In this document: positions 1 to 64,000 of the stretch, piece after piece
How positions within the stretch are numbered: position 1 is the stretch's first letter
Layout of the letters: each line of letters opens with the position of its first letter
Assembly: GCA_963677595.1 (NCBI GenBank)
Contig: OY782041.1
Coordinates: forward strand, 480,001 to 544,000
From: Spirochaetia bacterium
GTDB taxonomy: Bacteria > Spirochaetota > Spirochaetia > CAKZLE01
DNA: 64,000 nucleotides
Direction of reading: 5' to 3'
The notes under the pieces: generated by a model
Told to the model about the DNA's origin: nothing
Seen by the model: the letters and a program-made list of their open reading frames with translations, nothing else
Database searches by the model: none
Translations under genes and position numbers: made by a program

Positions 1-27
1 GCAGTTCTTCGATCATCAGGGTAGTCC

Positions 28-1458
28 CTACTCCTCACTCATGCCGTGGCGGTACCATCGCCTGCCGGGCTGAGCGATGCCTCGCTTCCTGGAGATGACG
101 AAGAAGGAGATGACGACGAACAGCACATAGGCCAGGCAGATGAGGAGGGCAAGCCAGAACAGCCCCGGGTTGTCCCTGGACACGCTGTAGGCCGGGAGGT
201 TGATGCTCAGGATCAGCGGGATCGCGAAGACGAAGGTCAGCCCGCTCGAGTACATGTAGTCTGAGGCGACCGGGGTCTCGAACTCGGGGTCGATGACCCG
301 CAGGAGGGCCAGGCCCGTAGGCATGGTACCCGTCGATGCCCCGAAGATGATGAGCGAACGGTGGAACTGGTGGTCGACGAACATGCGTGAACAGATCCAG
401 GGCAGCGTGAAGTAGGCAGAGATCCCCCCGAAGGTGGTGAGGATCAGGATCGGCAGCCAGTAGTGGGCGACGACGACGAGCGAGATAGCCGCGATCGAGG
501 CTGTCACCATGATATCGACGGAGATCCCGGAGATCCTCGTCATGGTCCCGTTGTCTACGACATACTGGAGGTTCGTCTTCCCGAGCAGAGCCTTCACCAG
601 GAGGGCCGTGAGGGCGGAGAAGATGAAGTTGATCCCCCAGAGGTTGGTAGCCAGTTCGTTCCCGAGGTTCCCGAAGACCGACAGCAGCAGGGTGAGCAGG
701 TGCAGCAGCCCGTATGCCAGCAGGTAGACGGCGAATACGAACGCCATGTTGAAGGTCATGGAATCAATGGCCTCTGACTCCGTGGAAAGATGTCCGGCTG
801 CAGGCCGTTTCTTGTCACGTCCGAAGATACCGCTCGAGGTGTCCTTGTTCCGGATCTTCTCGACCTCCTCCTCTGAGATCCAATGGCGCTTCAGCCCGAG
901 GTTGATCAGGAAGATACCGCCGAAGCAGCCCCAGAGGAAGCCGATGGCAGCGAAGGTGAGGCCCGTGGACCCTGCACCATCGAATCCGAGGGCTTCCCAC
1001 CCCGTCCCGATGGTATAGGCCTGTCCCGGCCCGAGCACGAAGCCGAGCGGCAGGGCGAACCCTATGGCGGGGAAGAGGTCCGGCATGATCGTGTTGATCA
1101 GCAGTGCGACGATCAGCAGGCCGCCGACACACTGTATGGCGTACTGCGACAGTACCCCGATACTGGTCGGGAAGATCCGCTTCTTCATCGCCTGTGTCGC
1201 TTTCGGCGACTTCCGTAAGGTCATGGCGATGAAGGAGAGGTTGAGCAGGTGGTAGACCAGCTGCCCGAGCGAGTCGGTCCCGAGGGCGAACTTCGGGGCA
1301 ATGAAATTATAGAAGACCAGCAGGATGAACCCGGCGGTCAGGGCATTGGGGATCAGGAACTTCTGGAAGAATGAGACTTTCGACCTGATCGCCGATGCAA
1401 GGAGCAGGGCTGATGAGAGGATCCCGAGATGGATGAGCAGTGTCCAGTTATAATCCAT
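28..1458 (-). CDS. Sodium:glutamate symporter (GltS/ESS family)
   Basis: 476 aa, multi-TM; FLIPNALTAG, GFVLGPGQA and FGASTGTMPTGLALLRVIDP motifs typical of GltS-family proteins. Confidence 0.8.
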   Translation of the reverse strand: MDYNWTLLIHLGILSSALLLASAIRSKVSFFQKFLIPNALTAGFILLVFYNFIAPKFALGTDSLGQLVYHLLNLSFIAMTLRKSPKATQAMKKRIFPTSIGVLSQYAIQCVGGLLIVALLINTIMPDLFPAIGFALPLGFVLGPGQAYTIGTGWEALGFDGAGSTGLTFAAIGFLWGCFGGIFLINLGLKRHWISEEEVEKIRNKDTSSGIFGRDKKRPAAGHLSTESEAIDSMTFNMAFVFAVYLLAYGLLHLLTLLLSVFGNLGNELATNLWGINFIFSALTALLVKALLGKTNLQYVVDNGTMTRISGISVDIMVTASIAAISLVVVAHYWLPILILTTFGGISAYFTLPWICSRMFVDHQFHRSLIIFGASTGTMPTGLALLRVIDPEFETPVASDYMYSSGLTFVFAIPLILSINLPAYSVSRDNPGLFWLALLICLAYVLFVVISFFVISRKRGIAQPGRRWYRHGMSEE

Positions 1459-2698
1459 TATTACCTCCGATGGTTATTTCTTTCGTTTCGTTCTCCTGAA
1501 TTGCTTCATATACGGCAAGGTACTTGTAGGCGGATGCCCTCGGTGCCGGGAACTTGAACCGGTACATGGTGTTCTCATGGTAGAACTCCAGGTTCCGCTG
1601 CATGGCGACAGCAAAGGACTCGATCTCGGTGAAGGGGAAGAAGGATTCCTCACCCTTCATCTTCATGGACAGTCCCTTGACCGTCATGTTCACCTCAGCG
1701 GTCCCGAGGACCTTCATCCTCCGGTCCCGGTACCCCTCGAACACCCGGACGGTATCACCGGGGAAGATGAGGTCCTCCGGTTTCCAGTGATCGTCCCGCA
1801 GACGCTCGGCAAGGGTCTCCTGCTGCCAGATATTCCAGTCCGAGACGGTCTCGAACCCGCGGGTACTCCCTTCATGGGAGAAGAACCCGTAGGGGTCCAT
1901 CGTTGCGGTATACCCGCAAGAGGTGCAGGAGACATCATTGCCGAGGGAACGCATGCTGGCCATCTTCCCGCACTCCGGGCAGATATAGAGGACATGCTCC
2001 ACGTACTGGGCACGCTCATCACTCTTGAAGATGGTCCGCTCCCTGCGCTGCACCTTATAGGCGTCCTGGTAGATCCGTTCGGTAAGCATCTTATCGATCT
2101 CGCTCACCTTCATGCCTGCGAAATCCTCAGGCATGATCGGGTCCTGGTAGGAGATGGTCAGCTTCCCCTTCCGCCGTTTCGCAGCCCATCTCGGGAGGGT
2201 GAAATACCCCCCGTCCAGGGTCATGATGACGACCGGGACCTTGAGCATCCGCACCAGCTTCGCCGTCGCGTAGAAGAGCGGGAGCCCCCGCCCGTCCCAG
2301 GTCCGCTGTCCCTCGGGGAACATACCGACGACCCAGCCCTTCTTCACGCTCTCGGTGATCTGCTTGATGGTATAGTAGTCGGACCTCGATTTCGATTTGG
2401 AGATGGAGCCGATCAGCCTCCTGAGCAGGTACCGCAGGTACTTGTTCCTAAAGAGGGTGTCAGCCGCCACCCAGTGGATATGGCGGTTATGCATCAGGGA
2501 GATCAGGATCGGGTCATATGTGTTGACGTGGTTGGAGAGCACCAGGTAGGGGGGCTTGAGCGCGAAGCTCTTCCCTTCATTGTGCGTGCTCATATTATAC
2601 ATGGGTCTCATGGGGATCCTGTAGAGATTCTTCACGACCGTGACGAATCTCCTGGAGACCGTCACTTCCCGATCATCTTCTGGCTTGAGCTCATTCAT
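1448..2698 (-). CDS. Lysophospholipid (1-acyl-G3P) acyltransferase with C-terminal Zn-ribbon extension
   Basis: NHVNTYD (HxxxxD) and FPEGQRT PlsC motifs; CPEC...CTSC cysteine pairs. Confidence 0.85.
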   Translation of the reverse strand: MNELKPEDDREVTVSRRFVTVVKNLYRIPMRPMYNMSTHNEGKSFALKPPYLVLSNHVNTYDPILISLMHNRHIHWVAADTLFRNKYLRYLLRRLIGSISKSKSRSDYYTIKQITESVKKGWVVGMFPEGQRTWDGRGLPLFYATAKLVRMLKVPVVIMTLDGGYFTLPRWAAKRRKGKLTISYQDPIMPEDFAGMKVSEIDKMLTERIYQDAYKVQRRERTIFKSDERAQYVEHVLYICPECGKMASMRSLGNDVSCTSCGYTATMDPYGFFSHEGSTRGFETVSDWNIWQQETLAERLRDDHWKPEDLIFPGDTVRVFEGYRDRRMKVLGTAEVNMTVKGLSMKMKGEESFFPFTEIESFAVAMQRNLEFYHENTMYRFKFPAPRASAYKYLAVYEAIQENETKEITIGGNNGL

Positions 2699-2877
2699 TA
2701 TGGTTACATCCCTATACGCTGTGTTTTTAAAATAGTAACCTGTTACGGGAAATATAGCAATGATCGATTAAGAAAACCGGACACTGCAGGGACCGAGAGA
2801 GTTTTCTGATACTTTTACCAGTTGCCTCACATTTTCTCATGGCAGGATCCCCGCTTATATGCTACAGTACTCTGACC

Positions 2878-3618
2878 ATGGATTACAAAGCAGTGATATT
2901 CGACAAGGACGGCACCCTCTTTGACTATTATACCGTCTGGGCCCCCGTGTTCCGGGACCACATGGACATCCTCCTCCACAAGCTTGGCAGGAGCGGTGAC
3001 GAGCGGCTGAGGGGAGAGATCCTGAACATGCTCGGGATCGATACAGACGGCATCAACCCCGACGGCCTCATCTTCAGGCATAACGGCCCGCTGATGCTCG
3101 TCACCCTCTACATCTTCAGCAAGCGAAACAGGATCTCCTACCCCACCCTCATCCAGGGCTTCAGGGAAGGCTTCGAGGAGGCCAAGAACCTGATCAAGGA
3201 GTCCCTGGTGAAGCAGACCGACCCCGAATCCCTCATCCCCCTCTTCAGGAAGCTGAAGGAGGCAGGGTACCTCATCGGGATCGTCACGAGCGACAATTCT
3301 GAGAGCACGAAGATCTGCCTTGACCATTTCCAGATCACCCCCTACATCGACATGATCTCCACCTACGATGACCATTTCAAGAAGAAGCCCCACCCCCAGT
3401 CCTTCGAGGCATTCTGCAGGAAGTTCTCGCTGAAACCGGGGGAGGTCATCGTCATCGGGGACGCACCGGTCGACATGACCTATGCGAAGCGGGGCGGGGC
3501 CGGCTACAAGATCGGCGTACTCACTGGTTCAGGGGACCTCAAGCGGCTCCAGAAAGGTGCCGACGTGATCTATGAGGATATTTCCTCGGTCATGGATGAC
3601 CGAAAGATCTTCGCCTGA
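2878..3618 (+). CDS. HAD-superfamily hydrolase
   Basis: DKDGTL motif I, KPHP and IGD motifs; start moved to MDYKAVIF. Confidence 0.85.
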   Translation: MDYKAVIFDKDGTLFDYYTVWAPVFRDHMDILLHKLGRSGDERLRGEILNMLGIDTDGINPDGLIFRHNGPLMLVTLYIFSKRNRISYPTLIQGFREGFEEAKNLIKESLVKQTDPESLIPLFRKLKEAGYLIGIVTSDNSESTKICLDHFQITPYIDMISTYDDHFKKKPHPQSFEAFCRKFSLKPGEVIVIGDAPVDMTYAKRGGAGYKIGVLTGSGDLKRLQKGADVIYEDISSVMDDRKIFA

Positions 3619-3690
3619 CGCATCGCCAACTTGTACAAGTATAAGAATCTCTATAGATTATGAACTATCAAGCGTTCCAGGGGAAAGACC

Positions 3691-4641
3691 GTGTCGACAG
3701 TTCTCTTCATTTTCGTACACAACATCATACCGGTATTCATCGTCATGGCTATCGGGTTCATCATCGCTAAGAACTTCGATATCCAGATAACGAGCCTGAC
3801 GAAACTCAACTTCTATGCGATATCTCCCTGCTTCATCTTCGCAAGCCTCTACCCTGCCGAGATACCGGCGTCCATGGGGCTCGTCGTCCTCTTCGTGATC
3901 GCCTTCACCGCCCTGTCCTGGGCTGTGAGCTTCCTCGTGAGCAGGCTGCTGAAGTTCAGCAGGTCCGAGGGGAGTGTCCTGATCAATTCGATGATCTTCA
4001 TCAACTCGGGGAACATGGGCTTGCCTATCATGGCCCTCGTCTTCGCCGCCTCCCCATTCCTCGAACATGCGATGACCGTCCAGATTTCGGTCCTCTTCGT
4101 TCAGAGCGTCACCACCCAGACCCTCGGCTTCTATATCTCGCACAGCGGGAGCGAGACAAGCCACTGGAAGGAATCCCTGAGGAGTGTCCTCAAAATGCCC
4201 GCGATCTATGCCGGTCTCCTCGTCATCATCTTCAAGCTGATCCCGATAGACCTGACGACGATGTTCTTCTGGCCCTCCCTGGAATATGTCCGGGCCACGA
4301 TGATCGGGTTCGCCCTCATGACCTTCGGGGTCCAGCTGGCGAAGACCGAATGGCGGATAGACAGCTACAAGGTCTTCGTACCCGTCATCCTGAGGCTGGG
4401 TATCGGTCCCCTGATCGCCCTCGCGCTCATCCTGCTCTTCAGGTTCCCGGCGGAGACATCCCAGGTACTGCTGATCTCAGCGACCATGCCGACAGCGGTG
4501 AACACCGCACTGATTGCCGTGGAGACCGGCAACTCACCCAAGTTCGCCTCCCAGGTCGTCATGGTCTGCACGATCATGAGCCTCTTCGCCCTGACAGCTG
4601 TCATCGCTATCAGCGGCAGCCTGTTCCCGGTCAGCCTGTAG
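3691..4641 (+). CDS. AEC (auxin efflux carrier) family transporter
   Basis: About 10 TM; NSGNMGLP and MPTAVN motifs. Confidence 0.85.
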   Translation: MSTVLFIFVHNIIPVFIVMAIGFIIAKNFDIQITSLTKLNFYAISPCFIFASLYPAEIPASMGLVVLFVIAFTALSWAVSFLVSRLLKFSRSEGSVLINSMIFINSGNMGLPIMALVFAASPFLEHAMTVQISVLFVQSVTTQTLGFYISHSGSETSHWKESLRSVLKMPAIYAGLLVIIFKLIPIDLTTMFFWPSLEYVRATMIGFALMTFGVQLAKTEWRIDSYKVFVPVILRLGIGPLIALALILLFRFPAETSQVLLISATMPTAVNTALIAVETGNSPKFASQVVMVCTIMSLFALTAVIAISGSLFPVSL

Positions 4642-4690
4642 TATAATTCATTTCCCTATCCATCCCTTTATCCCTATATTTACCATAGAG

Positions 4691-4764
4691 AGGGGACGCT
4701 CACAAGATGAGAAGATTCTCATCAGATGTGATGCATCTCATCAGGTCCCCTTCGACTGAGGAGG
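4691..4764 (+). promoter_or_regulatory. Structured leader or tandem operator upstream of msrBA
   Basis: Outer stem AGGGGAC (4691-4697)/GTCCCCT (4745-4751) enclosing two 18-bp near-palindromes, followed by SD GAGGAGG. Confidence 0.45.
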
Positions 4765-4772
4765 CTTAAGCC

Positions 4773-5609
4773 ATGAGAACCATGAGACCGTTGGATGAGA
4801 AAGAAGCATATGTCATAGAGAAGAAGGGGACAGAACGACCCTATACCGGCGAATACTGGAACCTGTTCGACCAGGGAGTCTACCTCTGCAGGAGGTGCGG
4901 TACCCCGCTCTACCGGTCAGAGTCCAAGTTCCCCTCCGACTGCGGCTGGCCGAGTTTCGACGACGAGATCCCCGGCAGAGTCAGGAGGCAGGTCGATGCC
5001 GACGGGTACCGGACCGAGATCCTCTGTGAACACTGCAGGGGACATCTCGGCCATGTCTTCACCGGCGAGCACTATACCGACAAGAACACGCGCCACTGCG
5101 TGAACTCCCTCTCCATGCAGTTCGTCCAGACCCGGCAGGCGATCTTCGCCTCAGGCTGCTTCTGGGGGACCCAGTACCACTTCAACAAGGCCAAGGGAGT
5201 TATCCACACCACCGCAGGTTTCACCGGCGGCAGGGTGAGCGAACCCTCCTACCGGCAGGTCTGCACCGGGCAGACCGGGCACCTCGAGGCAGTCGAGGTC
5301 CTCTATGACCCGGAGCACACCAGCTTCGAGGAGCTTGCCAAGCTCTTCTTTGAGACCCATGACCCGACCCAGACTGACGGCCAGGGTCCCGACATCGGGG
5401 AGCAGTACCTCTCAGCGGTCTTCTACCACAACGAGCATGAGCGGCAGACGGCAGAGGAGCTCATAGCGATCCTTGAAGGGAACGGGCTCAGAGTCGCTAC
5501 CAGGCTGCTGCCTGCGGGGATCTTCTGGCCGGCCGAGGAGTACCACCAGGACTATTATGAGAAGAAGCACGGTACTCCCTACTGCCATATATATACAAAG
5601 CGTTTCTAA
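4773..5609 (+). CDS. msrAB: Bifunctional peptide methionine sulfoxide reductase MsrB-MsrA
   Basis: MsrB motifs GTERPY, CGWPSF, GHLGHVF, RHCVNS followed by MsrA motif GCFWG. Confidence 0.95.
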   Translation: MRTMRPLDEKEAYVIEKKGTERPYTGEYWNLFDQGVYLCRRCGTPLYRSESKFPSDCGWPSFDDEIPGRVRRQVDADGYRTEILCEHCRGHLGHVFTGEHYTDKNTRHCVNSLSMQFVQTRQAIFASGCFWGTQYHFNKAKGVIHTTAGFTGGRVSEPSYRQVCTGQTGHLEAVEVLYDPEHTSFEELAKLFFETHDPTQTDGQGPDIGEQYLSAVFYHNEHERQTAEELIAILEGNGLRVATRLLPAGIFWPAEEYHQDYYEKKHGTPYCHIYTKRF

Positions 5610-5628
5610 AGAGGCTATACTCGATCCC

Positions 5629-6399
5629 ATGATACATCTCAGACACATAACCGTACGTAAACAGGGTAAGGACATCCTCGATGACCTCTCCCTTGACATA
5701 GCAGAGGGGGAGAACGTGGCGATCATCGGACCCAACGGGTCCGGGAAGTCCACGCTCGTCCATGTGCTCACCCACCAGATGCACCCCGTGCAGGTGGAGG
5801 GGATGGAGAAGTCCATCTTTGGGAAGAGCCGATGGAACGTCTACCAGCTGCGGAAACAGATCGGCATCGTCTCCGACAGTCTTGCCGAGCTCTGCAATAC
5901 CACCTACAAGGCCGAGGACATCGTGGTATCGGGGTTCTTCAGCAGCATCGGCATCGACTTCTACCACCAGGTGAACGATGAGATGCGGTCAAGAAGCATG
6001 GAGATGATGGAGTTCATGGGTGTGGGCCACCTCGGGGCCAAGCCGATGAACCGGCTCTCTTCCGGAGAGGCACGGCGGGTGCTCATCGCCCGCGCGCTGG
6101 TCCATGACCCGGGGACCCTCATCCTCGACGAGCCGGTTTCCAACCTGGACCTGAGGACCCAGAAGCAGTTCAAGGAACGGGTGCGGGACGTCGCACGGAA
6201 CGGGAAGCATATCATCCTGGTGACTCATGACCTCGCCGAGATCATCCCCGAGATCGAGCGGGTGATCATCATGAAGCAGGGGAAGCTCTTCACAGAAGGG
6301 AAGAAGGAGGAGATCCTCACCCCTGCTATCCTCTCCGAGGTCTTCGACACGAAGGTCTTCGTCGACCACCACGAAGGCTGGTACAAGGCCTGGTGCTAA
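5629..6399 (+). CDS. ABC transporter ATP-binding protein (ModF/YlmA-like, stand-alone)
   Basis: Walker A GPNGSGKS, LSSGE signature, ILDEP, VTHD; start moved to MIHLRH. Confidence 0.9.
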   Translation: MIHLRHITVRKQGKDILDDLSLDIAEGENVAIIGPNGSGKSTLVHVLTHQMHPVQVEGMEKSIFGKSRWNVYQLRKQIGIVSDSLAELCNTTYKAEDIVVSGFFSSIGIDFYHQVNDEMRSRSMEMMEFMGVGHLGAKPMNRLSSGEARRVLIARALVHDPGTLILDEPVSNLDLRTQKQFKERVRDVARNGKHIILVTHDLAEIIPEIERVIIMKQGKLFTEGKKEEILTPAILSEVFDTKVFVDHHEGWYKAWC

Positions 6400-7295
6400 T
6401 AGGCTGTATGCAGCCCGGGGAGGAGCTCCTCCCCGATTGAGAGGCCCGGGCTGAGACGGATTCCCGCTGACAGGACCAAAGACGGCTGGTCATCGTAGAT
6501 CGGGAATCCCCGGTTGCCTGAGAACGAGAAGATCTCATGGGCGACCCAGTCCTGGATCAGGTGACGGATCGGGTCATACTGCACCCCTGCAGACAGTTCC
6601 ATGTACTCATTCGCATAGCCAAGATATAACAGCGAGAGGCGGTACGGCCGCCCGACCTCATTGACGAACCCGTTCGGGTACCGATACCCGAATGAATCGA
6701 AGGCGACCTCCCCCGGGTAGACCTCCGGCCCCTGGACCCGGTTCCCGGTGAAGAGCCGCAGCCCGAGGGAGAACTCCTCATTCGTGCTCTCCCTCTCCCA
6801 GACAGTCCGGAAGGCCGCGGTACGGTACCGGTCCTCGGTGTCGCTCAGGAAGAGCCAGGTGAAGGGGACCCCGTCATTCTCATATATGAACCTGATGCGA
6901 TTGTCCCGGCTGAAGAGGAAATAGTTGAAAGCAATGGAGGCAACCCCGGTACGCTGCCGGAACTTCGAAAGCTCCCCCGTCCCGAACCACCAGTTCGTCC
7001 CCAGGGCATAGGAGACGAAGGGCCCTTCCACCCCGACCATGGGGGAGATGCGGAACTCCATACCCTTCTCCCCGAAGCCCTTGAAGTTCGTATGGTATGC
7101 AGAGAAGAGCTCCAGCGAGGGAACGACATCCCCGATATCGGTCGGGAACCCGACTGCGAGGTCGATGCCGGCAGACAGGGTGAAGGACCCCTGCCCAAAG
7201 GAACAGCGCAGCTCAGGCTGCAGCCTGAACGCTGTCTCCCCAGAGACGGTGAAAGCAGAGAACAGCAGTACTACAAGAACCAACCTGTTCCTCAT
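6396..7295 (-). CDS. Secreted protein with Ntox23 (polymorphic toxin type 23)-like domain
   Basis: N-terminal signal peptide; motifs QRTG, YENDG, DRYRTAA, LFTG, YPNGFVNE, IRHLIQD..AH as recalled for Ntox23. Confidence 0.6.
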   Translation of the reverse strand: MRNRLVLVVLLFSAFTVSGETAFRLQPELRCSFGQGSFTLSAGIDLAVGFPTDIGDVVPSLELFSAYHTNFKGFGEKGMEFRISPMVGVEGPFVSYALGTNWWFGTGELSKFRQRTGVASIAFNYFLFSRDNRIRFIYENDGVPFTWLFLSDTEDRYRTAAFRTVWERESTNEEFSLGLRLFTGNRVQGPEVYPGEVAFDSFGYRYPNGFVNEVGRPYRLSLLYLGYANEYMELSAGVQYDPIRHLIQDWVAHEIFSFSGNRGFPIYDDQPSLVLSAGIRLSPGLSIGEELLPGLHTAY

Positions 7296-7341
7296 ATATA
7301 CATGGTATGGCCTTCACGGGAGGAAAGCAATACCTATCTTC

Positions 7342-7965
7342 TCAGGCTTTGGCTGAGGTGTCCAGCTCGGGAGCAAGGTGGTGGATAGTTATCTCATGGG
7401 CAGTCCCGACCGCGTCGAAATCCACCTCCCAGATATCGCCGTTAGAGGGGATCCATTCAGGATAGGAAGGCAGGGTGCAGGTCAGCACAGCATGCATGAG
7501 GCGCATGGTCACCGCATGGGCCACGATGAGCCAATCCCCCTCTTCGAGGGTTTCGAAGAAGCGCCCCACCCGTTCTGCCAGCATACGGTAGGACTCCCCT
7601 CCTCCTGAAGGGACCCAGTCCCACCGCTTCAGGCGGTCATGCATGTAATCAGGCTGGTGGTTGAGTTCCTCATAGCTCATCCCGGAGTACTTCCCAAGGT
7701 GCTGCTCGATAATGAGGTCATTCGTCTCTAGGGGAAGGTCGAAGAGTTCCATGAAGGGAGCGGCAGTCTGCCTGGCACGGGACAGGGGGGATGAGAGAAT
7801 ATGGTCGATCCCCCCGCCAGATGCTTCGAGCAGGGCTTTGAACCGTCCGGCGATCAATGATGCCTGCAGCTTCCCCTCCTCGGTGAGTGGGAAATCCTTC
7901 TGGGATGCCAGGATCCCTCTGCTGTTCGCCTCGCTCCGGGCATGTCTCATGATGTATAGTCTCAT
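7342..7965 (-). CDS. Histidine phosphatase (PGM-like)
   Basis: RHARS catalytic motif, SSPLSRARQT, GGES, VAH; start moved to MRLYIMRH. Confidence 0.9.
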   Translation of the reverse strand: MRLYIMRHARSEANSRGILASQKDFPLTEEGKLQASLIAGRFKALLEASGGGIDHILSSPLSRARQTAAPFMELFDLPLETNDLIIEQHLGKYSGMSYEELNHQPDYMHDRLKRWDWVPSGGGESYRMLAERVGRFFETLEEGDWLIVAHAVTMRLMHAVLTCTLPSYPEWIPSNGDIWEVDFDAVGTAHEITIHHLAPELDTSAKA

Positions 7966-8016
7966 GGATGATAAGTATACGAGTTTCATCCATGCAGCTC
8001 AAGACACAACGAATAA

Positions 8017-8045
8017 GGGGGCTGCCTCACATGAGACAGCCCCCC
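8017..8045 (-). terminator. Rho-independent terminator candidate after the lipoprotein-barrel operon
   Basis: GC-rich hairpin GGGGGCTGTCTCA/TGAGGCAGCCCCC on the minus strand followed by TTATTCGTT. Confidence 0.65.
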
Positions 8046-8068
8046 GATTGTTCTTCTCTACCCAAGGA

Positions 8069-9298
8069 TCAGAGTTTGACCTTGGCTCCTACGATGAATG
8101 CCTGGTTCTGGTTCTGGCCGGCGTAGTTGCCCATCTCCCGGCTGTAGTAGGCAGCATTGACTTCCAGGACAAGCAGGTTGAGCCCGCCGCCGAAGGTGAT
8201 GTACCCCTGGTTGATTCCGCCACGGACTTTCAGCATACGCAGCAGGTTGATCTCAGCCCCGAGGTGGATGTTCTTCCAGAGGGAGTCGTTCTCGATATTC
8301 TCCGGGTCGCTCCAGAAGGTATGGGTGTACTCAGCAGTGAACTTGAAGTCCATCAGCTCCTTCGCAGGGGAGTCATAGCCGAACCCGCCGGTGATCGACA
8401 TCGGGATCACGTAGGTGTAGCCGGAGACCGGGTCACCCGTCAGGTACTCATAGAGTTCCATCGGGCCGCTCCCAGTGGTAACGGCGGTCTCGATCTCAGC
8501 CATGGTCTGGCTGGAGGTGATGAGCTCCGTCCCCCCGATGTTGTTCACGGCAGCACCGATGGTGAAGCCCTTACCCATCTCGAGGATGGCACCGGCATCG
8601 AAGCCGTAGCCGATACTCATGTCGAAGGGGAAGGATGCGGGATCGAAATCACCGCCTTCCGAACTCTCGCTGAGGAGGCTTGCCACTTCGGTGACCGAGA
8701 GCCGCTCGGACGGCCTCAGCCGCACGATACCGCGGGCATCAGCCCCGATATGGAGCTTGCTGTTCCCCATGCCGAAGCCGTGCGATATTCCTGCAACCAG
8801 GGATGAGGTCACGACCGGGTCGACATAGAGCGAGAGGGCCGTCCCCTCCTGGGTGATCAGCATATCAACATCGGTGAGGAACCCCAGTCCAAGCCCGAAG
8901 GCCGCGAGGCCGAGCCCGATGTTCACGTTGGTGCCTACCCCGCTCTCGAGGTCAAGATCCTCCAGGATGCTCAGGATGGCATCCTCAGGGGCAGGCATCT
9001 CCTCCGACCCCTGGATCGCCTGGACCCACAGATCGATGATCTGCTCGGTCGGTACGAAATAGGGACCGACGTTCACTGAGGCGAAGGTCAGCTGTCCGCC
9101 CTTGCGGGACAAGCCTGCAGGGTTGGTGAACAGCGACTCGAACCCGCTCGCGATCGGGACGTTCGATCCGCCCATAGATTCTACGATCGGCGAGAGCAGG
9201 TAGACCGGGCTATCATCGATGACCACGGTATCTTCAGCGAAGGCAGCGCCGCCGCACAGGAATATCAGAATCAGTAGAGATCCAAGTAACTTCTTCAT
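8069..9298 (-). CDS. Putative outer-membrane beta-barrel (TraF/FadL/PorV-like), paralog 1
   Basis: Signal peptide; MGG...SLFTNPAGL hatch motif; amphipathic C-terminal strands (RGGINQGY); TGATG-coupled to the upstream lipoprotein. Confidence 0.7.
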   Translation of the reverse strand: MKKLLGSLLILIFLCGGAAFAEDTVVIDDSPVYLLSPIVESMGGSNVPIASGFESLFTNPAGLSRKGGQLTFASVNVGPYFVPTEQIIDLWVQAIQGSEEMPAPEDAILSILEDLDLESGVGTNVNIGLGLAAFGLGLGFLTDVDMLITQEGTALSLYVDPVVTSSLVAGISHGFGMGNSKLHIGADARGIVRLRPSERLSVTEVASLLSESSEGGDFDPASFPFDMSIGYGFDAGAILEMGKGFTIGAAVNNIGGTELITSSQTMAEIETAVTTGSGPMELYEYLTGDPVSGYTYVIPMSITGGFGYDSPAKELMDFKFTAEYTHTFWSDPENIENDSLWKNIHLGAEINLLRMLKVRGGINQGYITFGGGLNLLVLEVNAAYYSREMGNYAGQNQNQAFIVGAKVKL

Positions 9299-11214
9299 CA
9301 CTCACCTCCTTCCTCGCCGCTTGTCGGCATCCAGTTGGCGGGGTTATAGGTCTCCGGGTCACCCAGGACTAACTCAAGCTCCGCGTAGATGTCTGAGGAG
9401 AGGTCCACCAGGTCGAACAGATAGGGGACCTTCTCCATGGCTGCATAATCGGCCATGAGCTTGTTCGTCGGGGTCGGCACTTCACCGAAAGCCCAAGGAA
9501 TCTTCACGAATCCTGCATAGTTCATGTAGCCTGCCATGGCATTCCACATGTCATATTCGTCATAGTAGCCGCCACGGGTGATCAGGTCATACTGCAGGCC
9601 GTCGGGGAACTCGTTCCCGGCCACCCCGTCGACATCCTCGTCCGCATAGCTGTAGGGAATGGCATCAGCGACGTACTTCAGGGTGATCCTCATGAACTCA
9701 TCAGCCGTTCCCTCATCGACTGCCTCGATGGTTATCGCATCGGTCGCATTGATGAAATCGGTGAACGGGTCGATGGTGATCATACCGATCGGGTCATCAG
9801 GATCCACCTTGGCCGCATAGTCTATCACGAAGCCGATCATGGACATGACGGTCATCTTCAGCCCATCAGCGTTCAGGGCGCCCTGCGGGGTGAGGTATTT
9901 GCTCCCGAGGCCTACGAGTTCCTGCTCCCCATCAGGATCGAGCGGGTCGACAGGCTCGATGCTCAAGGTCGAGAGGAATGCCCTCCCGGCATCTGCCATT
10001 GAATCAAAGGTGTCTACCGTCACATCGAAGGTCTCGAAGTTGAGCTTCTCAGCCATGGTGTCTATGATATCCTGGACCGGGTTGGATTCGCTGCCCCCTG
10101 CTGCCTCAACATCCTCGAAGGGGTTGGGGATGTAAGCCCCGAAGGTTGCGTAGACCTGGTCTACCAGCTCGCCTGCATTGGAGATCGAGTCGGTGCCGTA
10201 ACCGAGATACCGGTCAATGAATACCAGAAGTTCCTCAAGCGTGACGCCCGGGAGGGTGTCAGTAGCAGGGATCATGTACTGGTCAAGGTCATCGGTGAAT
10301 ACATTAGCAGGATTCTGCAGTTCCACCAAGTCGATGATCGAGGACCTGTTCTCATCATTACCAGTCCCGTCAAGCTCGATACCCGGCAATGATGCGGTGT
10401 CAGTATACGGATAGAACTTCACATTCTGTTCAGCCGTATCGGATGCGATATCGCGGGTGTACATGACATAGTACTGGTCAGCTCCTAAGGCAGTATGCCC
10501 CTGGAAGACCAGCTGGATCTTCGATGCCAGGTTCGAGAGCGTCACCGTATCTGTGCTGTCAGAGTCATTGAATATGATCGTCCTCTCGGCAAGCGACCGT
10601 GACCGGAACGTACCCATCTCTCCGAGCATGGAGAGCAGGATATCTGAGGTATCCTCGACGAGGACCCCTGCGTTGTCATCGGCAGCCATCCTGACAGCAA
10701 CTGATGCCGTAGCGGCATCCTGCAGGACCTCTCTCAGGGCCTGTACCTCTTCAGCCGGCACATCGGCCTCCATCGCATCATCAACGATCTCTTTGAAGGT
10801 CTTGGTCGCGAGGGCCGCTACCTGGTCTTCATCATCGAGGTCGATATCGAGGGCTTCGAGTACACCGTCGACGATCTTGTCCAGGTTCTCGGCGACCTGG
10901 TCCAGGTCCCCTCCGCCTGCCTCGAAATCATCGAGTGTGTCATTGTCGGCCATCTCATCGATCAGGTCAAGGTAATCGGTCAACCCTTCATCGACAACCA
11001 CTGGGCCGGCACCCCCATCTCCGCTCACTACCGTGAAGCCTGTCAGGTCGATATTCCCCTCTCCGTCATCGGGGACGTCCCCCAATGCATCCTCCAGGTC
11101 ATTCTCAGAGAAGACAGGAAGCTTCTCGAAGCTAGAGAATATGTTTATGTCGCAGCTGGAGAATGCGAAAAGCAGCCCTATGAGTAAAAGGGCCAGAAAC
11201 ATGCTTTTTCTCAT
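9298..11214 (-). CDS. Large, highly acidic lipoprotein of unknown function
   Basis: MRKSMFLALLLIGLLFAFSSC lipobox; very D/E-rich; SD GGAGGG. Confidence 0.75.
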   Translation of the reverse strand: MRKSMFLALLLIGLLFAFSSCDINIFSSFEKLPVFSENDLEDALGDVPDDGEGNIDLTGFTVVSGDGGAGPVVVDEGLTDYLDLIDEMADNDTLDDFEAGGGDLDQVAENLDKIVDGVLEALDIDLDDEDQVAALATKTFKEIVDDAMEADVPAEEVQALREVLQDAATASVAVRMAADDNAGVLVEDTSDILLSMLGEMGTFRSRSLAERTIIFNDSDSTDTVTLSNLASKIQLVFQGHTALGADQYYVMYTRDIASDTAEQNVKFYPYTDTASLPGIELDGTGNDENRSSIIDLVELQNPANVFTDDLDQYMIPATDTLPGVTLEELLVFIDRYLGYGTDSISNAGELVDQVYATFGAYIPNPFEDVEAAGGSESNPVQDIIDTMAEKLNFETFDVTVDTFDSMADAGRAFLSTLSIEPVDPLDPDGEQELVGLGSKYLTPQGALNADGLKMTVMSMIGFVIDYAAKVDPDDPIGMITIDPFTDFINATDAITIEAVDEGTADEFMRITLKYVADAIPYSYADEDVDGVAGNEFPDGLQYDLITRGGYYDEYDMWNAMAGYMNYAGFVKIPWAFGEVPTPTNKLMADYAAMEKVPYLFDLVDLSSDIYAELELVLGDPETYNPANWMPTSGEEGGE

Positions 11215-11380
11215 AATTCCCTCCATTCAGGATTTGTTCGTGTTCATTTCCAAGCGAAAGCAGTCTGTATCTGTATGTATTATAACCAATGGGAATAGGG
11301 ATTGTTACTGTAAAACAGGAAGATAATTTAGATAATGGCAAAATTTAACCTATTACTAAGCAAATACTTAGCAACTGATC

Positions 11381-11409
11381 ATAAAAATAGCCGCCCGGTA
11401 GGGGCGGCT
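11381..11409 (-). terminator. Rho-independent terminator after barrel paralog 2
   Basis: AGCCGCCC-loop-GGGCGGCT followed by ATTTTTAT on the minus strand. Confidence 0.8.
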
Positions 11410-11435
11410 TGATCATCATTCTTGTGAATCTCTTA

Positions 11436-12677
11436 TCAGATCTTGACCTTGGCGCTGATCATGAGCTCTTCTGAGAGATCCTCATAGGTCATCCTGCTCT
11501 TTACGGCCTCGTCGACATAGTCGCCGAAGTAGGTAGCATTGACTTCGACAAGCAGCAGGTTGATCCCCGCACCTGCGGTGATCCTGCCCTTGTTGAGCCC
11601 GCCCCGGACCTTGGCGATGCCAAGCAGCGAGACCTCTGCACCGAGCTGCAGCTGTTCGATCAGGGTAGGCTCTTCGATGACAATGGACTTATCCGCGGCC
11701 AGGAGGGTGTCTAGGTCCAGCTCATAGTCTGCTGCGAGCCTGAGCCCCATCATGTGCCCCCTCGGGGTCTCATAGCCCAGCCCGACCTTCGCAGTCATCG
11801 GGAAGGTCAGGACGCTCCCGTTCGCAACCAGGTACTCGTAGAGTCCATCAGGCTCAAGAGTCTCCATCATATCCCCGATATTCTCAGCGGTATCTCCAAT
11901 CCAATACAGGTCCATATCGCCGATGTTCTCGACGGAGATGCCTGCAGAGAGCCCCCCAGGCAGGTCCAGGATCGCTCCTGCGTCGAACCCATAGCCCGCT
12001 GCGAGTTCAGCATCGGATTGCGAGAGGGTATCGTTAATCAATGCATACTTAAGATCAGTCTCCTGGAAGGTGCCCATGGCAAGGCCCTTCAGGTTAGCCC
12101 CGATACTCAGTGAGGCAGGTCCCATGTCGAACTTATGTGATAACCCGAGTACTGCCTCACTCTTCAGGATACCCTCGAATTTGATAGAATCCATATCATA
12201 AGCCTGAGAATAGATGTTGTACTCCGTGATGATCCCTGCACCGAGACCGAAGGCGCTCAGCCCGGCACCGACGTTACCGCCGATCGTGATCCCGTCCTGG
12301 ATCCCGAGTTTTGACAGGTCAGCGAAGAAGGCATCCTCATCCCCGTTGTACCAGACATCATAATGATCGATGATATCATCGAAGTCATAAACCGTATCAG
12401 GGTCCAGACTCTCCATCGGTGCGAATACCGTTGGATCCGGGATGAGGTCAGCATAGAAGTTGAGTGATGTGAACACCAGTTCCCCACCCCTCCTGCTGAA
12501 GCCTGCAGGATTGTTGAACAGGGCTTCGAACCCATTGGAGATTGCCGTCGAGGCGCCGCCCATGGCTTCTACCTCAGTGAACATGAACTTTTCCAGCGTA
12601 TCAAGAGTTGCTGAACCTGCGAAGACCGGTGTTACGATCAGCAGGCACACTATCATCATAATCATGAACTTTTTCAT
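11436..12677 (-). CDS. Putative outer-membrane beta-barrel (TraF/FadL/PorV-like), paralog 2
   Basis: Signal peptide MKKFMI...VFA; VEAMGG...ALFNNPAGF; clearly homologous to 8069-9298. Confidence 0.7.
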   Translation of the reverse strand: MKKFMIMMIVCLLIVTPVFAGSATLDTLEKFMFTEVEAMGGASTAISNGFEALFNNPAGFSRRGGELVFTSLNFYADLIPDPTVFAPMESLDPDTVYDFDDIIDHYDVWYNGDEDAFFADLSKLGIQDGITIGGNVGAGLSAFGLGAGIITEYNIYSQAYDMDSIKFEGILKSEAVLGLSHKFDMGPASLSIGANLKGLAMGTFQETDLKYALINDTLSQSDAELAAGYGFDAGAILDLPGGLSAGISVENIGDMDLYWIGDTAENIGDMMETLEPDGLYEYLVANGSVLTFPMTAKVGLGYETPRGHMMGLRLAADYELDLDTLLAADKSIVIEEPTLIEQLQLGAEVSLLGIAKVRGGLNKGRITAGAGINLLLVEVNATYFGDYVDEAVKSRMTYEDLSEELMISAKVKI

Positions 12678-12819
12678 CTCGTTTCCTCTCAATTGTGTGT
12701 TGTGTATAGAGTGTCAGTGCAAAGCAGTCTATCCTGTAGCAAGAATATCTGTTTGCTATACAAACCGCAAAGCAGTAAGATAGTTACAGGTTCTACTCGA
12801 AGATAGCACTACAATGTAC

Positions 12820-13396
12820 CTATAACACCATATTAGGAGAGTCAGGAATGCTTGTCAAATGGTTTTTCCGGAGGTTCTTCCCTTTAACAGAAATCACGCA
12901 ATTCAAAGATATCCTTGCCGTGCAGCCGCATGCGGACGATCTTGACATCGCGCTCGGCGGCACGATCGCCATGCTCGCAGAGAGGGGGGCGAGGATCACC
13001 TGCGTAACGGTCACCGATGATATCGGACAAGGTCCTGAGGGCACGCAGAGTATACGTCGCAAGGAGCAGGAGGAGGCAGGGAAGATATCGGGAGTGAGTG
13101 ACTTCATCTGGCTTGGGTACCCCGATGCGGGGTACTGGGACGAGGAGGCCTTGCGGAGGGATCTCATGAGGATCATGAACAGGGTGAAGCCGGACCTCAT
13201 CCTCTACCCTGACCCCACCCTCACCTTCGAGGCCCATCCAGACCACCTGAAGACCGGGAGGGCAGCCGCCGCAGCCGCCCTGCTCTTTCCCTATTTCTCG
13301 TCCGACGGAGCGGCTGCCGTCCCCCCGCCTGCCGGGGAGAGTACCATGGACTCAAGGGTGACCGTCGGCATGTACTTCTCCGACAAGCCGAACACC
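12820..13396. repeat. 577-bp direct repeat, left copy (long target-site duplication of the IS)
   Basis: Matches 15555-16131 at a constant offset of 2735; ORFs in three frames translate identically over the repeat. Confidence 0.95.
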
Positions 13397-13486
13397 CCGG
13401 TCTTTTTACCAGAATTAGCGAGTATGCCCATTTTCCCCATTTCAGCCCTGTCTAGGGCTATTTTTTTGGCCATTACGAATTTTTAA
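12848..13486 (+). pseudogene. Truncated duplicate of the PIG-L deacetylase (183 codons) fused to 29 IS-derived codons
   Basis: Identical to 15583-16344 up to DKPNT, then reads into the IS left end. Confidence 0.9.
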
Positions 13487-13516
13487 AGAAATATTACTGT
13501 GCTACGTTGTACCACG

Positions 13517-13545
13517 TTGCGCCACGCTACCAAATGTGTTACACT
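13517..13545 (+). promoter_or_regulatory. Transposase promoter candidate
   Basis: TTGCGC-17 bp-TACACT with TGn extension; SD AGGAGG 6 nt before the ATG at 13567. Confidence 0.6.
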
Positions 13546-13566
13546 ATATTACACAGGAGGTAGCCC

Positions 13567-15459
13567 ATGTATGTCTCCGTTATCCCAGAACACGCAACCG
13601 GCAAGCATCTGATGCAGTACGTCACAAGTACCCGCAAAGGGAAAAAGACTAAGAAAACCACGGAGGAAACCATCGGCTATGTCGAGGACTTCCTTGATCG
13701 CTATGATGACCCGGTCGCTCACTTCAAAGCAGAGGCCAAGCGGATCACAGCAGAGCGGAAAGCTCAGCAGAAGACTATAGGGGTTGAACTCCAACCCGAT
13801 GCACGGCTTCCCTTCGATCCGGATACCCACAGCTTCTCCCGTGAATTCAACATCGGCCATGCGGCGATCAGTCAGGTATTCCACACCCTTGACCTCCACA
13901 CCTTCTTTGATCGGCGCCGGATAAAGCTTGATGTGCAGTTCAATCTGACCGCTGTCATGAAACTCCTCATCTATGAGCGTATTCTGGCTCCTGCCTCCAA
14001 ACGCGCTACCTGGAAGTCTCGAAGGCGATACTTTGACAAGATGGACTTCAATCTCAATGCGGTATACCAGACCCTTTCTCACATCAACCCCTGGACTGAT
14101 GACCTGATCGCTCACCTGCATGCGAAGATGGTAGAACTCTATGACCGGGATACCACCCTCATGTACTATGATGTGACCAACTACTACTTTGAGATCGACG
14201 AAGCTGATGATTTTCGCATAAGGGGAATCTGCAAGGAGCACCGTCCGTTACCGATCGTGCAGATGGGGCTGTTCATGGATGAACAGGGCTTCCCGGTGTC
14301 CTTTGACTTGTTTCCCGGTAATGTCAATGACTGCCTGACCTTTGAAGCAATGAGCGAGCATGCCAGAACCCTGTTTGAGGCCAAGCATCTGATCTTCGTA
14401 GCTGACAAGGCCATGCTCACGGGGAACAACATCGCAGATGTGATCCTCCATCATAACGGGTATGTCTTCAGCAAGTCGGTACGGGGCGGGACGAAAAAAC
14501 TCAAGCAGGCGGTCAGGGATCCTCATGGCTATCTGCGGTTTGCGGAAGACGGGAAGCTCATTGCGCCTGGTGACAACGAGACGGCAGTCTGGTCCAAGTA
14601 CAAGATCCTTGATGAGCAGAAACCCACCTATGTGACGAACACGGACGGCAAGCGGGTAGCCTCCTCAGGTGTTGGCCACTACCAGATCATCTATTGGTCA
14701 CGTGCGTATGACAAACGAGCCAAAGCGCAGCGGCTGGAAGCGGTAGAGCATGCGCTTGATGCATCATCACGGCAGAGTAAGGAAGTCATCGACAGTAACT
14801 ACGGGAAGAACAAGTATCTGATGACCATGGTCTATGATCCCCAGACCAAGAAGTATACCGACAACTATAAGGCCAAGACGGAGTTTGATGCTGCCAAGCT
14901 TGAAGAAGATGAGTCGTTTGACGGATTCTATGTCATTGAGACCAATGTGACGGGGCTCAGACCGTTTGTCGATGCCAGGGGACATGAGACCGGTGAACTC
15001 GAGCCTGCGTTTGCCACACCTCACCGCTGGCTCAAAGAAGAGGGCATGCTGCAGCTCAACCGGCCGATTGGCCCTCTGGATATTATTACGATGTACCATG
15101 GGCTGTGGAAGATCGAACAGTCCTTCAGGGTCACCAAGAGTGAGTTGGATGCCCGTCCGGTCTTTCTGTCTTTAGAGGATCGAATTCATTCCCACTTCCT
15201 TACCTGCTTCATCGCTCTGCTCATCCTGCGTATCCTGGAGCATGAACTCGATCATGAATTCTCAACAGAGCAGATAGGGACTTCCCTGAATCAGGCGAAT
15301 GTCGCAGAGATCACTGGGGCAACGTACATGACTTTGCAGTACGATGAAGTCCAAAAGGCTTTGAAGGAAAAGATGGGAATCCCGTTCGGCATGAATGTAT
15401 ACTCGAGAGCTGCGATCAAGAAGATGATCGCTGAGACGAAAAAAAACCGGAAACGGTAG
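13567..15459 (+). CDS. IS1634-family DDE transposase
   Basis: YYDVTNYYFE, KEHRP..IVQMGL, VADKAM, YHGLWKIEQSFRVTKSELDARPVFL, IHSHFLTCFIAL motifs. Confidence 0.92.
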   Translation: MYVSVIPEHATGKHLMQYVTSTRKGKKTKKTTEETIGYVEDFLDRYDDPVAHFKAEAKRITAERKAQQKTIGVELQPDARLPFDPDTHSFSREFNIGHAAISQVFHTLDLHTFFDRRRIKLDVQFNLTAVMKLLIYERILAPASKRATWKSRRRYFDKMDFNLNAVYQTLSHINPWTDDLIAHLHAKMVELYDRDTTLMYYDVTNYYFEIDEADDFRIRGICKEHRPLPIVQMGLFMDEQGFPVSFDLFPGNVNDCLTFEAMSEHARTLFEAKHLIFVADKAMLTGNNIADVILHHNGYVFSKSVRGGTKKLKQAVRDPHGYLRFAEDGKLIAPGDNETAVWSKYKILDEQKPTYVTNTDGKRVASSGVGHYQIIYWSRAYDKRAKAQRLEAVEHALDASSRQSKEVIDSNYGKNKYLMTMVYDPQTKKYTDNYKAKTEFDAAKLEEDESFDGFYVIETNVTGLRPFVDARGHETGELEPAFATPHRWLKEEGMLQLNRPIGPLDIITMYHGLWKIEQSFRVTKSELDARPVFLSLEDRIHSHFLTCFIALLILRILEHELDHEFSTEQIGTSLNQANVAEITGATYMTLQYDEVQKALKEKMGIPFGMNVYSRAAIKKMIAETKKNRKR

Positions 15460-15554
15460 GGACGTACTACAAGTTTTTTTAGCCAGGTGCTGACCTATTG
15501 TGTTGTATTGCAATAGGTTAGCGCCGTCATTTCCTAAATTGGTAAAAACACAGG

Positions 15555-16131
15555 CTATAACACCATATTAGGAGAGTCAGGAATGCTTGTCAAATGGTTT
15601 TTCCGGAGGTTCTTCCCTTTAACAGAAATCACGCAATTCAAAGATATCCTTGCCGTGCAGCCGCATGCGGACGATCTTGACATCGCGCTCGGCGGCACGA
15701 TCGCCATGCTCGCAGAGAGGGGGGCGAGGATCACCTGCGTAACGGTCACCGATGATATCGGACAAGGTCCTGAGGGCACGCAGAGTATACGTCGCAAGGA
15801 GCAGGAGGAGGCAGGGAAGATATCGGGAGTGAGTGACTTCATCTGGCTTGGGTACCCCGATGCGGGGTACTGGGACGAGGAGGCCTTGCGGAGGGATCTC
15901 ATGAGGATCATGAACAGGGTGAAGCCGGACCTCATCCTCTACCCTGACCCCACCCTCACCTTCGAGGCCCATCCAGACCACCTGAAGACCGGGAGGGCAG
16001 CCGCCGCAGCCGCCCTGCTCTTTCCCTATTTCTCGTCCGACGGAGCGGCTGCCGTCCCCCCGCCTGCCGGGGAGAGTACCATGGACTCAAGGGTGACCGT
16101 CGGCATGTACTTCTCCGACAAGCCGAACACC
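15555..16131. repeat. 577-bp direct repeat, right copy
   Basis: Matches 12820-13396. Confidence 0.95.
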
Positions 16132-16344
16132 TTCATCCGCTGCGGGAAGTACCGGGGGCAGAAATACCGCGCGATCGCGAAGCATTCCTCACAATTTGAT
16201 GAAAAAGGATTCAAATCCCTCAGGTTGTATGATACCTTTCATGGTAGGTACACCGGTCTTTTTCGGGGTTCGCCATATGTGGAAGGGATAAAAGTCCTGC
16301 CGGCGACCCTGCTGCACTGTATACCTGAAGCGAGTAGGTATTAA
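15583..16344 (+). CDS. PIG-L/LmbE family deacetylase (intact copy)
   Basis: PHADD and HPDH metal-binding motifs, HSSQF near the C-terminus. Confidence 0.88.
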   Translation: MLVKWFFRRFFPLTEITQFKDILAVQPHADDLDIALGGTIAMLAERGARITCVTVTDDIGQGPEGTQSIRRKEQEEAGKISGVSDFIWLGYPDAGYWDEEALRRDLMRIMNRVKPDLILYPDPTLTFEAHPDHLKTGRAAAAAALLFPYFSSDGAAAVPPPAGESTMDSRVTVGMYFSDKPNTFIRCGKYRGQKYRAIAKHSSQFDEKGFKSLRLYDTFHGRYTGLFRGSPYVEGIKVLPATLLHCIPEASRY

Positions 16345-16373
16345 TAAAGTCTGATCATAAAAACTGGAGTGTT

Positions 16374-17006
16374 ATGAGCCCGCAGGTTACTTGGCTTGGC
16401 CATGCATCATTCAAGATATCCGGATCGAAGACCATCTATATCGATCCATGGCGGATCGAAGGATCCCCGCAGGATGCCGACATAATCCTCATTAGCCATA
16501 ACCATTATGACCACTTCTCCGTCTTCGACATCGAGCGGGTCGAGCACAAGAGGACCATCCTCTTCGGGCCGCTCTCCGTCATCGAGGAACTTCACCGGGG
16601 GAATCCCTTCAAGCCGTGGGACCGTGCCGCCGGGGGGAATACCGAGATCCTCGGGACCCCTGCGTACAACCCCAGGAGCCCCTTTCACCCGAAGGCCAAG
16701 CAGTGGCTCGGATTCGTCATCTCCATGGACGGGAAGATCATCTACTTCTCAGGTGATACCGACCTGGTCCCGGAGATGGCTGACCTCCCCGGGGGGATCG
16801 ACATCATGCTGGTGCCGGTCAGCGGGATCCATGCCATGAACCCGAAGCTGGCGATCAAAGTCTGCGACCTCATCAAGCCGAAATACGTCATCCCCTACCA
16901 GTGGGGTGATACCATTGGCACCATCGAGGATGTTGACTACTTCTGCGAGTATGTGACATCGAGCAAGGCGATCAAACTGCTGCCCGGCAACTCGTTCAAC
17001 CCATGA
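16374..17006 (+). CDS. Metallo-beta-lactamase-fold hydrolase (UPF0173/UlaG-like)
   Basis: WLGHASF, SHNHYDH, YFSGDT motifs. Confidence 0.88.
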   Translation: MSPQVTWLGHASFKISGSKTIYIDPWRIEGSPQDADIILISHNHYDHFSVFDIERVEHKRTILFGPLSVIEELHRGNPFKPWDRAAGGNTEILGTPAYNPRSPFHPKAKQWLGFVISMDGKIIYFSGDTDLVPEMADLPGGIDIMLVPVSGIHAMNPKLAIKVCDLIKPKYVIPYQWGDTIGTIEDVDYFCEYVTSSKAIKLLPGNSFNP

Positions 17007-17087
17007 GAGAAAGGAGGACACACCTGCGGTGTACGGTTCAGACCACGTCACTTTACAGGCTTCACGGCAGGTGGTAGCATACAGGTA

Positions 17088-18380
17088 ATGAAGACACTCA
17101 TACGCAATGCGACTATCATCCCGATGGCAGGGAGAGACGCTCACAGCCTTTCCGGCAGTATCGGGATCACTGACAGCCTCATCTCCTTCGTCGGGGATGC
17201 CCCTGATGATTTCAGACCCGACACCACCATCGACGGGACCGGCTATATCGTCATGCCGGGCCTCGTCAACGCCCATAACCACCTGAGCATGACGCTCCTG
17301 CGCAACTATGCCGATGACATGGATCTGTTCACCTGGCTCAACGAGAAGATCTGGCCGGTGGAAGCGAAGCTCACCAAAGACGACATCTACTGGGGCTCCA
17401 TGCTGGGAGCCGCTGAACAGATACGCAGCGGCATCACCTCCTTCGCCGACATGTACTTCCACCAGGAGGAGACCGTCAAGGCGATCGCTGCCGCGGGGAT
17501 CCGTGGAAGCATCAGTGCGACCTTCTTCGGCGACCGAGATGATACCGATTCCAGGATCTCTGAGACGATCTCCCTCCATGAACGGTACCACGACAGCAGT
17601 GACGGCAGGATCTCCATCGACATCGCCCCCCATGCCATATACACCTGTACAGACTATACCCTGCGCAAGAGCGCCGAGATCGCAACCCAACTCGGGTGCA
17701 GGATCCATACCCATATCTCCGAGAGCCGCAAGGAGCACGAGGAGTGTATCGCCAGCCACGGCATGACGCCCCTTGCCTACCTGGAAACGATGGGCCTCCT
17801 CGAGCTTCCTGTCTATGCCGCCCATGCAGTCTACCTGGACGATGATGACATCGCCCTGGCAAAGAAGCATAAAGTATCGCTGGTCCACAACCCCACGAGC
17901 AACCTGAAGCTCGGCAACGGGTTCGCACCGGTCGAGAAGTTCCTCGATGCCGGCCTCACCGTGGCACTGGGGACTGACGGAGCCTCGAGCAACAACAACC
18001 TCAACCTCTTCGAGGAGATGCATATCACCTCCTTGATCCATAAGGGATTCTCCGGGGACCCGACCATGCTCAGCGCCTATGAGGTCCTGAGGATGGCCAC
18101 GATCAACGGGGCCCGTGCCCTCGGCATCGACGGACGTACCGGTTCGATCGAACCGGGCAAGGAGGCGGATCTCATCCTGATCGACACACGGGTACCGCAC
18201 CTGCAGCCGGTAGGAGACCCGGTATCAGCTGTCGTATACAGTGCCCAGGCCTCTGACGTGGATACGGTCTTCTGCCAGGGAAGGATGCTGATGCAGGGGA
18301 GGAAGCTGATGACCCTTGATGAGGAGGAGATCATCACCAATGCCGCAGCTGCCGCTGCGAGACTGACACGGACACCATAG
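17088..18380 (+). CDS. mtaD: 5'-methylthioadenosine/S-adenosylhomocysteine deaminase (amidohydrolase)
   Basis: PGLVNAHNH, HISE, LGTDGASSNN motifs; adjacent to mtnA. Confidence 0.82.
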   Translation: MKTLIRNATIIPMAGRDAHSLSGSIGITDSLISFVGDAPDDFRPDTTIDGTGYIVMPGLVNAHNHLSMTLLRNYADDMDLFTWLNEKIWPVEAKLTKDDIYWGSMLGAAEQIRSGITSFADMYFHQEETVKAIAAAGIRGSISATFFGDRDDTDSRISETISLHERYHDSSDGRISIDIAPHAIYTCTDYTLRKSAEIATQLGCRIHTHISESRKEHEECIASHGMTPLAYLETMGLLELPVYAAHAVYLDDDDIALAKKHKVSLVHNPTSNLKLGNGFAPVEKFLDAGLTVALGTDGASSNNNLNLFEEMHITSLIHKGFSGDPTMLSAYEVLRMATINGARALGIDGRTGSIEPGKEADLILIDTRVPHLQPVGDPVSAVVYSAQASDVDTVFCQGRMLMQGRKLMTLDEEEIITNAAAAAARLTRTP

Positions 18381-18392
18381 GAGAAGGTACCG

Positions 18393-19466
18393 ATGAGAGA
18401 ACTGAGCGAGAACTTCGAGACACTGGCATTCACGGACGGGAAGCTGGTCATGCTTGACCAGAGGAAACTCCCGACGGAACTGACCTACTACACCTGTAAC
18501 GATTACCGGGATGTGGAGTTCGTCATACGAGACATGGTCGTCCGGGGGGCCCCGGCCATCGGGGCGACAGCCGCCTACGGCTTCTACCTTGCCGCAGTCG
18601 AACTCGCCGGGGTCGAGGATGACCAACAGTTCATGCAGAAGCTCCAGGAAGCCAGCGATTTCATGGAAGACGCACGCCCCACGGCAGTGAACCTCCGGTG
18701 GGCCCTGCGCAGGATGATGAAGAAGACCGGGGAGCTCCTTGGAAGTCCCCGGGAGGAACTACTCTCCCAGCTGAAGACATTGGCAGACTACATCAAGCAG
18801 GAAGACATCGACATCAACCGCCAGATGAGCCGCCACGGCAATGAGGTCATCGGGCAGAACGCCACGATCCTCACCCACTGCAATACCGGGGCCCTCGCCA
18901 CCGCCGGCTGGGGGACAGCCCTCGGGGTCATCAAGGAAGCCTATGTCTCCGGCAAGGACATCTTCGTCTATGCTGATGAGACGAGGCCGCGACTGCAGGG
19001 TGCACGCCTCACTGCCTGGGAGCTCAAGCAGGCAGGCATTCCCTCGAAGCTCATATCGGACAGCGTCGCCGCGACCCTGATCAGGGACGGGAAGATCGAC
19101 TGCGTGATCCTCGGCGGTGACCGGGTAGCGGCGAACGGCGATGTCTGCAACAAGATCGGGACCTTCATGCTCTCGGTCATCTGTAAGATGTACGGGGTCC
19201 CCTTCTACAGCGTGGTGCCTGTCTCCACGATCGACTTCGAGATCGAGACCGGGGAGGAGATCCCCATCGAGGAGCGTGATGCTTCCGAGGTCACCCACGT
19301 CAGGGGCATGCAGATCGCACCGGACGGTATGGAGGTCTATAACCCCGCGTTCGACGTGACTCCCCACCAGAACATCACCGGCATCATCACCGAGGTCGGG
19401 ATCATCCGACCGCCCTACCGGGAGAACATCGAGAAGATCAGGAAGGCATATGCGGAGAAGCAGTGA
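18393..19466 (+). CDS. mtnA: S-methyl-5-thioribose-1-phosphate isomerase
   Basis: MVVRGAPAIG, RPTAVNL, THCNTGALAT, ETRPRLQGARLT, NKIGT, NPAFDVTP. Confidence 0.95.
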   Translation: MRELSENFETLAFTDGKLVMLDQRKLPTELTYYTCNDYRDVEFVIRDMVVRGAPAIGATAAYGFYLAAVELAGVEDDQQFMQKLQEASDFMEDARPTAVNLRWALRRMMKKTGELLGSPREELLSQLKTLADYIKQEDIDINRQMSRHGNEVIGQNATILTHCNTGALATAGWGTALGVIKEAYVSGKDIFVYADETRPRLQGARLTAWELKQAGIPSKLISDSVAATLIRDGKIDCVILGGDRVAANGDVCNKIGTFMLSVICKMYGVPFYSVVPVSTIDFEIETGEEIPIEERDASEVTHVRGMQIAPDGMEVYNPAFDVTPHQNITGIITEVGIIRPPYRENIEKIRKAYAEKQ

Positions 19467-20659
19467 TGGATAAAGAAACAAGACGTATCGCGACCGACCT
19501 GGTCCATGGAGGCGGGGAGACAGCAGGGGATGCATCCAAGGCCCTCAACCCGCCGATCTACATGACCTCGACCTTCACCTTCGACTCGATTGGACATGCC
19601 GACGAGGTCATGTCCTTCGCAAGCGACGACTATGTCTATACCAGGGGGAACAACCCTACCCTGCGCCTCTTCGAGGACCGCATGAGCATTCTCGAGGGAG
19701 GGGCCGCATCGGTTGCCTTCGCATCTGGGATGGCCGCGATCTCTTCCACCCTCCTCGCCCTGGCCTCCCCGGGAGATACGGTACTCATCCACCGGACGCT
19801 CTACGGCTCTTCCTACACACTGGCGACCCACCTCCTGCCGAAATGGGGGATCTCCTATATCGCAGCGGACCTGCGGGATACCGAAGCAGTGCGGAAGATC
19901 TGTTCGGGGAACAGGATAGCCGCGGTCTACTTCGAGACCCCGGTGAACCCGGATCTCGCAATCATCGATATCAAGGCAGTTGCGGATGCAGCCCATGCAT
20001 ACGGTGCACAAGTCGTGGTCGACAACACCTTCGCCTCTCCCTGCCTGCAGAACCCGCTCTCCCTCGGTGCGGATGCGGTCCTGCACAGTACGACGAAATA
20101 CATCTGCGGTCACGGTGATGCCCTTGGGGGCGTCGTCACCACCACGAATGAGGAGCTTGCTGCTACGATCAAGTTCGGCTATATGTGTGAGCTCGGCGGG
20201 GTCATGAGCCCCTTCAACGGATGGCTGATGCTGCGGGGACTCAAGACCCTCCAGCTGAGGATGGAACGTCACTGTTCAAATGCCCTGTGGGCAGCTGAGC
20301 ATCTTGCATCACACCCGAAGGTACGCCAGGTCTTCTATCCCGGGCTGTCAGGCCACCCTGACCATGAGCTTGCCGCCAGGCAGATGTCAGGGTTCGGGGG
20401 GATCATCAGCTTCGAGGTCGATGGGTACCTGAAAGCAGCTGCCCGCTGCATCGATAGCTTCTCCATGGCGAAGATCGCCGTGAGCCTCGGTGACTGCGAG
20501 ACACTGGTCCAACTGCCTGCAGCGATGACCCACCGCGGCTATGACCGGGACCGGCTCGCGGAGGCAGGCCTCACTGAGAGCATGATCCGCCTCTCGATCG
20601 GTATCGAGGACATCGATGATATCATAGATGATATAGAGAGGGCCCTGGAGGCCGTCTGA
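19466..20659 (+). CDS. PLP-dependent trans-sulfuration enzyme (methionine gamma-lyase/cystathionine gamma-lyase family)
   Basis: YTRGNNPT, FASGMAAI, VDNTF, HSTTKYICGHGD (PLP lysine), VSLG. Confidence 0.85.
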   Translation: MDKETRRIATDLVHGGGETAGDASKALNPPIYMTSTFTFDSIGHADEVMSFASDDYVYTRGNNPTLRLFEDRMSILEGGAASVAFASGMAAISSTLLALASPGDTVLIHRTLYGSSYTLATHLLPKWGISYIAADLRDTEAVRKICSGNRIAAVYFETPVNPDLAIIDIKAVADAAHAYGAQVVVDNTFASPCLQNPLSLGADAVLHSTTKYICGHGDALGGVVTTTNEELAATIKFGYMCELGGVMSPFNGWLMLRGLKTLQLRMERHCSNALWAAEHLASHPKVRQVFYPGLSGHPDHELAARQMSGFGGIISFEVDGYLKAAARCIDSFSMAKIAVSLGDCETLVQLPAAMTHRGYDRDRLAEAGLTESMIRLSIGIEDIDDIIDDIERALEAV

Positions 20660-20678
20660 CCTCCAGGGAACAAGAGAA

Positions 20679-21584
20679 TCACTTTATCTCGGATACCTTC
20701 TTCAGGGATGCCACGATCCCTGCAATGTCCGAGAGGTTCGTGGGGATCACGATAGAGTTGGACTCCTTGGCGATCTTCCCGAATTCCTGCAGGTACTGTT
20801 CGGCGATCCGCAGGTTCACGGCATCGGAACCGCCATCCTTGGAGATCTCCCTGGCGATGAGGCTCAAGCCGAGGGCTGTAGCCTCAGCGATACGCTGGAT
20901 CTCCTGGGCACGCCCTTCCGCCTCATTGATCCTCTTGATCTTCTCACCCTCGCTCCTGAGCTCGATCTCGCGCTTGGCACCCTCTGCGACGTTCACCTTT
21001 GCCTGCTTCTGCCCCTCTGATTCCGCGATGACGGCACGTTTCTCACGTTCTGCACGCATCTGCTTCTCCATCGCTTCCTTCACGCTCTGCGGGGGCATGA
21101 TGTTCTTGATCTCGTATCGGGTTATCTTCACACCCCAGGGGTCAGAGGCCAGGTCCACGGCCTGGACGATCTCGGCATTGATGTTGTCCCGCTCCTCGAA
21201 GGTCTTATCGAGCTCGAGCTTACCGATGATACTCCTCATCGTCGTCTGCGCGATCTGGGAGGAGGCGAAGACATAGTTGTCGATCCCGTAGGAGGCCTTG
21301 TCCGGGTCCACTACCTTCAGGTAGAGGATGCCGTCCACTTCCACGGCGACGTTGTCCCGGGTGATGCAGGTCTGTGATTCCACATCGATGGCGACCTCCT
21401 TGAGGGTGTGCTTGTAGGCGACCCGGTCCACGAAGGGGACGAGGAAGTGGAGTCCTGCCGTCAGTGTCGCCTGGTACTTCCCCAGGCGTTCCACGATGAA
21501 TGCTGACCTCTGCGGTACGATCCGTATATTCACCATGATGAGGATCAGGACCAGGACGATCAGTGCGATCAATGCGTATGTCAT
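20679..21584 (-). CDS. SPFH/stomatin-like (paraslipin, QmcA-type) protein
   Basis: N-terminal TM; VERLGKY, ITRDNV, QTTMRSIIG, QMRAEREKRA. Confidence 0.92.
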   Translation of the reverse strand: MTYALIALIVLVLILIMVNIRIVPQRSAFIVERLGKYQATLTAGLHFLVPFVDRVAYKHTLKEVAIDVESQTCITRDNVAVEVDGILYLKVVDPDKASYGIDNYVFASSQIAQTTMRSIIGKLELDKTFEERDNINAEIVQAVDLASDPWGVKITRYEIKNIMPPQSVKEAMEKQMRAEREKRAVIAESEGQKQAKVNVAEGAKREIELRSEGEKIKRINEAEGRAQEIQRIAEATALGLSLIAREISKDGGSDAVNLRIAEQYLQEFGKIAKESNSIVIPTNLSDIAGIVASLKKVSEIK

Positions 21585-21623
21585 ACGTTTTTCTCCTACT
21601 TATAAAAATATGTTGTGTTGTGC

Positions 21624-22049
21624 TTATGCTTTTCTCACGGTAAGGACCAGCCCGTCCCTCCCGGTGACCTCGGCCTTCTCCCCGGCAGGGATCATCTCGG
21701 AGGATTCTGCCTTCCAGGTAGTCCCCCGGAGGAAGAGTGAACCGGCATGGCCGGGACGGATCTCAGCGGAGACCTCCCCGGTGAGACCGACTAAGGAATC
21801 GGCGGTAAGGTCCTTATCCCCAGAACCGCGTCTCCTGCTGACTAAGAATTTCCTGAGGAGGATCAGCGAGAGGACAGAAGAGACTAAGAAGATCCCCAGC
21901 TGGAACTCGATGGAGAACGGGATGATCAGAAGCAGCAGGGCTGCCACCCAGGCCCCCACACCGAAGAAGATCACGATGAGTCCGGGGATCACGAACTCCA
22001 GGATCATCAGGACGATACCTGCAATAAACCAGACCAGGGACGCACTCAT
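21624..22049 (-). CDS. NfeD-like membrane protein
   Basis: Three TM segments plus an OB-fold tail (GTTWKA); classic partner gene of SPFH. Confidence 0.88.
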   Translation of the reverse strand: MSASLVWFIAGIVLMILEFVIPGLIVIFFGVGAWVAALLLLIIPFSIEFQLGIFLVSSVLSLILLRKFLVSRRRGSGDKDLTADSLVGLTGEVSAEIRPGHAGSLFLRGTTWKAESSEMIPAGEKAEVTGRDGLVLTVRKA

Positions 22050-22144
22050 TACTCAACTCCTCTCGATAATCGTCTGTAGAATCTATCAAAGTTCAGTATA
22101 ACAGAAAACAGGCATATTGCCAGTGAATACTCACTGAGAACTAT

Positions 22145-22174
22145 TTGACCTGGAGAGGAGCTGCATACTATACT
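22145..22174 (+). promoter_or_regulatory. Sigma70-type promoter for the bioY operon
   Basis: TTGACC-18 bp-TATACT; palindrome CAGTGA-N4-TCACTG (22121-22136) just upstream. Confidence 0.6.
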
Positions 22175-22224
22175 TTTTGCCGGAGAACCTTCTCCTGATT
22201 ATGAGCTATAAGGATAAAAAGTTG

Positions 22225-22803
22225 ATGAACATACGAACGATCGTACTGACAGCCCTCTTTGCTGCACTCATCGCGACAGGCTCCTATATCGCCATCCCGA
22301 TGGCACCTGTCCCGATCACACTCCAGACATTCTTCATCCTCTCAGCAGGCCTGATCTGCGGGAGGAAGGTCGGTACCGGGTCCGTCCTGGTCTTCCTGAT
22401 CGCGGGAGCGATCGGGCTCCCCGTCTTCTCCGGCGGCACCGGGGGGATCGCCCACCTGGCAGGGCCTACCGGAGGCTACCTCTTCGGCTACCTGCTCAGC
22501 GGACTTATTGCAGGTACCTTCTCCGACCTGGCCAGGAAGGTCCCCAGGAAGGACGATTCCAAGGAAGAAGCCGGGAGCGGCGTGCTGGTACTCCTCATCA
22601 TCGGCGGGATCGCCGCTGCCTGTTCAGTCTACCTCATCGGCCTGCCATGGCTGAAGGTCAACCTTGACTTCACCTGGACAAAGGCCTTTGCTGCAGGGAT
22701 GATCCCCTTCCTCATCGGTGATGCGATCAAGACAGCTGCGGCGATCATGCTGGCACGAGTCCTCTTCCGGCGGATCGATGCCTTCCTGAACCAGGGAGCA
22801 TGA
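22225..22803 (+). CDS. bioY: Biotin ECF transporter S component
   Basis: PVPITLQTF, GLPVFSGG, GPTGGYLFGY, PFLIGDAIK; start uncertain (22201 or 22225). Confidence 0.93.
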   Translation: MNIRTIVLTALFAALIATGSYIAIPMAPVPITLQTFFILSAGLICGRKVGTGSVLVFLIAGAIGLPVFSGGTGGIAHLAGPTGGYLFGYLLSGLIAGTFSDLARKVPRKDDSKEEAGSGVLVLLIIGGIAAACSVYLIGLPWLKVNLDFTWTKAFAAGMIPFLIGDAIKTAAAIMLARVLFRRIDAFLNQGA

Positions 22804-22804
22804 G

Positions 22805-23560
22805 ATGAGCCAGCTTGAGATCAGCGGGCTTACCTTCCGGTTCCCGGACGGGACCACGGCCCTCCGGGATATCAGCCTCAAGATCGATGAGGGGGAGTTC
22901 GTAGTCATAACAGGCAAGAACGGGTCGGGCAAGACCATGCTGCTCAGGGTACTCAACGGGCTGATGCGTCCGACCTCGGGCAGCGTCGTGATCAACGGGA
23001 TCTCCGTGACGGAGAACCCCTTCGAGGCACGGAAGCAGCTCGGCCTCGTCTTCCAGCAGTCAGACAACCAGATCGTCGGCCAGACGGTCATGGAGGATAT
23101 AGCCTTCGGGCTTGAGAACATCGGGATGAACCGCGATGAGGTCAAGATCAGGGTCAGGAAGGCTCTTGAGCTCACCAATCTCGAGGAGCATGCCTCCCAG
23201 CGCCCGAGGACCCTCTCCGGGGGCGAGAAGAAACGCCTCGCGATCGCGGGAGTCGCTGCGATGTCCCCTGCGATCATCGCGCTGGACGAGCCCTTCTCCA
23301 ACCTTGACTACCCGGGAGTACTGCAGGTACTCAGGCAGCTCGTGGACCTCCACGAACAGGGACATACCATCCTGCTCGTCACCCATGACCTCGACAAGGT
23401 GCTGGCCCACGCCTCCCGACTGGTCCTGATGGACCAGGGCTCCCTCATAGCCAATGGGAGACCATCCGAGACGATCGGTTCGGCATCCCTGTGCGGGGTA
23501 CGAACACCTGCTGGAACCGATGAGCAGGCGATCAGGACGATGACATGGCTGAACGACTGA
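22805..23560 (+). CDS. ECF transporter ATPase (BioM/EcfA)
   Basis: GKNGSGKT, LSGGEKKR, LDEP; in an operon with bioY. Confidence 0.9.
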   Translation: MSQLEISGLTFRFPDGTTALRDISLKIDEGEFVVITGKNGSGKTMLLRVLNGLMRPTSGSVVINGISVTENPFEARKQLGLVFQQSDNQIVGQTVMEDIAFGLENIGMNRDEVKIRVRKALELTNLEEHASQRPRTLSGGEKKRLAIAGVAAMSPAIIALDEPFSNLDYPGVLQVLRQLVDLHEQGHTILLVTHDLDKVLAHASRLVLMDQGSLIANGRPSETIGSASLCGVRTPAGTDEQAIRTMTWLND

Positions 23561-24267
23561 TCTTCCATTACCATGCACGAAAGACCATAGTCCATGCCCT
23601 GGACCCCCGGGGGAAGATGTTCACGCTCCTTGCGATGACGATCATGCTCCTCAACCTGAAGACCTTCGGGTTCCTCCTGCTCCTCCCCTACCTCTTCCTC
23701 TCGATGGTCGCTGCACGGATGCCGGTACGGGAATACCGGAGGGAGATGCTCTTCTTCCTCATCTTCTCCTGCATGATCCTGCTCATGAGATGGTGGGGTA
23801 CGGGAGACCTGCTGACTGCGGTGACAGCCTCAGGGCGGTTCCTCGCAGTCGTCATCCTCGGGCTGATCCTCGCCGATACCACCAGCCCCAATGAGATGGC
23901 ATTGACCCTCTACTGGCTCATCCGTCCTTTCTCCAGGAAGACCGCTGCCAGCATGGCTGCGAAGCTGAACCTTACCGTCAGCTTCTTCCCCGTGATCTTC
24001 GATGCCTCGAAGGAGATCCAGGAAGCACGCAGGTCCCGGCACGAGGATGCCAGGAGGAAGCCGGTACGCAGGCTGGTCTCCGTGGGGCGACAGCTCTTCG
24101 AGGGCCTCCTCGACAGGGCCGAGGATATTTCCTATGCGCTGGAATCACGATGCTTCGATCCGGAGATCCTGCACGGGACTCTATCCTGGAGATTCCGGGA
24201 CACCGTCTATCTCATCCTCTCCGGCAGCTACCTCATCTTCGTGCTCTACCTGTCCATCATCCCATGA
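23545..24267 (+). CDS. ECF transporter T component (BioN/EcfT)
   Basis: LDPRGK, TM helices, RSR and ESR (XRX) motifs. Confidence 0.88.
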   Translation: MAERLIFHYHARKTIVHALDPRGKMFTLLAMTIMLLNLKTFGFLLLLPYLFLSMVAARMPVREYRREMLFFLIFSCMILLMRWWGTGDLLTAVTASGRFLAVVILGLILADTTSPNEMALTLYWLIRPFSRKTAASMAAKLNLTVSFFPVIFDASKEIQEARRSRHEDARRKPVRRLVSVGRQLFEGLLDRAEDISYALESRCFDPEILHGTLSWRFRDTVYLILSGSYLIFVLYLSIIP

Positions 24268-25084
24268 TCTTCATCGATCCCCGGTAGAGCGACACTTCCG
24301 TCGTGATGATCATAGCCCCTTCCTGCTTGTCGAGATCTCCGGTGATCTTTTCGATACCTTCCACGATCTCATGCTCACGATCCTCAGGGACTAAGGCCAT
24401 GATGGTCTTGCTCTGGTTCTTCCGCTCATTGAAGAAGCCGATGAAGGTAGCGAACAGCGGTATGTTCGATATATAGGCTCCCATACCTGATGACTCGATG
24501 ATCGTAGCCCCGTCGATCCCTTCCTGGATGAAGTACTCGAGGATATGATAGAGGAACTCCTCCAGATAGAGGACCACGTACATCAGCTTCATCTTCCGTT
24601 TCGAGGAGTCCCCGACGGCACTCTGGTCGACCGAACGGAGGAAGGTCTCATAGAGCACACCGGCCGTCTTCGCGGCAAGCAGCTCTTTCTTGACCCTGCC
24701 GGTCATCAGCGTCCGCGAGATGCTCGCCAGGATCTGCACATGCTCGTTCACCTTCTCTGCAGGTCCGATGATGGTGAAGATCAGGTTGACCTTCTTCTTG
24801 TCAAGGGCATCGAATTCCACACCCTGCCGTGACATGGCGATGAACACCACGAACTCATCCAACCCTTCGAGCCGCATGTGGGGGAGCGCGACCCCGTCCC
24901 CGAACCCGGTAGACCCCTCGGCTTCCCGATCCTTGAGACCCTGGTAGATCGCATCGATCCCGAACGACCTGAGCTTCTCATGCCTCACCGCGAGGGCAGC
25001 CAGTTCATGAAGGACATCCTGTTTTGTCCTGGAGGTGAGCGATACGCTGCAGCAGTCCTTATCTATGATCGTAAACAGTTCCAT
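24257..25084 (-). CDS. PTS EIIA(Ntr/Fru)-domain protein fused to a P-II-like C-terminal domain
   Basis: RE..GSTGFGDGVALPH (phospho-His intact); C-terminal GATIIESSGMG...TIMALV. Confidence 0.75.
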   Translation of the reverse strand: MELFTIIDKDCCSVSLTSRTKQDVLHELAALAVRHEKLRSFGIDAIYQGLKDREAEGSTGFGDGVALPHMRLEGLDEFVVFIAMSRQGVEFDALDKKKVNLIFTIIGPAEKVNEHVQILASISRTLMTGRVKKELLAAKTAGVLYETFLRSVDQSAVGDSSKRKMKLMYVVLYLEEFLYHILEYFIQEGIDGATIIESSGMGAYISNIPLFATFIGFFNERKNQSKTIMALVPEDREHEIVEGIEKITGDLDKQEGAMIITTEVSLYRGSMKIMG

Positions 25085-26328
25085 TAGTCTTCCTCCATTG
25101 CTTTTACTAACGCTGCCCTGGCAAGGGACGGGCCGATCAGTTCATTCACGAACACCGACAGCAGCACGATATTCACCATCTGCGAGATCATCTCCTCATA
25201 CAAGTGCGCCAGGCCTGAGATCATCGGGGAGGCCTGGATCAGGAGGACCAGCCCGATGGCGACCCCGGCCTGGGGGATCATGCAGAGACCGAGCTGCGTC
25301 TTCACGCAGCCGGTCAGGCCTGAGATCTTAGCCCCGAGCCTCACCCCGCTGTATTTTGCCGCCGCCCGCATGATGATGAAGGCGAAGCCCACGATCAGGA
25401 TCTCACGGTTGAGCAGGACATGCGGGTTGAGTTCCGTTCCCGCGATGACGAAGAAGAGTGCGTATATAGGCGGGGTCAGCGGCTCGATCGAACGGAAGAT
25501 CCTGTGGTTCCTCGGGGATGCATTGATCAGGAGTGTACCTGCCGCCATATTGGACATGAGCGGGGAGAGATTGAGGATGATCGCCAATGCTGTCTCGATG
25601 AAAATGATCCCCAGGGTGATCAGGAGGATCTCGTTGGTGCCGTTCTTCCTTCGGGTCATCATATGGATCACCCAACCGGCAAACGCCCCGATGAGGAGGG
25701 AGAACCCGATCTCCTCGAATGCGTGGAGGATCAGGTGCCCTGCGCCATGGGCCTCCGGGTTGAGCATCCCGATAGCCAGGGCGAACACGACCCCGAAGAT
25801 GGCAACACAGCCGGCGTCATCGAGGGCGACGAGTCCGTAGAGGTAGTCCACGAACCTCCCGTGAGCCCGGAGTTTCTGTACGATCGCAACGGTGGCGGCA
25901 GGGGCCGTTGCCGTGGAGATCGCCCCGAGCAGCAGGGCAAAAGGAAGGTCGATCCCAAAGAGGGCCATCGTGACAGATACGACGGCGAAAGCCAATCCCA
26001 CCTGGAAGATCGTCATGATCACGATCTCCCTACCCATGCGCTTGAGCTTTGCGGAGTAGAACTCACCCCCGATCGTCAGGGCGATCAGGCCGAGTGCCAC
26101 GTCCGTCACGAACTTGAGGGATTCTCCCATCTCATGATGGACGAGGCCGGTGACGGCGTCCCCCATGATCAGGCCGGCGAAGATATAGCCGGTAATCTCC
26201 GGCAGCCGTATCTTCGTCACCAGTTTTCCCATGACGTAGCCGAAGAACATCAGGAGACCGACCGTGAAGAGCCCGCTATGGTTCACGACATCACGGAATG
26301 CTATCAGTTCAGTTGTAATAAGGTTCAT
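25084..26328 (-). CDS. Cation:proton antiporter (CPA family)
   Basis: Multi-TM; ATAPAAT, VALDD, PQAGVAIGL, NELIGP. Confidence 0.88.
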   Translation of the reverse strand: MNLITTELIAFRDVVNHSGLFTVGLLMFFGYVMGKLVTKIRLPEITGYIFAGLIMGDAVTGLVHHEMGESLKFVTDVALGLIALTIGGEFYSAKLKRMGREIVIMTIFQVGLAFAVVSVTMALFGIDLPFALLLGAISTATAPAATVAIVQKLRAHGRFVDYLYGLVALDDAGCVAIFGVVFALAIGMLNPEAHGAGHLILHAFEEIGFSLLIGAFAGWVIHMMTRRKNGTNEILLITLGIIFIETALAIILNLSPLMSNMAAGTLLINASPRNHRIFRSIEPLTPPIYALFFVIAGTELNPHVLLNREILIVGFAFIIMRAAAKYSGVRLGAKISGLTGCVKTQLGLCMIPQAGVAIGLVLLIQASPMISGLAHLYEEMISQMVNIVLLSVFVNELIGPSLARAALVKAMEED

Positions 26329-26409
26329 AGCTCATTGTACCGGCAAGATGAGGAGTTTTCAATCAGTAATGTAGAGACATTCACAGTTCATCAGTATATA
26401 CTCCATGCC

Positions 26410-27330
26410 ATGGATAATAAGCTACTGTTCCCGTTACTCGCAGTCATCACCGGAACCCTCATCACAATCATGGTGCAGTTCAACACCCTGCTGGCAGATG
26501 TGGTTGGGCTCGTCTTCTCTACCTTCGTCATACAGCTGGCAGGCCTGCTGCTCTCAGTCGTCGTCATATGGGTCTCGGCCCCCCCGAAGGGGCAGCCGGT
26601 CAACCCTCTCCTGCGTCTCGGCGGGATCCTCGGGGTCGGCATGATCCTCATCAACATCCTCTGCTTCCAGAACATCGGGGCCTCACTTACCCTGGCCGTT
26701 TCGCTGCTTGGCAGAACCCTCACCTCCCTTGCTTATGACCTGACGGGGTTCATGGGCATGACGAAGTACCCTCTTGAGAAGAAGAAGATCGCCGGGCTTG
26801 CCGCAAGCATCCTCGGCATCCTCCTGATGGCAGGGAGGGTGACGGATGCCAGCGGCTATATGCTTCTGGCATTCCTGGGGGGTTCCATCCTGGCCACACA
26901 GCTGATCATCAATGCGAGATTAGCCCTGAAGATCGGCCTGAAGCGCTCCACGCGGAACAACTTCATCGTGACTGCAGCCTGTTCCCTCATCCTGGTCATC
27001 TTCCTGAAGATAGATATGGCTGCAGGTTTCCGTGCACTGCTCTCGGTATCCATGTTCCATGCACTCGGTTCGGGGTGGCTTGGCGTCATCGTCGTCCTGC
27101 TCTCCAGCTGGATTATCCCCAAGATCCCGACGGTCTACAGTTCCCTGCTCCTCTTCTCGGGCCAGTTCCTCTCAGCACTGATCATTGATGCCGTCCGTTT
27201 CGGGTCGGTATCAGCAGGGCAGCTGGGCGGGGTTCTCCTCATCCTGGCAGGGATGCTGTGGAATATACGGGTGGATCTGATCGGGGTCAAGCAGAAGGAA
27301 GGACTCCAGCAGCAGCCTGCCCAAGAGTAA
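26410..27330 (+). CDS. DMT family (YdcZ-like, two-domain) transporter, paralog 1
   Basis: Ten TM; real start MDNKLL, because the ORF-track extension to 25420 is antisense shadow of the antiporter. Confidence 0.8.
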   Translation: MDNKLLFPLLAVITGTLITIMVQFNTLLADVVGLVFSTFVIQLAGLLLSVVVIWVSAPPKGQPVNPLLRLGGILGVGMILINILCFQNIGASLTLAVSLLGRTLTSLAYDLTGFMGMTKYPLEKKKIAGLAASILGILLMAGRVTDASGYMLLAFLGGSILATQLIINARLALKIGLKRSTRNNFIVTAACSLILVIFLKIDMAAGFRALLSVSMFHALGSGWLGVIVVLLSSWIIPKIPTVYSSLLLFSGQFLSALIIDAVRFGSVSAGQLGGVLLILAGMLWNIRVDLIGVKQKEGLQQQPAQE

Positions 27331-27457
27331 CGACAGCCCTGTCACCAGGGCTGCCCGGCATATAGTGGAGGGTGTGATGATCATGTTCGCACAGCACCCG
27401 GGTATTACACTGGAAGCTGGTGACAGATACAGGTTAAAAGGGATATACTGATTCCCT

Positions 27458-28390
27458 ATGGATAGACGAATCGGGTTTCCGGTCATGGCAATACTTACCG
27501 GGACCCTCATCACGGTCATGATACAGTTCAATACCCTCCTCGGGGGAGCGGTAGGTCTCTTCTTCTCCATCCTGGTCATCCAGCTCTCAGGGCTGGTGCT
27601 CGCTGAGCTTGTCATCCTCATCCTGAGACCAGAGAGAGGTGAACCGGTCAGTCCATGGCTCAGGATGAGGGGACTCATCGGTGTTGCCATGGTCCTCTCT
27701 AACACCCTCTGCTTCCAGCAGCTCGGGGCATCGCTGACCCTTTCCGCGGTGATCCTCGGGCAGTCGACAACCTCACTGGCCTATGACCTGACAGGGTTTC
27801 TCGGGCTGACGAGGTATCGGTTCAACAGGGAGAAGATCATCGGTTTCGCCCTGAGCCTGGCGGGCATACTCCTGATGGCAGGGAGGATGACAGAGCACTG
27901 GACCTTCATCCTCCTCGCACTCTTCACCGGGACCCTCACGATCACCCAGATGGTCATCAACGCCAGACTCGCCGGCAGGATCGGGCTGATGCGGGCGACC
28001 CGCAACAACTTCATCTGGGCAACCGGGTTGTGCATCCTCTTATGCCTGGCACTGGGCATACCCCTGACGGACGGGTTCCGTTCCCTCAAGGATGTCCCCC
28101 TGCACTACAGCCTTGGCGGCGGCTGGCTCGGGGTCATAGCCGTAGCCTTGAGCAGCTGGATCGTCCCGAAGATACCGACAGTCTACAGCTCACTGCTCCT
28201 ATTCTCAGGGCAGATCACCATGGCACTGATCCTTGACGCGTTCAGGTTCGGCTCAGTATCGATCGGGCAGCTCGGGGGCGTTCTGCTCATACTGGCAGGG
28301 ATGCTGTGGAATATACGGGTGGATGTGAAGAAGGCTGCTAACGGATCCGGTAGCGGGGAGGAGTTTCAGCAGCAGTCTCCTCAAGAGTGA
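27458..28390 (+). CDS. DMT family (YdcZ-like, two-domain) transporter, paralog 2
   Basis: Colinear and highly similar to 26410-27330 (e.g. PKIPTVYSSLLLFSGQ). Confidence 0.8.
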   Translation: MDRRIGFPVMAILTGTLITVMIQFNTLLGGAVGLFFSILVIQLSGLVLAELVILILRPERGEPVSPWLRMRGLIGVAMVLSNTLCFQQLGASLTLSAVILGQSTTSLAYDLTGFLGLTRYRFNREKIIGFALSLAGILLMAGRMTEHWTFILLALFTGTLTITQMVINARLAGRIGLMRATRNNFIWATGLCILLCLALGIPLTDGFRSLKDVPLHYSLGGGWLGVIAVALSSWIVPKIPTVYSSLLLFSGQITMALILDAFRFGSVSIGQLGGVLLILAGMLWNIRVDVKKAANGSGSGEEFQQQSPQE

Positions 28391-29231
28391 TGAACCCCTC
28401 GTCCACCAGGGCTTGCAGGCACTGCTCGATACGCTCACAGGGAAATGAGAGGGTATCGAGGATGGTCTGCCGGGATACCGGGCCACGCTCGGTGAAGATA
28501 GTGAGGAGCTCTCCCCTGATCTGGCGGTTCGAGTTCTCGAATGCACCCTGCTTCGTGTAGTGTGCACTCCTCCTGTTGGGGTTCGGGACCATCCGCTTGA
28601 GGAATACCCCGTAATCCATGAAGGCGTAGTACCAGTTCTTCGGGTCCTCCCGGTCGAGTACCTTCTCGAGCAGTCCGTAGAGTTCACGGTCCCGTACATT
28701 CTCTACCCCGTCGAAGAAGAAGTAGAGCAGGACACGGCGGATGTTGGTCTCAAGATAGAGGGACGGCATCCCGTAGGCGAATGCCAGTATGGCTGCGGAG
28801 GTTGCCGGGCCGACCATGGGAAGCTCAAGGAGCAGCTTCCCGTCTGCCGGCAGCGTCCCGTTGTACCGCTCAGCCGATATTTCAGCGATCTTCTTGAGGG
28901 CTAAGGCGCGTCGGTTGTAGCCGAGGCCCTTCCACCGTGAGAGGATCTCAGTCAGGGAAGCCGCTGCAAGGTCAGTGAGTGTCGGCCAATGCGTGAGGAA
29001 CTCCTCGTACTTCGGCAGCACCCGTTCGGTCTGTGTCTGCTGGAGCATCATCTCCGAGAGGAGGATATGGTAGGGATCCGAGCTCTCCCGCCAGGGGAAA
29101 GCCCGTTCATGTTCATGGTAATAGTCATAGATGATCGTACGGAACAGCTGTAGGGCTTCAGGCGAACCGGCCGCACCGGCAGGGAACGGCGGGGGGAGCC
29201 GGTCGAAGAGATCGCTGCCGCACCCCATCAT
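28338..29231 (-). CDS. mutY: MutY-like HhH-GPD adenine glycosylase lacking Fe-S cluster cysteines
   Basis: [35 protein letters not shown]; no Cys motif. Confidence 0.78.
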
Positions 29232-30277
29232 TGCCTGCTCTTCTTCACCTTCTCAGCCTTCCTGCTGATCGAGTTCCAGACACCTGAGAGGCCCATGGCC
29301 TTCTTCATCATCTTGACTGTCTCCCGTGCCTCTGCACGCATCTTCTGCGTCCCGTCGAAGATGACTTCGTCAACCAGCCCTGAGACATTCTCAAATTCCG
29401 CACGCTTCTCCCGGATGGGGTCGAGCATGGTATTGATAGCGTTCGCGAGCTTCGTCTTGACCTCGACATCACCGACACGACCCTCTCGGTAGCGGGTCTT
29501 GAGGTCCTCGACCTCAGCCTTGTCGGGATTGAACACATCATGGTAGATGAAGACAGGATTGCCCTCGACGGTCCCGGGGATATCGGCGCGGATACGGTTC
29601 GGGTCGGTATACATACCGTTCACCTTCTTGGTCACCGTCTTCGCGTCATCGGAGATGTAGATGCAGTTGTTCAGGGACTTGGACATCTTCGCGTTCCCAT
29701 CGGTACCCACGAGGGACCCGACCTCCCCGACGAGGACATCGGGGACGGGGAAGACATCCCCGTAGAGGTAGTTGAACTTCCTCGCGATCTCACGGGTGAG
29801 CTCGACATGGGATTCGTTATCCTTTCCGACAGGGACAAGGTGGGCTCTCGGCATAAGGATGTCGGCAGCCTGGAGCACCGGGTACCCGAGCAGCCCGAAG
29901 GGCATCTCGTTGAGGTGTGCCGACTTCGCCATGTCCTTGAGGCTTGGGATCCGCTGCAGCCTCGGCACCGATACCATCATCTCGAAGAGCAGGTTCATCT
30001 CATAGATCTCTGGGACAGCTGACTGGAGGTAGATGACCGACTTCTGCGGGTCGATCCCGCAGGAGAGGTAATCGAGCACCATCGCCCGGGCGTTGCCTGC
30101 CAGCTCCGCGATACTCTCCTTCTGGGGTTTCGTCGTCAGGGTGTGCAGGTCCGCTATGATGAAGAAGCACTCATACTCATGCTGAAGGCGGACCCGGTTC
30201 TGCAGTGAGCCGAGATAGTGTCCAAGATGCAGTTTCCCGGTAGGTCTGTCACCGGTCAATATTCGTTTACGTTCCAT
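29228..30277 (-). CDS. trpS: Tryptophanyl-tRNA synthetase
   Basis: [27 protein letters not shown]. Confidence 0.97.
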
Positions 30278-30379
30278 GATTAGTCCTCTTGTATCTGATG
30301 AGATGGTGATCTCGCAGGTGTATTGTTGTTTCAGATGAGTATAGTCCCAGAAGGGTTTTTTATCTACCCCCTCCTGGGT

Positions 30380-31528
30380 TCAATCATCGACGCCCGGGCT
30401 CGGGTGCCGCTTGTTCCGCCGGGCAAGCCGCTCGCGGGCATACCGCTCCTTACGCTTCTGTTCCGCGATCTCTATCTGCTTGCGGTACTGCTTGCCGCTG
30501 CTCAGGAGCACGGCGATCGGTTTGAGCTCCTTGACGTTGGCACAGAAGATCTGCATGGCGGCAGTCATGGGAACGGCGAGGAACATCCCGGCGATCCCCC
30601 AGATGTAGCCCCAGAGAGCCAGGGAGACGAGGATGATGAAGGGACTCAGGTTGAGCTGGTTGCCCTGCACCCTTGGGTCGAGGATGTTCCCGAGGACGAT
30701 CTGGATCGAGGCCATGAGTACAGCCACATAGAGGACTGAAGCATAGTCAGGGTAGTACTGCACGATCGCGAGGAGGATCGTGGTGAGGGTGACGATGATC
30801 GACCCGATGGTCGGGATGAAGTTCATGACGAAGGCAAGGACGCCGATGATGAAGGCGAAATCGAGCCTGGTCGCTACCGCCGCAAGGTAGAAGAGCACCC
30901 CGGTACTGATACTGATCAGGGACTTGATCGTGAGGTATTTCGAGATCTGCCGGTTGATGCGCTCGAACATGACGGCGAGCCGTACCCAGCCATGGTTCGG
31001 CATGGCGATCTTGAGCTTCGGGATCAGGGACTGGCGTTCAAGCAGCAGGAAGAGGACGAAGATGAAGACCAGGAACGCATAGGAGAATATGTTCACCGCC
31101 TGCCCGGACAGGTCGGAGAGGACGGTCAGGAAGACACCCTGCCAGTTCACCGAGAGCGACTCGATGAAGCTTATATCGGTGGAGAGGTTCAACAGGTTGG
31201 TCAGGGATGAGTCGACCCTCTGGATGAGCATCGAGATCCTTGCCGCGTAGACCGGCAGCTCGAGGATGAGGGTGTTCACGGCATAGGAGACGAAGAAGAT
31301 CATGGCGAGGAATACGAGGACGAGGAGGATCATCGCCAGGCAGATCGCGAGCCACCTGGGGAAGCGCATCTTCTCGAGCCTGTTCACGAAGGGGTTCAGG
31401 ATGAAGAAGCAGAAGACCGAGATTACGAGCGGCAGCGTCACCGAGACGGCAAGTTTCAGGACCAGTCCGATGGCTATGGCAGCTACGATGTATACTAACG
31501 ATTTGAGTGATCTTTCGTATAGTCCCAT
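30380..31528 (-). CDS. AI-2E family transporter
   Basis: NFIPTIGS, GNILDPR, WGYIWGIAGMFLAVP; start moved to MGLYER behind TTGCCA-17-TATAGT. Confidence 0.88.
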   Translation of the reverse strand: MGLYERSLKSLVYIVAAIAIGLVLKLAVSVTLPLVISVFCFFILNPFVNRLEKMRFPRWLAICLAMILLVLVFLAMIFFVSYAVNTLILELPVYAARISMLIQRVDSSLTNLLNLSTDISFIESLSVNWQGVFLTVLSDLSGQAVNIFSYAFLVFIFVLFLLLERQSLIPKLKIAMPNHGWVRLAVMFERINRQISKYLTIKSLISISTGVLFYLAAVATRLDFAFIIGVLAFVMNFIPTIGSIIVTLTTILLAIVQYYPDYASVLYVAVLMASIQIVLGNILDPRVQGNQLNLSPFIILVSLALWGYIWGIAGMFLAVPMTAAMQIFCANVKELKPIAVLLSSGKQYRKQIEIAEQKRKERYARERLARRNKRHPSPGVDD

Positions 31529-31583
31529 GAATTCACTATAATCCACCTTGGAAAACATGGCAATATCTGATAACTATACAGGT

Positions 31584-32312
31584 ATGAAAAGTTCTTCCAA
31601 ACGGCTTGACAGGATACAGATCGTCCTCGTGGAGACCCAGGATGCCGCGAATATCGGGGCTGTCTGCAGGGCTATGAAGACCATGGGCATATCGAGGCTC
31701 GCCATCGTCAGCGGGGAATCCTACGATATAGACCGGATCAAGACACTCAGCCTCCATGCCTATGACCTCTACGAGAACCACCGCAGGTTCGACACGCTCG
31801 AGGAGGCCCTGAAGGACAGCACCCTCTCAGCAGGTGCTACCCGCAGGAGGGGGAAGTTCCGGAAGTACTTCTCCCTCTACCCGGAACAGTTCGCGCAGAA
31901 GGTAGAGGAATCAGGTTCTGAAGGCCTGGTATCGATCGTCTTCGGGAGGGAGTCAAGCGGGCTGTCTGACGAGGAACTCGCTGCCTGCGACCTGGCGCTG
32001 AACATACCATCCTCCCCTGCATTCCCAAGCCTCAACCTCTCCCAGGCAGTACAGGTGATCACCTACACACTCTTCCGCACCCTTACTCCGAAGGCAGGGT
32101 ACCTGCCGATCGACCGGGAGCGGCTCGACGGGGTGACCGGTACGATTGCCGATTCATTCGAGCAGATCGATTTCTACAAGCAGGATGAGCAGGAGGAGGT
32201 CCGGCGTTTCTTCCGGGACATCCTCGGGCGGGCAGCCCTCTCAGAGGCTGAGGCGGCACGGGTCGAGAAGATGTTCACCAAGATGGCAAGGATCAAGATC
32301 CATAAGTCATGA
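31584..32312 (+). CDS. trmJ: TrmJ/LasT-type SPOUT RNA methyltransferase
   Basis: NIGAVCRAMKTMG, VFGRESSGL, SLNLSQAV; start uncertain. Confidence 0.85.
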   Translation: MKSSSKRLDRIQIVLVETQDAANIGAVCRAMKTMGISRLAIVSGESYDIDRIKTLSLHAYDLYENHRRFDTLEEALKDSTLSAGATRRRGKFRKYFSLYPEQFAQKVEESGSEGLVSIVFGRESSGLSDEELAACDLALNIPSSPAFPSLNLSQAVQVITYTLFRTLTPKAGYLPIDRERLDGVTGTIADSFEQIDFYKQDEQEEVRRFFRDILGRAALSEAEAARVEKMFTKMARIKIHKS

Positions 32313-32352
32313 GTACCGTGATAGAATAGGACATACGAACCAGGAGGCTGGA

Positions 32353-33269
32353 GTGAAGAGTATAGAGAAGAGAATCAACGCGTTCGGGTACCTCGATGAG
32401 CTCATCGAAGGCTATGAGGCCTCATCCGGGGCGAACTTCATCAACGAGCGGAGGCTTCCCAACCTGCTGGCGATCAAGAACATCCTCGACACGCTGTTGG
32501 AGATCCTCTTTCCCGGGGTCTCCGGCTCCCGGGACATCACGAGCGACAACCTCGTCTTCGTGATCGGGGACCTTCTGAGCACTGTCCGGTCCGAGCTGCG
32601 GGATCAGATCGCCATGGCCTTCAAGCACCAGTGCAACGAGAAGGAGTGCGGCCATACGCTCTGCGACGATAAGGCGGACACCGCCGCGGATACCCTGCTC
32701 GGCAGGCTCCCCGCGATCCGGAGATCCTCAAGGAGGATGTGGCAGCAGCCTATGCGGGGGATCCCGCAGCAACCTCAGAAGAGGAGGTGGTCATCTGCTA
32801 CCCCGGGGTGCGGGCCCTTGCCATCCACCGGTTATCACATGAACTCTACAAGCTCGGGATACCCCTCATACCCCGGATGATGAGCGAGACCGCCCATAAG
32901 GAGACCGGGATAGACATCCACCCCGGGGCTCAGATCGAGGAGGGATTCTTCATCGACCACGGCACCGGTGTGGTCATCGGGGAGACGACGATCATCGGCA
33001 GGCATGTCAAACTCTACCAGGGGGTAACCCTCGGGGCCTTGAGTTTCCCGAAGGATGACCGGGGCAACCTCGTCAGGGGCCAGAAGCGACACCCGACTAT
33101 CGGGGACAACGTCACGATCTATGCCCATGCCACCATCCTCGGGGATGTGACCATCGAGAACGGGGCTGTCATCGGGGGTAATGTCTGGCTGAAAGAGGAT
33201 GTCGATGCCCATACGGTCGTGACCAGTGAGGAACGCCCGGTCAACTACTTCAAGAAATCTAGGAAGTGA
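32353..33269 (+). pseudogene. cysE: Serine O-acetyltransferase (EpsC/CysE type) split by a 1-bp deletion at about 32720
   Basis: SD plus GTG start; adding one G to ATC CG GAG restores [19 protein letters not shown]; C-terminal half has [25 protein letters not shown]. Confidence 0.85.
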
Positions 33270-34359
33270 GCAGCGTATCGATGATCCCGCCGCCGAGCAC
33301 ATAATCCCCGCAGTAGAAGACTGCCGACTGTCCCGGGGTGACCGAGGCGGGCTCGTCAAGCTGGACGAGGATCCGGTCAGACATCCGTGCGATCCTGCAC
33401 GGCCTCTCCGGTGAGTTGTACCGGATCTTCACCATGATCCGGCCCTCTTCGGCCAGTTGGGCAGTACGGTCGGCTGGGATGAACCAGTTCTCGTCAGTGA
33501 GACTGAACATGTCATCGAGCAGGGACTCCTGCCTCCCGACAACCACCTGGTTCTTTGCAGGATCGAGCCGCTTCACATACCAGGGACCGTTCCCCAGTCC
33601 CAGGCCCTGCCGCTGCCCGATGGTATAGAACATGTACCCGCGGTGGGTGCCGAGCCGGTTGCCCTCCTCATCCACGATCGGTCCCTCACGGCGCACTACC
33701 TTCTCAGAGAATATCTCGATGAGCTTGTCGGTGTATTTCCCCGGGATGAAGCAGATATCCTGGCTCTCCTTCACGCTAGAGTTGGGGAAGCCCTCCCTCA
33801 GGGCGATCTCGACGATCTCCTCCTTCGTATACTCCCCAAGCGGGAACCGTACATGGGGGAGGATCTCCTTCGGGATGCGGTAGAGCATGTAGGACTGGTC
33901 CTTCTTACGATCTTTCCCCTTCTCCACACAGACATGTCCATCGAAGGTCGAGACCCTGGCATAATGGCCGGTTGCGAAGAGGAGGTCTTCAGGATCTGCA
34001 CAGATCCCGGAGGTGAGTGCCTGTTCCCGGCACCGTTCGAAGAAGGCCGTGAACCTGATCCGCTCGTTACAGCGGACACAGGGGTTGGGGGTCCTCCCGT
34101 CATAGTACTCATGGGCGAAGTCATCGATGACCGCCTCATTGAAGGCATCGACCATATTGAACCGCCAGTACGGGATGCCGAACCGTTCGGCGAGCCGTGC
34201 AGCCCTCCCGAGCGTCTCGTCATTGCAGGTCAGCGAATCCGTACAGATATCATGGGAAGCGCCGATAAGGCAGGGGTACTCTTTTCCAAGCAGGTAGAGC
34301 GCGACCGAGGAGTCCACTCCCCCGCTCATCCCGACTATCACACATTGCTCATTACTCAT
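33259..34359 (-). CDS. mnmA: tRNA 2-thiouridylase
   Basis: [46 protein letters not shown]. Confidence 0.96.
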
Positions 34360-34398
34360 ACCCCATCATACGGGAAACACCGGACTCTTGCAATCTGC

Positions 34399-35766
34399 TT
34401 ATACCGAGGTAAGGATCCTGCCGCCGCAGGGCGGTATGCTGACCCAACTCACCCCGTTCTCGATATAGATCCGTTCTCCCCCCGCAAGGCGGTCGGTGAA
34501 GAACCGCCTGTCATGGACGCCGGAGAGCTGGATATGAACCGGCTCGCCGGTCATGTTTATCAGCACCACGGTCTCCTCATCCCCATAGCCTCGACAGAAG
34601 CCGAAGTACCCGTTGGAGAGGACCGCCTGGCGGTAGTCCCCGTACCGGAGGGCGGGATCCGATCCCCTGATATCGATCAGCTGGCCGATGAATGACGCAA
34701 GCGCATCATCTCCCTCGAACCCGGGACTCAGGCGGGGGCGAAGTCCCCGGTCCGAGGTCCCGGTCCTCTTTCCGGTCATACCCTTCTCGCTCCCGTAATA
34801 GACAGACGGGACCCCGGGCATCGTCATCAGCAGGAGGTAGAGGGTATGCAGGTGCTTCTTCTCATGGAGGAGACTCGCTACCCGGTCCACGTCATGGTTG
34901 TCCACGAAATTGTAGAGCGGGCGTCCCTTCGAGATCCCCTCGCTGCCGAACTGCCTGCCAAGCTCGTAGGCGATCTCAAAACAGTTCAGGTCATTGTGTG
35001 AGGAGTAGAGCGCCTTATAACACTGGTAGTTGGTAACGGAGTCCAGCATGTCGTAGGTACGGTAGTCCCCGTGGATCACCTCCCCGAGCAGGATGAAGTC
35101 CTCCCGGCAGGAGCGGCAGACAGCCCTGAGTTCCCGCATGAAGTCCTTATCGAGGCAGTAGGCCACATCGAGGCGGAGACCCGAGATCCCGAAGTCATCG
35201 ATCCAGCCCCGTACGGCAGAGAAGAGGTATTCCCGCAGCCCGCGGTTCCCCAGGTTCAGCTCCACCAGTTCAGGATGTCCCTCCCAGCACCGGTAGGAGA
35301 AGGGCTCGTACCCGTTCGGTTTGGAAAGATCGATGTAGAACCAGTCCAGGTAGGGGGAGGCCTCCCCCCTGGCGATCACGTCCTGGAACGCGAAGAACCC
35401 CTTCCCCACATGGTTGAACACCCCATCGAACATCAGCCGGATGCCGGAAGAAGCGAACTGGCCTGCCGCCCATATCATGTCCTCCCGTGAGCCAAGCCGT
35501 CTGTCTATCTGCAGGAAATCGACCGTATCATAGCCGTGGTACTCGGACTCTAAGACAGGTCCGAGCAGCAGGGTATCGAAGCCGGACTCCTGCAGGTACG
35601 GGATCCACCCCGTGAGCTGGGCGAGCCTGTTCACGTGCGGATCTCTATCCGCATCGAGCGCACCGAGCATCCCTAGCGGGTAGCTGTGGTAGATGCAGGC
35701 ATCCTCGAACCAGCTGTGTGCTCCATCATTATCAATATACTTACCATTCGGTATATTCGTGTTCAT
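34399..35766 (-). CDS. GH13 alpha-amylase-family glycosidase (cyclomaltodextrinase-like)
   Basis: HGYDT, DGVFNHVG, GLRLDVA, GEVIHG, FVDNHD, YYGSE. Confidence 0.9.
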   Translation of the reverse strand: MNTNIPNGKYIDNDGAHSWFEDACIYHSYPLGMLGALDADRDPHVNRLAQLTGWIPYLQESGFDTLLLGPVLESEYHGYDTVDFLQIDRRLGSREDMIWAAGQFASSGIRLMFDGVFNHVGKGFFAFQDVIARGEASPYLDWFYIDLSKPNGYEPFSYRCWEGHPELVELNLGNRGLREYLFSAVRGWIDDFGISGLRLDVAYCLDKDFMRELRAVCRSCREDFILLGEVIHGDYRTYDMLDSVTNYQCYKALYSSHNDLNCFEIAYELGRQFGSEGISKGRPLYNFVDNHDVDRVASLLHEKKHLHTLYLLLMTMPGVPSVYYGSEKGMTGKRTGTSDRGLRPRLSPGFEGDDALASFIGQLIDIRGSDPALRYGDYRQAVLSNGYFGFCRGYGDEETVVLINMTGEPVHIQLSGVHDRRFFTDRLAGGERIYIENGVSWVSIPPCGGRILTSV

Positions 35767-35785
35767 AAAAAATATCCATCTCCTC

Positions 35786-36364
35786 TCACAATGAATAGAT
35801 CCCGTACATGTACTGCTTGATCACGGCCTCTGGACTCCACTGGCCGCCATTCTTCCCGGAGTACAGCTGATGGAGCAGGAAGTTGTTCAGGGTCCCGGTA
35901 AGGATCAAAGCCAGCAGCTCCTCATGGCCCCTGAGGTTCCCGTGCTCCGGGACGGAGCGTACGAAGAGGTCCCGGAAGACACCCCTGAAGCGCTCCATGA
36001 AGGGGGAGATCACCGAGCTAGCCGCATGTGTTGCGGGAAGGTAGGTACAGGAGAGCTGGAGGGAGGCCGAAGCCCTGTGGTCCAGGCCATACCGGGAGAA
36101 GACAGTCGCCAGGTCGACCAGCACCTTCGCGAGGTCCCCGGAATACCCTGCAGCCGTCGCCTCGAGCGCCCTCAGCAGCGGTTCGAAGTGATTCCTGCAT
36201 ACTGCATCAAGGAGCCCCTGCTTGCTGGAAAAGTAGTAGTAGAGGGTAGGTTTCGTTACCTCCGCGGCATCGACGATCTCCTGAATACCCACAGCGTCAT
36301 AACCTTTCTCGGAGAAGAGTCGTGTTGCTGCTGAGATGAGGATCTCCCGTTTCGTCTGTTCCAT
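35786..36364 (-). CDS. TetR/AcrR family regulator
   Basis: HTH EIVDAAEVTKPTLYYYFSSK; start moved to MEQTKR. Confidence 0.92.
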   Translation of the reverse strand: MEQTKREILISAATRLFSEKGYDAVGIQEIVDAAEVTKPTLYYYFSSKQGLLDAVCRNHFEPLLRALEATAAGYSGDLAKVLVDLATVFSRYGLDHRASASLQLSCTYLPATHAASSVISPFMERFRGVFRDLFVRSVPEHGNLRGHEELLALILTGTLNNFLLHQLYSGKNGGQWSPEAVIKQYMYGIYSL

Positions 36365-36370
36365 ACGGCT

Positions 36371-36438
36371 ATTATATACCGAACGGTAAGTAAGTGTCAA
36401 GGGTTTTTAATTGACACCTACCCTCTTTCAGGTACAAT
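36371..36438. promoter_or_regulatory. Back-to-back promoters with a TetR-type operator
   Basis: Minus strand TTGACA-18-TATAAT with palindrome TACCG-AA-CGGTA (36377-36388) in the spacer; plus strand TTGACA (36411)-16-TACAAT. Confidence 0.75.
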
Positions 36439-36445
36439 GGTCACT

Positions 36446-37264
36446 ATGAACAGATCCTTCTTTTCACCAATACCCAGGATCCTCGCCCACAGGGGAGACT
36501 CGGCATGCTACCCGGAGAACACCCTTCCCGCCTTCGAGAGCGCCAGGGACCTCGGGGTAGATGTCATCGAGACCGATGTCCATATCACGAAGGACGGCAA
36601 GGTCATCATCTGGCATGATGACACCCTTGACCGAGAAACCAACGGATCAGGGATCGTGGAAGCCCACACGATGACTGAACTCCTCTCTCTCGATGCCGGG
36701 TATAACTTCTCCAACGATGACAGTCTTTCCTTCCCTTTCCGGGGAAAGGGGGTCAAGATGCTCCCCTTCGAGGAGGCCCTTGAGGCCCTCCCTGACATGC
36801 GGTTCAACGTGGACCTGAAGACGAAGGACACAGCACTCGGGGATGCCTTCATCGAGATCGTACGGAGACAGAAGGCCCAGGACCGGGTCCTCTGTGCGAG
36901 CTTCCACTCTTCCAACCTCCTTCATGTCCGGAAGGCTGCCCCTGAGATAGGGACGAGCATGGCGACCGGGGAGGTGCTCAAACTCCTCCTGCTCCAGAAG
37001 CTCCACCTGCCGGTCAGGAAGGAAGCCATCCCGGGGATCGCTTTCCAGGTCCCGGTGAGCCAGGGACCGATCACAGTGATCACCCCTGGGTTCATCCGGA
37101 GGTTCCACGAGTTAGGGCTGTTCATCCAGGTATGGACGATAAACGATGCAGATGAGATGCAGAGGCTGCTCACTCTGGGTGTGGACGGGATCTTCACTGA
37201 CGATCCAAGGCTCCTGCTGGAGGTCGCGGGAAGAAATGAGGCCTCAGGCGGGTCAAACGGATGA
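36446..37264 (+). CDS. Glycerophosphodiester phosphodiesterase
   Basis: AHRG, PENT, IETDV, HD, VWTIN, GIFTDDP. Confidence 0.93.
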   Translation: MNRSFFSPIPRILAHRGDSACYPENTLPAFESARDLGVDVIETDVHITKDGKVIIWHDDTLDRETNGSGIVEAHTMTELLSLDAGYNFSNDDSLSFPFRGKGVKMLPFEEALEALPDMRFNVDLKTKDTALGDAFIEIVRRQKAQDRVLCASFHSSNLLHVRKAAPEIGTSMATGEVLKLLLLQKLHLPVRKEAIPGIAFQVPVSQGPITVITPGFIRRFHELGLFIQVWTINDADEMQRLLTLGVDGIFTDDPRLLLEVAGRNEASGGSNG

Positions 37265-38121
37265 GCAGACAGGTCATCTGTGAGCCAGTGCTCACGACAA
37301 AGCAGGTCGAGGATATCCTCCAGCTCTATGCTCTATGCAATGCCGAAGATTCCACTTCCTACACCTTCGACCCAGAAGATAATTTCAGGAAGGGGGATGA
37401 GGTGAACACCTTCGGCCTCTATGAGGGGGACAGGCTCATCGCTGCCCTCACGATCTTCGCCCCCACGCAGCGGGAAGCGGAGATCACCGCACTTACCCTC
37501 CCCGGGAAGAGGAGGTCAGGCTGCTTCAGCTCACTCATGAGGTATGCGCTAAAAGAGATCCAGCGCCGAGGGATCGTATCCATCCTCCTGGTATGTGATG
37601 CGGAATCAGAAGACGGGTTGGGAACCATCTCCGGTATGGGTGCAGCATACGAATACTCCGAGTACCTGATGGCCTACCGGGCAGGGACGCCAGCGGTCAC
37701 AAGGTCAGGAGTGGCCGTATCAGAAGCAGTACCATCGGAGAGAGAGCGGCTGGCATACATCAACCATGCAGCCTTCAGCAGTGACCTGTCCGAAGCGCGG
37801 AGTATCATAGACGAGTTCCTGCACAGCACACGAAGGAGGCTGTACACCATCAGGTTCAACGAGGACATCGTCGGCATGATCGGTGTCTATGACGAATCTA
37901 CCCGGGAGTATTTGTACGGGTTCTGCATCGAACCGAAGTTCCAGCATATGGGTATCGGGAGCCATGCATTAGCAGAGGCTGTGAGGACCTGCTCACATGG
38001 AGAGAAGGAGATCACTCTGGAGGTCCAGGCAGGTAACAGGCATGCGCTGCGCGTCTATGAACGTGCAGGTTTCGCTGTACAAGCTGAATTCAGGTATTAT
38101 CGTATGGGAATGCAGGTATGA
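37261..38121 (+). CDS. Tandem GNAT acetyltransferase
   Basis: Two GNAT-like halves; FQHMGIG and N..A..VYERAGF. Confidence 0.85.
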   Translation: MSRQVICEPVLTTKQVEDILQLYALCNAEDSTSYTFDPEDNFRKGDEVNTFGLYEGDRLIAALTIFAPTQREAEITALTLPGKRRSGCFSSLMRYALKEIQRRGIVSILLVCDAESEDGLGTISGMGAAYEYSEYLMAYRAGTPAVTRSGVAVSEAVPSERERLAYINHAAFSSDLSEARSIIDEFLHSTRRRLYTIRFNEDIVGMIGVYDESTREYLYGFCIEPKFQHMGIGSHALAEAVRTCSHGEKEITLEVQAGNRHALRVYERAGFAVQAEFRYYRMGMQV

Positions 38122-38136
38122 GGGGCTTAAAACAAT

Positions 38137-38164
38137 TCAGCCATCCGATTGCTCGAATGGCTGA
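38137..38164. terminator. Hairpin between convergent GNAT and tRNA-Asp
   Basis: TCAGCCAT...ATGGCTGA inverted repeat. Confidence 0.55.
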
Positions 38165-38169
38165 TGTGT

Positions 38170-38243
38170 CGGGAGCGACGGGGATTGAACCCGCGATCTC
38201 CGGCTTGACAGGCCGGCGCGATAACCAGCTTCGCCACGCCCCC
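38170..38243 (-). tRNA. tRNA-Asp(GTC)
   Basis: GGGGGCG/CGCTCCC acceptor stem, CCGGC-CTGTCAA-GCCGG anticodon arm, GGTTCAATCC T-arm; CCA not encoded. Confidence 0.97.
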
Positions 38244-38280
38244 TTGACTTGAAAGAATTTGCCCTATTTGCCCGGTTTTG

Positions 38281-38925
38281 TCAACCCTTTTGCGTGAAAA
38301 TGGCCCCGTTTTTTCCGCACTCCCCTACTGTAAGGGATAACTCTTTTCCCAGTATAGAGAAAGAGTCAATTGAGAAAAAGGAGATGTGAGTCGGGTCCTC
38401 CTTGTACCACCAGGAGCTGAAGGCTTCCTGATCCATGTTCCCAGTGGTCATGGTCCTGATGACCATCCGTCCTCCAGGAGCCAACAAATCTCCCAAGCGG
38501 GAGAGTGTATCGACTGGATCGGCAAGGTGTTCGATGACCTCGAGCAGGATGATGAGGTCATACTGCTTTTCGGAATACGAGGGGTCCTCACAGAAGTAGC
38601 GGTCGTATGAAGTAACCTCGAACCCCAGCCTGCGAAGCAGGATGGACAGGACCGGTTCTGGTCCTGAACCGAAGTCGAGGATCGATGCTCCTATGGGGCA
38701 GTTCGGCAGGACCGACTGTTTGATGAACTTCTCAAGATAGGCAATATACCCGGTATTCTCGAAGCTGTTGTCATGCAGCAGGTACCGCTGCTTCTCATCA
38801 GGCTCACCGAGCCTGCAGGATTCATCCAGCTGGATAAATCCGCAGTGTTCACAGCGATGGTACCTCCGCGTACCGCGTGAATAGAACAGTGAGAAGCTTT
38901 CAGATATGCAGACAGGACATACCAT
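38281..38925 (-). CDS. Class I SAM-dependent methyltransferase with N-terminal Zn finger
   Basis: CPVC...CEHC; LDFGSGP; EVIEHL; WWYKEDPTH. Confidence 0.88.
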   Translation of the reverse strand: MVCPVCISESFSLFYSRGTRRYHRCEHCGFIQLDESCRLGEPDEKQRYLLHDNSFENTGYIAYLEKFIKQSVLPNCPIGASILDFGSGPEPVLSILLRRLGFEVTSYDRYFCEDPSYSEKQYDLIILLEVIEHLADPVDTLSRLGDLLAPGGRMVIRTMTTGNMDQEAFSSWWYKEDPTHISFFSIDSFSILGKELSLTVGECGKNGAIFTQKG

Positions 38926-38993
38926 CTGTACATCATAGCAAACTATTTGCTTTCCTGGTACTCCCCCCGTATACTGTGATCAAGGAGGCGTCT

Positions 38994-39923
38994 ATGTCAG
39001 GATCGATCATTCTCTACTTCCAGGAACATGCGAACAGTTTCCTTGACCTCCTGATGCAGGGTATAACGATGGCAGGAGAGCAGATGGTCTTCATTGCCGT
39101 CATCACCTTCATCATCTGGAACATCTCGAAACGAAGCGGCTACATGCTTACCTACACCCTCATGACCTCCTCGATCCTGAACGGGCTGCTCAAGCTGATC
39201 GTCCACTCCCCGAGGCCCTTTCAGGTGCTCGAGGGTATCGAGGGCAAGAGGCTCTCCACCGCAGAGGGATACTCCTTCCCCAGCGGGCATACCCAGGGAG
39301 CGGTCACCTTCTATACAGGTGTTGCTCTCTGCCTGAAGAAGCGGCGGTATATGGCGGCTGCCGTGATCATTGCCGGTCTCGTAGGGCTCTCACGGGTCTA
39401 CCTCGGCGTCCACTGGCCGATCGACGTCATCGGCGGGTTCACGATCGGGCTGCTCTATACCCTGGTCATGTTCACGCTCTTGGAGAGACTCATTGACGAT
39501 CCTATATTCAGGCAGCGGCTGAATCTCATAACGGCAGGTATCTCAGCAGCGGGACTGCTGGTCCTCATTCCTCTGGCTTCAGGGGATTCTGTCCATTATG
39601 AGCAGTACCACAGCCTGATCAAACTCCTGTCGATCACCGGCGGGTTCACGATCGCCTCCTTCTTCGAGGAACGGCAGGTCCACTACGATACCGCCGGGTC
39701 ACTGATGATCAAGCTGCTCAGGTACGTCATCGGCCTTGCAGGAGCCCTGCTTATCATGTACGGATTCAAGCTGATCCTGCCGACCCATGAGATCTCGACG
39801 GTGATTCGCTATGCAGGAGCCGCACTCTGGGCCTTCTACCTCTACCCGCTGATCGGCATCAGGATCCGCATGGATTCTGACGGTACGACCCTGTTCACCG
39901 TATTGACTCCTCCAAATGATTAG
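38994..39923 (+). CDS. PAP2-family membrane phosphatase
   Basis: K..VHSPRP, SFPSGH, SRVYLGVHW; SD AAGGAGG before MSGSII. Confidence 0.9.
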   Translation: MSGSIILYFQEHANSFLDLLMQGITMAGEQMVFIAVITFIIWNISKRSGYMLTYTLMTSSILNGLLKLIVHSPRPFQVLEGIEGKRLSTAEGYSFPSGHTQGAVTFYTGVALCLKKRRYMAAAVIIAGLVGLSRVYLGVHWPIDVIGGFTIGLLYTLVMFTLLERLIDDPIFRQRLNLITAGISAAGLLVLIPLASGDSVHYEQYHSLIKLLSITGGFTIASFFEERQVHYDTAGSLMIKLLRYVIGLAGALLIMYGFKLILPTHEISTVIRYAGAALWAFYLYPLIGIRIRMDSDGTTLFTVLTPPND

Positions 39924-39943
39924 AATACTATCTAATTATCTAA
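39903..39943 (+). promoter_or_regulatory. Promoter and operator of the ArsR/SdpI pair
   Basis: TTGACT-17-TACTAT overlapped by ATTAGA-N6-TCTAAT and a TATCTAA direct repeat. Confidence 0.65.
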
Positions 39944-39953
39944 AGAGGATGCT

Positions 39954-40217
39954 ATGGGTAATGTCTATAAGGCGCTCTCCGACCCCACACGACGTTCGAT
40001 GCTCTCGCTGCTGAAGGATTCCGATCTCACTGCAGGGGCGATCGCCGACCAGTTCCAGATGACTGCACCCTCGATCTCCCACCATCTCTCCATCCTCCAT
40101 GACGCAGGACTCGTGACCCGAAGGAAACAGGGCCAGCATGTCATCTACTCGATAAACACGACAGTCCTCCAGGATGTGATGAACTGGCTCATGGGACTGC
40201 AGAAGGACGCACCATGA
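39954..40217 (+). CDS. ArsR-family autorepressor (SdpR-like)
   Basis: KALSDPTRR, SISHHL, GLV; ATGA-coupled to the SdpI-like gene. Confidence 0.9.
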   Translation: MGNVYKALSDPTRRSMLSLLKDSDLTAGAIADQFQMTAPSISHHLSILHDAGLVTRRKQGQHVIYSINTTVLQDVMNWLMGLQKDAP

Positions 40218-40870
40218 AAGCATACAAACGGTTCTATTACCTCTTCATCCCTATTGCCCTATCATTGATCGCGACCCTCGTCATCTACTCGAAGCTCCCC
40301 GACCAGGTTCCCTCACACTGGAACGCAGCCGGGGAGGTCGACAGCTACAAACCACGGTACTTCGTCATCTTCACCGCCCTGCTCCCGGCCCTGTTCATCT
40401 GGCTACTGAGCGTCATCCCTGCAATCGACCCGAGGGCGAAGAGTTATGAGCAGCACAAGAAGGCATACTCCATCACCGCTGTCTTCGTCGTCATCTTCAT
40501 CCTGGCCATCCACTGGTTCTCCATCCTGGCGTCTCTCGGCATCATCCTCCAGATAGAGTATGCGATCAAGCCGATGATCGGTATCCTATTCATCATCATA
40601 GGGAACTACCTGCCCCAGGCAAAGCAGAACTACACCTACGGGATCAGGACTCCCTGGACACTCGACAACGAGGAGGTCTGGCGGAAGACGACCAGGGTCG
40701 GTGGAAAGGGGTTCGTCATCTGCGGGATCATTATCACCCTGACCGTCCTGCTCCCGGCAAGGCCCTCGTTCTGGATCGTGTCTGGGTCGATCGTCTCGCT
40801 GATCGTCCTGATCTTCCTCTACTCATACCTCGTCTACACGAGACTGGCAAGACAGGGAGACAAACCCTGA
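40214..40870 (+). CDS. SdpI/DUF1648 membrane immunity-like protein
   Basis: LPDQVPSHWN, IDP, GNYLP, GIRTPWTL. Confidence 0.9.
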   Translation: MKAYKRFYYLFIPIALSLIATLVIYSKLPDQVPSHWNAAGEVDSYKPRYFVIFTALLPALFIWLLSVIPAIDPRAKSYEQHKKAYSITAVFVVIFILAIHWFSILASLGIILQIEYAIKPMIGILFIIIGNYLPQAKQNYTYGIRTPWTLDNEEVWRKTTRVGGKGFVICGIIITLTVLLPARPSFWIVSGSIVSLIVLIFLYSYLVYTRLARQGDKP

Positions 40871-40980
40871 TCTTCGTAATATTTCACGTTATCTAGTGAC
40901 ATAAAACGCAAAGCACCGTAGTATAGTCCATGTGCCTCCCGTTAGGCGCAGAGAATTCTTTAATGAGATGAGTAATACAT

Positions 40981-42144
40981 ATGAGAAAGATAACAACTGG
41001 GCAATTCAATGATTCCCTCTATCCAATCATGGATGGAGTTGGTCTGGTAGCACGGAACTATGCCTACTGGCTGAATGAGAAATATGGGACCGGGTACTGT
41101 ATCGGGCCAAAAGTCCCCGGCTTCGTCGACACTGAGGACTTCATCATTCGCTTCCCGACAATCCCTATCCCAGGAAACGCCCCCTACCGGTATGGCCTGC
41201 CCTGGCTCAAGGGATTCTACAGCAGGATCGACTCGATACCTTTTGATCTGGTCCATACCCACTGTCCTTTCGTAAGCGGAAAAGTGGCCCTGCATGTTAA
41301 AAGGAAACGGAACATTCCATTAGTGACTACCTTCCACTCGAAATACCGGGATGATTTCAAACGGGCATTCAAGACAGAGACTTTTGCAGATATGGCAGTG
41401 AAGCAGATCATGAAATTCTATGATCAAGCAGATCTTGTATGGGTCCCCAATGAACCGACGATAGATGTCCTGAGATCTTATGGGTTCAAAGGCACCATCG
41501 AGGTAAGTATCAACGGTACAGACCTTATCAGCCCGACAGAGCAGGAGCTTGCAAGCCTCAAAGCAGCCGGGTATAGGAACTCTGGTGCCAAAGAGGGGGA
41601 TTTCATCCTGCTCTTCGTAGGACAGCACCGGTGGGAGAAGAACACGAAACTGATGATAGACGGTCTCAAGGAGATCTCTGACTCTGGCTATGCCTTCAAG
41701 GCATTCTTCATTGGGACAGGTCCTGAAGCCGATGAGATGAAACGGATGGCTTCTTCTTATGGCCTTGATGACAAGGTTGAGTTCAAGGGAGTGATACGTG
41801 ATCGTGAGGTGCTGAAATCATATTATGCAATCAGTGACATCTTCATGTTCCCGTCTCTTTACGATACTGCCTCTCTTGTCATGCGGGAGGCCGCAGCATT
41901 CAAGGTACCCACCGTCCTGGTCCGGGAGGCATCTACAGCAAAAGGGGTCGAAGACGGTAAGAACGGGTTCCTGATAGATAACGACTCTTCTTCCTTAGCC
42001 CAGAAGATCATCTATGCCATAGACCATCCGGAAGCACGTGATGCCGCAGGAGAGGGGGCGCAGAAGACTATCTACCTCCCCTGGGAAAAGGTGGTTGACC
42101 AAGTGCATGACAGATATCTGAAGATTATCAGGGATTATACATAG
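40981..42144 (+). CDS. GT4 glycosyltransferase (glycolipid synthase-like)
   Basis: DSLYPIMDGV, HTHCPF, TFHSKY, FPSLYDT...EAAA. Confidence 0.85.
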   Translation: MRKITTGQFNDSLYPIMDGVGLVARNYAYWLNEKYGTGYCIGPKVPGFVDTEDFIIRFPTIPIPGNAPYRYGLPWLKGFYSRIDSIPFDLVHTHCPFVSGKVALHVKRKRNIPLVTTFHSKYRDDFKRAFKTETFADMAVKQIMKFYDQADLVWVPNEPTIDVLRSYGFKGTIEVSINGTDLISPTEQELASLKAAGYRNSGAKEGDFILLFVGQHRWEKNTKLMIDGLKEISDSGYAFKAFFIGTGPEADEMKRMASSYGLDDKVEFKGVIRDREVLKSYYAISDIFMFPSLYDTASLVMREAAAFKVPTVLVREASTAKGVEDGKNGFLIDNDSSSLAQKIIYAIDHPEARDAAGEGAQKTIYLPWEKVVDQVHDRYLKIIRDYT

Positions 42145-42157
42145 AGAGGTTATAGAG

Positions 42158-43267
42158 ATGACATATGATAATATTGTAGTCGGTGCCGGGCTTGCCGGTT
42201 CTGTTTCTGCCAGGGCTCTTGCAGAAGCTGGTAAGAAAGTACTCGTGATAGAACGTAACGGTCATATTGCAGGCCATTGCCATGATTTCAGGAATGAAGC
42301 GGGTATCACGGTGCATACCTATGGACCGCATATCTTCCATACGAAAAGCAAGAAGGTATGGGACTGGGTACGAAAGTTCTCAGATTTTATCTACTACCAG
42401 CATCGTGTTCTCAGTTTTGCAAATGGGCAGCTCCTGCCGTTCCCGATCAACAGGGATACCATATCCCAGCTCTTTGGAGCAGATCTTACCATCAATGAGG
42501 TCGAGGAATTCCTTGCCGGAGAAGTCGCTGCTTCAGAATTCAGCACACCCCCAAAGAACTTCAGGGATGCCGTAGTCTCCCAGGTGGGGGAGACACTTTA
42601 CTCGACCTTCTTCGAGAACTATACCAGGAAACAGTGGGAACGGGATCCTGCTGAACTCTCTGCGGATCTTGCCAGACGGATACCTGTCCGAAAGAACCGG
42701 GATGACAGATACTTCTCCGACCAGTACCAGGGTATCCCGGCAAACGGCTATACTGCGATGGTTGAGAGCATCCTTGACCATGAGAGCATATCAGTCATGC
42801 TGAACACCGATTATTTCAACGTACGGGATCTCTTCAAGGCAAAAGCAACCATCTACACTGGGGAACTTGACGCATTCTTTGATTATACCTACGGGACCCT
42901 CGAGTACCGATCCCTTGAGCTAGAGTTCAAGACCCTCGACACAGCGGAATACCAGCGGGCTGCTGTGGTCAACTACCCGAATGATTATGATTTTACCAGG
43001 ATCACCGAATTCAAGAAACTCAGCGGAGAGATCTCAGATAAGACAACTCTCTGCTTCGAGTACCCAAAAGCATCAGGTGAACCCTATTACATCGTACCTG
43101 ACGAAAAGAACTCAGCTATGAGGGAACGGTACATGGAACTGGCAGCTGATCTTGAGAAGAAAGGGACACATCTCTTTCTCGGCCGTCTTGCAGAGTACAC
43201 CTACTACAATATGGATCAGGTCATAGAGGCTGCCTTGAAAAAAGTCCAGCCGCTGATTCAGAAGTAG
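42158..43267 (+). CDS. glf: UDP-galactopyranose mutase
   Basis: VGAGLAG, YGPHIFHT, YTRKQW, GRLAEYTYYNMDQ. Confidence 0.96.
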   Translation: MTYDNIVVGAGLAGSVSARALAEAGKKVLVIERNGHIAGHCHDFRNEAGITVHTYGPHIFHTKSKKVWDWVRKFSDFIYYQHRVLSFANGQLLPFPINRDTISQLFGADLTINEVEEFLAGEVAASEFSTPPKNFRDAVVSQVGETLYSTFFENYTRKQWERDPAELSADLARRIPVRKNRDDRYFSDQYQGIPANGYTAMVESILDHESISVMLNTDYFNVRDLFKAKATIYTGELDAFFDYTYGTLEYRSLELEFKTLDTAEYQRAAVVNYPNDYDFTRITEFKKLSGEISDKTTLCFEYPKASGEPYYIVPDEKNSAMRERYMELAADLEKKGTHLFLGRLAEYTYYNMDQVIEAALKKVQPLIQK

Positions 43268-43278
43268 CACAGGCAGCA

Positions 43279-43312
43279 AGGAGCCATTGCACACTACGTT
43301 TCAATGGCTCCT
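43279..43312. terminator. Hairpin between convergent glf and topA
   Basis: AGGAGCCATTG/CAATGGCTCCT 11-bp stem. Confidence 0.65.
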
Positions 43313-43316
43313 GCTG

Positions 43317-45872
43317 TTATTTCCCCGACTTCTTAATGATCTCCTCTACCTTCGCCATATCGAGGGATTCGTAAGCATCGTTCTCCTTGTATTCCTTGGG
43401 CAGTCCGATGTTCTTCTTCCCGTACTTGATGTACGGCCCGTACCGTCCGGAGTAGATCGCTATCTCGACCCCGGCTGCATCCTTGCCCATGCTCTTGAGC
43501 ACTGAAGCTTTCCCCCTTCCCCTCTTGGGTTCGGCAAGCATCTCCAGGGCTCGTTCGAGCGTCACGGTATAGAGGTTGTCAGTTGCCTTCAGCGAACGGA
43601 ACTCCCCGTCATGACCGACGAAGGGCCCGAACCTGCCGTTGTTCGCGATGACCTCCTTACCTGTCTCGGGATGTATGCCGAGGATCCTCGGGAGATGTAT
43701 CAGCAGGGAGATCTCCTCCACGGTCATATCATCTGCCGTCTTTCCCTTCGGGATGCTTGCACGCTTAGGCTTCGGGTTATCGGGGCTCTTCTCCCCGAGC
43801 TGGTAGTATGGCCCGTACCGACCGCTGAGCAGGTAGATCGACAGCCCGGTCTTCGGGTCTTCCCCGATAGGCTCAGGCCCCTCCTTCTGGATCGCTATCA
43901 GCTTCTGGATCTCCTCATCAGTCAGGTCAGCCGGCGCGATATCCTCCGGGAGCGATGCATGGATCTCCTCCCCGCACTCCTCGGCAGTGCAGAGGATGTA
44001 GGGACCGTACTTCCCGATCCTCACCCCGTCCACCGAATGGACCTGGGGCATCGCTATCGTCCGTGCATCATCCGGCTTGATGAGCTTCGCCTGGGTCTCC
44101 ACCTCGTTCAGGAGTCCCTCCTTCCCGAGGTAGAATGCCTCGAGGTAGTGGGCCCGTTCGGTGTCCCCCTCGGCTATCTGGTCCAGCTTTGTCTCCATAT
44201 CAGAGGTGAACCCGTACTCGATGAGGTTGGAGAAGTTCTTCTCCAGCAGCTGGATGACACCGAACCCGATGAAGGTCGGGGTGATAGTAGTCCCCACTTT
44301 CCTGATGTATCCCCGCTCATTGAGGGTGTTGATGATCGATGCATAGGTCGAAGGTCGTCCGATCCCGAGCTTCTCCAGCTCCTTGACCAGCGAGGCGTCG
44401 GTATACCGTGCAGGGGCCTTTGTCTGGTGGCTGACCGTCTCGATCGACCGGGGATTCAAGCGTTCCCCCTCCTTCAGTTCAGGCAGCCAGCTCTCGGAGT
44501 TGGCCAGCATGGCTTCGGGGTCATCACTGCCCTCCACATACGCCCTGATGAAGCCGGGGAAGATGATCCGTGTCCCCGTTGCGGAGAACTGCGCATCCTC
44601 GACGGTGAACACGACCTTCGTGGAGGCCTTGACCGCCTCGGCCATCTGGGTCGCGAGCGTACGCCTCCAGATCAGTTTGTAGAGGGAGAGCTCCCTCCCT
44701 GAGAGCCCGGATTCCTCAGGAGTCTTGAAGACCTCGCCCGAGGGCCGGATCGCCTCATGTGCCTCCTGGGCGCCCTTGCTCTTCGTCGTGTATTGACGGG
44801 GACCGTCAGAGAGGTAGTCCTTTCCGAAGAGCCTGGTGATCGCATCCCGTGCGGAAGCGATCCCGTCATTGCTCAGGGTGGTAGAATCCGTTCTCATATA
44901 GGTGATCAGCCCGTTCTCATAGAGCCGTTGTGCGACCCTCATGGTCTCTCGGGCTGACATCTTCAGTTTCCTGTTCGCCTCCTGCTGCAATGTGGAGGTG
45001 ATGAATGGAGGGGCAGGCCGTGACCTGTTCTCCTTCTCCGTCACGCTGTCCACTTCCCAGGGCTTACCCTTAAGCCGTGCAGCAAGTCCTTGTGCAGCGT
45101 CCCTATCAAGGACGAGGGAGTTCTTCCCGATATAGGCACCGGTCTTGGAATCATAATCCTTGCTGCCTGCGACCCGCTTACCACCGACTGAATCCAGCTT
45201 CGCCTCGAAGAGTCCCTCATCGCTCGCCTGTTCCTTAGAGAGGGTACCCTTCAGGTCCCAGTACTCAGAGGAGCTGAAGAGGATCCGTTCCCGCTCACGT
45301 TCAACGATGAGCCGCAGCCCGGGAGACTGTACCCGTCCTGCTGAGAGGCCGTAAGCGATCTTCTTCCAGAGCAGCGGGGAGATGGTATAGCCGTAGAGAC
45401 GGTCTAAGATCCTCCTGGTCTCCTGTGCATTGACCAGGTCCATGTCGATCTCCCTGCCTGTCTCGAGTGCCCGGTGGATCGCCTTCTTCGTGATCTCATG
45501 GAAGACCATCCGCTTGAAGGGGACCTTCGGTTTCAGGACGTTGACCAGGTGCCAGGAGATACTCTCCCCCTCACGGTCCTCATCCGTCGCGAGCAGCAGT
45601 TCATCGGCATCCTTGAGCCGGCTCTTCAGTTCCCGGATCACCTTGCCCTTCCCCTTCGGGGTCACGTAGAGGGGCTGGAACCCGTTCTCCACGTCGATCC
45701 CCAGCCTGGACCATTCTTTATCCTTATAGGCTTTCGGGATCTCGGTCGCGGTCTGGGGGAGGTCCCGTATATGGCCTACACTGGCTTCGACCACATAGCC
45801 TGTCGGCAGGAACTTCTTGATGGTCTTTGCCTTCGTTGGTGACTCCACAATAACTAGTACTTTCTTTGCCAT
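43317..45872 (-). CDS. topA: DNA topoisomerase I with Zn-free C-terminal repeats
   Basis: IVESPTKAKT, ATDEDREGE, SAGRVQS, ITYMRTD; repeated GRYGPY/GRFGPF motifs. Confidence 0.97.
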   Translation of the reverse strand: MAKKVLVIVESPTKAKTIKKFLPTGYVVEASVGHIRDLPQTATEIPKAYKDKEWSRLGIDVENGFQPLYVTPKGKGKVIRELKSRLKDADELLLATDEDREGESISWHLVNVLKPKVPFKRMVFHEITKKAIHRALETGREIDMDLVNAQETRRILDRLYGYTISPLLWKKIAYGLSAGRVQSPGLRLIVERERERILFSSSEYWDLKGTLSKEQASDEGLFEAKLDSVGGKRVAGSKDYDSKTGAYIGKNSLVLDRDAAQGLAARLKGKPWEVDSVTEKENRSRPAPPFITSTLQQEANRKLKMSARETMRVAQRLYENGLITYMRTDSTTLSNDGIASARDAITRLFGKDYLSDGPRQYTTKSKGAQEAHEAIRPSGEVFKTPEESGLSGRELSLYKLIWRRTLATQMAEAVKASTKVVFTVEDAQFSATGTRIIFPGFIRAYVEGSDDPEAMLANSESWLPELKEGERLNPRSIETVSHQTKAPARYTDASLVKELEKLGIGRPSTYASIINTLNERGYIRKVGTTITPTFIGFGVIQLLEKNFSNLIEYGFTSDMETKLDQIAEGDTERAHYLEAFYLGKEGLLNEVETQAKLIKPDDARTIAMPQVHSVDGVRIGKYGPYILCTAEECGEEIHASLPEDIAPADLTDEEIQKLIAIQKEGPEPIGEDPKTGLSIYLLSGRYGPYYQLGEKSPDNPKPKRASIPKGKTADDMTVEEISLLIHLPRILGIHPETGKEVIANNGRFGPFVGHDGEFRSLKATDNLYTVTLERALEMLAEPKRGRGKASVLKSMGKDAAGVEIAIYSGRYGPYIKYGKKNIGLPKEYKENDAYESLDMAKVEEIIKKSGK

Positions 45873-46072
45873 ACTTAACCCTTAACTCCCCTGTTGATCC
45901 CGGTGAACATGTGAGAATCTTCAATTTCATCGAGATGATTCTAAGATATATTCAACTGCAATGTCTCTATTATTACCTATCAATGAAACGAAAAGTCAAG
46001 GGGAAAAATCTTGATGCGCATCCACAATACTAGGTATACAGCCAAGTATCTTACTTTCATACAAGGTTTTAT

Positions 46073-47266
46073 TTACAGTTTTGCCAATCCTCCGGTTGAT
46101 GTCTCCCGATAGAGAGAAGGCAGTGCCTTGCCCGTCTCGTTCATGACGGAGACAACATCGTCGAAGGAGATCCTGTGCCTGCCGTCCGAGAGGAGGCTGT
46201 AGTTCATATGGTTCAGGGCCCTTGCCGAGGCCAGGGCATTCCGCTCGATACAGGGGATCTGCACCAGTCCCCCGATCGGGTCACAGGTGAGCCCGAGGTG
46301 GTGCTCCAGCCCCATCTCCGCGGCATACTCCACCTGGTAGTTCGTCCCTCCCATGAGCTGGGCACTTGCCCCGGATGCCATGGCACAGGCGGTCCCGATC
46401 TCCCCCTGGCACCCGACCTCCGCCCCGGAGATCGACGCATGCTCCTTGACGATCGCACCGATCAGGCCGGCGGTCGCCAGGGCACGGAGGATCCTGTTCT
46501 CGTTGATCTTGTAGACCTCTTTCTGGTACATGAGCACTGCGGGCACCACCCCGCAGGAACCGCAGGTGGGGGCTGTCACGATCCTGCCGCCGGAAGCGTT
46601 CTCCTCCGAGACCGCCAATGCGAAGGCGTAGACGCGTGAACGCTTGCCGATCGGACCGCTGAAGTGCATGGCCTTCGCATAGTATGAAGCAGCCTTCCTC
46701 GTGAGGTTCAGCCCACCGGGAAGGACTCCCTCGTGATCAAGGCCTGAACGTATCGCCTGCTGCATCACCTGCCAGACCTCGCGGAGGAACTCCATGATAT
46801 CTTCCTCCTCATGCTCGACGACGTACTCCCACATGGAACGGCCGTTATCAGTGCACCAGGAGAGAATCTCCCGCATCGTCGTAAGCGGGTAGATATGCTG
46901 CTCCCCGGGGTTTTCCCCTTCTGAGACAACCTTGCCTCCCCCGACGCTGTAGTAGAGCTTATCTGCCAGGACTGAACCGTCAGCGGAGAGGGCCTCGATC
47001 AGCAGGGCATTCGGGTGCCGTTCCCTGACTACTTCAGGTTTCCAGATGACCTCACAGGAAAGCCCTGCGCGGGCAGCCTCCTCGATGAGTGCGGCATCGG
47101 TCATATGCCCCCTGCCTGTCGCGGCAAGAGCCCCGAAGAGCGTGACCCGAAGGCTGTGCATAGAGGTGTTCACGGCAAGGAACCTCGCCAATGCGGTCCT
47201 TGGTCCCATGGTATGGCTGCTCGAGGGGCCATACCCGATACGATAGATTTCTTTAATCGATTCCAT
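46073..47266 (-). CDS. sdaA: L-serine ammonia-lyase, Fe-S dependent (single chain)
   Basis: GPSSSHTMGP, VTAPTCG, SGAEVGCQGEIG, GLTCDP, IPCIERN. Confidence 0.95.
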   Translation of the reverse strand: MESIKEIYRIGYGPSSSHTMGPRTALARFLAVNTSMHSLRVTLFGALAATGRGHMTDAALIEEAARAGLSCEVIWKPEVVRERHPNALLIEALSADGSVLADKLYYSVGGGKVVSEGENPGEQHIYPLTTMREILSWCTDNGRSMWEYVVEHEEEDIMEFLREVWQVMQQAIRSGLDHEGVLPGGLNLTRKAASYYAKAMHFSGPIGKRSRVYAFALAVSEENASGGRIVTAPTCGSCGVVPAVLMYQKEVYKINENRILRALATAGLIGAIVKEHASISGAEVGCQGEIGTACAMASGASAQLMGGTNYQVEYAAEMGLEHHLGLTCDPIGGLVQIPCIERNALASARALNHMNYSLLSDGRHRISFDDVVSVMNETGKALPSLYRETSTGGLAKL

Positions 47267-47400
47267 GGGACCATACTATAACTGATACTGACATTTGAAA
47301 AGGGAAATATTCCGGCTCGATTATCAACAGAACATTTCATAGTTGACAGGTTTCAGGGTTTAGTGCTATGTATATATTTACGTGTTCATACATTGAACCC

Positions 47401-47474
<74 letters not shown>

Positions 47475-47556
47475 TTAGTAAATGTATGTGACGTAAATAA
47501 TTAACTTTTCTAAACTGGTAAGGTGTAGCCGCAAAGTAGCCATTTAGGAAAGTACA

Positions 47557-48702
47557 ATGAGATACAAAGAACCTTTCACACTATACCCAAGAAAAATTTC
47601 TAGTGGCAAAACTGTTTGGTATTACCGCACATATGATGAGTATGGGGTTAGAACAACTGGGAAAAGTACGGGTGAAACCAATAAAACACGAGCAAGGCTC
47701 TATTGTCTGGATCTATTAAAGAAGGATCAACTCATTTCAAAGAAGATGTCATTCTTTTCTGAATATGCTGAAGGTTGGTTTGAATGGGATACCTGTTCTT
47801 ATGTTAAAACTCGTAGAGTGCGGGGAACAGAGAAACACCCCGGAATTAAAAAGAGTTATGCTGCAGATCTGAAAAATCGATTAAAAAGAGATATCCTCCC
47901 CTCTTTCCAACAATATAAACTCGATAAAATCACTCCAAGAATTATTGAGAATTGGGTGATTAAGAAACGTGATGATGGTCTTGCACCAAAGAATATTAAC
48001 AACTCACTCTCTGTTCTTCGAATAATGATGGAAGAAGCTCATAAGAATAAGATCATTCCGTCCAATCCGGCTGAACTCGTTCAACCTCTTCTTGTTGAAA
48101 GAAAAGTCAGGAGAGTCATCACCCTAGACGAAATCAGAGAATTGTTTGCTAAAGAGAATATGGAAAAACTATGGAAGAATAACATATATTACTACACTGC
48201 AAATTTACTGGCGGCCTCGACGGGAATGCGCCAGGGAGAAATACGGGGGTTATTGAAGAATCATTATTTTGGGGATTATGCTTTAGTAGAATTCTCTTAT
48301 GGTCAATTCGGCTTCACAACAACTAAAACAAATGAAAGAAGGAATGTTCCAATCCCTAAAAGAACACAGATATATATCGATATGCTGTGCACACAACCAT
48401 GGGATTATATTTTTACCATGAAAGGAACAGTTCCTATAGGAAGTAGCAAGCTAACAGAATCATTGTACTCTGCTCTTGAGTTGATGGGTATCACTGAGGC
48501 CGAGCGGAAAGAACGATACATTACTTTTCATGGGTGGCGACATTTCTTTAATACGTATTGTAGATCAAATAACATTGCAGACTCAAAGTTGCAATCTGTT
48601 ACAGGACATAAAACACAAGAGATGGTCGAGAATTATACCAATTTTGAACTTTCAGACGTTAAGGAGATTACAGAACTTCAGAACTCAATGTTTGTTGATT
48701 AG
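47557..48702 (+). CDS. Tyrosine recombinase/integrase
   Basis: Catalytic set TGMR, K, FHGWRH, GH, ENY; AT-rich; 82 bp after the tRNA. Confidence 0.93.
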   Translation: MRYKEPFTLYPRKISSGKTVWYYRTYDEYGVRTTGKSTGETNKTRARLYCLDLLKKDQLISKKMSFFSEYAEGWFEWDTCSYVKTRRVRGTEKHPGIKKSYAADLKNRLKRDILPSFQQYKLDKITPRIIENWVIKKRDDGLAPKNINNSLSVLRIMMEEAHKNKIIPSNPAELVQPLLVERKVRRVITLDEIRELFAKENMEKLWKNNIYYYTANLLAASTGMRQGEIRGLLKNHYFGDYALVEFSYGQFGFTTTKTNERRNVPIPKRTQIYIDMLCTQPWDYIFTMKGTVPIGSSKLTESLYSALELMGITEAERKERYITFHGWRHFFNTYCRSNNIADSKLQSVTGHKTQEMVENYTNFELSDVKEITELQNSMFVD

Positions 48703-49002
48703 GTTGATTACAAGATAATGGTTCTTCGTTACTCATTTGAAACCGATCATGCTAATCGGGTAGAAAGTGCACTACTCTTGGCACTCATGGTCTACACGAA
48801 ATACTGACCAGAGTATGACCATCGTACCTCAGAGGATATTCTCAGAAAGTTGCAGCCGGTTTTAGAGGTGATTGAAAAGAGATCATATAACTTTCAATCA
48901 ATGACTTATGAATATTATTTTGTTTTATAATGTTATGTAACATATTGTTATCAGCTCAGTTTTATATATAAGTAACTATCACAAAAAGTGAAAGGAGTCC
49001 CA

Positions 49003-49227
49003 ATGTCATTACTCTTTGCCTTGAGCAGTTTGGCAATTACCACCATTGGCCTCTTCATTGTTTTGCTCGGAGCAAGGCCTGACAGACTATTGGATGAAGG
49101 GGGCTCCCCTAACGGCCCAAAACAAAAACTTTCTCGGAATAGAAAGATTCTGATAGTTTTGGGTATCTTGATCATTGTGATTCATGCTGGACTTGCAACT
49201 CTTCATATTGTCGTTCATGCTCAATGA
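49003..49227 (+). CDS. Small two-TM protein (moron-like)
   Basis: SD AAGGAG, two hydrophobic helices, AT-rich, opposite strand to the late operon. Confidence 0.55.
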   Translation: MSLLFALSSLAITTIGLFIVLLGARPDRLLDEGGSPNGPKQKLSRNRKILIVLGILIIVIHAGLATLHIVVHAQ

Positions 49228-49682
49228 TTCGCCGTCACACCCTGCTTCTTCTCATAGGTCCTCATCCCCGCAAGCCCCAGCATCCCGGTCATAATCGGGA
49301 TCATCAAAGACAGATCGATTACCGGGAACTCAAACGTCTTTCCTGCAGCTGAAAGGACGGCAATCGCCCAGGGCCGGAGGATATAGTTATTCGCCAATGA
49401 TAGCCCGCACACCCACCCGATAAAGGGCCGCCAACCAGCCACGAACACAGATTGGTGCTGCGCTTCAGCAAGATTGATCTCGAGCTGCGTATGCTTCTGC
49501 AGATTCTCAGCTTCCAGGGCAATCTTCTCAAGCTCAGCCTTCTTCTCCGGGCTCATCTCTCCCGTGATTGCGGACCTGATCCCGGTCGCCAGGTTTGAGA
49601 TCCCATTGCTTACCGACTCCACCACGGTACTGGCAGCTTCAGCCGTCTCCTTCGCCCCGAAGATCTTTCCCAGCCAACTCAT
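49221..49682 (-). CDS. Holin (GTA 3TM-type family)
   Basis: EAQHQSVFVAGWRPFIGWVCG and MLGLAGMRTYEK motifs. Confidence 0.85.
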   Translation of the reverse strand: MSWLGKIFGAKETAEAASTVVESVSNGISNLATGIRSAITGEMSPEKKAELEKIALEAENLQKHTQLEINLAEAQHQSVFVAGWRPFIGWVCGLSLANNYILRPWAIAVLSAAGKTFEFPVIDLSLMIPIMTGMLGLAGMRTYEKKQGVTANH

Positions 49683-49915
49683 GAGGGATCCTTCTGCTTG
49701 TCTGCCAGCATATCAGTCCGCTTTGCTATGTTCCCCGATACAGCCTTGATCCCATACAGGGAGATGATCAGCAAGGCCAGAGGACCCAGGACCGCATTGA
49801 TCACCGCAATCGGAGTCTCACTGATCACGGCCAGGATGCAGATCGTGAAGAAGATCAGACACCCCACCATCCCCATGGTCTTCTTTGCTACTATTCGATT
49901 CATGATGTTTTTCAT
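49679..49915 (-). CDS. Small two-TM phage protein (holin-like)
   Basis: Two hydrophobic segments, SD GAGGA, ATGA overlap with the holin. Confidence 0.6.
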   Translation of the reverse strand: MKNIMNRIVAKKTMGMVGCLIFFTICILAVISETPIAVINAVLGPLALLIISLYGIKAVSGNIAKRTDMLADKQKDPS

Positions 49916-49926
49916 ACCATCCTCCC

Positions 49927-50193
49927 CTATTGTATCGCAGTCTCGTTGAGGTAACTCTTGATCTCATCCTCAACACTCGAGATGTTCCCGTTGCACTTGC
50001 CAGTCCTCACCGCATCGATTAAGCCCAGCATCCCCTTGAAGAGTAATCGGTTCTCCTGGACCCGGTCCTCTCCCCGCTTCCGCATGGTCTTCAGGTCTGC
50101 AGAGATTCTCACCATCATCGTAATCAATGCCCCGATTATTGCAGTGGTCCCCGTTGCTGCCAATGTCGTGAATAATCGAACCCAATCAATCAT
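49927..50193 (-). CDS. Small single-TM phage protein (holin/antiholin-like)
   Basis: N-terminal TM and a charged tail with CNGN; lysis-module position. Confidence 0.6.
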   Translation of the reverse strand: MIDWVRLFTTLAATGTTAIIGALITMMVRISADLKTMRKRGEDRVQENRLLFKGMLGLIDAVRTGKCNGNISSVEDEIKSYLNETAIQ

Positions 50194-50204
50194 GCTTAAT
50201 CCTC

Positions 50205-50564
50205 CTACACGTCCTCAGCATCTGAAAAATATGAGATATTTTCTTTTATATATTCATAGAGAGCAGTGATTATTGACTCTCGAGAAATTGCACCATCTAT
50301 TCTTAAAGCTGTAAGACTTGCAACCCGTGTGGCTGTATATAGCCAACAAGACCTACCCATATCTGGAAAGGATTCATCATCAAAGGAACAGTGATATAGT
50401 GTTTCCTCCTGTTGAGATGCTTCTATCGAAGCATAAGCACTAAGCCGATACTGAACACCATTTGTAGTAAAGTCTATGTTCACTTCAGACACTTTCCAGT
50501 ACGCATCAAGTACTTCGTAATATATTTTACAGTCCTCTTTACGAAGAGTCTTTTGCAATCCCAT
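50205..50564 (-). CDS. Putative tail-fibre assembly/chaperone protein
   Basis: Directly after the fibre, SD GGAGG, C-terminal LYEYIK...FSDAEDV typical of such proteins. Confidence 0.55.
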   Translation of the reverse strand: MGLQKTLRKEDCKIYYEVLDAYWKVSEVNIDFTTNGVQYRLSAYASIEASQQEETLYHCSFDDESFPDMGRSCWLYTATRVASLTALRIDGAISRESIITALYEYIKENISYFSDAEDV

Positions 50565-50573
50565 TGCAACCTC

Positions 50574-52325
50574 CTAATCTAATCTCAGCGCAAACCAATC
50601 AAAGGTAGTGGTGAACCCAGCGGTATTGTGTATATAAATTGTTGAACCCGATTGATAGCCGTGAGTCCCCCACATATCCGTGTTGTTATTGACGTTGTAC
50701 GCCTGGTGAACTCTCCAAGTCCCTGATACTCCGGTAGCGACTGCAACTCTACTGTTTGCTGATATGGTTACCGATCCATATTTAACCCCTGGACCTCGTA
50801 TAGAGTTTAGATACGTCCACAATCCTGCTATGTTCCCATTATTTAAGGGTAAAAGTTCGTTTGTATCAAACCGGATATTCTGCCCATTATCAGGGCCAAT
50901 CTGGAAAGCATGGTCTACACTGGTTTCAGAAGCATCCTGAGTATTGGTTAAGCGTTGTTTAGTAAGTTCAAGAACTCCATTTGACGCTTTCAAATACTCT
51001 GTACCAATGTTATTTTTTATAGAAAGTCCATACATAGACCCTTGAGTGAATGACCAAGTGTCGGTAGTAGAATGGCCTAGCTCATTCCCAAACGAGATTT
51101 TTACATTATTACCTAGGTCATAGGAGGTCCCAGCCGTGATTGCGGTAGGAGAACTCCATGTCCCACCTACCAATCTCCATTGAAAATATTCTACTGGTTT
51201 GGAGGTTTTCCTCATCGGTCTTGCTCGTCTGTCTAGTCCAATACTAGCCCATGTATAACTTCCATCTGACATATCTACTTGATACCAAGTTCTATCGTCA
51301 TCGTTATAATACTGATAAGCCCAATATAAGTTTTCCCTTAAGCTTAATGCCGTCTTTTGTGGGTACATCGCAAGCACTTGTTGAAGATTACCTAAAAACC
51401 AATCCGAGAAACCACCTTGTGAATAGGCGTTACAAGCATCACGCGCCTCCCATGCATTATAGTAATAATTATCTGGATAACTCCCGTTATCCCAATATGG
51501 TGAAGCCGCTTCTAAGTACCTGTAACCATCATCCCAATTGCCTTTATCATAAAAAACGGTTCCACCAGCTTCCCCGATGCCTCCGACAGAATATGGCGCA
51601 GACACTTGCCCTGTTGAAATCTTTACTTCATACGATGCCTCAATTGTTCCATCTTGGGTAATTTGTAAATCATTTAGTCCAGAGCCAGTGTAATGTATAG
51701 AGGTAATACCTGCATCTTCCTTGACGGCGACTCTTGCACTATCAGAGGCCCCATTACCAGACCTGAAGGTGCCAATGAATTCTCCATCTTTTGCTTTGAA
51801 GATTCCATTACCTCCAAGAAAGAATCCCTTACCATCAGCGGGAGGATTCCCATTTTCATCATATCCAGAATACACCACCCCATTGCCTGTTATTCGGATC
51901 TTCGTTGCTATGAGATATAGAAAATATGGAATCCAATAGAATACACTTGGATCAACAATTTCCGCATCATATGTAGGGGAAGTCTGATTATAGGCATGCC
52001 CAATGTATTGCCTGGTTCCTGGGATATCGCTTAAGTTGCTTCCATCTGCATCATCGGCATAGGCGACCCACATATAATGAGAAATGCCATCAATACCATC
52101 TGTTCCATCGGTACCAGTTGGGCCCTGTGGTCCAGTGGCCCCTTGAGGGCCTTGGGCTCCCGTGGCGCCGGTTTCTCCTTGTGGCCCTGTTGCACCGGTT
52201 TCCCCTTGGACACCTTGAGCTCCTTGAGGACCCGTAGCGCCTGTTTCTCCTTGGATACCTTGTGGCCCCTGCTCACCATCTGAGACATCTATGATTGTGA
52301 TCTGGTTCTTGGTAATCAGGCTCAT
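50574..52325 (-). CDS. Tail fibre/receptor-binding protein with collagen repeat and DUF1566/C-type-lectin-like domain
   Basis: 22 Gly-X-Y triplets; [10 protein letters not shown] module; GGTVFYDKG...RYLEAA...GGFSDWFL...RARPMR domain. Confidence 0.8.
52080..52277 (-). repeat. Collagen-like (Gly-X-Y)22 coding repeat
   Basis: [18 protein letters not shown]...[12 protein letters not shown]. Confidence 0.95.
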
Positions 52326-52335
52326 ACTACTCCTC

Positions 52336-53382
52336 TTAACTTACCGAGCAGGTAATGGTGGATTTCACATCCACGTCAGTTGTCCCAACTGAGATGCTTT
52401 TCCCGGTTTTGGAAGCCGAAGCATCCGCAAAGGTCCGGGCATTCCCGTCCTTGTTCGTGATCGTCCAGGTATAGGTGTACCCAGCCCCCCCGGCGTCGAT
52501 CTCTGCCCCATTCTGGTACAACTTTGCCGTCAGGGTGGTAGTCCCTACCCCATTCTTGAAGACCGTCCCGGCTGAGGATTCAATGACAACCTGGATCGGG
52601 TCGGTCATGTCGGTGAAGGCAATCACGTCATAGAAAGAATCCCCGTTGGTAGGACTTGCCGCATCGTTGTCAGTGATCTTCACCTTGAACTGCTGCAGCC
52701 CGTCAACCATTGCCGGAGTGATGGCCAGGGTATTGCTCGTCTGCCCTGCCATGAGATCCCAATCAGCGCCGGCCCCCTCATCCGCATTCCCGGGAGCATA
52801 CTTGAACCACTGGTATGAAAGCAGCGTGGTGTCCAGGGTTGCCCCTCGGTAGAGCTCGGCCTTTGCTGAAAGGGAAGTAGGTTCACTGTTCTTGAAGACA
52901 TTCCCGTTCGGCGCATGAACTGCAGCCACGGCAATATTATTCCCGTCGATCACCTTCGAGAGGTTGATACTGACCTTGTAGGTAAGATCCAACCCGGTAG
53001 CTGCATCATGGTAGATGATCGTACAGAGGTACTCGATCGCACTCAGAGAACCAGTCAGCTTATTAGCTGAGACGGTGAGAATATGACTCTTTGCCCCCGA
53101 TACGGCTTCCCCGGACGTGAGCGCCGAGAATGAACTTTGATCAGAGGGTTTGCGCTGCCAGGCAACTGACTGCACCGCTGAATCCGTGATCTTATCGGTC
53201 CCGCTTCCCAGGATGAAGAGACTGGGAGTGAGCACCAAAGAGGTACTTCCCCAGTCTGGGGTAAACGTCCCGGTATCCGCTGAATACCGCTGAGTTTTCG
53301 GTAAGTTCGATGTGATGAACCCGGTGAGGGTCAACGCATCGTTATAATCCATAATCGTAATCTGTCCAACTGAAGCAGCCAT
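52336..53382 (-). CDS. Tail structural protein made of three Ig-like repeats
   Basis: Repeated G.VFKN...L.A.LY.G...Y.W...TL.I pattern; beta-rich. Confidence 0.7.
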
Positions 53383-53394
53383 AGTATTTTCCTC

Positions 53395-55377
53395 CTATAT
53401 GAGCTCGCAAAAGAATGTCGCTCGTTTCTCGACATCACTGTCCGTTATCTGAATACTCTTCCCCCCGGTGGAGTAATGAGCCGAATTCCATACCGCATCA
53501 CTTTGCGTATCCCCTGATGTCCTCGACCACCGAAACCGTGAAGGGAGATACTGGTCCGTGATATCCTGCCCGCTCTGGAAGATGTGAGCTTCCAGGGTGG
53601 TATCCGTCAGTGCCGGCCGAAAGATATCCCCATTCGTTGAGAGGATCTGCAGCTGTACCGCCGGCTCCCCCTGAGGCCCTTCATACAGTGACCATGTGTA
53701 TTCAGCAGGATCCTCACTTGGTATTGAAGATTCTTTATTGTAGGCAATGCCTAAATAGGGCTTACCGGCAGGATTTTCACTCATCCCCGATCCATTCGCA
53801 TCATCAGCATACCTGATCCAGTTATAGAAACTTCTGGCAGAATCTATACCGGCAGGGGTCTCCTTCATCACGACAAAAGGGGTTCCTGCAGGGATGAACT
53901 CAGTTGTTTCCGTACATACAAGATGGGTGATCATACCGGCCAGGGTTTTTCCCTGTAAGCTATGGTCATAGGTGTCAATCACACAGGGAACAGGATCCTT
54001 ACCGGGAAGTTGCACCACTATCCGTGCTTTCCTTTGCAATTGCGGTAAAAACGAGGTGGCAAACGAGAACTGCCGCACTCGGTCTTTGCCTTCAGTCACC
54101 TTGAGAGAGAGCACCTGGTTGATCTGATCGGGAGAGGCAGCATACTTCCCTTCAATCTCTTCGTCTACATACAGTACTTCATCAGTTACTACCGGATCAG
54201 AGAATTCTACTTCCTGCTCTTTCGTCTGACGGTACGGAACCCCGCGAATCGTGAGTTTCCGTATTCGACAGACAGACGCCCCCGTATTCTGTAGAATAAT
54301 CTCGGAACAGGTTGGCAGTTGCCGGGTATACGCATTTGACCCATTGCAGGAAACCAGGGTTAGGGCACCTCCCTCATATACGATCTCTGCAGTACTGCTG
54401 CCATTTGAGAGGGAAGGAACCTGCACTGATGATGCATAAGGATACGCTTCACCTGTGGAGGGATCCTTATACTTCAGCTGCGCTTTATCTGCCGCTGCAG
54501 GACCTGGCCAGTATGCTCCTGGCTGCAACTCGATAAGGCATTGATCCAGTTCCTGATTGTAATTATCCGTGTTTTTATAGATGATCCGTTCAGACAATTC
54601 CTCAAACACGGCAATCGTACTTTTTGCCCGATTACAGGTAACTGCCCGATACGAGATCTCAACCGGCCCAATGATTCGGGATGCATTCCCCGAGATCGCC
54701 ACTGTAGGGTTACCTTGGAAGAGCCATTCAGATACCGGTTCCTGAAAGTTCTCTTCCAGCGGGGACCTAAATCGGAGTCTCCCAAGATGATCAAAATAGC
54801 AATCAGCATGGTAAGCTTCTGCAAGTAGCTGTAGTTCCTTCCAAATAGTTTTCGAGCCAATCTGCACCACCGGAAGCGTGTAGGGAATCTTCACGGTATC
54901 AAGTGAGGTAATCCCCATCTTTGCAGCAAGGATATGGATGATGGAACTTGCAGGATTACTCGGGTTGCTGATCATGCAATTCACCATGAGCACATCAGAG
55001 GGCTTGCGCTTTGTCCCCTTTCTACTTGTGGGGTCTACCAATTCAAGGGAGACCTGATCATTGGTACGTAATCCTACCGTACGTTTACACCCATCATCCG
55101 ATACATACCCAGTCCAGATACGATAGAAAGACAACCCATCAATGGAGCATTCAATTGCTGCAGAATATCCGGCAAACATACCCTCTTCAAATGCACCTCG
55201 ATTCTTCATTGAAATATGCCATTTCTGGTATTCACCAGCAGCAGTGCAGGAAAAATTCACCGGGTATAGCTCGAAGTTCTGATCATCGAGATCAAGGATG
55301 ACCTTCAGATAGCGCGCTATGCTGGGTTCTTTCAGGGCATCCCGAATAGCCTCTGGCAGAGGTATCATGTATCCCAT
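53395..55377 (-). CDS. Tail tip/baseplate hub-like protein with C-terminal Ig-like domain
   Basis: Follows the tape measure; ELQLLAEAY..CYFDHLGRLRF hub motif; WIRYADDANG module. Confidence 0.7.
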   Translation of the reverse strand: MGYMIPLPEAIRDALKEPSIARYLKVILDLDDQNFELYPVNFSCTAAGEYQKWHISMKNRGAFEEGMFAGYSAAIECSIDGLSFYRIWTGYVSDDGCKRTVGLRTNDQVSLELVDPTSRKGTKRKPSDVLMVNCMISNPSNPASSIIHILAAKMGITSLDTVKIPYTLPVVQIGSKTIWKELQLLAEAYHADCYFDHLGRLRFRSPLEENFQEPVSEWLFQGNPTVAISGNASRIIGPVEISYRAVTCNRAKSTIAVFEELSERIIYKNTDNYNQELDQCLIELQPGAYWPGPAAADKAQLKYKDPSTGEAYPYASSVQVPSLSNGSSTAEIVYEGGALTLVSCNGSNAYTRQLPTCSEIILQNTGASVCRIRKLTIRGVPYRQTKEQEVEFSDPVVTDEVLYVDEEIEGKYAASPDQINQVLSLKVTEGKDRVRQFSFATSFLPQLQRKARIVVQLPGKDPVPCVIDTYDHSLQGKTLAGMITHLVCTETTEFIPAGTPFVVMKETPAGIDSARSFYNWIRYADDANGSGMSENPAGKPYLGIAYNKESSIPSEDPAEYTWSLYEGPQGEPAVQLQILSTNGDIFRPALTDTTLEAHIFQSGQDITDQYLPSRFRWSRTSGDTQSDAVWNSAHYSTGGKSIQITDSDVEKRATFFCELI

Positions 55378-55379
55378 AC

Positions 55380-57812
55380 CTATGCTACCCCTGAGATGAT
55401 CTCAACATTGCCGCCAATCCCGGCATAGGCTTTGACTGCTTTTACGACATACTCTCCAACTGCTTCCATGCCTCCATCCCCGATGACATTACCTTGGAAG
55501 TACTGGTGCACTTCAATGGTCACCTGCTGCACCGAAGTGCTTGATCCGGTACTCCCTGTAGTATTCCCAATCAATGAGGATCCCGATGCCGTTAAGGTCT
55601 CATAATTAATCGTATCGAGTCTCCCTGCATCCAGAGCCCGCTCTGCCATCCGGTACTTGATGTTCACCCCCAACCAACCCAAAACCCCATTCACTCCATC
55701 AATGAGCCCATTAACAATTTTTGCAACTCCGTTATGAATCCAGTTGAAGAGGGTGATCAGCATATTCCCGACCGGAACAATCACGGAGTTATACATCCAC
55801 AGCCAGCCCTTTGCGACAATCTCAATAATACCGCCCAGGGTCTTCAATACTGGGGCTATCACCTTTCCAATCGTCTGCCCAAGTATCCGAAGTATCCCTA
55901 CCATCGGGGCTAATACCTCATCAATAACCGGTCCCAAGATATCCATGACACCGCCGAGGATCGTTGAGATCGGGTCCATGATTGCCGTTACCGATCCCAA
56001 CCCTTTAACCAGGTCAACAATCTTTCCTCCAAATGATCCAAGGAGCTCACCAAGCCCTGATGCCGCGTTCTTCAAGATATCAAGTATCCCTGTCCCTCCG
56101 GTTCCCGGCAGCGTTCCCTTTGACTGCTGATACTTGGCCGTCTGGGTAGCTTCCTGCTGGGCCTCAGTATTGTCTTCGGTGGCTTCCGTTTGGGCAAAGC
56201 TTGCATCCATAAGCCCCTTGATATCGCCCCCAACAGCAGAGAGGGCCCCGGCAAGGTGCCCGAAAGCAGCCGTTCTCACATCCTTGGTATTCGCAGGGCC
56301 TAAGGCTGTTTGTACGTAGGTTACCAGGCTATCCTTTGCCTGGACGAAGGCGTCCTTGATACCATCTGTGACATCTTTGAATGTCGCATCATTCGATGTA
56401 GGAGCCGTGACCGGATTGATCCCCCCAATATAAGCTCGTGGAATATCATTCCCTGTATCTTCAAGCCGTGCGATCCCGCCCGAGTACGCTTCTCTTTTAC
56501 TGGCACGTAATGGGTGCTTGAGCGTCTGGGTAACATTCCAAGCTTTCTCTGAAACAATATTTATCTGATCGATAAAGAAATTGATCACCGATCGGAACAT
56601 ATCCTTGAACCCGGTCCCAATGGTCTGTCCGATGTTCCAGAAGGCTTCTCCAATCACATTGATTTTCTCGATCATGAAATTCAATCCAGAGACCACTCCT
56701 CCTTGAATAGCACCCCAGGCTTTCTGAAATCCAAACTTGATTGGCTCCCAGATCACCGCACCGAGGAGATTGATCAGGGAAGCCATATACTGCAGATATG
56801 CTTCCCCGGTAGCTTTGAACCATTCCCACATAGCTGTCCCGAGTGATTTCCAGTATTCGACGGTAAAGATCTGATCGATGAATGCCTTGATAGCCTCTAC
56901 GATCGTCGCCACATAGTCCGGGAGATTCCCGATCACCGTCACGATTCCGGTCAACACAGCTCCCATGTTCTGTGCAAATGCCTGGAACGTCTCTGAATCA
57001 CGCAGTTTCCCCAACATCGTGATCACCGACGAAAGGACCTGCTTGATTGCCGGCAGCAAGGTTTCCATGAGCTCCGCGAGCGTTATGTTGAGATTATCCC
57101 TGAAGGTTGAGATCACCCCATTCAAGGTCTGCGATTGCTTCTCAAGCATCCCGGCAAATTGGCCCTGCCCGGTAGTCAAGGATGTTAGGGCCTGATCGAC
57201 ATCAGCAAAGCCAACCTTTCCAGCAGAAACCATCTTGAAGAGTTCCTCGGTAGATACACCATACTGATCAGCAAGGGTCTGCAGGATCGGTACGCCCGCT
57301 TCAGTGATCATGTTGAGTTCTTCGAGTGAGGCTTTTCCCTTCGCATTGATCTTTCCGTAGGCCCGTACCAATGAATCAAGTTTCTGCTCATTCCCCATAG
57401 AGGCATTCCCGAGCATTTCCATCTTCTCTTTGACGGAATCTGCCCCCACCCCAAACGCCATGAGGTTCTGTGCCCCCTTGGTAATGGTCTTGAATTCAAG
57501 CGGGGTCGACGCTGAGAAGTCTCGCAGCTCCCCAATGACCTGTTGGGCTTTTTGGGCATTCCCGATCAAGACTTCAAATGAGACATCAATCTGCTCAAAG
57601 TCTGCAGCCTGGGAGATCCCTGTCTTTAATCCCTTGAAGAGAAGGACCAGTCCGCCAATCTTGGTAGCAACAGCCGCCAATGAGGAGACCATGGACTTGG
57701 ACATCGTCCCGGTTACCCCCGAGAGTTTCCCTAAGGATTTCCCGGCTGAAGCGGCAGCCTTTGAGACGTATTCTGTGCCATTTATCACCACGCTTACTTG
57801 GTTGCTTGCCAC
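55380..57812 (-). CDS. Tape measure protein
   Basis: F.VLIGNA..A, STPLEF, KASLEELNMITEAGVPI, QSQTLNG..STFRDN; Ala/Gly-rich helical. Confidence 0.92.
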   Translation of the reverse strand: MASNQVSVVINGTEYVSKAAASAGKSLGKLSGVTGTMSKSMVSSLAAVATKIGGLVLLFKGLKTGISQAADFEQIDVSFEVLIGNAQKAQQVIGELRDFSASTPLEFKTITKGAQNLMAFGVGADSVKEKMEMLGNASMGNEQKLDSLVRAYGKINAKGKASLEELNMITEAGVPILQTLADQYGVSTEELFKMVSAGKVGFADVDQALTSLTTGQGQFAGMLEKQSQTLNGVISTFRDNLNITLAELMETLLPAIKQVLSSVITMLGKLRDSETFQAFAQNMGAVLTGIVTVIGNLPDYVATIVEAIKAFIDQIFTVEYWKSLGTAMWEWFKATGEAYLQYMASLINLLGAVIWEPIKFGFQKAWGAIQGGVVSGLNFMIEKINVIGEAFWNIGQTIGTGFKDMFRSVINFFIDQINIVSEKAWNVTQTLKHPLRASKREAYSGGIARLEDTGNDIPRAYIGGINPVTAPTSNDATFKDVTDGIKDAFVQAKDSLVTYVQTALGPANTKDVRTAAFGHLAGALSAVGGDIKGLMDASFAQTEATEDNTEAQQEATQTAKYQQSKGTLPGTGGTGILDILKNAASGLGELLGSFGGKIVDLVKGLGSVTAIMDPISTILGGVMDILGPVIDEVLAPMVGILRILGQTIGKVIAPVLKTLGGIIEIVAKGWLWMYNSVIVPVGNMLITLFNWIHNGVAKIVNGLIDGVNGVLGWLGVNIKYRMAERALDAGRLDTINYETLTASGSSLIGNTTGSTGSSTSVQQVTIEVHQYFQGNVIGDGGMEAVGEYVVKAVKAYAGIGGNVEIISGVA

Positions 57813-58102
57813 TGTTGCTGTATCTCCTCATTGCGAAGCGCGTTCCATCGATTACGAATAATGTCATAGACCGCCAGATCATAGGCCGGCTGGTCTGCCA
57901 TGCCCCCATCATACTTGAATCGGGCATAGGTCCCTTCCCCATCCAACAAGCGGATGCAGTCAGCAACCCACGGCCCCCAATACTCAATGAGCTCAACCGG
58001 ATCACTGCCGTCCGGCAGCAGATCCCCGTACTCGAACTCTACTCCTTTGTAGATCCATTCGGTGACATCTCGGATTTCGGTGAGCTCGTTTCGGCTAAAG
58101 GG
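57794..58102 (-). CDS. gpT-like extension of the tail assembly chaperone (-1 frame; not in the ORF track)
   Basis: 102 open codons from slippery CCCTTTA (58102-58096) to TAA: FSRNELTEIRDVTEWIYKG...YDGGMADQPAYDLAVYDIIRNRWN... Confidence 0.8.
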   Translation of the reverse strand, partial: PFSRNELTEIRDVTEWIYKGVEFEYGDLLPDGSDPVELIEYWGPWVADCIRLLDGEGTYARFKYDGGMADQPAYDLAVYDIIRNRWNALRNEEIQQQWQATK

Positions 58103-58563
58103 CGATTATGTTCCGCAATACATCCTAAGATTTCTCCCGCAATCTCGGGGTATTCCAGGAGATCCCGCACAAAGGAATCATCCACCACCGATGAGTGCCG
58201 GGTATCGAGTTCTCCCTCACAGAAATTGTGAGAATCAATCCCGAAGGTCAACCTGGCTTTGCATAGGTCATAGGTTGCTGCGGTATCCCCATCCATAAGC
58301 GCTTCAAGTTCCTCTGCGGTGAGCAGCTCCATGATCTCCTGCTCACTCATATGCGCAAGTTCCGATCCGCGCTCCTCGGCTTTCTTGGTTACCGAAACCA
58401 GGGCTTTCCGATTGACTCCTTTCTGCAGCCGCCGCATCTCTTCATTGATCGCATCTTCCCCAGCCTTCGAGAATTTCCTCGGCTTGATCCAGTATCCTGG
58501 AAAGGTCGTTAAGATCTTCTTTCCCCCAACAACGGTTCGCCTGGCATCATCTTTCCATCCCAT
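58039..58563 (-). CDS. Tail assembly chaperone (gpG-like)
   Basis: Between tail tube and tape measure; slippery heptamer near the 3' end. Confidence 0.8.
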   Translation of the reverse strand: MGWKDDARRTVVGGKKILTTFPGYWIKPRKFSKAGEDAINEEMRRLQKGVNRKALVSVTKKAEERGSELAHMSEQEIMELLTAEELEALMDGDTAATYDLCKARLTFGIDSHNFCEGELDTRHSSVVDDSFVRDLLEYPEIAGEILGCIAEHNRPLAETSSPKSEMSPNGSTKE

Positions 58564-59855
58564 TACGCGTCATACCTCCCTGCATCAGTAGTGAGTAACA
58601 TGATCTGAACCATCGGGTCATAGCTCATCTGATCAATCACCTGATAGGCAAACTGCAGATCAATCACGTTCCCGGATTCTGTGGGTTCCCCCTCGGTATA
58701 TTGCACTGCTGGCAGATCAATGATCGCCAGTTCCGGGATATCAGCTGCATACTGGCCCCCCTGGAATACAGCAAGCAGAGAAGCAATCCCATCATCGAGG
58801 ACCTTACTGCGTTCGGCCTTGGCCGATGCATCGGTGCGGATCTTGAAAGACCCGGTAGCATCAAACTCTCCTCGGGCATGTTCTGATTTATACAAGGATC
58901 CCTGTCCGTAGCCGACATCACTGTCATGGTTGTTCTTGATATCAACCGAGAACGATTTGATATAGCTATACTTCGTTCCCGATACGAAGGAGGAGCCCCG
59001 GAAGAACCGCATCGGCTCCTGAGGAGGAAGCGGAAGCGCTGATGCTTCCTGACCTCCGGTGTGGGTAAGCCCAATCAGAGATAATGAAGCTGAAGCTCGT
59101 CCTTTTAACTCTGCAGATATCGATGCACCATCGGCTACCATCCCAGCAGAAAGGATATTGTCTGTGATCCCATCTGCCTGGATAGAATAGGTAGGCCGTT
59201 CCACTGTCCCGAGCACACTCTTGATCGTGTGTAGGTACACCCCGGAGGTGTCACTTGAAAAGAAGATGACTACCTGGCGATCCTTCCCCTGGGCTGCTGT
59301 TATGGCAACGGGGTTAATCGTCGAGAGGTTATCAGGGCCGAACAGGATTTCTGCCTCATATGCTGCATATCCATTCAGGACGGTTTGTAATTCAAGAAGG
59401 GTATTCACACTTTCATCTGTCAGTGTCTCAACCCCAGCGGTTCCAAATGCTGGATCTGCAGTCTCTGAACCCAGGCTCCCAATGAAGGAAGAGATCTGCT
59501 GCCCCGCATCGGTGACCATGATCTTGCAACTAGGTTGTACTCCGGTATAGCGAAGCAATATCGCCCCGCCAACCTGCTTGGGTGTGGTATCTCCCCCCAG
59601 AAGCGAAGTGAGTCCCATGCCGATCCCGGAACAGGGGGCAAATTTCAACGGAAACTCCCCAGTAACCTCGATGGAGTCAGTGTATACCTTCCCCTTAGAG
59701 TTCCTCCCCGTGACCACCTCATCGCTCTGCTTTGAGGGGGTTGCTTTCAATGTCGGGATCCCGGTAATGGGAAGCCTGGCTGTACGTGCTACAGCCGTTC
59801 CGGGAGTTGCTTCTTTCCCGCCGATACACGCTACTACATGTGCCTTCTTATCCAT
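58563..59855 (-). CDS. Major tail (tube) protein, unusually long
   Basis: GKEATPGTA N-terminus, YLHTI, SFSVDIKNN, ATGSFKI; position after the tail terminator. Confidence 0.75.
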   Translation of the reverse strand: MDKKAHVVACIGGKEATPGTAVARTARLPITGIPTLKATPSKQSDEVVTGRNSKGKVYTDSIEVTGEFPLKFAPCSGIGMGLTSLLGGDTTPKQVGGAILLRYTGVQPSCKIMVTDAGQQISSFIGSLGSETADPAFGTAGVETLTDESVNTLLELQTVLNGYAAYEAEILFGPDNLSTINPVAITAAQGKDRQVVIFFSSDTSGVYLHTIKSVLGTVERPTYSIQADGITDNILSAGMVADGASISAELKGRASASLSLIGLTHTGGQEASALPLPPQEPMRFFRGSSFVSGTKYSYIKSFSVDIKNNHDSDVGYGQGSLYKSEHARGEFDATGSFKIRTDASAKAERSKVLDDGIASLLAVFQGGQYAADIPELAIIDLPAVQYTEGEPTESGNVIDLQFAYQVIDQMSYDPMVQIMLLTTDAGRYDA

Positions 59856-59870
59856 GATTCATATACTCCT

Positions 59871-60302
59871 TTAGGTATGTGTGTATTCAGTGATTGCAAT
59901 ACTGACAACTGCATACTGTCGATTCCCCGTGCCCCCAGGATAGAACTCTGCCTGCGTAACTTCTGCATGCTCACAGAGCCCATCCAACTGATCATTGCTG
60001 GTCACTAAACTGGTAATGGCATCGGCATACTTCATCGCCTGCTGCAGCACCAGATCAGAATCATATCCATCAACCGATATCAGGCAGTCTATTGAAAGGT
60101 CAGACTGCAAAGATCCTTGATAGACATCCCTGTCAAAGTCAATGCGGGAAGGGCTCACCAGTACACAGGGTTGAGGTCGTCCTTTCTTCTCATAATCGGT
60201 TCCTATTCCCACGTACTTGATTCCACGCTCATATTCGGCAATATGCTGCTCCACAAAGGCAGCTACCCCGCTGGTGATCCGGTATGATGCATCAAACCTC
60301 AT
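59871..60302 (-). CDS. Tail terminator-like protein
   Basis: 143 aa, P..LV and QLDGLC pattern, synteny. Confidence 0.6.
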   Translation of the reverse strand: MRFDASYRITSGVAAFVEQHIAEYERGIKYVGIGTDYEKKGRPQPCVLVSPSRIDFDRDVYQGSLQSDLSIDCLISVDGYDSDLVLQQAMKYADAITSLVTSNDQLDGLCEHAEVTQAEFYPGGTGNRQYAVVSIAITEYTHT

Positions 60303-60754
60303 ATCTTTATACCCAATGTCTTCATCTCAGCATCGATCGCTTTCACCGCAATACGGTTTAGCTCCCCTGAAGCCAGAAACCCTCGGATTCCAGGATAGAA
60401 GAACGGCCTCGGCTCAATGCGGACGGAGGAACGATAGATCACTTCCCCATCAATCTCAAACCGCAGCGCTTTTCCCTTCGCCTGGATGTTTGCCCCATGA
60501 TGCTCATAGATCGATGCTAACGCCGGAGCCTTCAAGCGGTAATACGCCTTTCTGGTCTTTCGATACTGGATCCCTTTTCGCATCTTCCCGCTCCGCTCGG
60601 TGAATCGGCTGTTCATCTGCCTGATTACAGCCTGCTTTGCCCCAAAACTGATTCCTGAAAGTACGTGGTCGAGTGCTTCAGGAGACCGCTTGCTGAGCTT
60701 CTGCAGCTTCTCACTCACCTCATCACTGAAGGTAATGGCAGGTCGCCTATTCAT
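60299..60754 (-). CDS. Neck/tail completion protein (HK97 gp10-like)
   Basis: Basic; RSGKMR, IYEHHG, KALRF, PRPFF motifs. Confidence 0.7.
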   Translation of the reverse strand: MNRRPAITFSDEVSEKLQKLSKRSPEALDHVLSGISFGAKQAVIRQMNSRFTERSGKMRKGIQYRKTRKAYYRLKAPALASIYEHHGANIQAKGKALRFEIDGEVIYRSSVRIEPRPFFYPGIRGFLASGELNRIAVKAIDAEMKTLGIKI

Positions 60755-61323
60755 ACACGCTCCACGCGATACCCGCGAAAGACATCCTTGATCGATGGCG
60801 GAAGATATCGCTCATAGGCAGTATTGATCCCTTCAGATGAACTGATTGTCGCCACCCCTATGGCATGGTCATTGAACCGGTCCATCAGCCAGGAGACCCC
60901 TTCAATGGTTGCCTGTTTGACATCAGCGGGAATCTCGGTATACCCGATGGTGGCAACCAGCTTGATTGTCCGCCTCCCCTTTGGGGCGAGCCGGTCCAGC
61001 AGATAAATCAGTCCTGCATCCTGATCAACGTCGTAGGACTCTGCGGGTATCAAGGTATCAAGTCCAAATTCCCGAGTCCTATCAAGGTAGAGAGCCGAAA
61101 CCACAGTGAGCGGGAATGCCGGAACGATAATACATCGGCCAGCATGTCCTTCGAGATACATTTCTTCGTTCACACGCTCACAGATGATCCTTCCTGACAG
61201 ACGGTGTGCTGTCGCACTCATGGCATTAATACACCAGATCGTACGCTCCCGGAGTTCAATCGGAATCTGCAGGATAGCCTCAGCCTCTTCGACGCTGATC
61301 AGGGCAGTACTGATGAGTTCCAT
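60751..61323 (-). CDS. Head-tail connector (gp6/gp15-like, long form)
   Basis: ISVEEA..IL, GYTEIPADVKQA, LP..IKDVF..YR motifs. Confidence 0.75.
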   Translation of the reverse strand: MELISTALISVEEAEAILQIPIELRERTIWCINAMSATAHRLSGRIICERVNEEMYLEGHAGRCIIVPAFPLTVVSALYLDRTREFGLDTLIPAESYDVDQDAGLIYLLDRLAPKGRRTIKLVATIGYTEIPADVKQATIEGVSWLMDRFNDHAIGVATISSSEGINTAYERYLPPSIKDVFRGYRVERV

Positions 61324-61326
61324 AAT

Positions 61327-61578
61327 CTACCGCTTCTCCACCGCTTCTTTCGGGGTCGCGGTTTCGAGTTCGGTAGCTGTTGAGAGCACCTCTGCATACC
61401 CGCAACGCGCTAACTCGAGGGCGACCGATCGTTCCAGGATCGGCATGTCCCCCTTCACAAACGATCCATGGGGACCGGAATGTGGAACAAGAACCTTCAC
61501 GTGTGCGAGGGTTTGCGAAACTTCCAGTGGTGCGTTTTCGCTTTGTGTAGGCTCTGCTATTGGCTTCTTTGGCATCAT
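61327..61578 (-). CDS. Small protein after the major capsid gene
   Basis: SD AAGGAGG; GD...A.EL...GYAE...ETAT pattern common at this position. Confidence 0.6.
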   Translation of the reverse strand: MMPKKPIAEPTQSENAPLEVSQTLAHVKVLVPHSGPHGSFVKGDMPILERSVALELARCGYAEVLSTATELETATPKEAVEKR

Positions 61579-61604
61579 TGCCTCCTTGTGTATTGATACA
61601 TCTA

Positions 61605-61624
61605 CAGGGGAGGACCCTCCCCTG
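61605..61624 (-). terminator. Hairpin after the capsid gene (partial terminator or mRNA stabiliser)
   Basis: CAGGGGAG-N4-CTCCCCTG; no U-tract. Confidence 0.5.
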
Positions 61625-61637
61625 CACGAATCAGCGC

Positions 61638-62822
61638 TTATGCTGCTGCCATGGTAAGCTTCTTGATTGCATCAGAGAGCATCACCGACGCATCCAGCCG
61701 CTCGAATACGCGGTACCCCACCTGCCCGCTTTCTGCATAAAGCTCATTGAGCCGCTGTACGGACCGGGCTCCTCGCTGGGCGATGGTGTAGTACTTCAGG
61801 TTCCCGAAGATCAGCGGCGTTGCCCCGGCTGCAATGGTAGGCATCCCCAGGGTTTCCTCAAAGGTGTTCCCCAAGAGGCTGTCAGGCTGCCCAGCGGTGA
61901 GTGCCGGCTGCCAGATATACCGCCCTTGAGCATCCTTCATTTTCCGGATCACTTTCGCGGTATCGGTAGCACCTACCCAGATAGCATTATTCCGGTACTG
62001 CTTCTTCAACGAATACTGGAAGTCGATGAGCTCATCGGTGGTAAATGCCAGCGTTGATGCTGCCGTCTTCCCCAAAGAAGACCCTGCGATCAGCCCACCA
62101 ATCTCATTCGCTCCGGTTCCCTGGCAGAACTTGATGTCCTGGGCTTCTCCGGCGAGATCGGCATAGTTGGTTGCCAGTTCGCCGAACAGGTCATACCCGG
62201 AATCAGCCAGGAGTTCCTCTGAGAGTTTGACCAGGTAGGTGAGCTTGTATGCGGTCAACGCCTTTTTGTCATAGGTCGGCGTACTGTCCTGGAAATCTTC
62301 CGCTTCACCCTTCCAGTACACCGTTCCGCGGTTGTTGCTGATCGGGATTTCCCGGTCATGCTTGAGGTTCAGAACCTTTGCATATTTCCTGATCACTGCG
62401 ATATCAGGTAAAGCTCGCATAATAGCCTTATCCAAGTCTGTTGGTGCTAAGTATCCGCCGTTTGCATCGGTTCCAATCGACATGGCCCGCAGTTCACCGG
62501 GATCCCCAGTCTGCAGGTAGCGGGTATATGCGGACCGATACTCCTCAGTCTCGAGAATAGATCCCCGCTGCTCCCCTTCACCTTCAGGATTCGGTCGAGT
62601 ACCTGAGAAGTCAGTGGTTCTGAGCTCTTCCTCAGCTGCTTCCTGACGTTTACGCAGCTGAATATCGGCATTGACCGAATCAAAATCAGCCATGATCCCT
62701 TCATATTTAGATCGTTCCTCGGCAGTGAGATCTCGTTTCTCACCATCTGCGGTATCCAGAATGCCTCGTGCTGATTTCAACAGCTTTGCTCGTTTGTCTA
62801 AGAGTTCCTGTAATTTATGCAT
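61638..62822 (-). CDS. HK97-fold major capsid protein with delta domain
   Basis: NGGYLAP, W.GE, KLSEELLADS, KMKDAQGRYIWQP, FGNLKYY; start MHKLQE after SD AGGAG. Confidence 0.95.
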   Translation of the reverse strand: MHKLQELLDKRAKLLKSARGILDTADGEKRDLTAEERSKYEGIMADFDSVNADIQLRKRQEAAEEELRTTDFSGTRPNPEGEGEQRGSILETEEYRSAYTRYLQTGDPGELRAMSIGTDANGGYLAPTDLDKAIMRALPDIAVIRKYAKVLNLKHDREIPISNNRGTVYWKGEAEDFQDSTPTYDKKALTAYKLTYLVKLSEELLADSGYDLFGELATNYADLAGEAQDIKFCQGTGANEIGGLIAGSSLGKTAASTLAFTTDELIDFQYSLKKQYRNNAIWVGATDTAKVIRKMKDAQGRYIWQPALTAGQPDSLLGNTFEETLGMPTIAAGATPLIFGNLKYYTIAQRGARSVQRLNELYAESGQVGYRVFERLDASVMLSDAIKKLTMAAA

Positions 62823-63477
62823 GGTTGTGCTCCTGTTCATAGAGATATAGTTGATCTCGCAAGATCGAAATCGGTGTTTCTCCTGGTTCCGCTCCCGTTG
62901 GAGCTGCCTCACCTGACGTTTCAGGCTTCGGCTGGTTCCGGCAGATCAACTCTTTCGACCTAGCATAGACTTCAGTTGTAGGGTATGCCGGCTGGCATAC
63001 CGGGGAGAAATCAGGGAGCTCGGAAAACTCCTTGATGGTCCTGATATCCAGGATGGAGCCGTCTTCGTTCTCTTCTATGCTCCACTCATCCTGACCGCGG
63101 GCAACTTTGAACCCGAAAGACATCTGGTTCACAATCCCGCTCATGATCGCCTCATACCCATCCCGGCCCCAGACGGTCCCCTGGACCTCGGCCCGTATGA
63201 ATACCCCATGCTCATCCTCGGTAGCTTCCAGCGTGCCGTTCTCGAACCCAGCCATAGGTTTCGAGGTATCATGATTCCAATACACCTTTGTGGTTCGTTT
63301 CCCCAGGGCTTGTGTAGCCGCTCCCGGTAGGATCACTTCTACCAGTCCCGGCCACAGAACGGTCCGCTGGTTGTAGACAATCGGATATCCTTCGATGATC
63401 ATCTTGTCTTTCTCGACAGTTACGCGGAGCTCTTCTCCGCCAAACTGCCTGAATCGTCGTTCAATTTCCGTCCTCAT
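62815..63477 (-). CDS. HK97-family prohead protease
   Basis: IEGYPIVYN, E.I.PGA, WNHD, QMSFGF, SPV..PAYPTT. Confidence 0.93.
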   Translation of the reverse strand: MRTEIERRFRQFGGEELRVTVEKDKMIIEGYPIVYNQRTVLWPGLVEVILPGAATQALGKRTTKVYWNHDTSKPMAGFENGTLEATEDEHGVFIRAEVQGTVWGRDGYEAIMSGIVNQMSFGFKVARGQDEWSIEENEDGSILDIRTIKEFSELPDFSPVCQPAYPTTEVYARSKELICRNQPKPETSGEAAPTGAEPGETPISILRDQLYLYEQEHNHA

Positions 63478-64000
63478 ATACCCTCCGCTACAATGTCACA
63501 GTCACATCCATCGTGGTACGGTGCATGTGATCGATTGGTATGGGGAATAAGCACACTCTGTGCCCCCTCGGGCTTGAATTCTTCCCCTTTATAGATGAAT
63601 GATTCTTCTATCCCGATCACCTTCCCATTCAACGCACTGCAGAACGGGCAATTATCCCCATGGGCTACCGATCGAATCTTGGTGATCCCGGCGATCCCGT
63701 ATGCTCCCTTGGCCAGATAATTCCTGAGCCTCGTCACTTCCCGCTGCTCTATTTTCTGCGCGTTCGTCTCCTCCCAGCTATCCATCCGCCTGTTGATATC
63801 CTCTATAAAATCTTCGGTAGCCTCCTCGATGAGCTTCACCAGTTGTCCCTTTGATGAGGAGGTGTACCGAAGCGCAAATGCACTGACATATTTTGTGAGT
63901 AACTCACTGTAGGTATCAGGAATTTCAGCGGCAAGACCAACTTCCGCGGCATACACCCCATAAAGCTCCTCACCCATCTTCCTAAAAACCGGGGTAAAGA
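63474..64000 (-). CDS. C-terminal part of a MuF/SPP1 gp7-like head protein or portal-MuF fusion (5' end outside the window)
   Basis: Frame open to the window edge; CPFC..LNG and PYHDGCDC motifs. Confidence 0.7.
   Translation of the reverse strand, partial: FTPVFRKMGEELYGVYAAEVGLAAEIPDTYSELLTKYVSAFALRYTSSSKGQLVKLIEEATEDFIEDINRRMDSWEETNAQKIEQREVTRLRNYLAKGAYGIAGITKIRSVAHGDNCPFCSALNGKVIGIEESFIYKGEEFKPEGAQSVLIPHTNRSHAPYHDGCDCDIVAEGI

Follow-up and report, generated by a model that had tools for sequence, protein, structure and literature searches.

Unequal joints at the long target repeats of an IS1634-family element clade, one of them at promoter-like sites

The window analysed here, a stretch of 64,000 nucleotides from a Spirochaetia bacterium (GenBank GCA_963677595.1, contig OY782041.1, positions 480,001 to 544,000), carries an insertion sequence (IS) at positions 13397 to 15554 on the plus strand. 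The element is 2158 bp long, slightly over the typical IS1634-family size of 1500–2000 bp, and is present in five copies in the genome, four of them identical and one with a single change. It directly adjoins both copies of a direct repeat on the plus strand. The left copy (12820 to 13396) lies at the native position, with a colinear single copy in the congener G002, and the right copy spans 15555 to 16131. A first-pass annotation had described the two stretches as apparently identical and abutting the inverted repeats, which we confirm: the repeat comprises 577 bp with 0 mismatches (100% identity) and is bounded by mismatches on both sides. To judge from the sequence, an identity of this length cannot be due to chance.

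The element terminates in imperfect inverted repeats of 15 nt that are 87% complementary and begin with C-----YT, as in the IS1634 family (CCGGTCTT.. and CCTGTGTT..). The left inverted repeat (13397 to 13411, plus strand) forms the variable joint, which here lies within a PIG-L coding sequence, and the right inverted repeat (15540 to 15554, minus strand) forms the fixed joint, to CTATAAC. Within the left end, a terminator-like hairpin followed by a T run (13444 to 13459, plus strand) faces incoming host transcription; it was identified by consensus match only, the terminator scan found three such structures where 3.3 were expected, and the RNA fold of the left end was no better than that of shuffles (z -1.19). 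A second hairpin, read by eye behind the stop codon of the transposase (15490 to 15522, plus strand), is a possible terminator.

The transposase has 630 aa (13567 to 15459, plus strand) and scores 299 bits on the NCBIfam model NF033559 for IS1634 (cut-off 100), so that the earlier assignment to this family stands. The residues D202, D280 and E517 are conserved across 107 aligned relatives. The motif Y510-x2-L513-x3-E517-x6-K524 corresponds to YREK without the R, and the DDE triad has a long spacer, as in the IS1634 family; the part of a 2008 review available to us likewise describes the YREK of this family as usually lacking the R (PMC2266710). A single-sequence fold was unusable (pLDDT 31), and an alignment-based structure model (pLDDT 91) was used instead. 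Its closest match is the Tn5 transposase (3ecp, E 1.1e-09), whereas no sequence relative of the transposase was found in the PDB. Compared to the IS4 family proper, the YREK motif is incomplete and the repeats are not 8–13 bp long; the predicted fold is Tn5-like.

The repeat begins 28 bp 5' of the ATG of a gene for a PIG-L-family deacetylase (12848 and 15583). As had been noted in the first pass, the full gene with its Shine-Dalgarno sequence lies to the right of the element and a truncated copy to the left. The intact gene (15583 to 16344, plus strand) encodes 253 aa, has the Shine-Dalgarno sequence AGGAG and is cut off from its native promoter. The truncated copy (12848 to 13486, plus strand) retains 183 codons and continues into an IS-derived tail, which gives a predicted fusion of 212 aa. 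On the other side, a leftward gene that is PorV/PorQ- or TraF-like, with scores below the cut-offs (11436 to 12692, minus strand), has its upstream region left whole, and its promoter is the likely target of the insertion. We found a promoter-like sequence of this gene, TTGACA-17-TAATAT, at 12830 to 12858 on the minus strand (TTGACA-17-TATGAT in G002); the joint at 12820 lies at about +4 of the transcript predicted from it. The duplicate of this leftward promoter (15565 to 15593, minus strand) is directed into the right end of the IS and antisense to the transposase gene. The bottom strand at the focal joint is TG-T-TATAG|G, and a better conserved -10 lies ten bases further in.

A second conserved promoter-like sequence, TTGCTA-17-TAAGAT (12753 to 12781, plus strand), belongs to the PIG-L operon and reads TTGCTA-17-TATCAT in G002 and TTGCCA-17-TATCAT in a further congener, G001. 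It was not duplicated and now faces the truncated copy and the hairpin at 13444 to 13459. Since promoter and terminator counts between 12500 and 16500 are at chance level, we took only conserved sites as support. The insertion had earlier been called non-disruptive. This is true of the coding sequence only, as the PIG-L coding sequence and its Shine-Dalgarno sequence survive and the conserved promoter lies outside the repeat. Going by the conserved promoters, the spared gene is the divergent leftward one, with its upstream region whole. Expression of the intact PIG-L gene would depend on a promoter within the IS; TGGGAA-18-TATACT at 15398 is a candidate.

The genome is a single contig of 4.33 Mb, in which the flanks of other elements can be compared. 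All five copies of the focal element have long repeats, of 577, 707, 128 (one mismatch), 564 and 212/213 bp (four differences); the flanking repeats of the other copies, whose measurement had been suggested as a check, are thus all long (128–707 bp in 5/5). The length differs at each copy, as in the long-repeat type of IS1634 and IS1549. With both copies of a related element, whose repeats are 298 and 94 bp long, every one of the seven copies of the long-repeat clade in this genome has its own repeat (94–707 bp), three of them imperfect. Among 69 repeat clusters in the genome, three of which were unscored, no other element had an exact flanking repeat of more than 11 bp. Other IS1634-family elements of the same genome, over the NF033559 cut-off, have repeats of 5–7 bp, one of them 6 bp in 5/5 copies, and do not belong to the clade with long repeats (FastTree support 0.987). 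Long and short repeats within one genome are thus split by element clade, which shows that the trait belongs to the element clade and not to the host. A host factor as the cause was rejected, since the repeats at the other elements of this genome are short. The focal repeats of 128–707 bp depart from the 5–6 bp AT-rich duplication that is typical of the family, to which the IS1634/IS1549 type is a known exception. In 23 better-assembled genomes, a hand tally that left out many loci too short to judge found a long repeat in 62 of 75 copies. No repeat was present at 14 of 48 loci in one surveyed set, nor at two of three plasmid copies.

A comparison with an empty allele, which the first-pass annotation had named as informative, shows a single-copy locus in both congeners. 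In G002, colinearity holds from the left gene into one single-copy PIG-L gene, up to the contig end; in G001, the locus has one intact PIG-L gene of 62% identity. In another genome, G232, two copies in opposite orientation have no repeats of their own, and each left flank matches the right flank of the other (177 and 311 bp). Such a reciprocal swap results when the DNA between two independent insertions with long repeats is inverted. Because all other copies have long repeats, the locus is empty in two congeners and the flanks are swapped in G232, the 577-bp repeat most likely arose on insertion of the element. That it arose instead by recombination between two independent insertions, by a host factor or break-repair capture, or by mis-assembly is very improbable in our view. 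One-off events in which an IS lies between two target copies have been described (PMC11708052, as far as the accessible text goes), and among the records listed no read runs across both junctions. However, every copy of the clade in the genome has its own repeat whereas other elements there have short ones, repeat pairs are imperfect at 16 of the 71 sites of the survey described below, the repeats in G232 are reciprocally swapped and the same pattern is found in a RefSeq record.

An assembly artefact in particular is unlikely, as the seven clade copies in a one-contig genome all have their own repeats and three of these are imperfect. Short-read contigs of run X1, which possibly derives from the source or a close strain and may not be independent, break exactly at four points, with starts at 15555 and 13397 and ends at 16131 and 12849 (repeat start + 30). 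Such breaks fit what is expected if both junctions exist. Among the records listed, none bridges a junction with at least 31 letters on each side. The first-pass annotation had regarded the insertion as recent. This fits the identical repeat copies at the focal site; however, one identical IS copy has four differences between its repeats, and IS identity alone is thus a weak clock. Clean RecA-mediated excision of the element and one repeat copy is plausible on general grounds and from PMC11708052.

To characterize the joints, we collected 71 sites with a repeat from 33 element groups, with one site at a contig end dropped; these sites are survivors of selection that were chosen for having a repeat. 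Their repeats are 33–903 bp long (median 132). The lengths look log-normal, and no helical phasing was found at periods of 10.0–11.3 bp among 64 lengths up to 330 bp, including at 10.5 bp. We observed a weak peak of length periodicity near 11.8 bp (p 0.02, uncorrected over 21 periods).

The two joints differ in sequence. The right joint, 3' of the transposase, reads W-T-A-T-A-A, with A (45 sites) or T (19) at +1, T at +2 in 60/71 and A at +3 in 48. The left joint is variable and reads Y-T|C, with T at -1 in 45/71 sites, C preceding it in 35 and C at +1 in 45. When one site per group was kept, the signal of the right joint persisted (T at +2 in 27.6 of 33 on average). The joints also differ in gene context, for which we used our own heuristic ORF caller on 67 sites; the flanks of four others were too short. 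Of the right joints, 52/67 are intergenic (random positions 15%) and the other 15 lie within called genes, compared to 35/67 intergenic left joints. In 44 of the 52 intergenic cases, the gene to the left has its start facing the right joint (median distance 62 bp) and is read away from the repeat; six lie between convergent genes. Gaps between two minus-strand genes outnumber those between two plus-strand genes by 23 to 1, against a genome background of 48 to 65. The two joints are not equivalent, a polarity that the first-pass annotation had overlooked.

Furthermore, the right joint resembles a promoter that reads away from the repeat. An extended -10 TG is present on the bottom strand in 15/71 sites compared to 2/71 on the top strand (background 6.6%), and on the bottom strand alone, -35 scores exceed those of motif-matched decoys (p 0.03). 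The promoter matrices are based on E. coli frequencies. TAnnnT is found at the two main registers of the bottom strand in only 31/71 right joints, and no -35 peak at a fixed register is seen among the 71 sites. The top strand is likewise -10-like compared to decoys (p 0.002), as the word itself is nearly palindromic.

These observations bear on the main rival reading, in which the transposase would recognize only the AT-rich word WTATAA on naked DNA, promoters happen to contain such words and the orientation bias comes from selection against harmful orientations. The near-palindromic word that scores on both strands and the weak -35 signal would fit such a reading, as would the expectation that the rare orientation strips a gene of its -35 region. 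Short-repeat members of the family also use AT-rich tracts, according to the available part of PMC2266710. On the other hand, the TG extension and the -35 excess are confined to the bottom strand, the register is exact to the base in all nine sites of a subclade with identical ends, and 21 of the 52 intergenic sites are retained between divergent genes, where an insertion endangers the gene on the right. We regard recognition of the word combined with orientation selection as unlikely, while it stands as the most serious competitor to promoter targeting.

Several special cases show how far the association with promoters extends. In the subclade with identical ends, whose groups were picked after the pattern had been seen, 9/9 sites are cut between -8 and -7 of TG-n-TAnnnT, five by the right end and four by the left end. 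A -10 at the left end is found in 7/13 identical-end sites versus 2/58 others. Two different IS variants have inserted at one and the same site; their right ends are joined to the same base, and their left joints lie at 60 and 314 bp. On the RefSeq plasmid NZ_LN846931.1, the right end immediately follows TTGACA-17-TATATT and is 54 bp upstream of an annotated PTS IIA gene; the repeat of this copy is about 308 bp long and its left copy is interrupted. Genomes with the TGA code have long repeats at 15/26 loci. In 14 TGA-code elements (1.83–1.91 kb), both ends join before A runs, T is found at +2 in 1/14, and 5/10 have a minus-strand gene on the left. These long-repeat relatives group with the focal clade at a support of 0.70, in a tree that does not include IS1634 and IS1549 themselves. 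A polarity common to the whole family is unsupported in these 14 relatives. As far as tested, the promoter rule is thus clade-specific.

We consider it probable, at roughly 0.6, that insertion makes the repeat: one end would join a -10/start region that resembles a promoter, and the second would join, probably separately, hundreds of bases upstream on the opposite strand. The earlier proposal of widely staggered joints with fill-in held as the likely chemistry. A Tn5-like DDE transposase would make both joints and, by DDE chemistry, each 3' end would be joined to one target strand. Where the repeat starts, the right end would be attached to the top strand, which is the template strand of the promoter; where it ends, the left end would be attached to the bottom strand. 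A is the preferred first base at both joints, consistent with a single active site for the two. The promoter joint would come first, in the template strand at the downstream border of the -10 box, probably on DNA that RNA polymerase has bent or opened; the second end would be captured later, far upstream. The DNA between the joints would be unwound and copied by strand-displacement synthesis of the host, primed at the two free 3' ends. Nothing upstream of the targeted gene would be lost, and transcription from the duplicated promoter would run into the element in antisense to its transposase gene; the DNA at the second joint, here PIG-L, would keep a full copy and may lose its promoter. The long element-specific repeats, the unequal joints and their orientation to genes are observed; the order of the joints and the part played by RNA polymerase are hypothetical.

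A different origin of the offset between the joints would be that the two ends join different sister duplexes behind a replication fork, the offset becoming the duplication. An IS1634-family transposase has been reported to bind the beta clamp (PMC5371812, in the part available), the transposase is on the lagging strand in 6/7 of the genome's own copies and the repeat lengths lack a 10.5-bp periodicity. However, 40/67 sites are lagging, which is near the gene-strand bias of 57%, with a replichore estimator that was right in only 108/150 cases, and the promoter orientation bias is far stronger. Replichore bias was set aside as a signal, being inseparable from gene-strand bias. We consider sister-duplex joining improbable as an explanation of the repeats; it can coexist with promoter targeting.

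Going further, we tentatively propose, at somewhat less than even odds, that the clade is a promoter-homing transposon. Its transposase would be guided to promoters engaged by RNA polymerase, where one end would cut the template strand of the -10 while the second end is captured far upstream. The promoter would be copied and not broken, the host gene would be spared and the antisense promoter would damp the transposase, with differences between the inverted repeats deciding which end takes the promoter. If true, this is a new strategy of target choice for DDE transposases; promoters and parts of genes would be duplicated by it, and insertions could revert without a scar. With one joint fixed at the -10 and the upstream one free, the identity of the first end, the need for RNA polymerase and the control of length become testable. 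Separate joining of the two ends, which we regard as likely, would explain the long duplications of the IS1634 type, which have been puzzling for a long time. Furthermore, short-read assemblies break or collapse at such sites, which calls for caution.

When comparing the element to known systems, the closest are IS1634 of Mycoplasma mycoides SC and IS1549 of Mycobacterium smegmatis, which share a single DDE transposase of the NF033559 family, ends that start with C and long variable repeats. In its accessible part, the 2008 review gives duplications of 5–6 bp for the IS1634 family and of 8–514 bp for IS1549 and IS1634, with no mechanism proposed there (PMC2266710). Here, repeats of 577 and 707 bp were measured, and one relative has a repeat of 903 bp. 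The long repeat is thus a known trait that goes slightly beyond the published range. The element is also longer than IS1634 (2158 versus 1872 bp; PMC1798306, from the available text), and its polar, promoter-linked joint may set it apart from both, by comparison with excerpts of their published descriptions and not with their sequences. ISPfe2 and ISGka5 match the same family model and have AT-rich targets but have 6-bp repeats, according to the accessible portions of PMC3281130 and PMC8024623. The transposase of IS50/Tn5, of the IS4 family, shares the DDE core and is the best structural match, with about 10% identity to the focal transposase; however, the focal YREK lacks the R, and the IS50 subgroup has fixed repeats of 8–9 bp (PMC2266710, same part). 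Insertions of restriction-modification genes likewise make long variable target duplications, there without a transposase or inverted repeats and of about 45–49 bp (PMC2853133, as far as its available text goes). In the Dup-IS-Dup arrangement of an IS481 element in Pseudomonas fluorescens SBW25, an IS lies between two target copies, and clean loss of the IS with one copy was observed; the part of that report at hand describes a single 60-kb event that is atypical for the element, whereas here the arrangement is the rule for the clade (PMC11708052). Our literature searches, which did not cover subscription journals, found no report of a promoter-linked polarity or a newer model, and the original IS1549 and IS1634 papers may mention a target bias. 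By the sequences compared here, the promoter-linked polarity is a new addition to the known long-repeat trait.

Across the whole one-contig genome (G000), several distinct IS1634-family elements are present together, and only two types of these make long repeats. Among the five copies of the element studied here, a single variant base was found, at position 174 of the copy at G000:C1:572036-574193; as a result, the second codon of its transposase encodes H instead of Y. The copy at G000:C1:2572952-2575109 is identical to the IS in the window, but there are four differences between its repeats. The IS copies may have been homogenised, either by conversion or by assembly. Loose ends in sequencing runs X1, X2 and X4 revealed junctions that are absent from G000, and one of the flanks recovered from these ends aligns at G000:C1:2366143, a position at which the window's IS is absent. 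We thus conclude that other insertions exist in related strains.

At the right joint (the end 3' of the transposase), 40 of the 71 insertion sites have an A at +11, and a -10-like word lies ten bases further in at eight of the 71, including the site in the window. Together, these features possibly represent a second register one turn away.

To the left of the insertion, two related PorV/TraF-like genes on the minus strand (8069-9301 and 11436-12692) enclose a lipoprotein-like gene (9298-11226), whose strongly acidic product of 642 aa has no Pfam match. Downstream, the cluster at 16374-20659 encodes a metallo-beta-lactamase fold, an amidohydrolase, MtnA and a PLP lyase-like protein, and looks like methionine salvage; it contains a separate promoter-like TTTACA-17-TAGCAT (17052-17080).

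Lastly, we describe individual loci of related elements. At L060:3275-8303, two tandem IS variants with repeats of 60 and 314 bp have one right-end target base in common. In another host genome (G232), the repeats are swapped between two IS copies (L225 and L226), a mark of the roughly 1.27 Mb separating them having been inverted. At L254:2514-2628, an insert of about 115 bp splits the left repeat copy, with about 10 bp duplicated. Read by eye, the IS left end at the L064 left junction lies within a TTGACA-17-TAGAAT promoter, and the gene downstream looks like a tRNA gene. On a Ligilactobacillus plasmid (NZ_CP089852.1; L255:5660-7850), a related element adjoins the ermC leader; it has ATTATA at the right joint, but no repeat is left.

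Follow-up and report, generated by a model that had tools for sequence, protein, structure and literature searches.

Subunits of the chaperone-usher pili (Fim, Pap) have an Ig fold that lacks strand G and is completed by the N-terminal extension of the next subunit. A related principle occurs in a phage baseplate: the crystal structure of BppU-BppA of Lactococcus phage Tuc2009 (PDB 5E7T) contains an Ig/titin-like domain completed by a beta element of another protein (PMC4742702). According to the available parts of that paper, the donor is a C-terminal hairpin of 25 residues, while the acceptor is the C-terminal sandwich of a side accessory protein. The Tal proteins of some Streptococcus thermophilus phages (Orf18 of DT1 and DT4) and of lactococcal P335 type I phages (BK5-T, C41431) carry their extension in one piece, described in the accessible sections of two papers as hub, Ig-like domain, collagen linkers, ‘3-beta’ and binding domains (PMC9437275, PMC9692632). 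In phages Sfi11, O1205 and TP-J34 the Tal is split (gp1000/gp373/gp57/gp695), which the consulted portions of the literature ascribe to sequencing errors or introns (Lavelle 2020, PMC7533335; PMC3952083).

The window analysed here, i.e. the whole stretch of 64,000 nucleotides, contains a prophage whose tail module encodes proteins of 660, 348 and 583 aa. The sequences quoted for these three proteins in a preliminary description were all located on the minus strand. The last domain of the 660-aa protein and that of the 348-aa protein are termed ‘sockets’ below, and the N-terminal strands of the 348-aa and 583-aa proteins ‘plugs’. The features are as follows:

53395-55377, minus strand: 660-aa tail-tip protein (open reading frame), adjoining the tape measure gene; its N-terminal ~500 aa are the probable hub/Tal equivalent and are followed by a short beta repeat, collagen-like triplets and a socket
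53398-53658, minus strand: socket 1 (residues 574-660 of the 660-aa protein), an Ig-like domain stopping after strand F (hhalign)
53391-53396, minus strand: Shine-Dalgarno sequence AGGAGG of the spacer gene, overlapping the upstream TAG stop
52336-53382, minus strand: 348-aa spacer P0001 (phrog_3267), a plug and three Ig-like domains, the last without strand G
53338-53373, minus strand: plug 1 (spacer residues 4-15), N-terminal G-like strand (conservation, AlphaFold)
52942-53337, minus strand: spacer domain D1, a complete Ig-like fold (AlphaFold; alignment to an antibody V domain)
52600-52935, minus strand: spacer domain D2, a complete repeat whose own G strand ends in D-x-x-D (AlphaFold, alignment)
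52339-52599, minus strand: socket 2, spacer domain D3 (residues 262-348), strands A-F only (AlphaFold, last strand 342-347; alignment)
52330-52334, minus strand: Shine-Dalgarno sequence AGGAG of the fibre gene
50574-52325, minus strand: 583-aa fibre, with plug, collagen repeat (17-80), short beta repeat and variable C-terminal region
52278-52313, minus strand: plug 2 (fibre residues 5-16), N-terminal G-like strand (internal-G-strand profile)
55380-57812, minus strand: tape measure protein, context (Pfam TMP_3, E 2e-27)
58563-59855, minus strand: tail tube protein, context (Pfam Phage_tube_2, E 5e-17)
47557-48702, plus strand: integrase at the prophage end, context (Pfam Phage_integrase)
49221-49682, minus strand: holin at the prophage end, context (Pfam GTA_holin_3TM)

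The preliminary description had read each gene as having its own Shine-Dalgarno site, which holds for the spacer and the fibre; before the 660-aa gene there is just a weaker, purine-rich site. It had also recognized the internal repeat of the spacer but overlooked the third, N-terminal Ig domain, D1, and the in-frame position of the first stop codon relative to the spacer start.

The domain order of the prophage chain is that of the one-piece Tals; in these the N-terminal part of the Ig domain is homologous (E 1e-7 to 1e-9), and a plug-like strand closes the domain. These Tals, however, are single chains without a spacer, and the accessible sections of PMC9437275 and PMC9692632 describe neither a split nor completion between chains. 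Among the split Tals, gp373 is a spacer homologue and the breaks lie where socket and plug adjoin here as well, but there is an extra 57-aa gene that the window lacks. As in Tuc2009, one tail protein's Ig-like domain would be completed by another tail protein (PMC4742702, as far as available); the prophage differs in having a single N-terminal strand, a serial arrangement and a two-ended spacer. The strand-completion principle has one precedent in phage tails, of other geometry, a correction to the preliminary description. A literature search of limited recall (it missed the Tuc2009 paper too), covering few subscription journals, gave no paper in which one phage tail protein donates an N-terminal strand to another, nor one on the serial N-terminal form.

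The comparison with chaperone-usher pili, also made in the preliminary description, stands for the principle of the joint, not for membership of that class. A Pfam scan of 16 prophage proteins (47557-63977; five without a family, the prophage extending past the window end) found no chaperone or usher gene, and no signal peptide was read in the sequence before the plug, which starts at residue 4-5 of the spacer and fibre; the likeness is thus limited to the joint. The prophage chain also differs in its polarity on the virion, from hub socket to distal plug, and in being apparently of defined composition, and no sequence relation to the pili was found.

We consider it likely, from sequence comparison and modelling, that donor-strand-type joints build a hub-spacer-fibre chain. 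The probable hub and the spacer are each predicted to finish in an Ig-like domain lacking its G strand; the N-terminal strand of the next protein would enter the open groove and so fasten the proteins, made as separate chains, head to tail. Since Tal hubs and collagen fibres are trimeric, the chain would be 3:3:3, with a trimeric hub, three spacer rods and one collagen triple helix. Assembly would take place in the cytoplasm with neither chaperone nor usher, and with a standard joint recombination could add, remove or swap length modules and tips. The plug-and-socket proposal of the preliminary description is supported in part: the plug is conserved, fused forms occur in nature, some phages skip the spacer, and the model of a fusion agrees with it; strand binding between separate chains is what we infer.

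In profile-profile alignments, D2 matched D3 (prob 96.8, E 3e-10) and the last domain of the 660-aa protein (prob 93.6, E 2e-7), and both of these end at position 90 of the 114 of D2, the end of strand F. Socket 1 and D3 aligned end to end (hhalign prob 99.5); hub and spacer sockets nevertheless belong to different subfamilies, those of the window sharing 26% identity. In the AlphaFold model of the spacer monomer (pLDDT 92.9), D1 and D2 close with a long strand (131-146 and 249-259), whereas the final strand of D3 is 342-347 and no G strand follows (pLDDT 94-97). Residues 1-18 had no secondary structure and the plug was unpaired (pLDDT 56-76). Both C-terminal repeats had been described as one strand short. 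For the spacer this agrees with the alignment and the model, in which D3 is predicted to be an open socket of six strands, an Ig fold without strand G; for socket 1 the same fold is suggested by homology to D3. Residues 19-144 of the spacer aligned along the full length of an antibody V domain (100 aligned, Z 8.1, rmsd 3.3). Its structural matches (Foldseek, VIA) were tandem Ig proteins at ≤18% identity, the top one being Hoc of phage RB49 (3shs), which likewise exposes tandem Ig-like domains on the virion but shares 13% identity, is capsid-bound and has complete domains. By sequence, the spacer corresponds to phrog_3267 (E 1e-98, residues 2-348 on 4-367 of 369) and has 1083 homologues at E≤1e-10. 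No Pfam family was assigned to it, its sole match (Hyr1) being spurious, and a PDB sequence search with P0001 or its profile gave nothing at E≤1.

The best local match of the spacer N-terminus on D2 was the last strand of D2, 104-114 (E 0.01, weak alone). Across 90 homologues, the spacer plug had an entropy of 0.45 bits compared with 1.36 for the whole spacer, Q7, I10, D12 and D15 being present at 99-100%, and it ranked sixth of 339 windows in conservation, i.e. in the top 2%. When N-termini were scored with a profile made from internal G strands only, and hence non-circular, the 82 that follow a truncated domain outranked 841 others (AUC 0.87), although only 30 of the 82 exceeded the 95th percentile of the others; the fibre plug scored fourth-highest of the 82. 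These results agree with the earlier reading that the next gene opens with a strand matching the missing one. Spacer and tip plugs shared a mean of 5.9 of 11 residues (40 pairs) and were near-identical in PJN02, PBC2 and EalM-132; spacer plugs varied far less among themselves than tip plugs did. The invariant D-x-x-D might bind calcium, but this is a guess. One alignment of tip fragments was discarded, the fragments having been placed on strand E and not on the plug.

In phiNIT1-like phages the spacer and tip are naturally fused, with the plug four residues after strand F. When this fusion was folded, the plug formed a strand (93-101, pLDDT ~91), though only 3 of the 29 alignment rows covered it, and residues 3-103 superposed on a whole antibody VH domain (2dqd_H, 1-114; Z 7.5, rmsd 2.4, 83 aligned). 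The plug is thus predicted to take the G position of a complete Ig domain in this single-chain model, in which covalent adjacency to strand F favours a hairpin. With hhalign, the local alignment of D2 to the fusion ended before the G strand, and only the global mode paired the D-x-x-D ends of both. Other phages lack the spacer: B4 has a hub-type socket fused directly to a plug-like strand, and fHoEfm07 a socket followed by a plug-led fibre. In Bcp1 all three proteins are separate. Protein P0127 combines the window hub (66% over 1-581) with the window fibre (72% over the last 72 aa), and the socket-spacer-plug cassette is absent. The domain occurred internally in eight of 136 cases, each followed by a G-like strand and none with a 13-30-residue tail; an exception is Listeria phage LP-P111, in which the domain is internal with no evident G strand after it. 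In the one-piece Tals of DT4 and BK5-T, the Ig domain ends in the strand that opens Sfi11 gp695 and bIL286 orf57. The Ig boundary given for DT1 in Table 1 of PMC9437275, of which part was available, is 402-490; if numbered like DT4, whose protein is related, it would take in the plug-like strand.

A survey of adjacent genes, proposed in the preliminary description, covered 167 distinct junctions in dairy phages and in phages of spirochaetes, Clostridia, Enterococcus and Bacillus. At 165 of them a plug-led gene follows the socket (154 automatically, and 11 of the remaining 13 on re-inspection); this regex census is circular and its counts overstate independence, the loci being related. At locus L149 the socket is followed by a gene without a plug; at L126 and L123, ~780 and 426 nt are inserted between the two elements. 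Among background N-termini, 16 of 709 matched the plug, and on inspection all 16 belonged to spacer or tip genes of such chains. Spacers from 331 to 795 aa long retain both ends; four matches were longer proteins with D3, and the three inspected were long spacers, not fusions. Three loci have two tip genes each with near-identical plugs, and the complete tip pair at L118 is 54% identical across the aligned N-terminal part. In five dairy/Enterococcus phages a gene of 50-57 aa lies between spacer and tip, so the joint may need a further factor there.

The same joint might instead let the spacer plug into itself, making a pilus-like shaft of variable length from hub to tip. The spacer does bear both plug and socket, its plug resembles tip plugs to the extent given above, and hub-type sockets accept tip-type plugs directly in B4 and fHoEfm07; moreover, ORF31 of phiEF24C, likened to the phiNIT1 fusion by annotation, lies in a long flexible fibre according to the part of PMC3201976 available. 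Such a shaft nevertheless seems unlikely, as hub and spacer sockets are distinct subfamilies, the uniformity of spacer plugs fits a dedicated partner, the phiNIT1-like fusion closes the spacer socket, and length is altered by domains added within the spacer. Even less probable is that the six-strand domain is complete, the N-terminal strand docking on another tail part and the gene adjacency being a relic of gene fission. The confident model of D3 without a G strand and the plugless gene at L149 would suit this, but high pLDDT is not proof of stability, the internal copies of the domain carry a G-like strand next (LP-P111 excepted), and a relic would not lie in the most conserved 2% of windows. 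There is slightly less again to recommend a closed ring or collar, with the plug closing the last domain of its own spacer or of a neighbouring one: plug and socket do lie on one chain, yet in the monomer model the plug is free, about three residues from D1 and two domains off D3, and fibre plugs and hub sockets are left unexplained.

The least credible alternative, a single chain made by readthrough of stops, frameshifting or splicing, or broken only by sequencing errors as proposed for Sfi11, O1205 and TP-J34 (Lavelle 2020), draws on the resemblance of the joined ORFs to a one-piece Tal (PMC7533335, as far as available), on the 660-aa stop codon at the first window junction (12-nt gap) being in frame with the spacer start, and on 78 of 137 short gaps being multiples of three, above one third, but 59 of the 137 are out of frame, among them the second window junction (10-nt gap, frames differing), strong Shine-Dalgarno sites are present at both window junctions, gaps of 1-21 nt are too small for an intron, and phages of four genera, each sequenced independently, share these breaks. 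On the out-of-frame gaps, the Shine-Dalgarno sites and this recurrence, readthrough was rejected as a general rule.

If the donor-strand chain is correct, it would give a structural rule for building from separate genes the long flexible adhesion fibres of many Gram-positive and spirochaete phages, a part often left unresolved by cryo-EM. The split tail genes of model dairy phages, printed as sequencing errors or introns (PMC7533335, part available), would become a joint that can be tested. The traffic of tips and length modules among unrelated phages would be explained by a plug of 12 residues and a socket of 90; tail-tip order could be read from sequence, and the pair could be used as a small coupling tag of natural origin. 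It is conceivable, though we would not count on it, that adhesion devices of siphophages and myophages from both Bacillota and Spirochaetota have this chaperone-free connector as their common standard, its plugs being interchangeable enough for spacers to self-chain and for one phage to put alternative tips on the same socket, so that one genome yields virions of mixed fibre length and tip.

Calling the 660-aa protein the hub is a lead, a probable one. It had no Pfam match and no PDB sequence match; its PHROG matches were confined to residues ~490-660, and the nearest named Atlas clusters were DUF5048, DUF5047 and Prophage_tail (0.91-0.92, few shared features). Homologues of residues 1-500 with different C-termini exist. 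Tal genes usually come after Dit; the 660-aa gene is in the Tal position, immediately behind the tape measure gene, and a separate Dit gene is missing. In the Clostridia and dairy relatives, the socket is carried by genes annotated in the Tal position.

The preliminary description spoke of receptor-binding modules, but a tip that carries a plug need not be the receptor-binding protein (RBP): in phage Deep-Blue, Gp187 and Gp186 are plug-led, and Gp185, named as the RBP in the part of PMC11406892 available, is not. The fibre of the window matched Pfam PF01391 (collagen) above the cut-off at residues 17-74 (E 2e-9), which is the Gly-X-Y repeat, and tblastn with its first 80 aa returned collagen matches only. 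It also matched tail-fibre PHROGs, and its residues ~48-203 and 511-582 matched the fused hub-fibre protein P0127.

The tail module lies on the − strand of the prophage in the order capsid, protease, tail tube, tape measure and three ORFs, followed by three small genes, including one for a holin, and then the integrase. The three ORFs are:

53395-55377, − strand, 660-aa ORF (putative hub)
52336-53382, − strand, 348-aa ORF (spacer)
50574-52325, − strand, 583-aa ORF (fibre, or tip)

Close relatives occur in Spirochaetia genomes. The tape measure and 660-aa genes adjoin (55377-55380), with no separate Dit gene between them; the 660-aa protein may combine the Dit and hub roles, and its hub label is only a lead. 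A clear ribosome-binding site precedes each of the two downstream genes, as the preliminary description had stated. The hub/spacer junction is in frame and the spacer/fibre junction out of frame.

Inspection confirmed the protein sequences quoted in that description. A phrog_3267 match spanned the whole spacer; Pfam has no family for it, and no solved structure was related to it by sequence. Its AlphaFold model (90 homologues, pLDDT 92.9) showed three domains in tandem, D1 to D3, with residues 1-18 unpaired; a long final strand closed D1 and D2, while D3 stopped one strand sooner. Fold searches with this model returned low-identity Ig tandems (Foldseek top hit, RB49 Hoc). When aligned by profile to the 114-residue D2 repeat, D3 and the C-terminal domain of the 660-aa protein each broke off at position 90, bearing out the claim that these terminal repeats stop one strand short. 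The missing strand was said to open the next gene; the spacer N-terminus did match the last strand of D2 best, though weakly. A terminal Ig-like domain ending after strand F is here called a socket, and the G-like strand opening the next protein a plug. An invariant D-x-x-D ends both the plug and the last strand of D2, and is followed in the next domain by an invariant G-x-x-F-K-N (52339-53382); the domains may be joined rigidly or through a bound metal here.

The plug (residues 6-15) had an entropy of 0.45 bits, which placed it sixth among 339 windows along the chain (1.36 bits for the protein overall), and the N-terminal motif was present in 116 of 124 homologues. In a non-circular test, a profile built solely from internal G strands separated 82 distinct N-termini following a truncated domain from 841 others with an AUC of 0.87, just 30 of the 82 lying above the 95th percentile of the others. 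The proposed survey of phages found a motif-bearing gene after 154 of 167 distinct sockets (those <400 nt from a locus end being excluded), a circular count, since the descriptive motif was drawn from the same set, and not an independent one, because many loci are related Clostridia prophages. Re-inspection of the 13 misses revealed a plug-led ORF in 11; locus L126 had an insertion ahead of the spacer, and L149 no plug. Among background N-termini the motif occurred in 16 of 709, all 16 proving on inspection to be spacer or tip genes. The pattern spans spirochaete and Clostridia prophages, Lactococcus CHPC971 and bIL286, Streptococcus Sfi11 and Javan271, Lactobacillus LfeInf, Enterococcus VRE9_4 (a chain of four members), and Bacillus siphophages and myophages. 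It is a real, widespread and well-supported feature. At two loci (L126:182-963 and L123:6574-7001) insertions part the hub socket from the spacer gene; the small protein encoded in the former is a putative RelB/DinJ-like antitoxin.

Each plug would complete the open Ig domain of the protein encoded upstream, and the completed joints would place hub, spacer and fibre in series; this arrangement, with its presumed inter-chain binding, is quite likely. Tal (tail-tip protein) hubs are trimeric and collagen fibres triple helices, with which three copies of each protein here would fit. The spacer might also chain onto itself: spacer and tip plugs share 5.9 of 11 residues, but hub-type and spacer-type sockets are distinct. 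Readthrough or sequencing error as the explanation of the breaks fails, since 59 of 137 gaps are out of frame, even though in-frame gaps are over-represented.

Natural fusions bear on the fit of plug to socket. In phiNIT1-like phages, spacer and tip form one chain with four residues between strand F and the plug. Folded as such, the plug formed strand 93-101 (pLDDT about 91), and residues 3-103 could be superposed on a whole antibody VH domain, its last strand included (Z 7.5, rmsd 2.4, 83 aligned); chain adjacency helps here, so the model speaks for fit and not for binding in trans. In the one-piece Tals of DT4 and BK5-T, the closing strand of the Ig domain is the strand that opens Sfi11 gp695 and bIL286 orf57. 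Two phages have no spacer: in B4 the hub-type socket and a plug-like strand are fused, and in fHoEfm07 the socket gene and the plug-led fibre gene are separate. In Bcp1 socket protein, spacer and tip are three separate genes. The protein P0127 lacks the entire socket-spacer-plug cassette and joins a counterpart of the window's hub (66% over 581 aa) to a fibre related to that of the window (72% over the last 72 aa), so that hub and fibre constitute one functional arm. Short beta repeats of similar kind occur in hub and fibre, and near-duplicate DNA repeats in the collagen region (52086-52277). P0127 hints that the cassette could be gained or lost by recombination between such repeats.

Donor-strand complementation is the joint of chaperone-usher pili, to which the system had been likened. 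The working principle is alike, but those pili have a chaperone, an usher and signal peptides, none of which is seen here; a Pfam scan of the prophage proteins in the window showed no chaperone or usher. The preliminary description also treated the joint as one not known from phage tails. In Tuc2009, however, a C-terminal hairpin of BppU completes a sheet of BppA (PMC4742702), so completion of an Ig-like domain between tail proteins is already known; serial N-terminal strand donation in phage tails was not found in the literature searched, a search that also missed the Tuc2009 paper. Streptococcal and lactococcal Tals have been studied with AlphaFold in their fused form, with Ig domain, collagen and 3-beta domains, and the portions available do not mention splitting (PMC9437275, PMC9692632). 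Lavelle and colleagues report the O1205, Sfi11 and TP-J34 Tals in pieces and suggest sequencing errors or introns (PMC7533335). The joints had been proposed to mount receptor-binding modules. In Deep-Blue, the spacer is Gp187 and the plugged tip Gp186, while Gp185, named the receptor-binding protein (PMC11406892), has no plug; the main receptor binder is therefore not necessarily the plugged tip.

Both ends are kept in spacers of 331 to 795 aa. The window genome carries a second locus (L160, G000:C1:2405763-2409806) with a closely similar spacer, where the upstream protein, unrelated in body, retains the socket and a different fibre retains the plug. Three loci have one spacer followed by two tip genes with near-identical plugs and divergent bodies:

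L058:5860-8436, tandem tip genes
L114:8411-11029, tandem tip genes
L118:8411-12913, tandem tip genes

A 50-57-aa gene, counted between spacer and tip in five phages, was noted at these loci of dairy and Enterococcus phages:

L163:6434-6607, 50-57-aa gene
L164:6419-6592, 50-57-aa gene
L155:9422-9595, 50-57-aa gene
L157:9410-9583, 50-57-aa gene
L165:6417-6590, 50-57-aa gene
L158:9101-9253, 50-57-aa gene

Its product, of families phrog_7926 (whose label 'helicase subunit of the DNA excision repair complex' is probably wrong) and phrog_32229, could act on the socket as a helper or a cap. Spacer-to-tip gaps in Bacillus phages measure 80-130 nt (L166:8685-8774, L167:8992-9098, L170:9052-9182, L171:9043-9125), and three of the four, read by eye, contain a hairpin with a run of T, a sign that the tip gene may be controlled separately. 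In Listeria phage LP-P111 (L168:3870-7248), a socket-type domain lies inside the protein (378-461 of 764 aa), no evident G strand follows, and a plug-like strand opens the following gene, a possible branch point.
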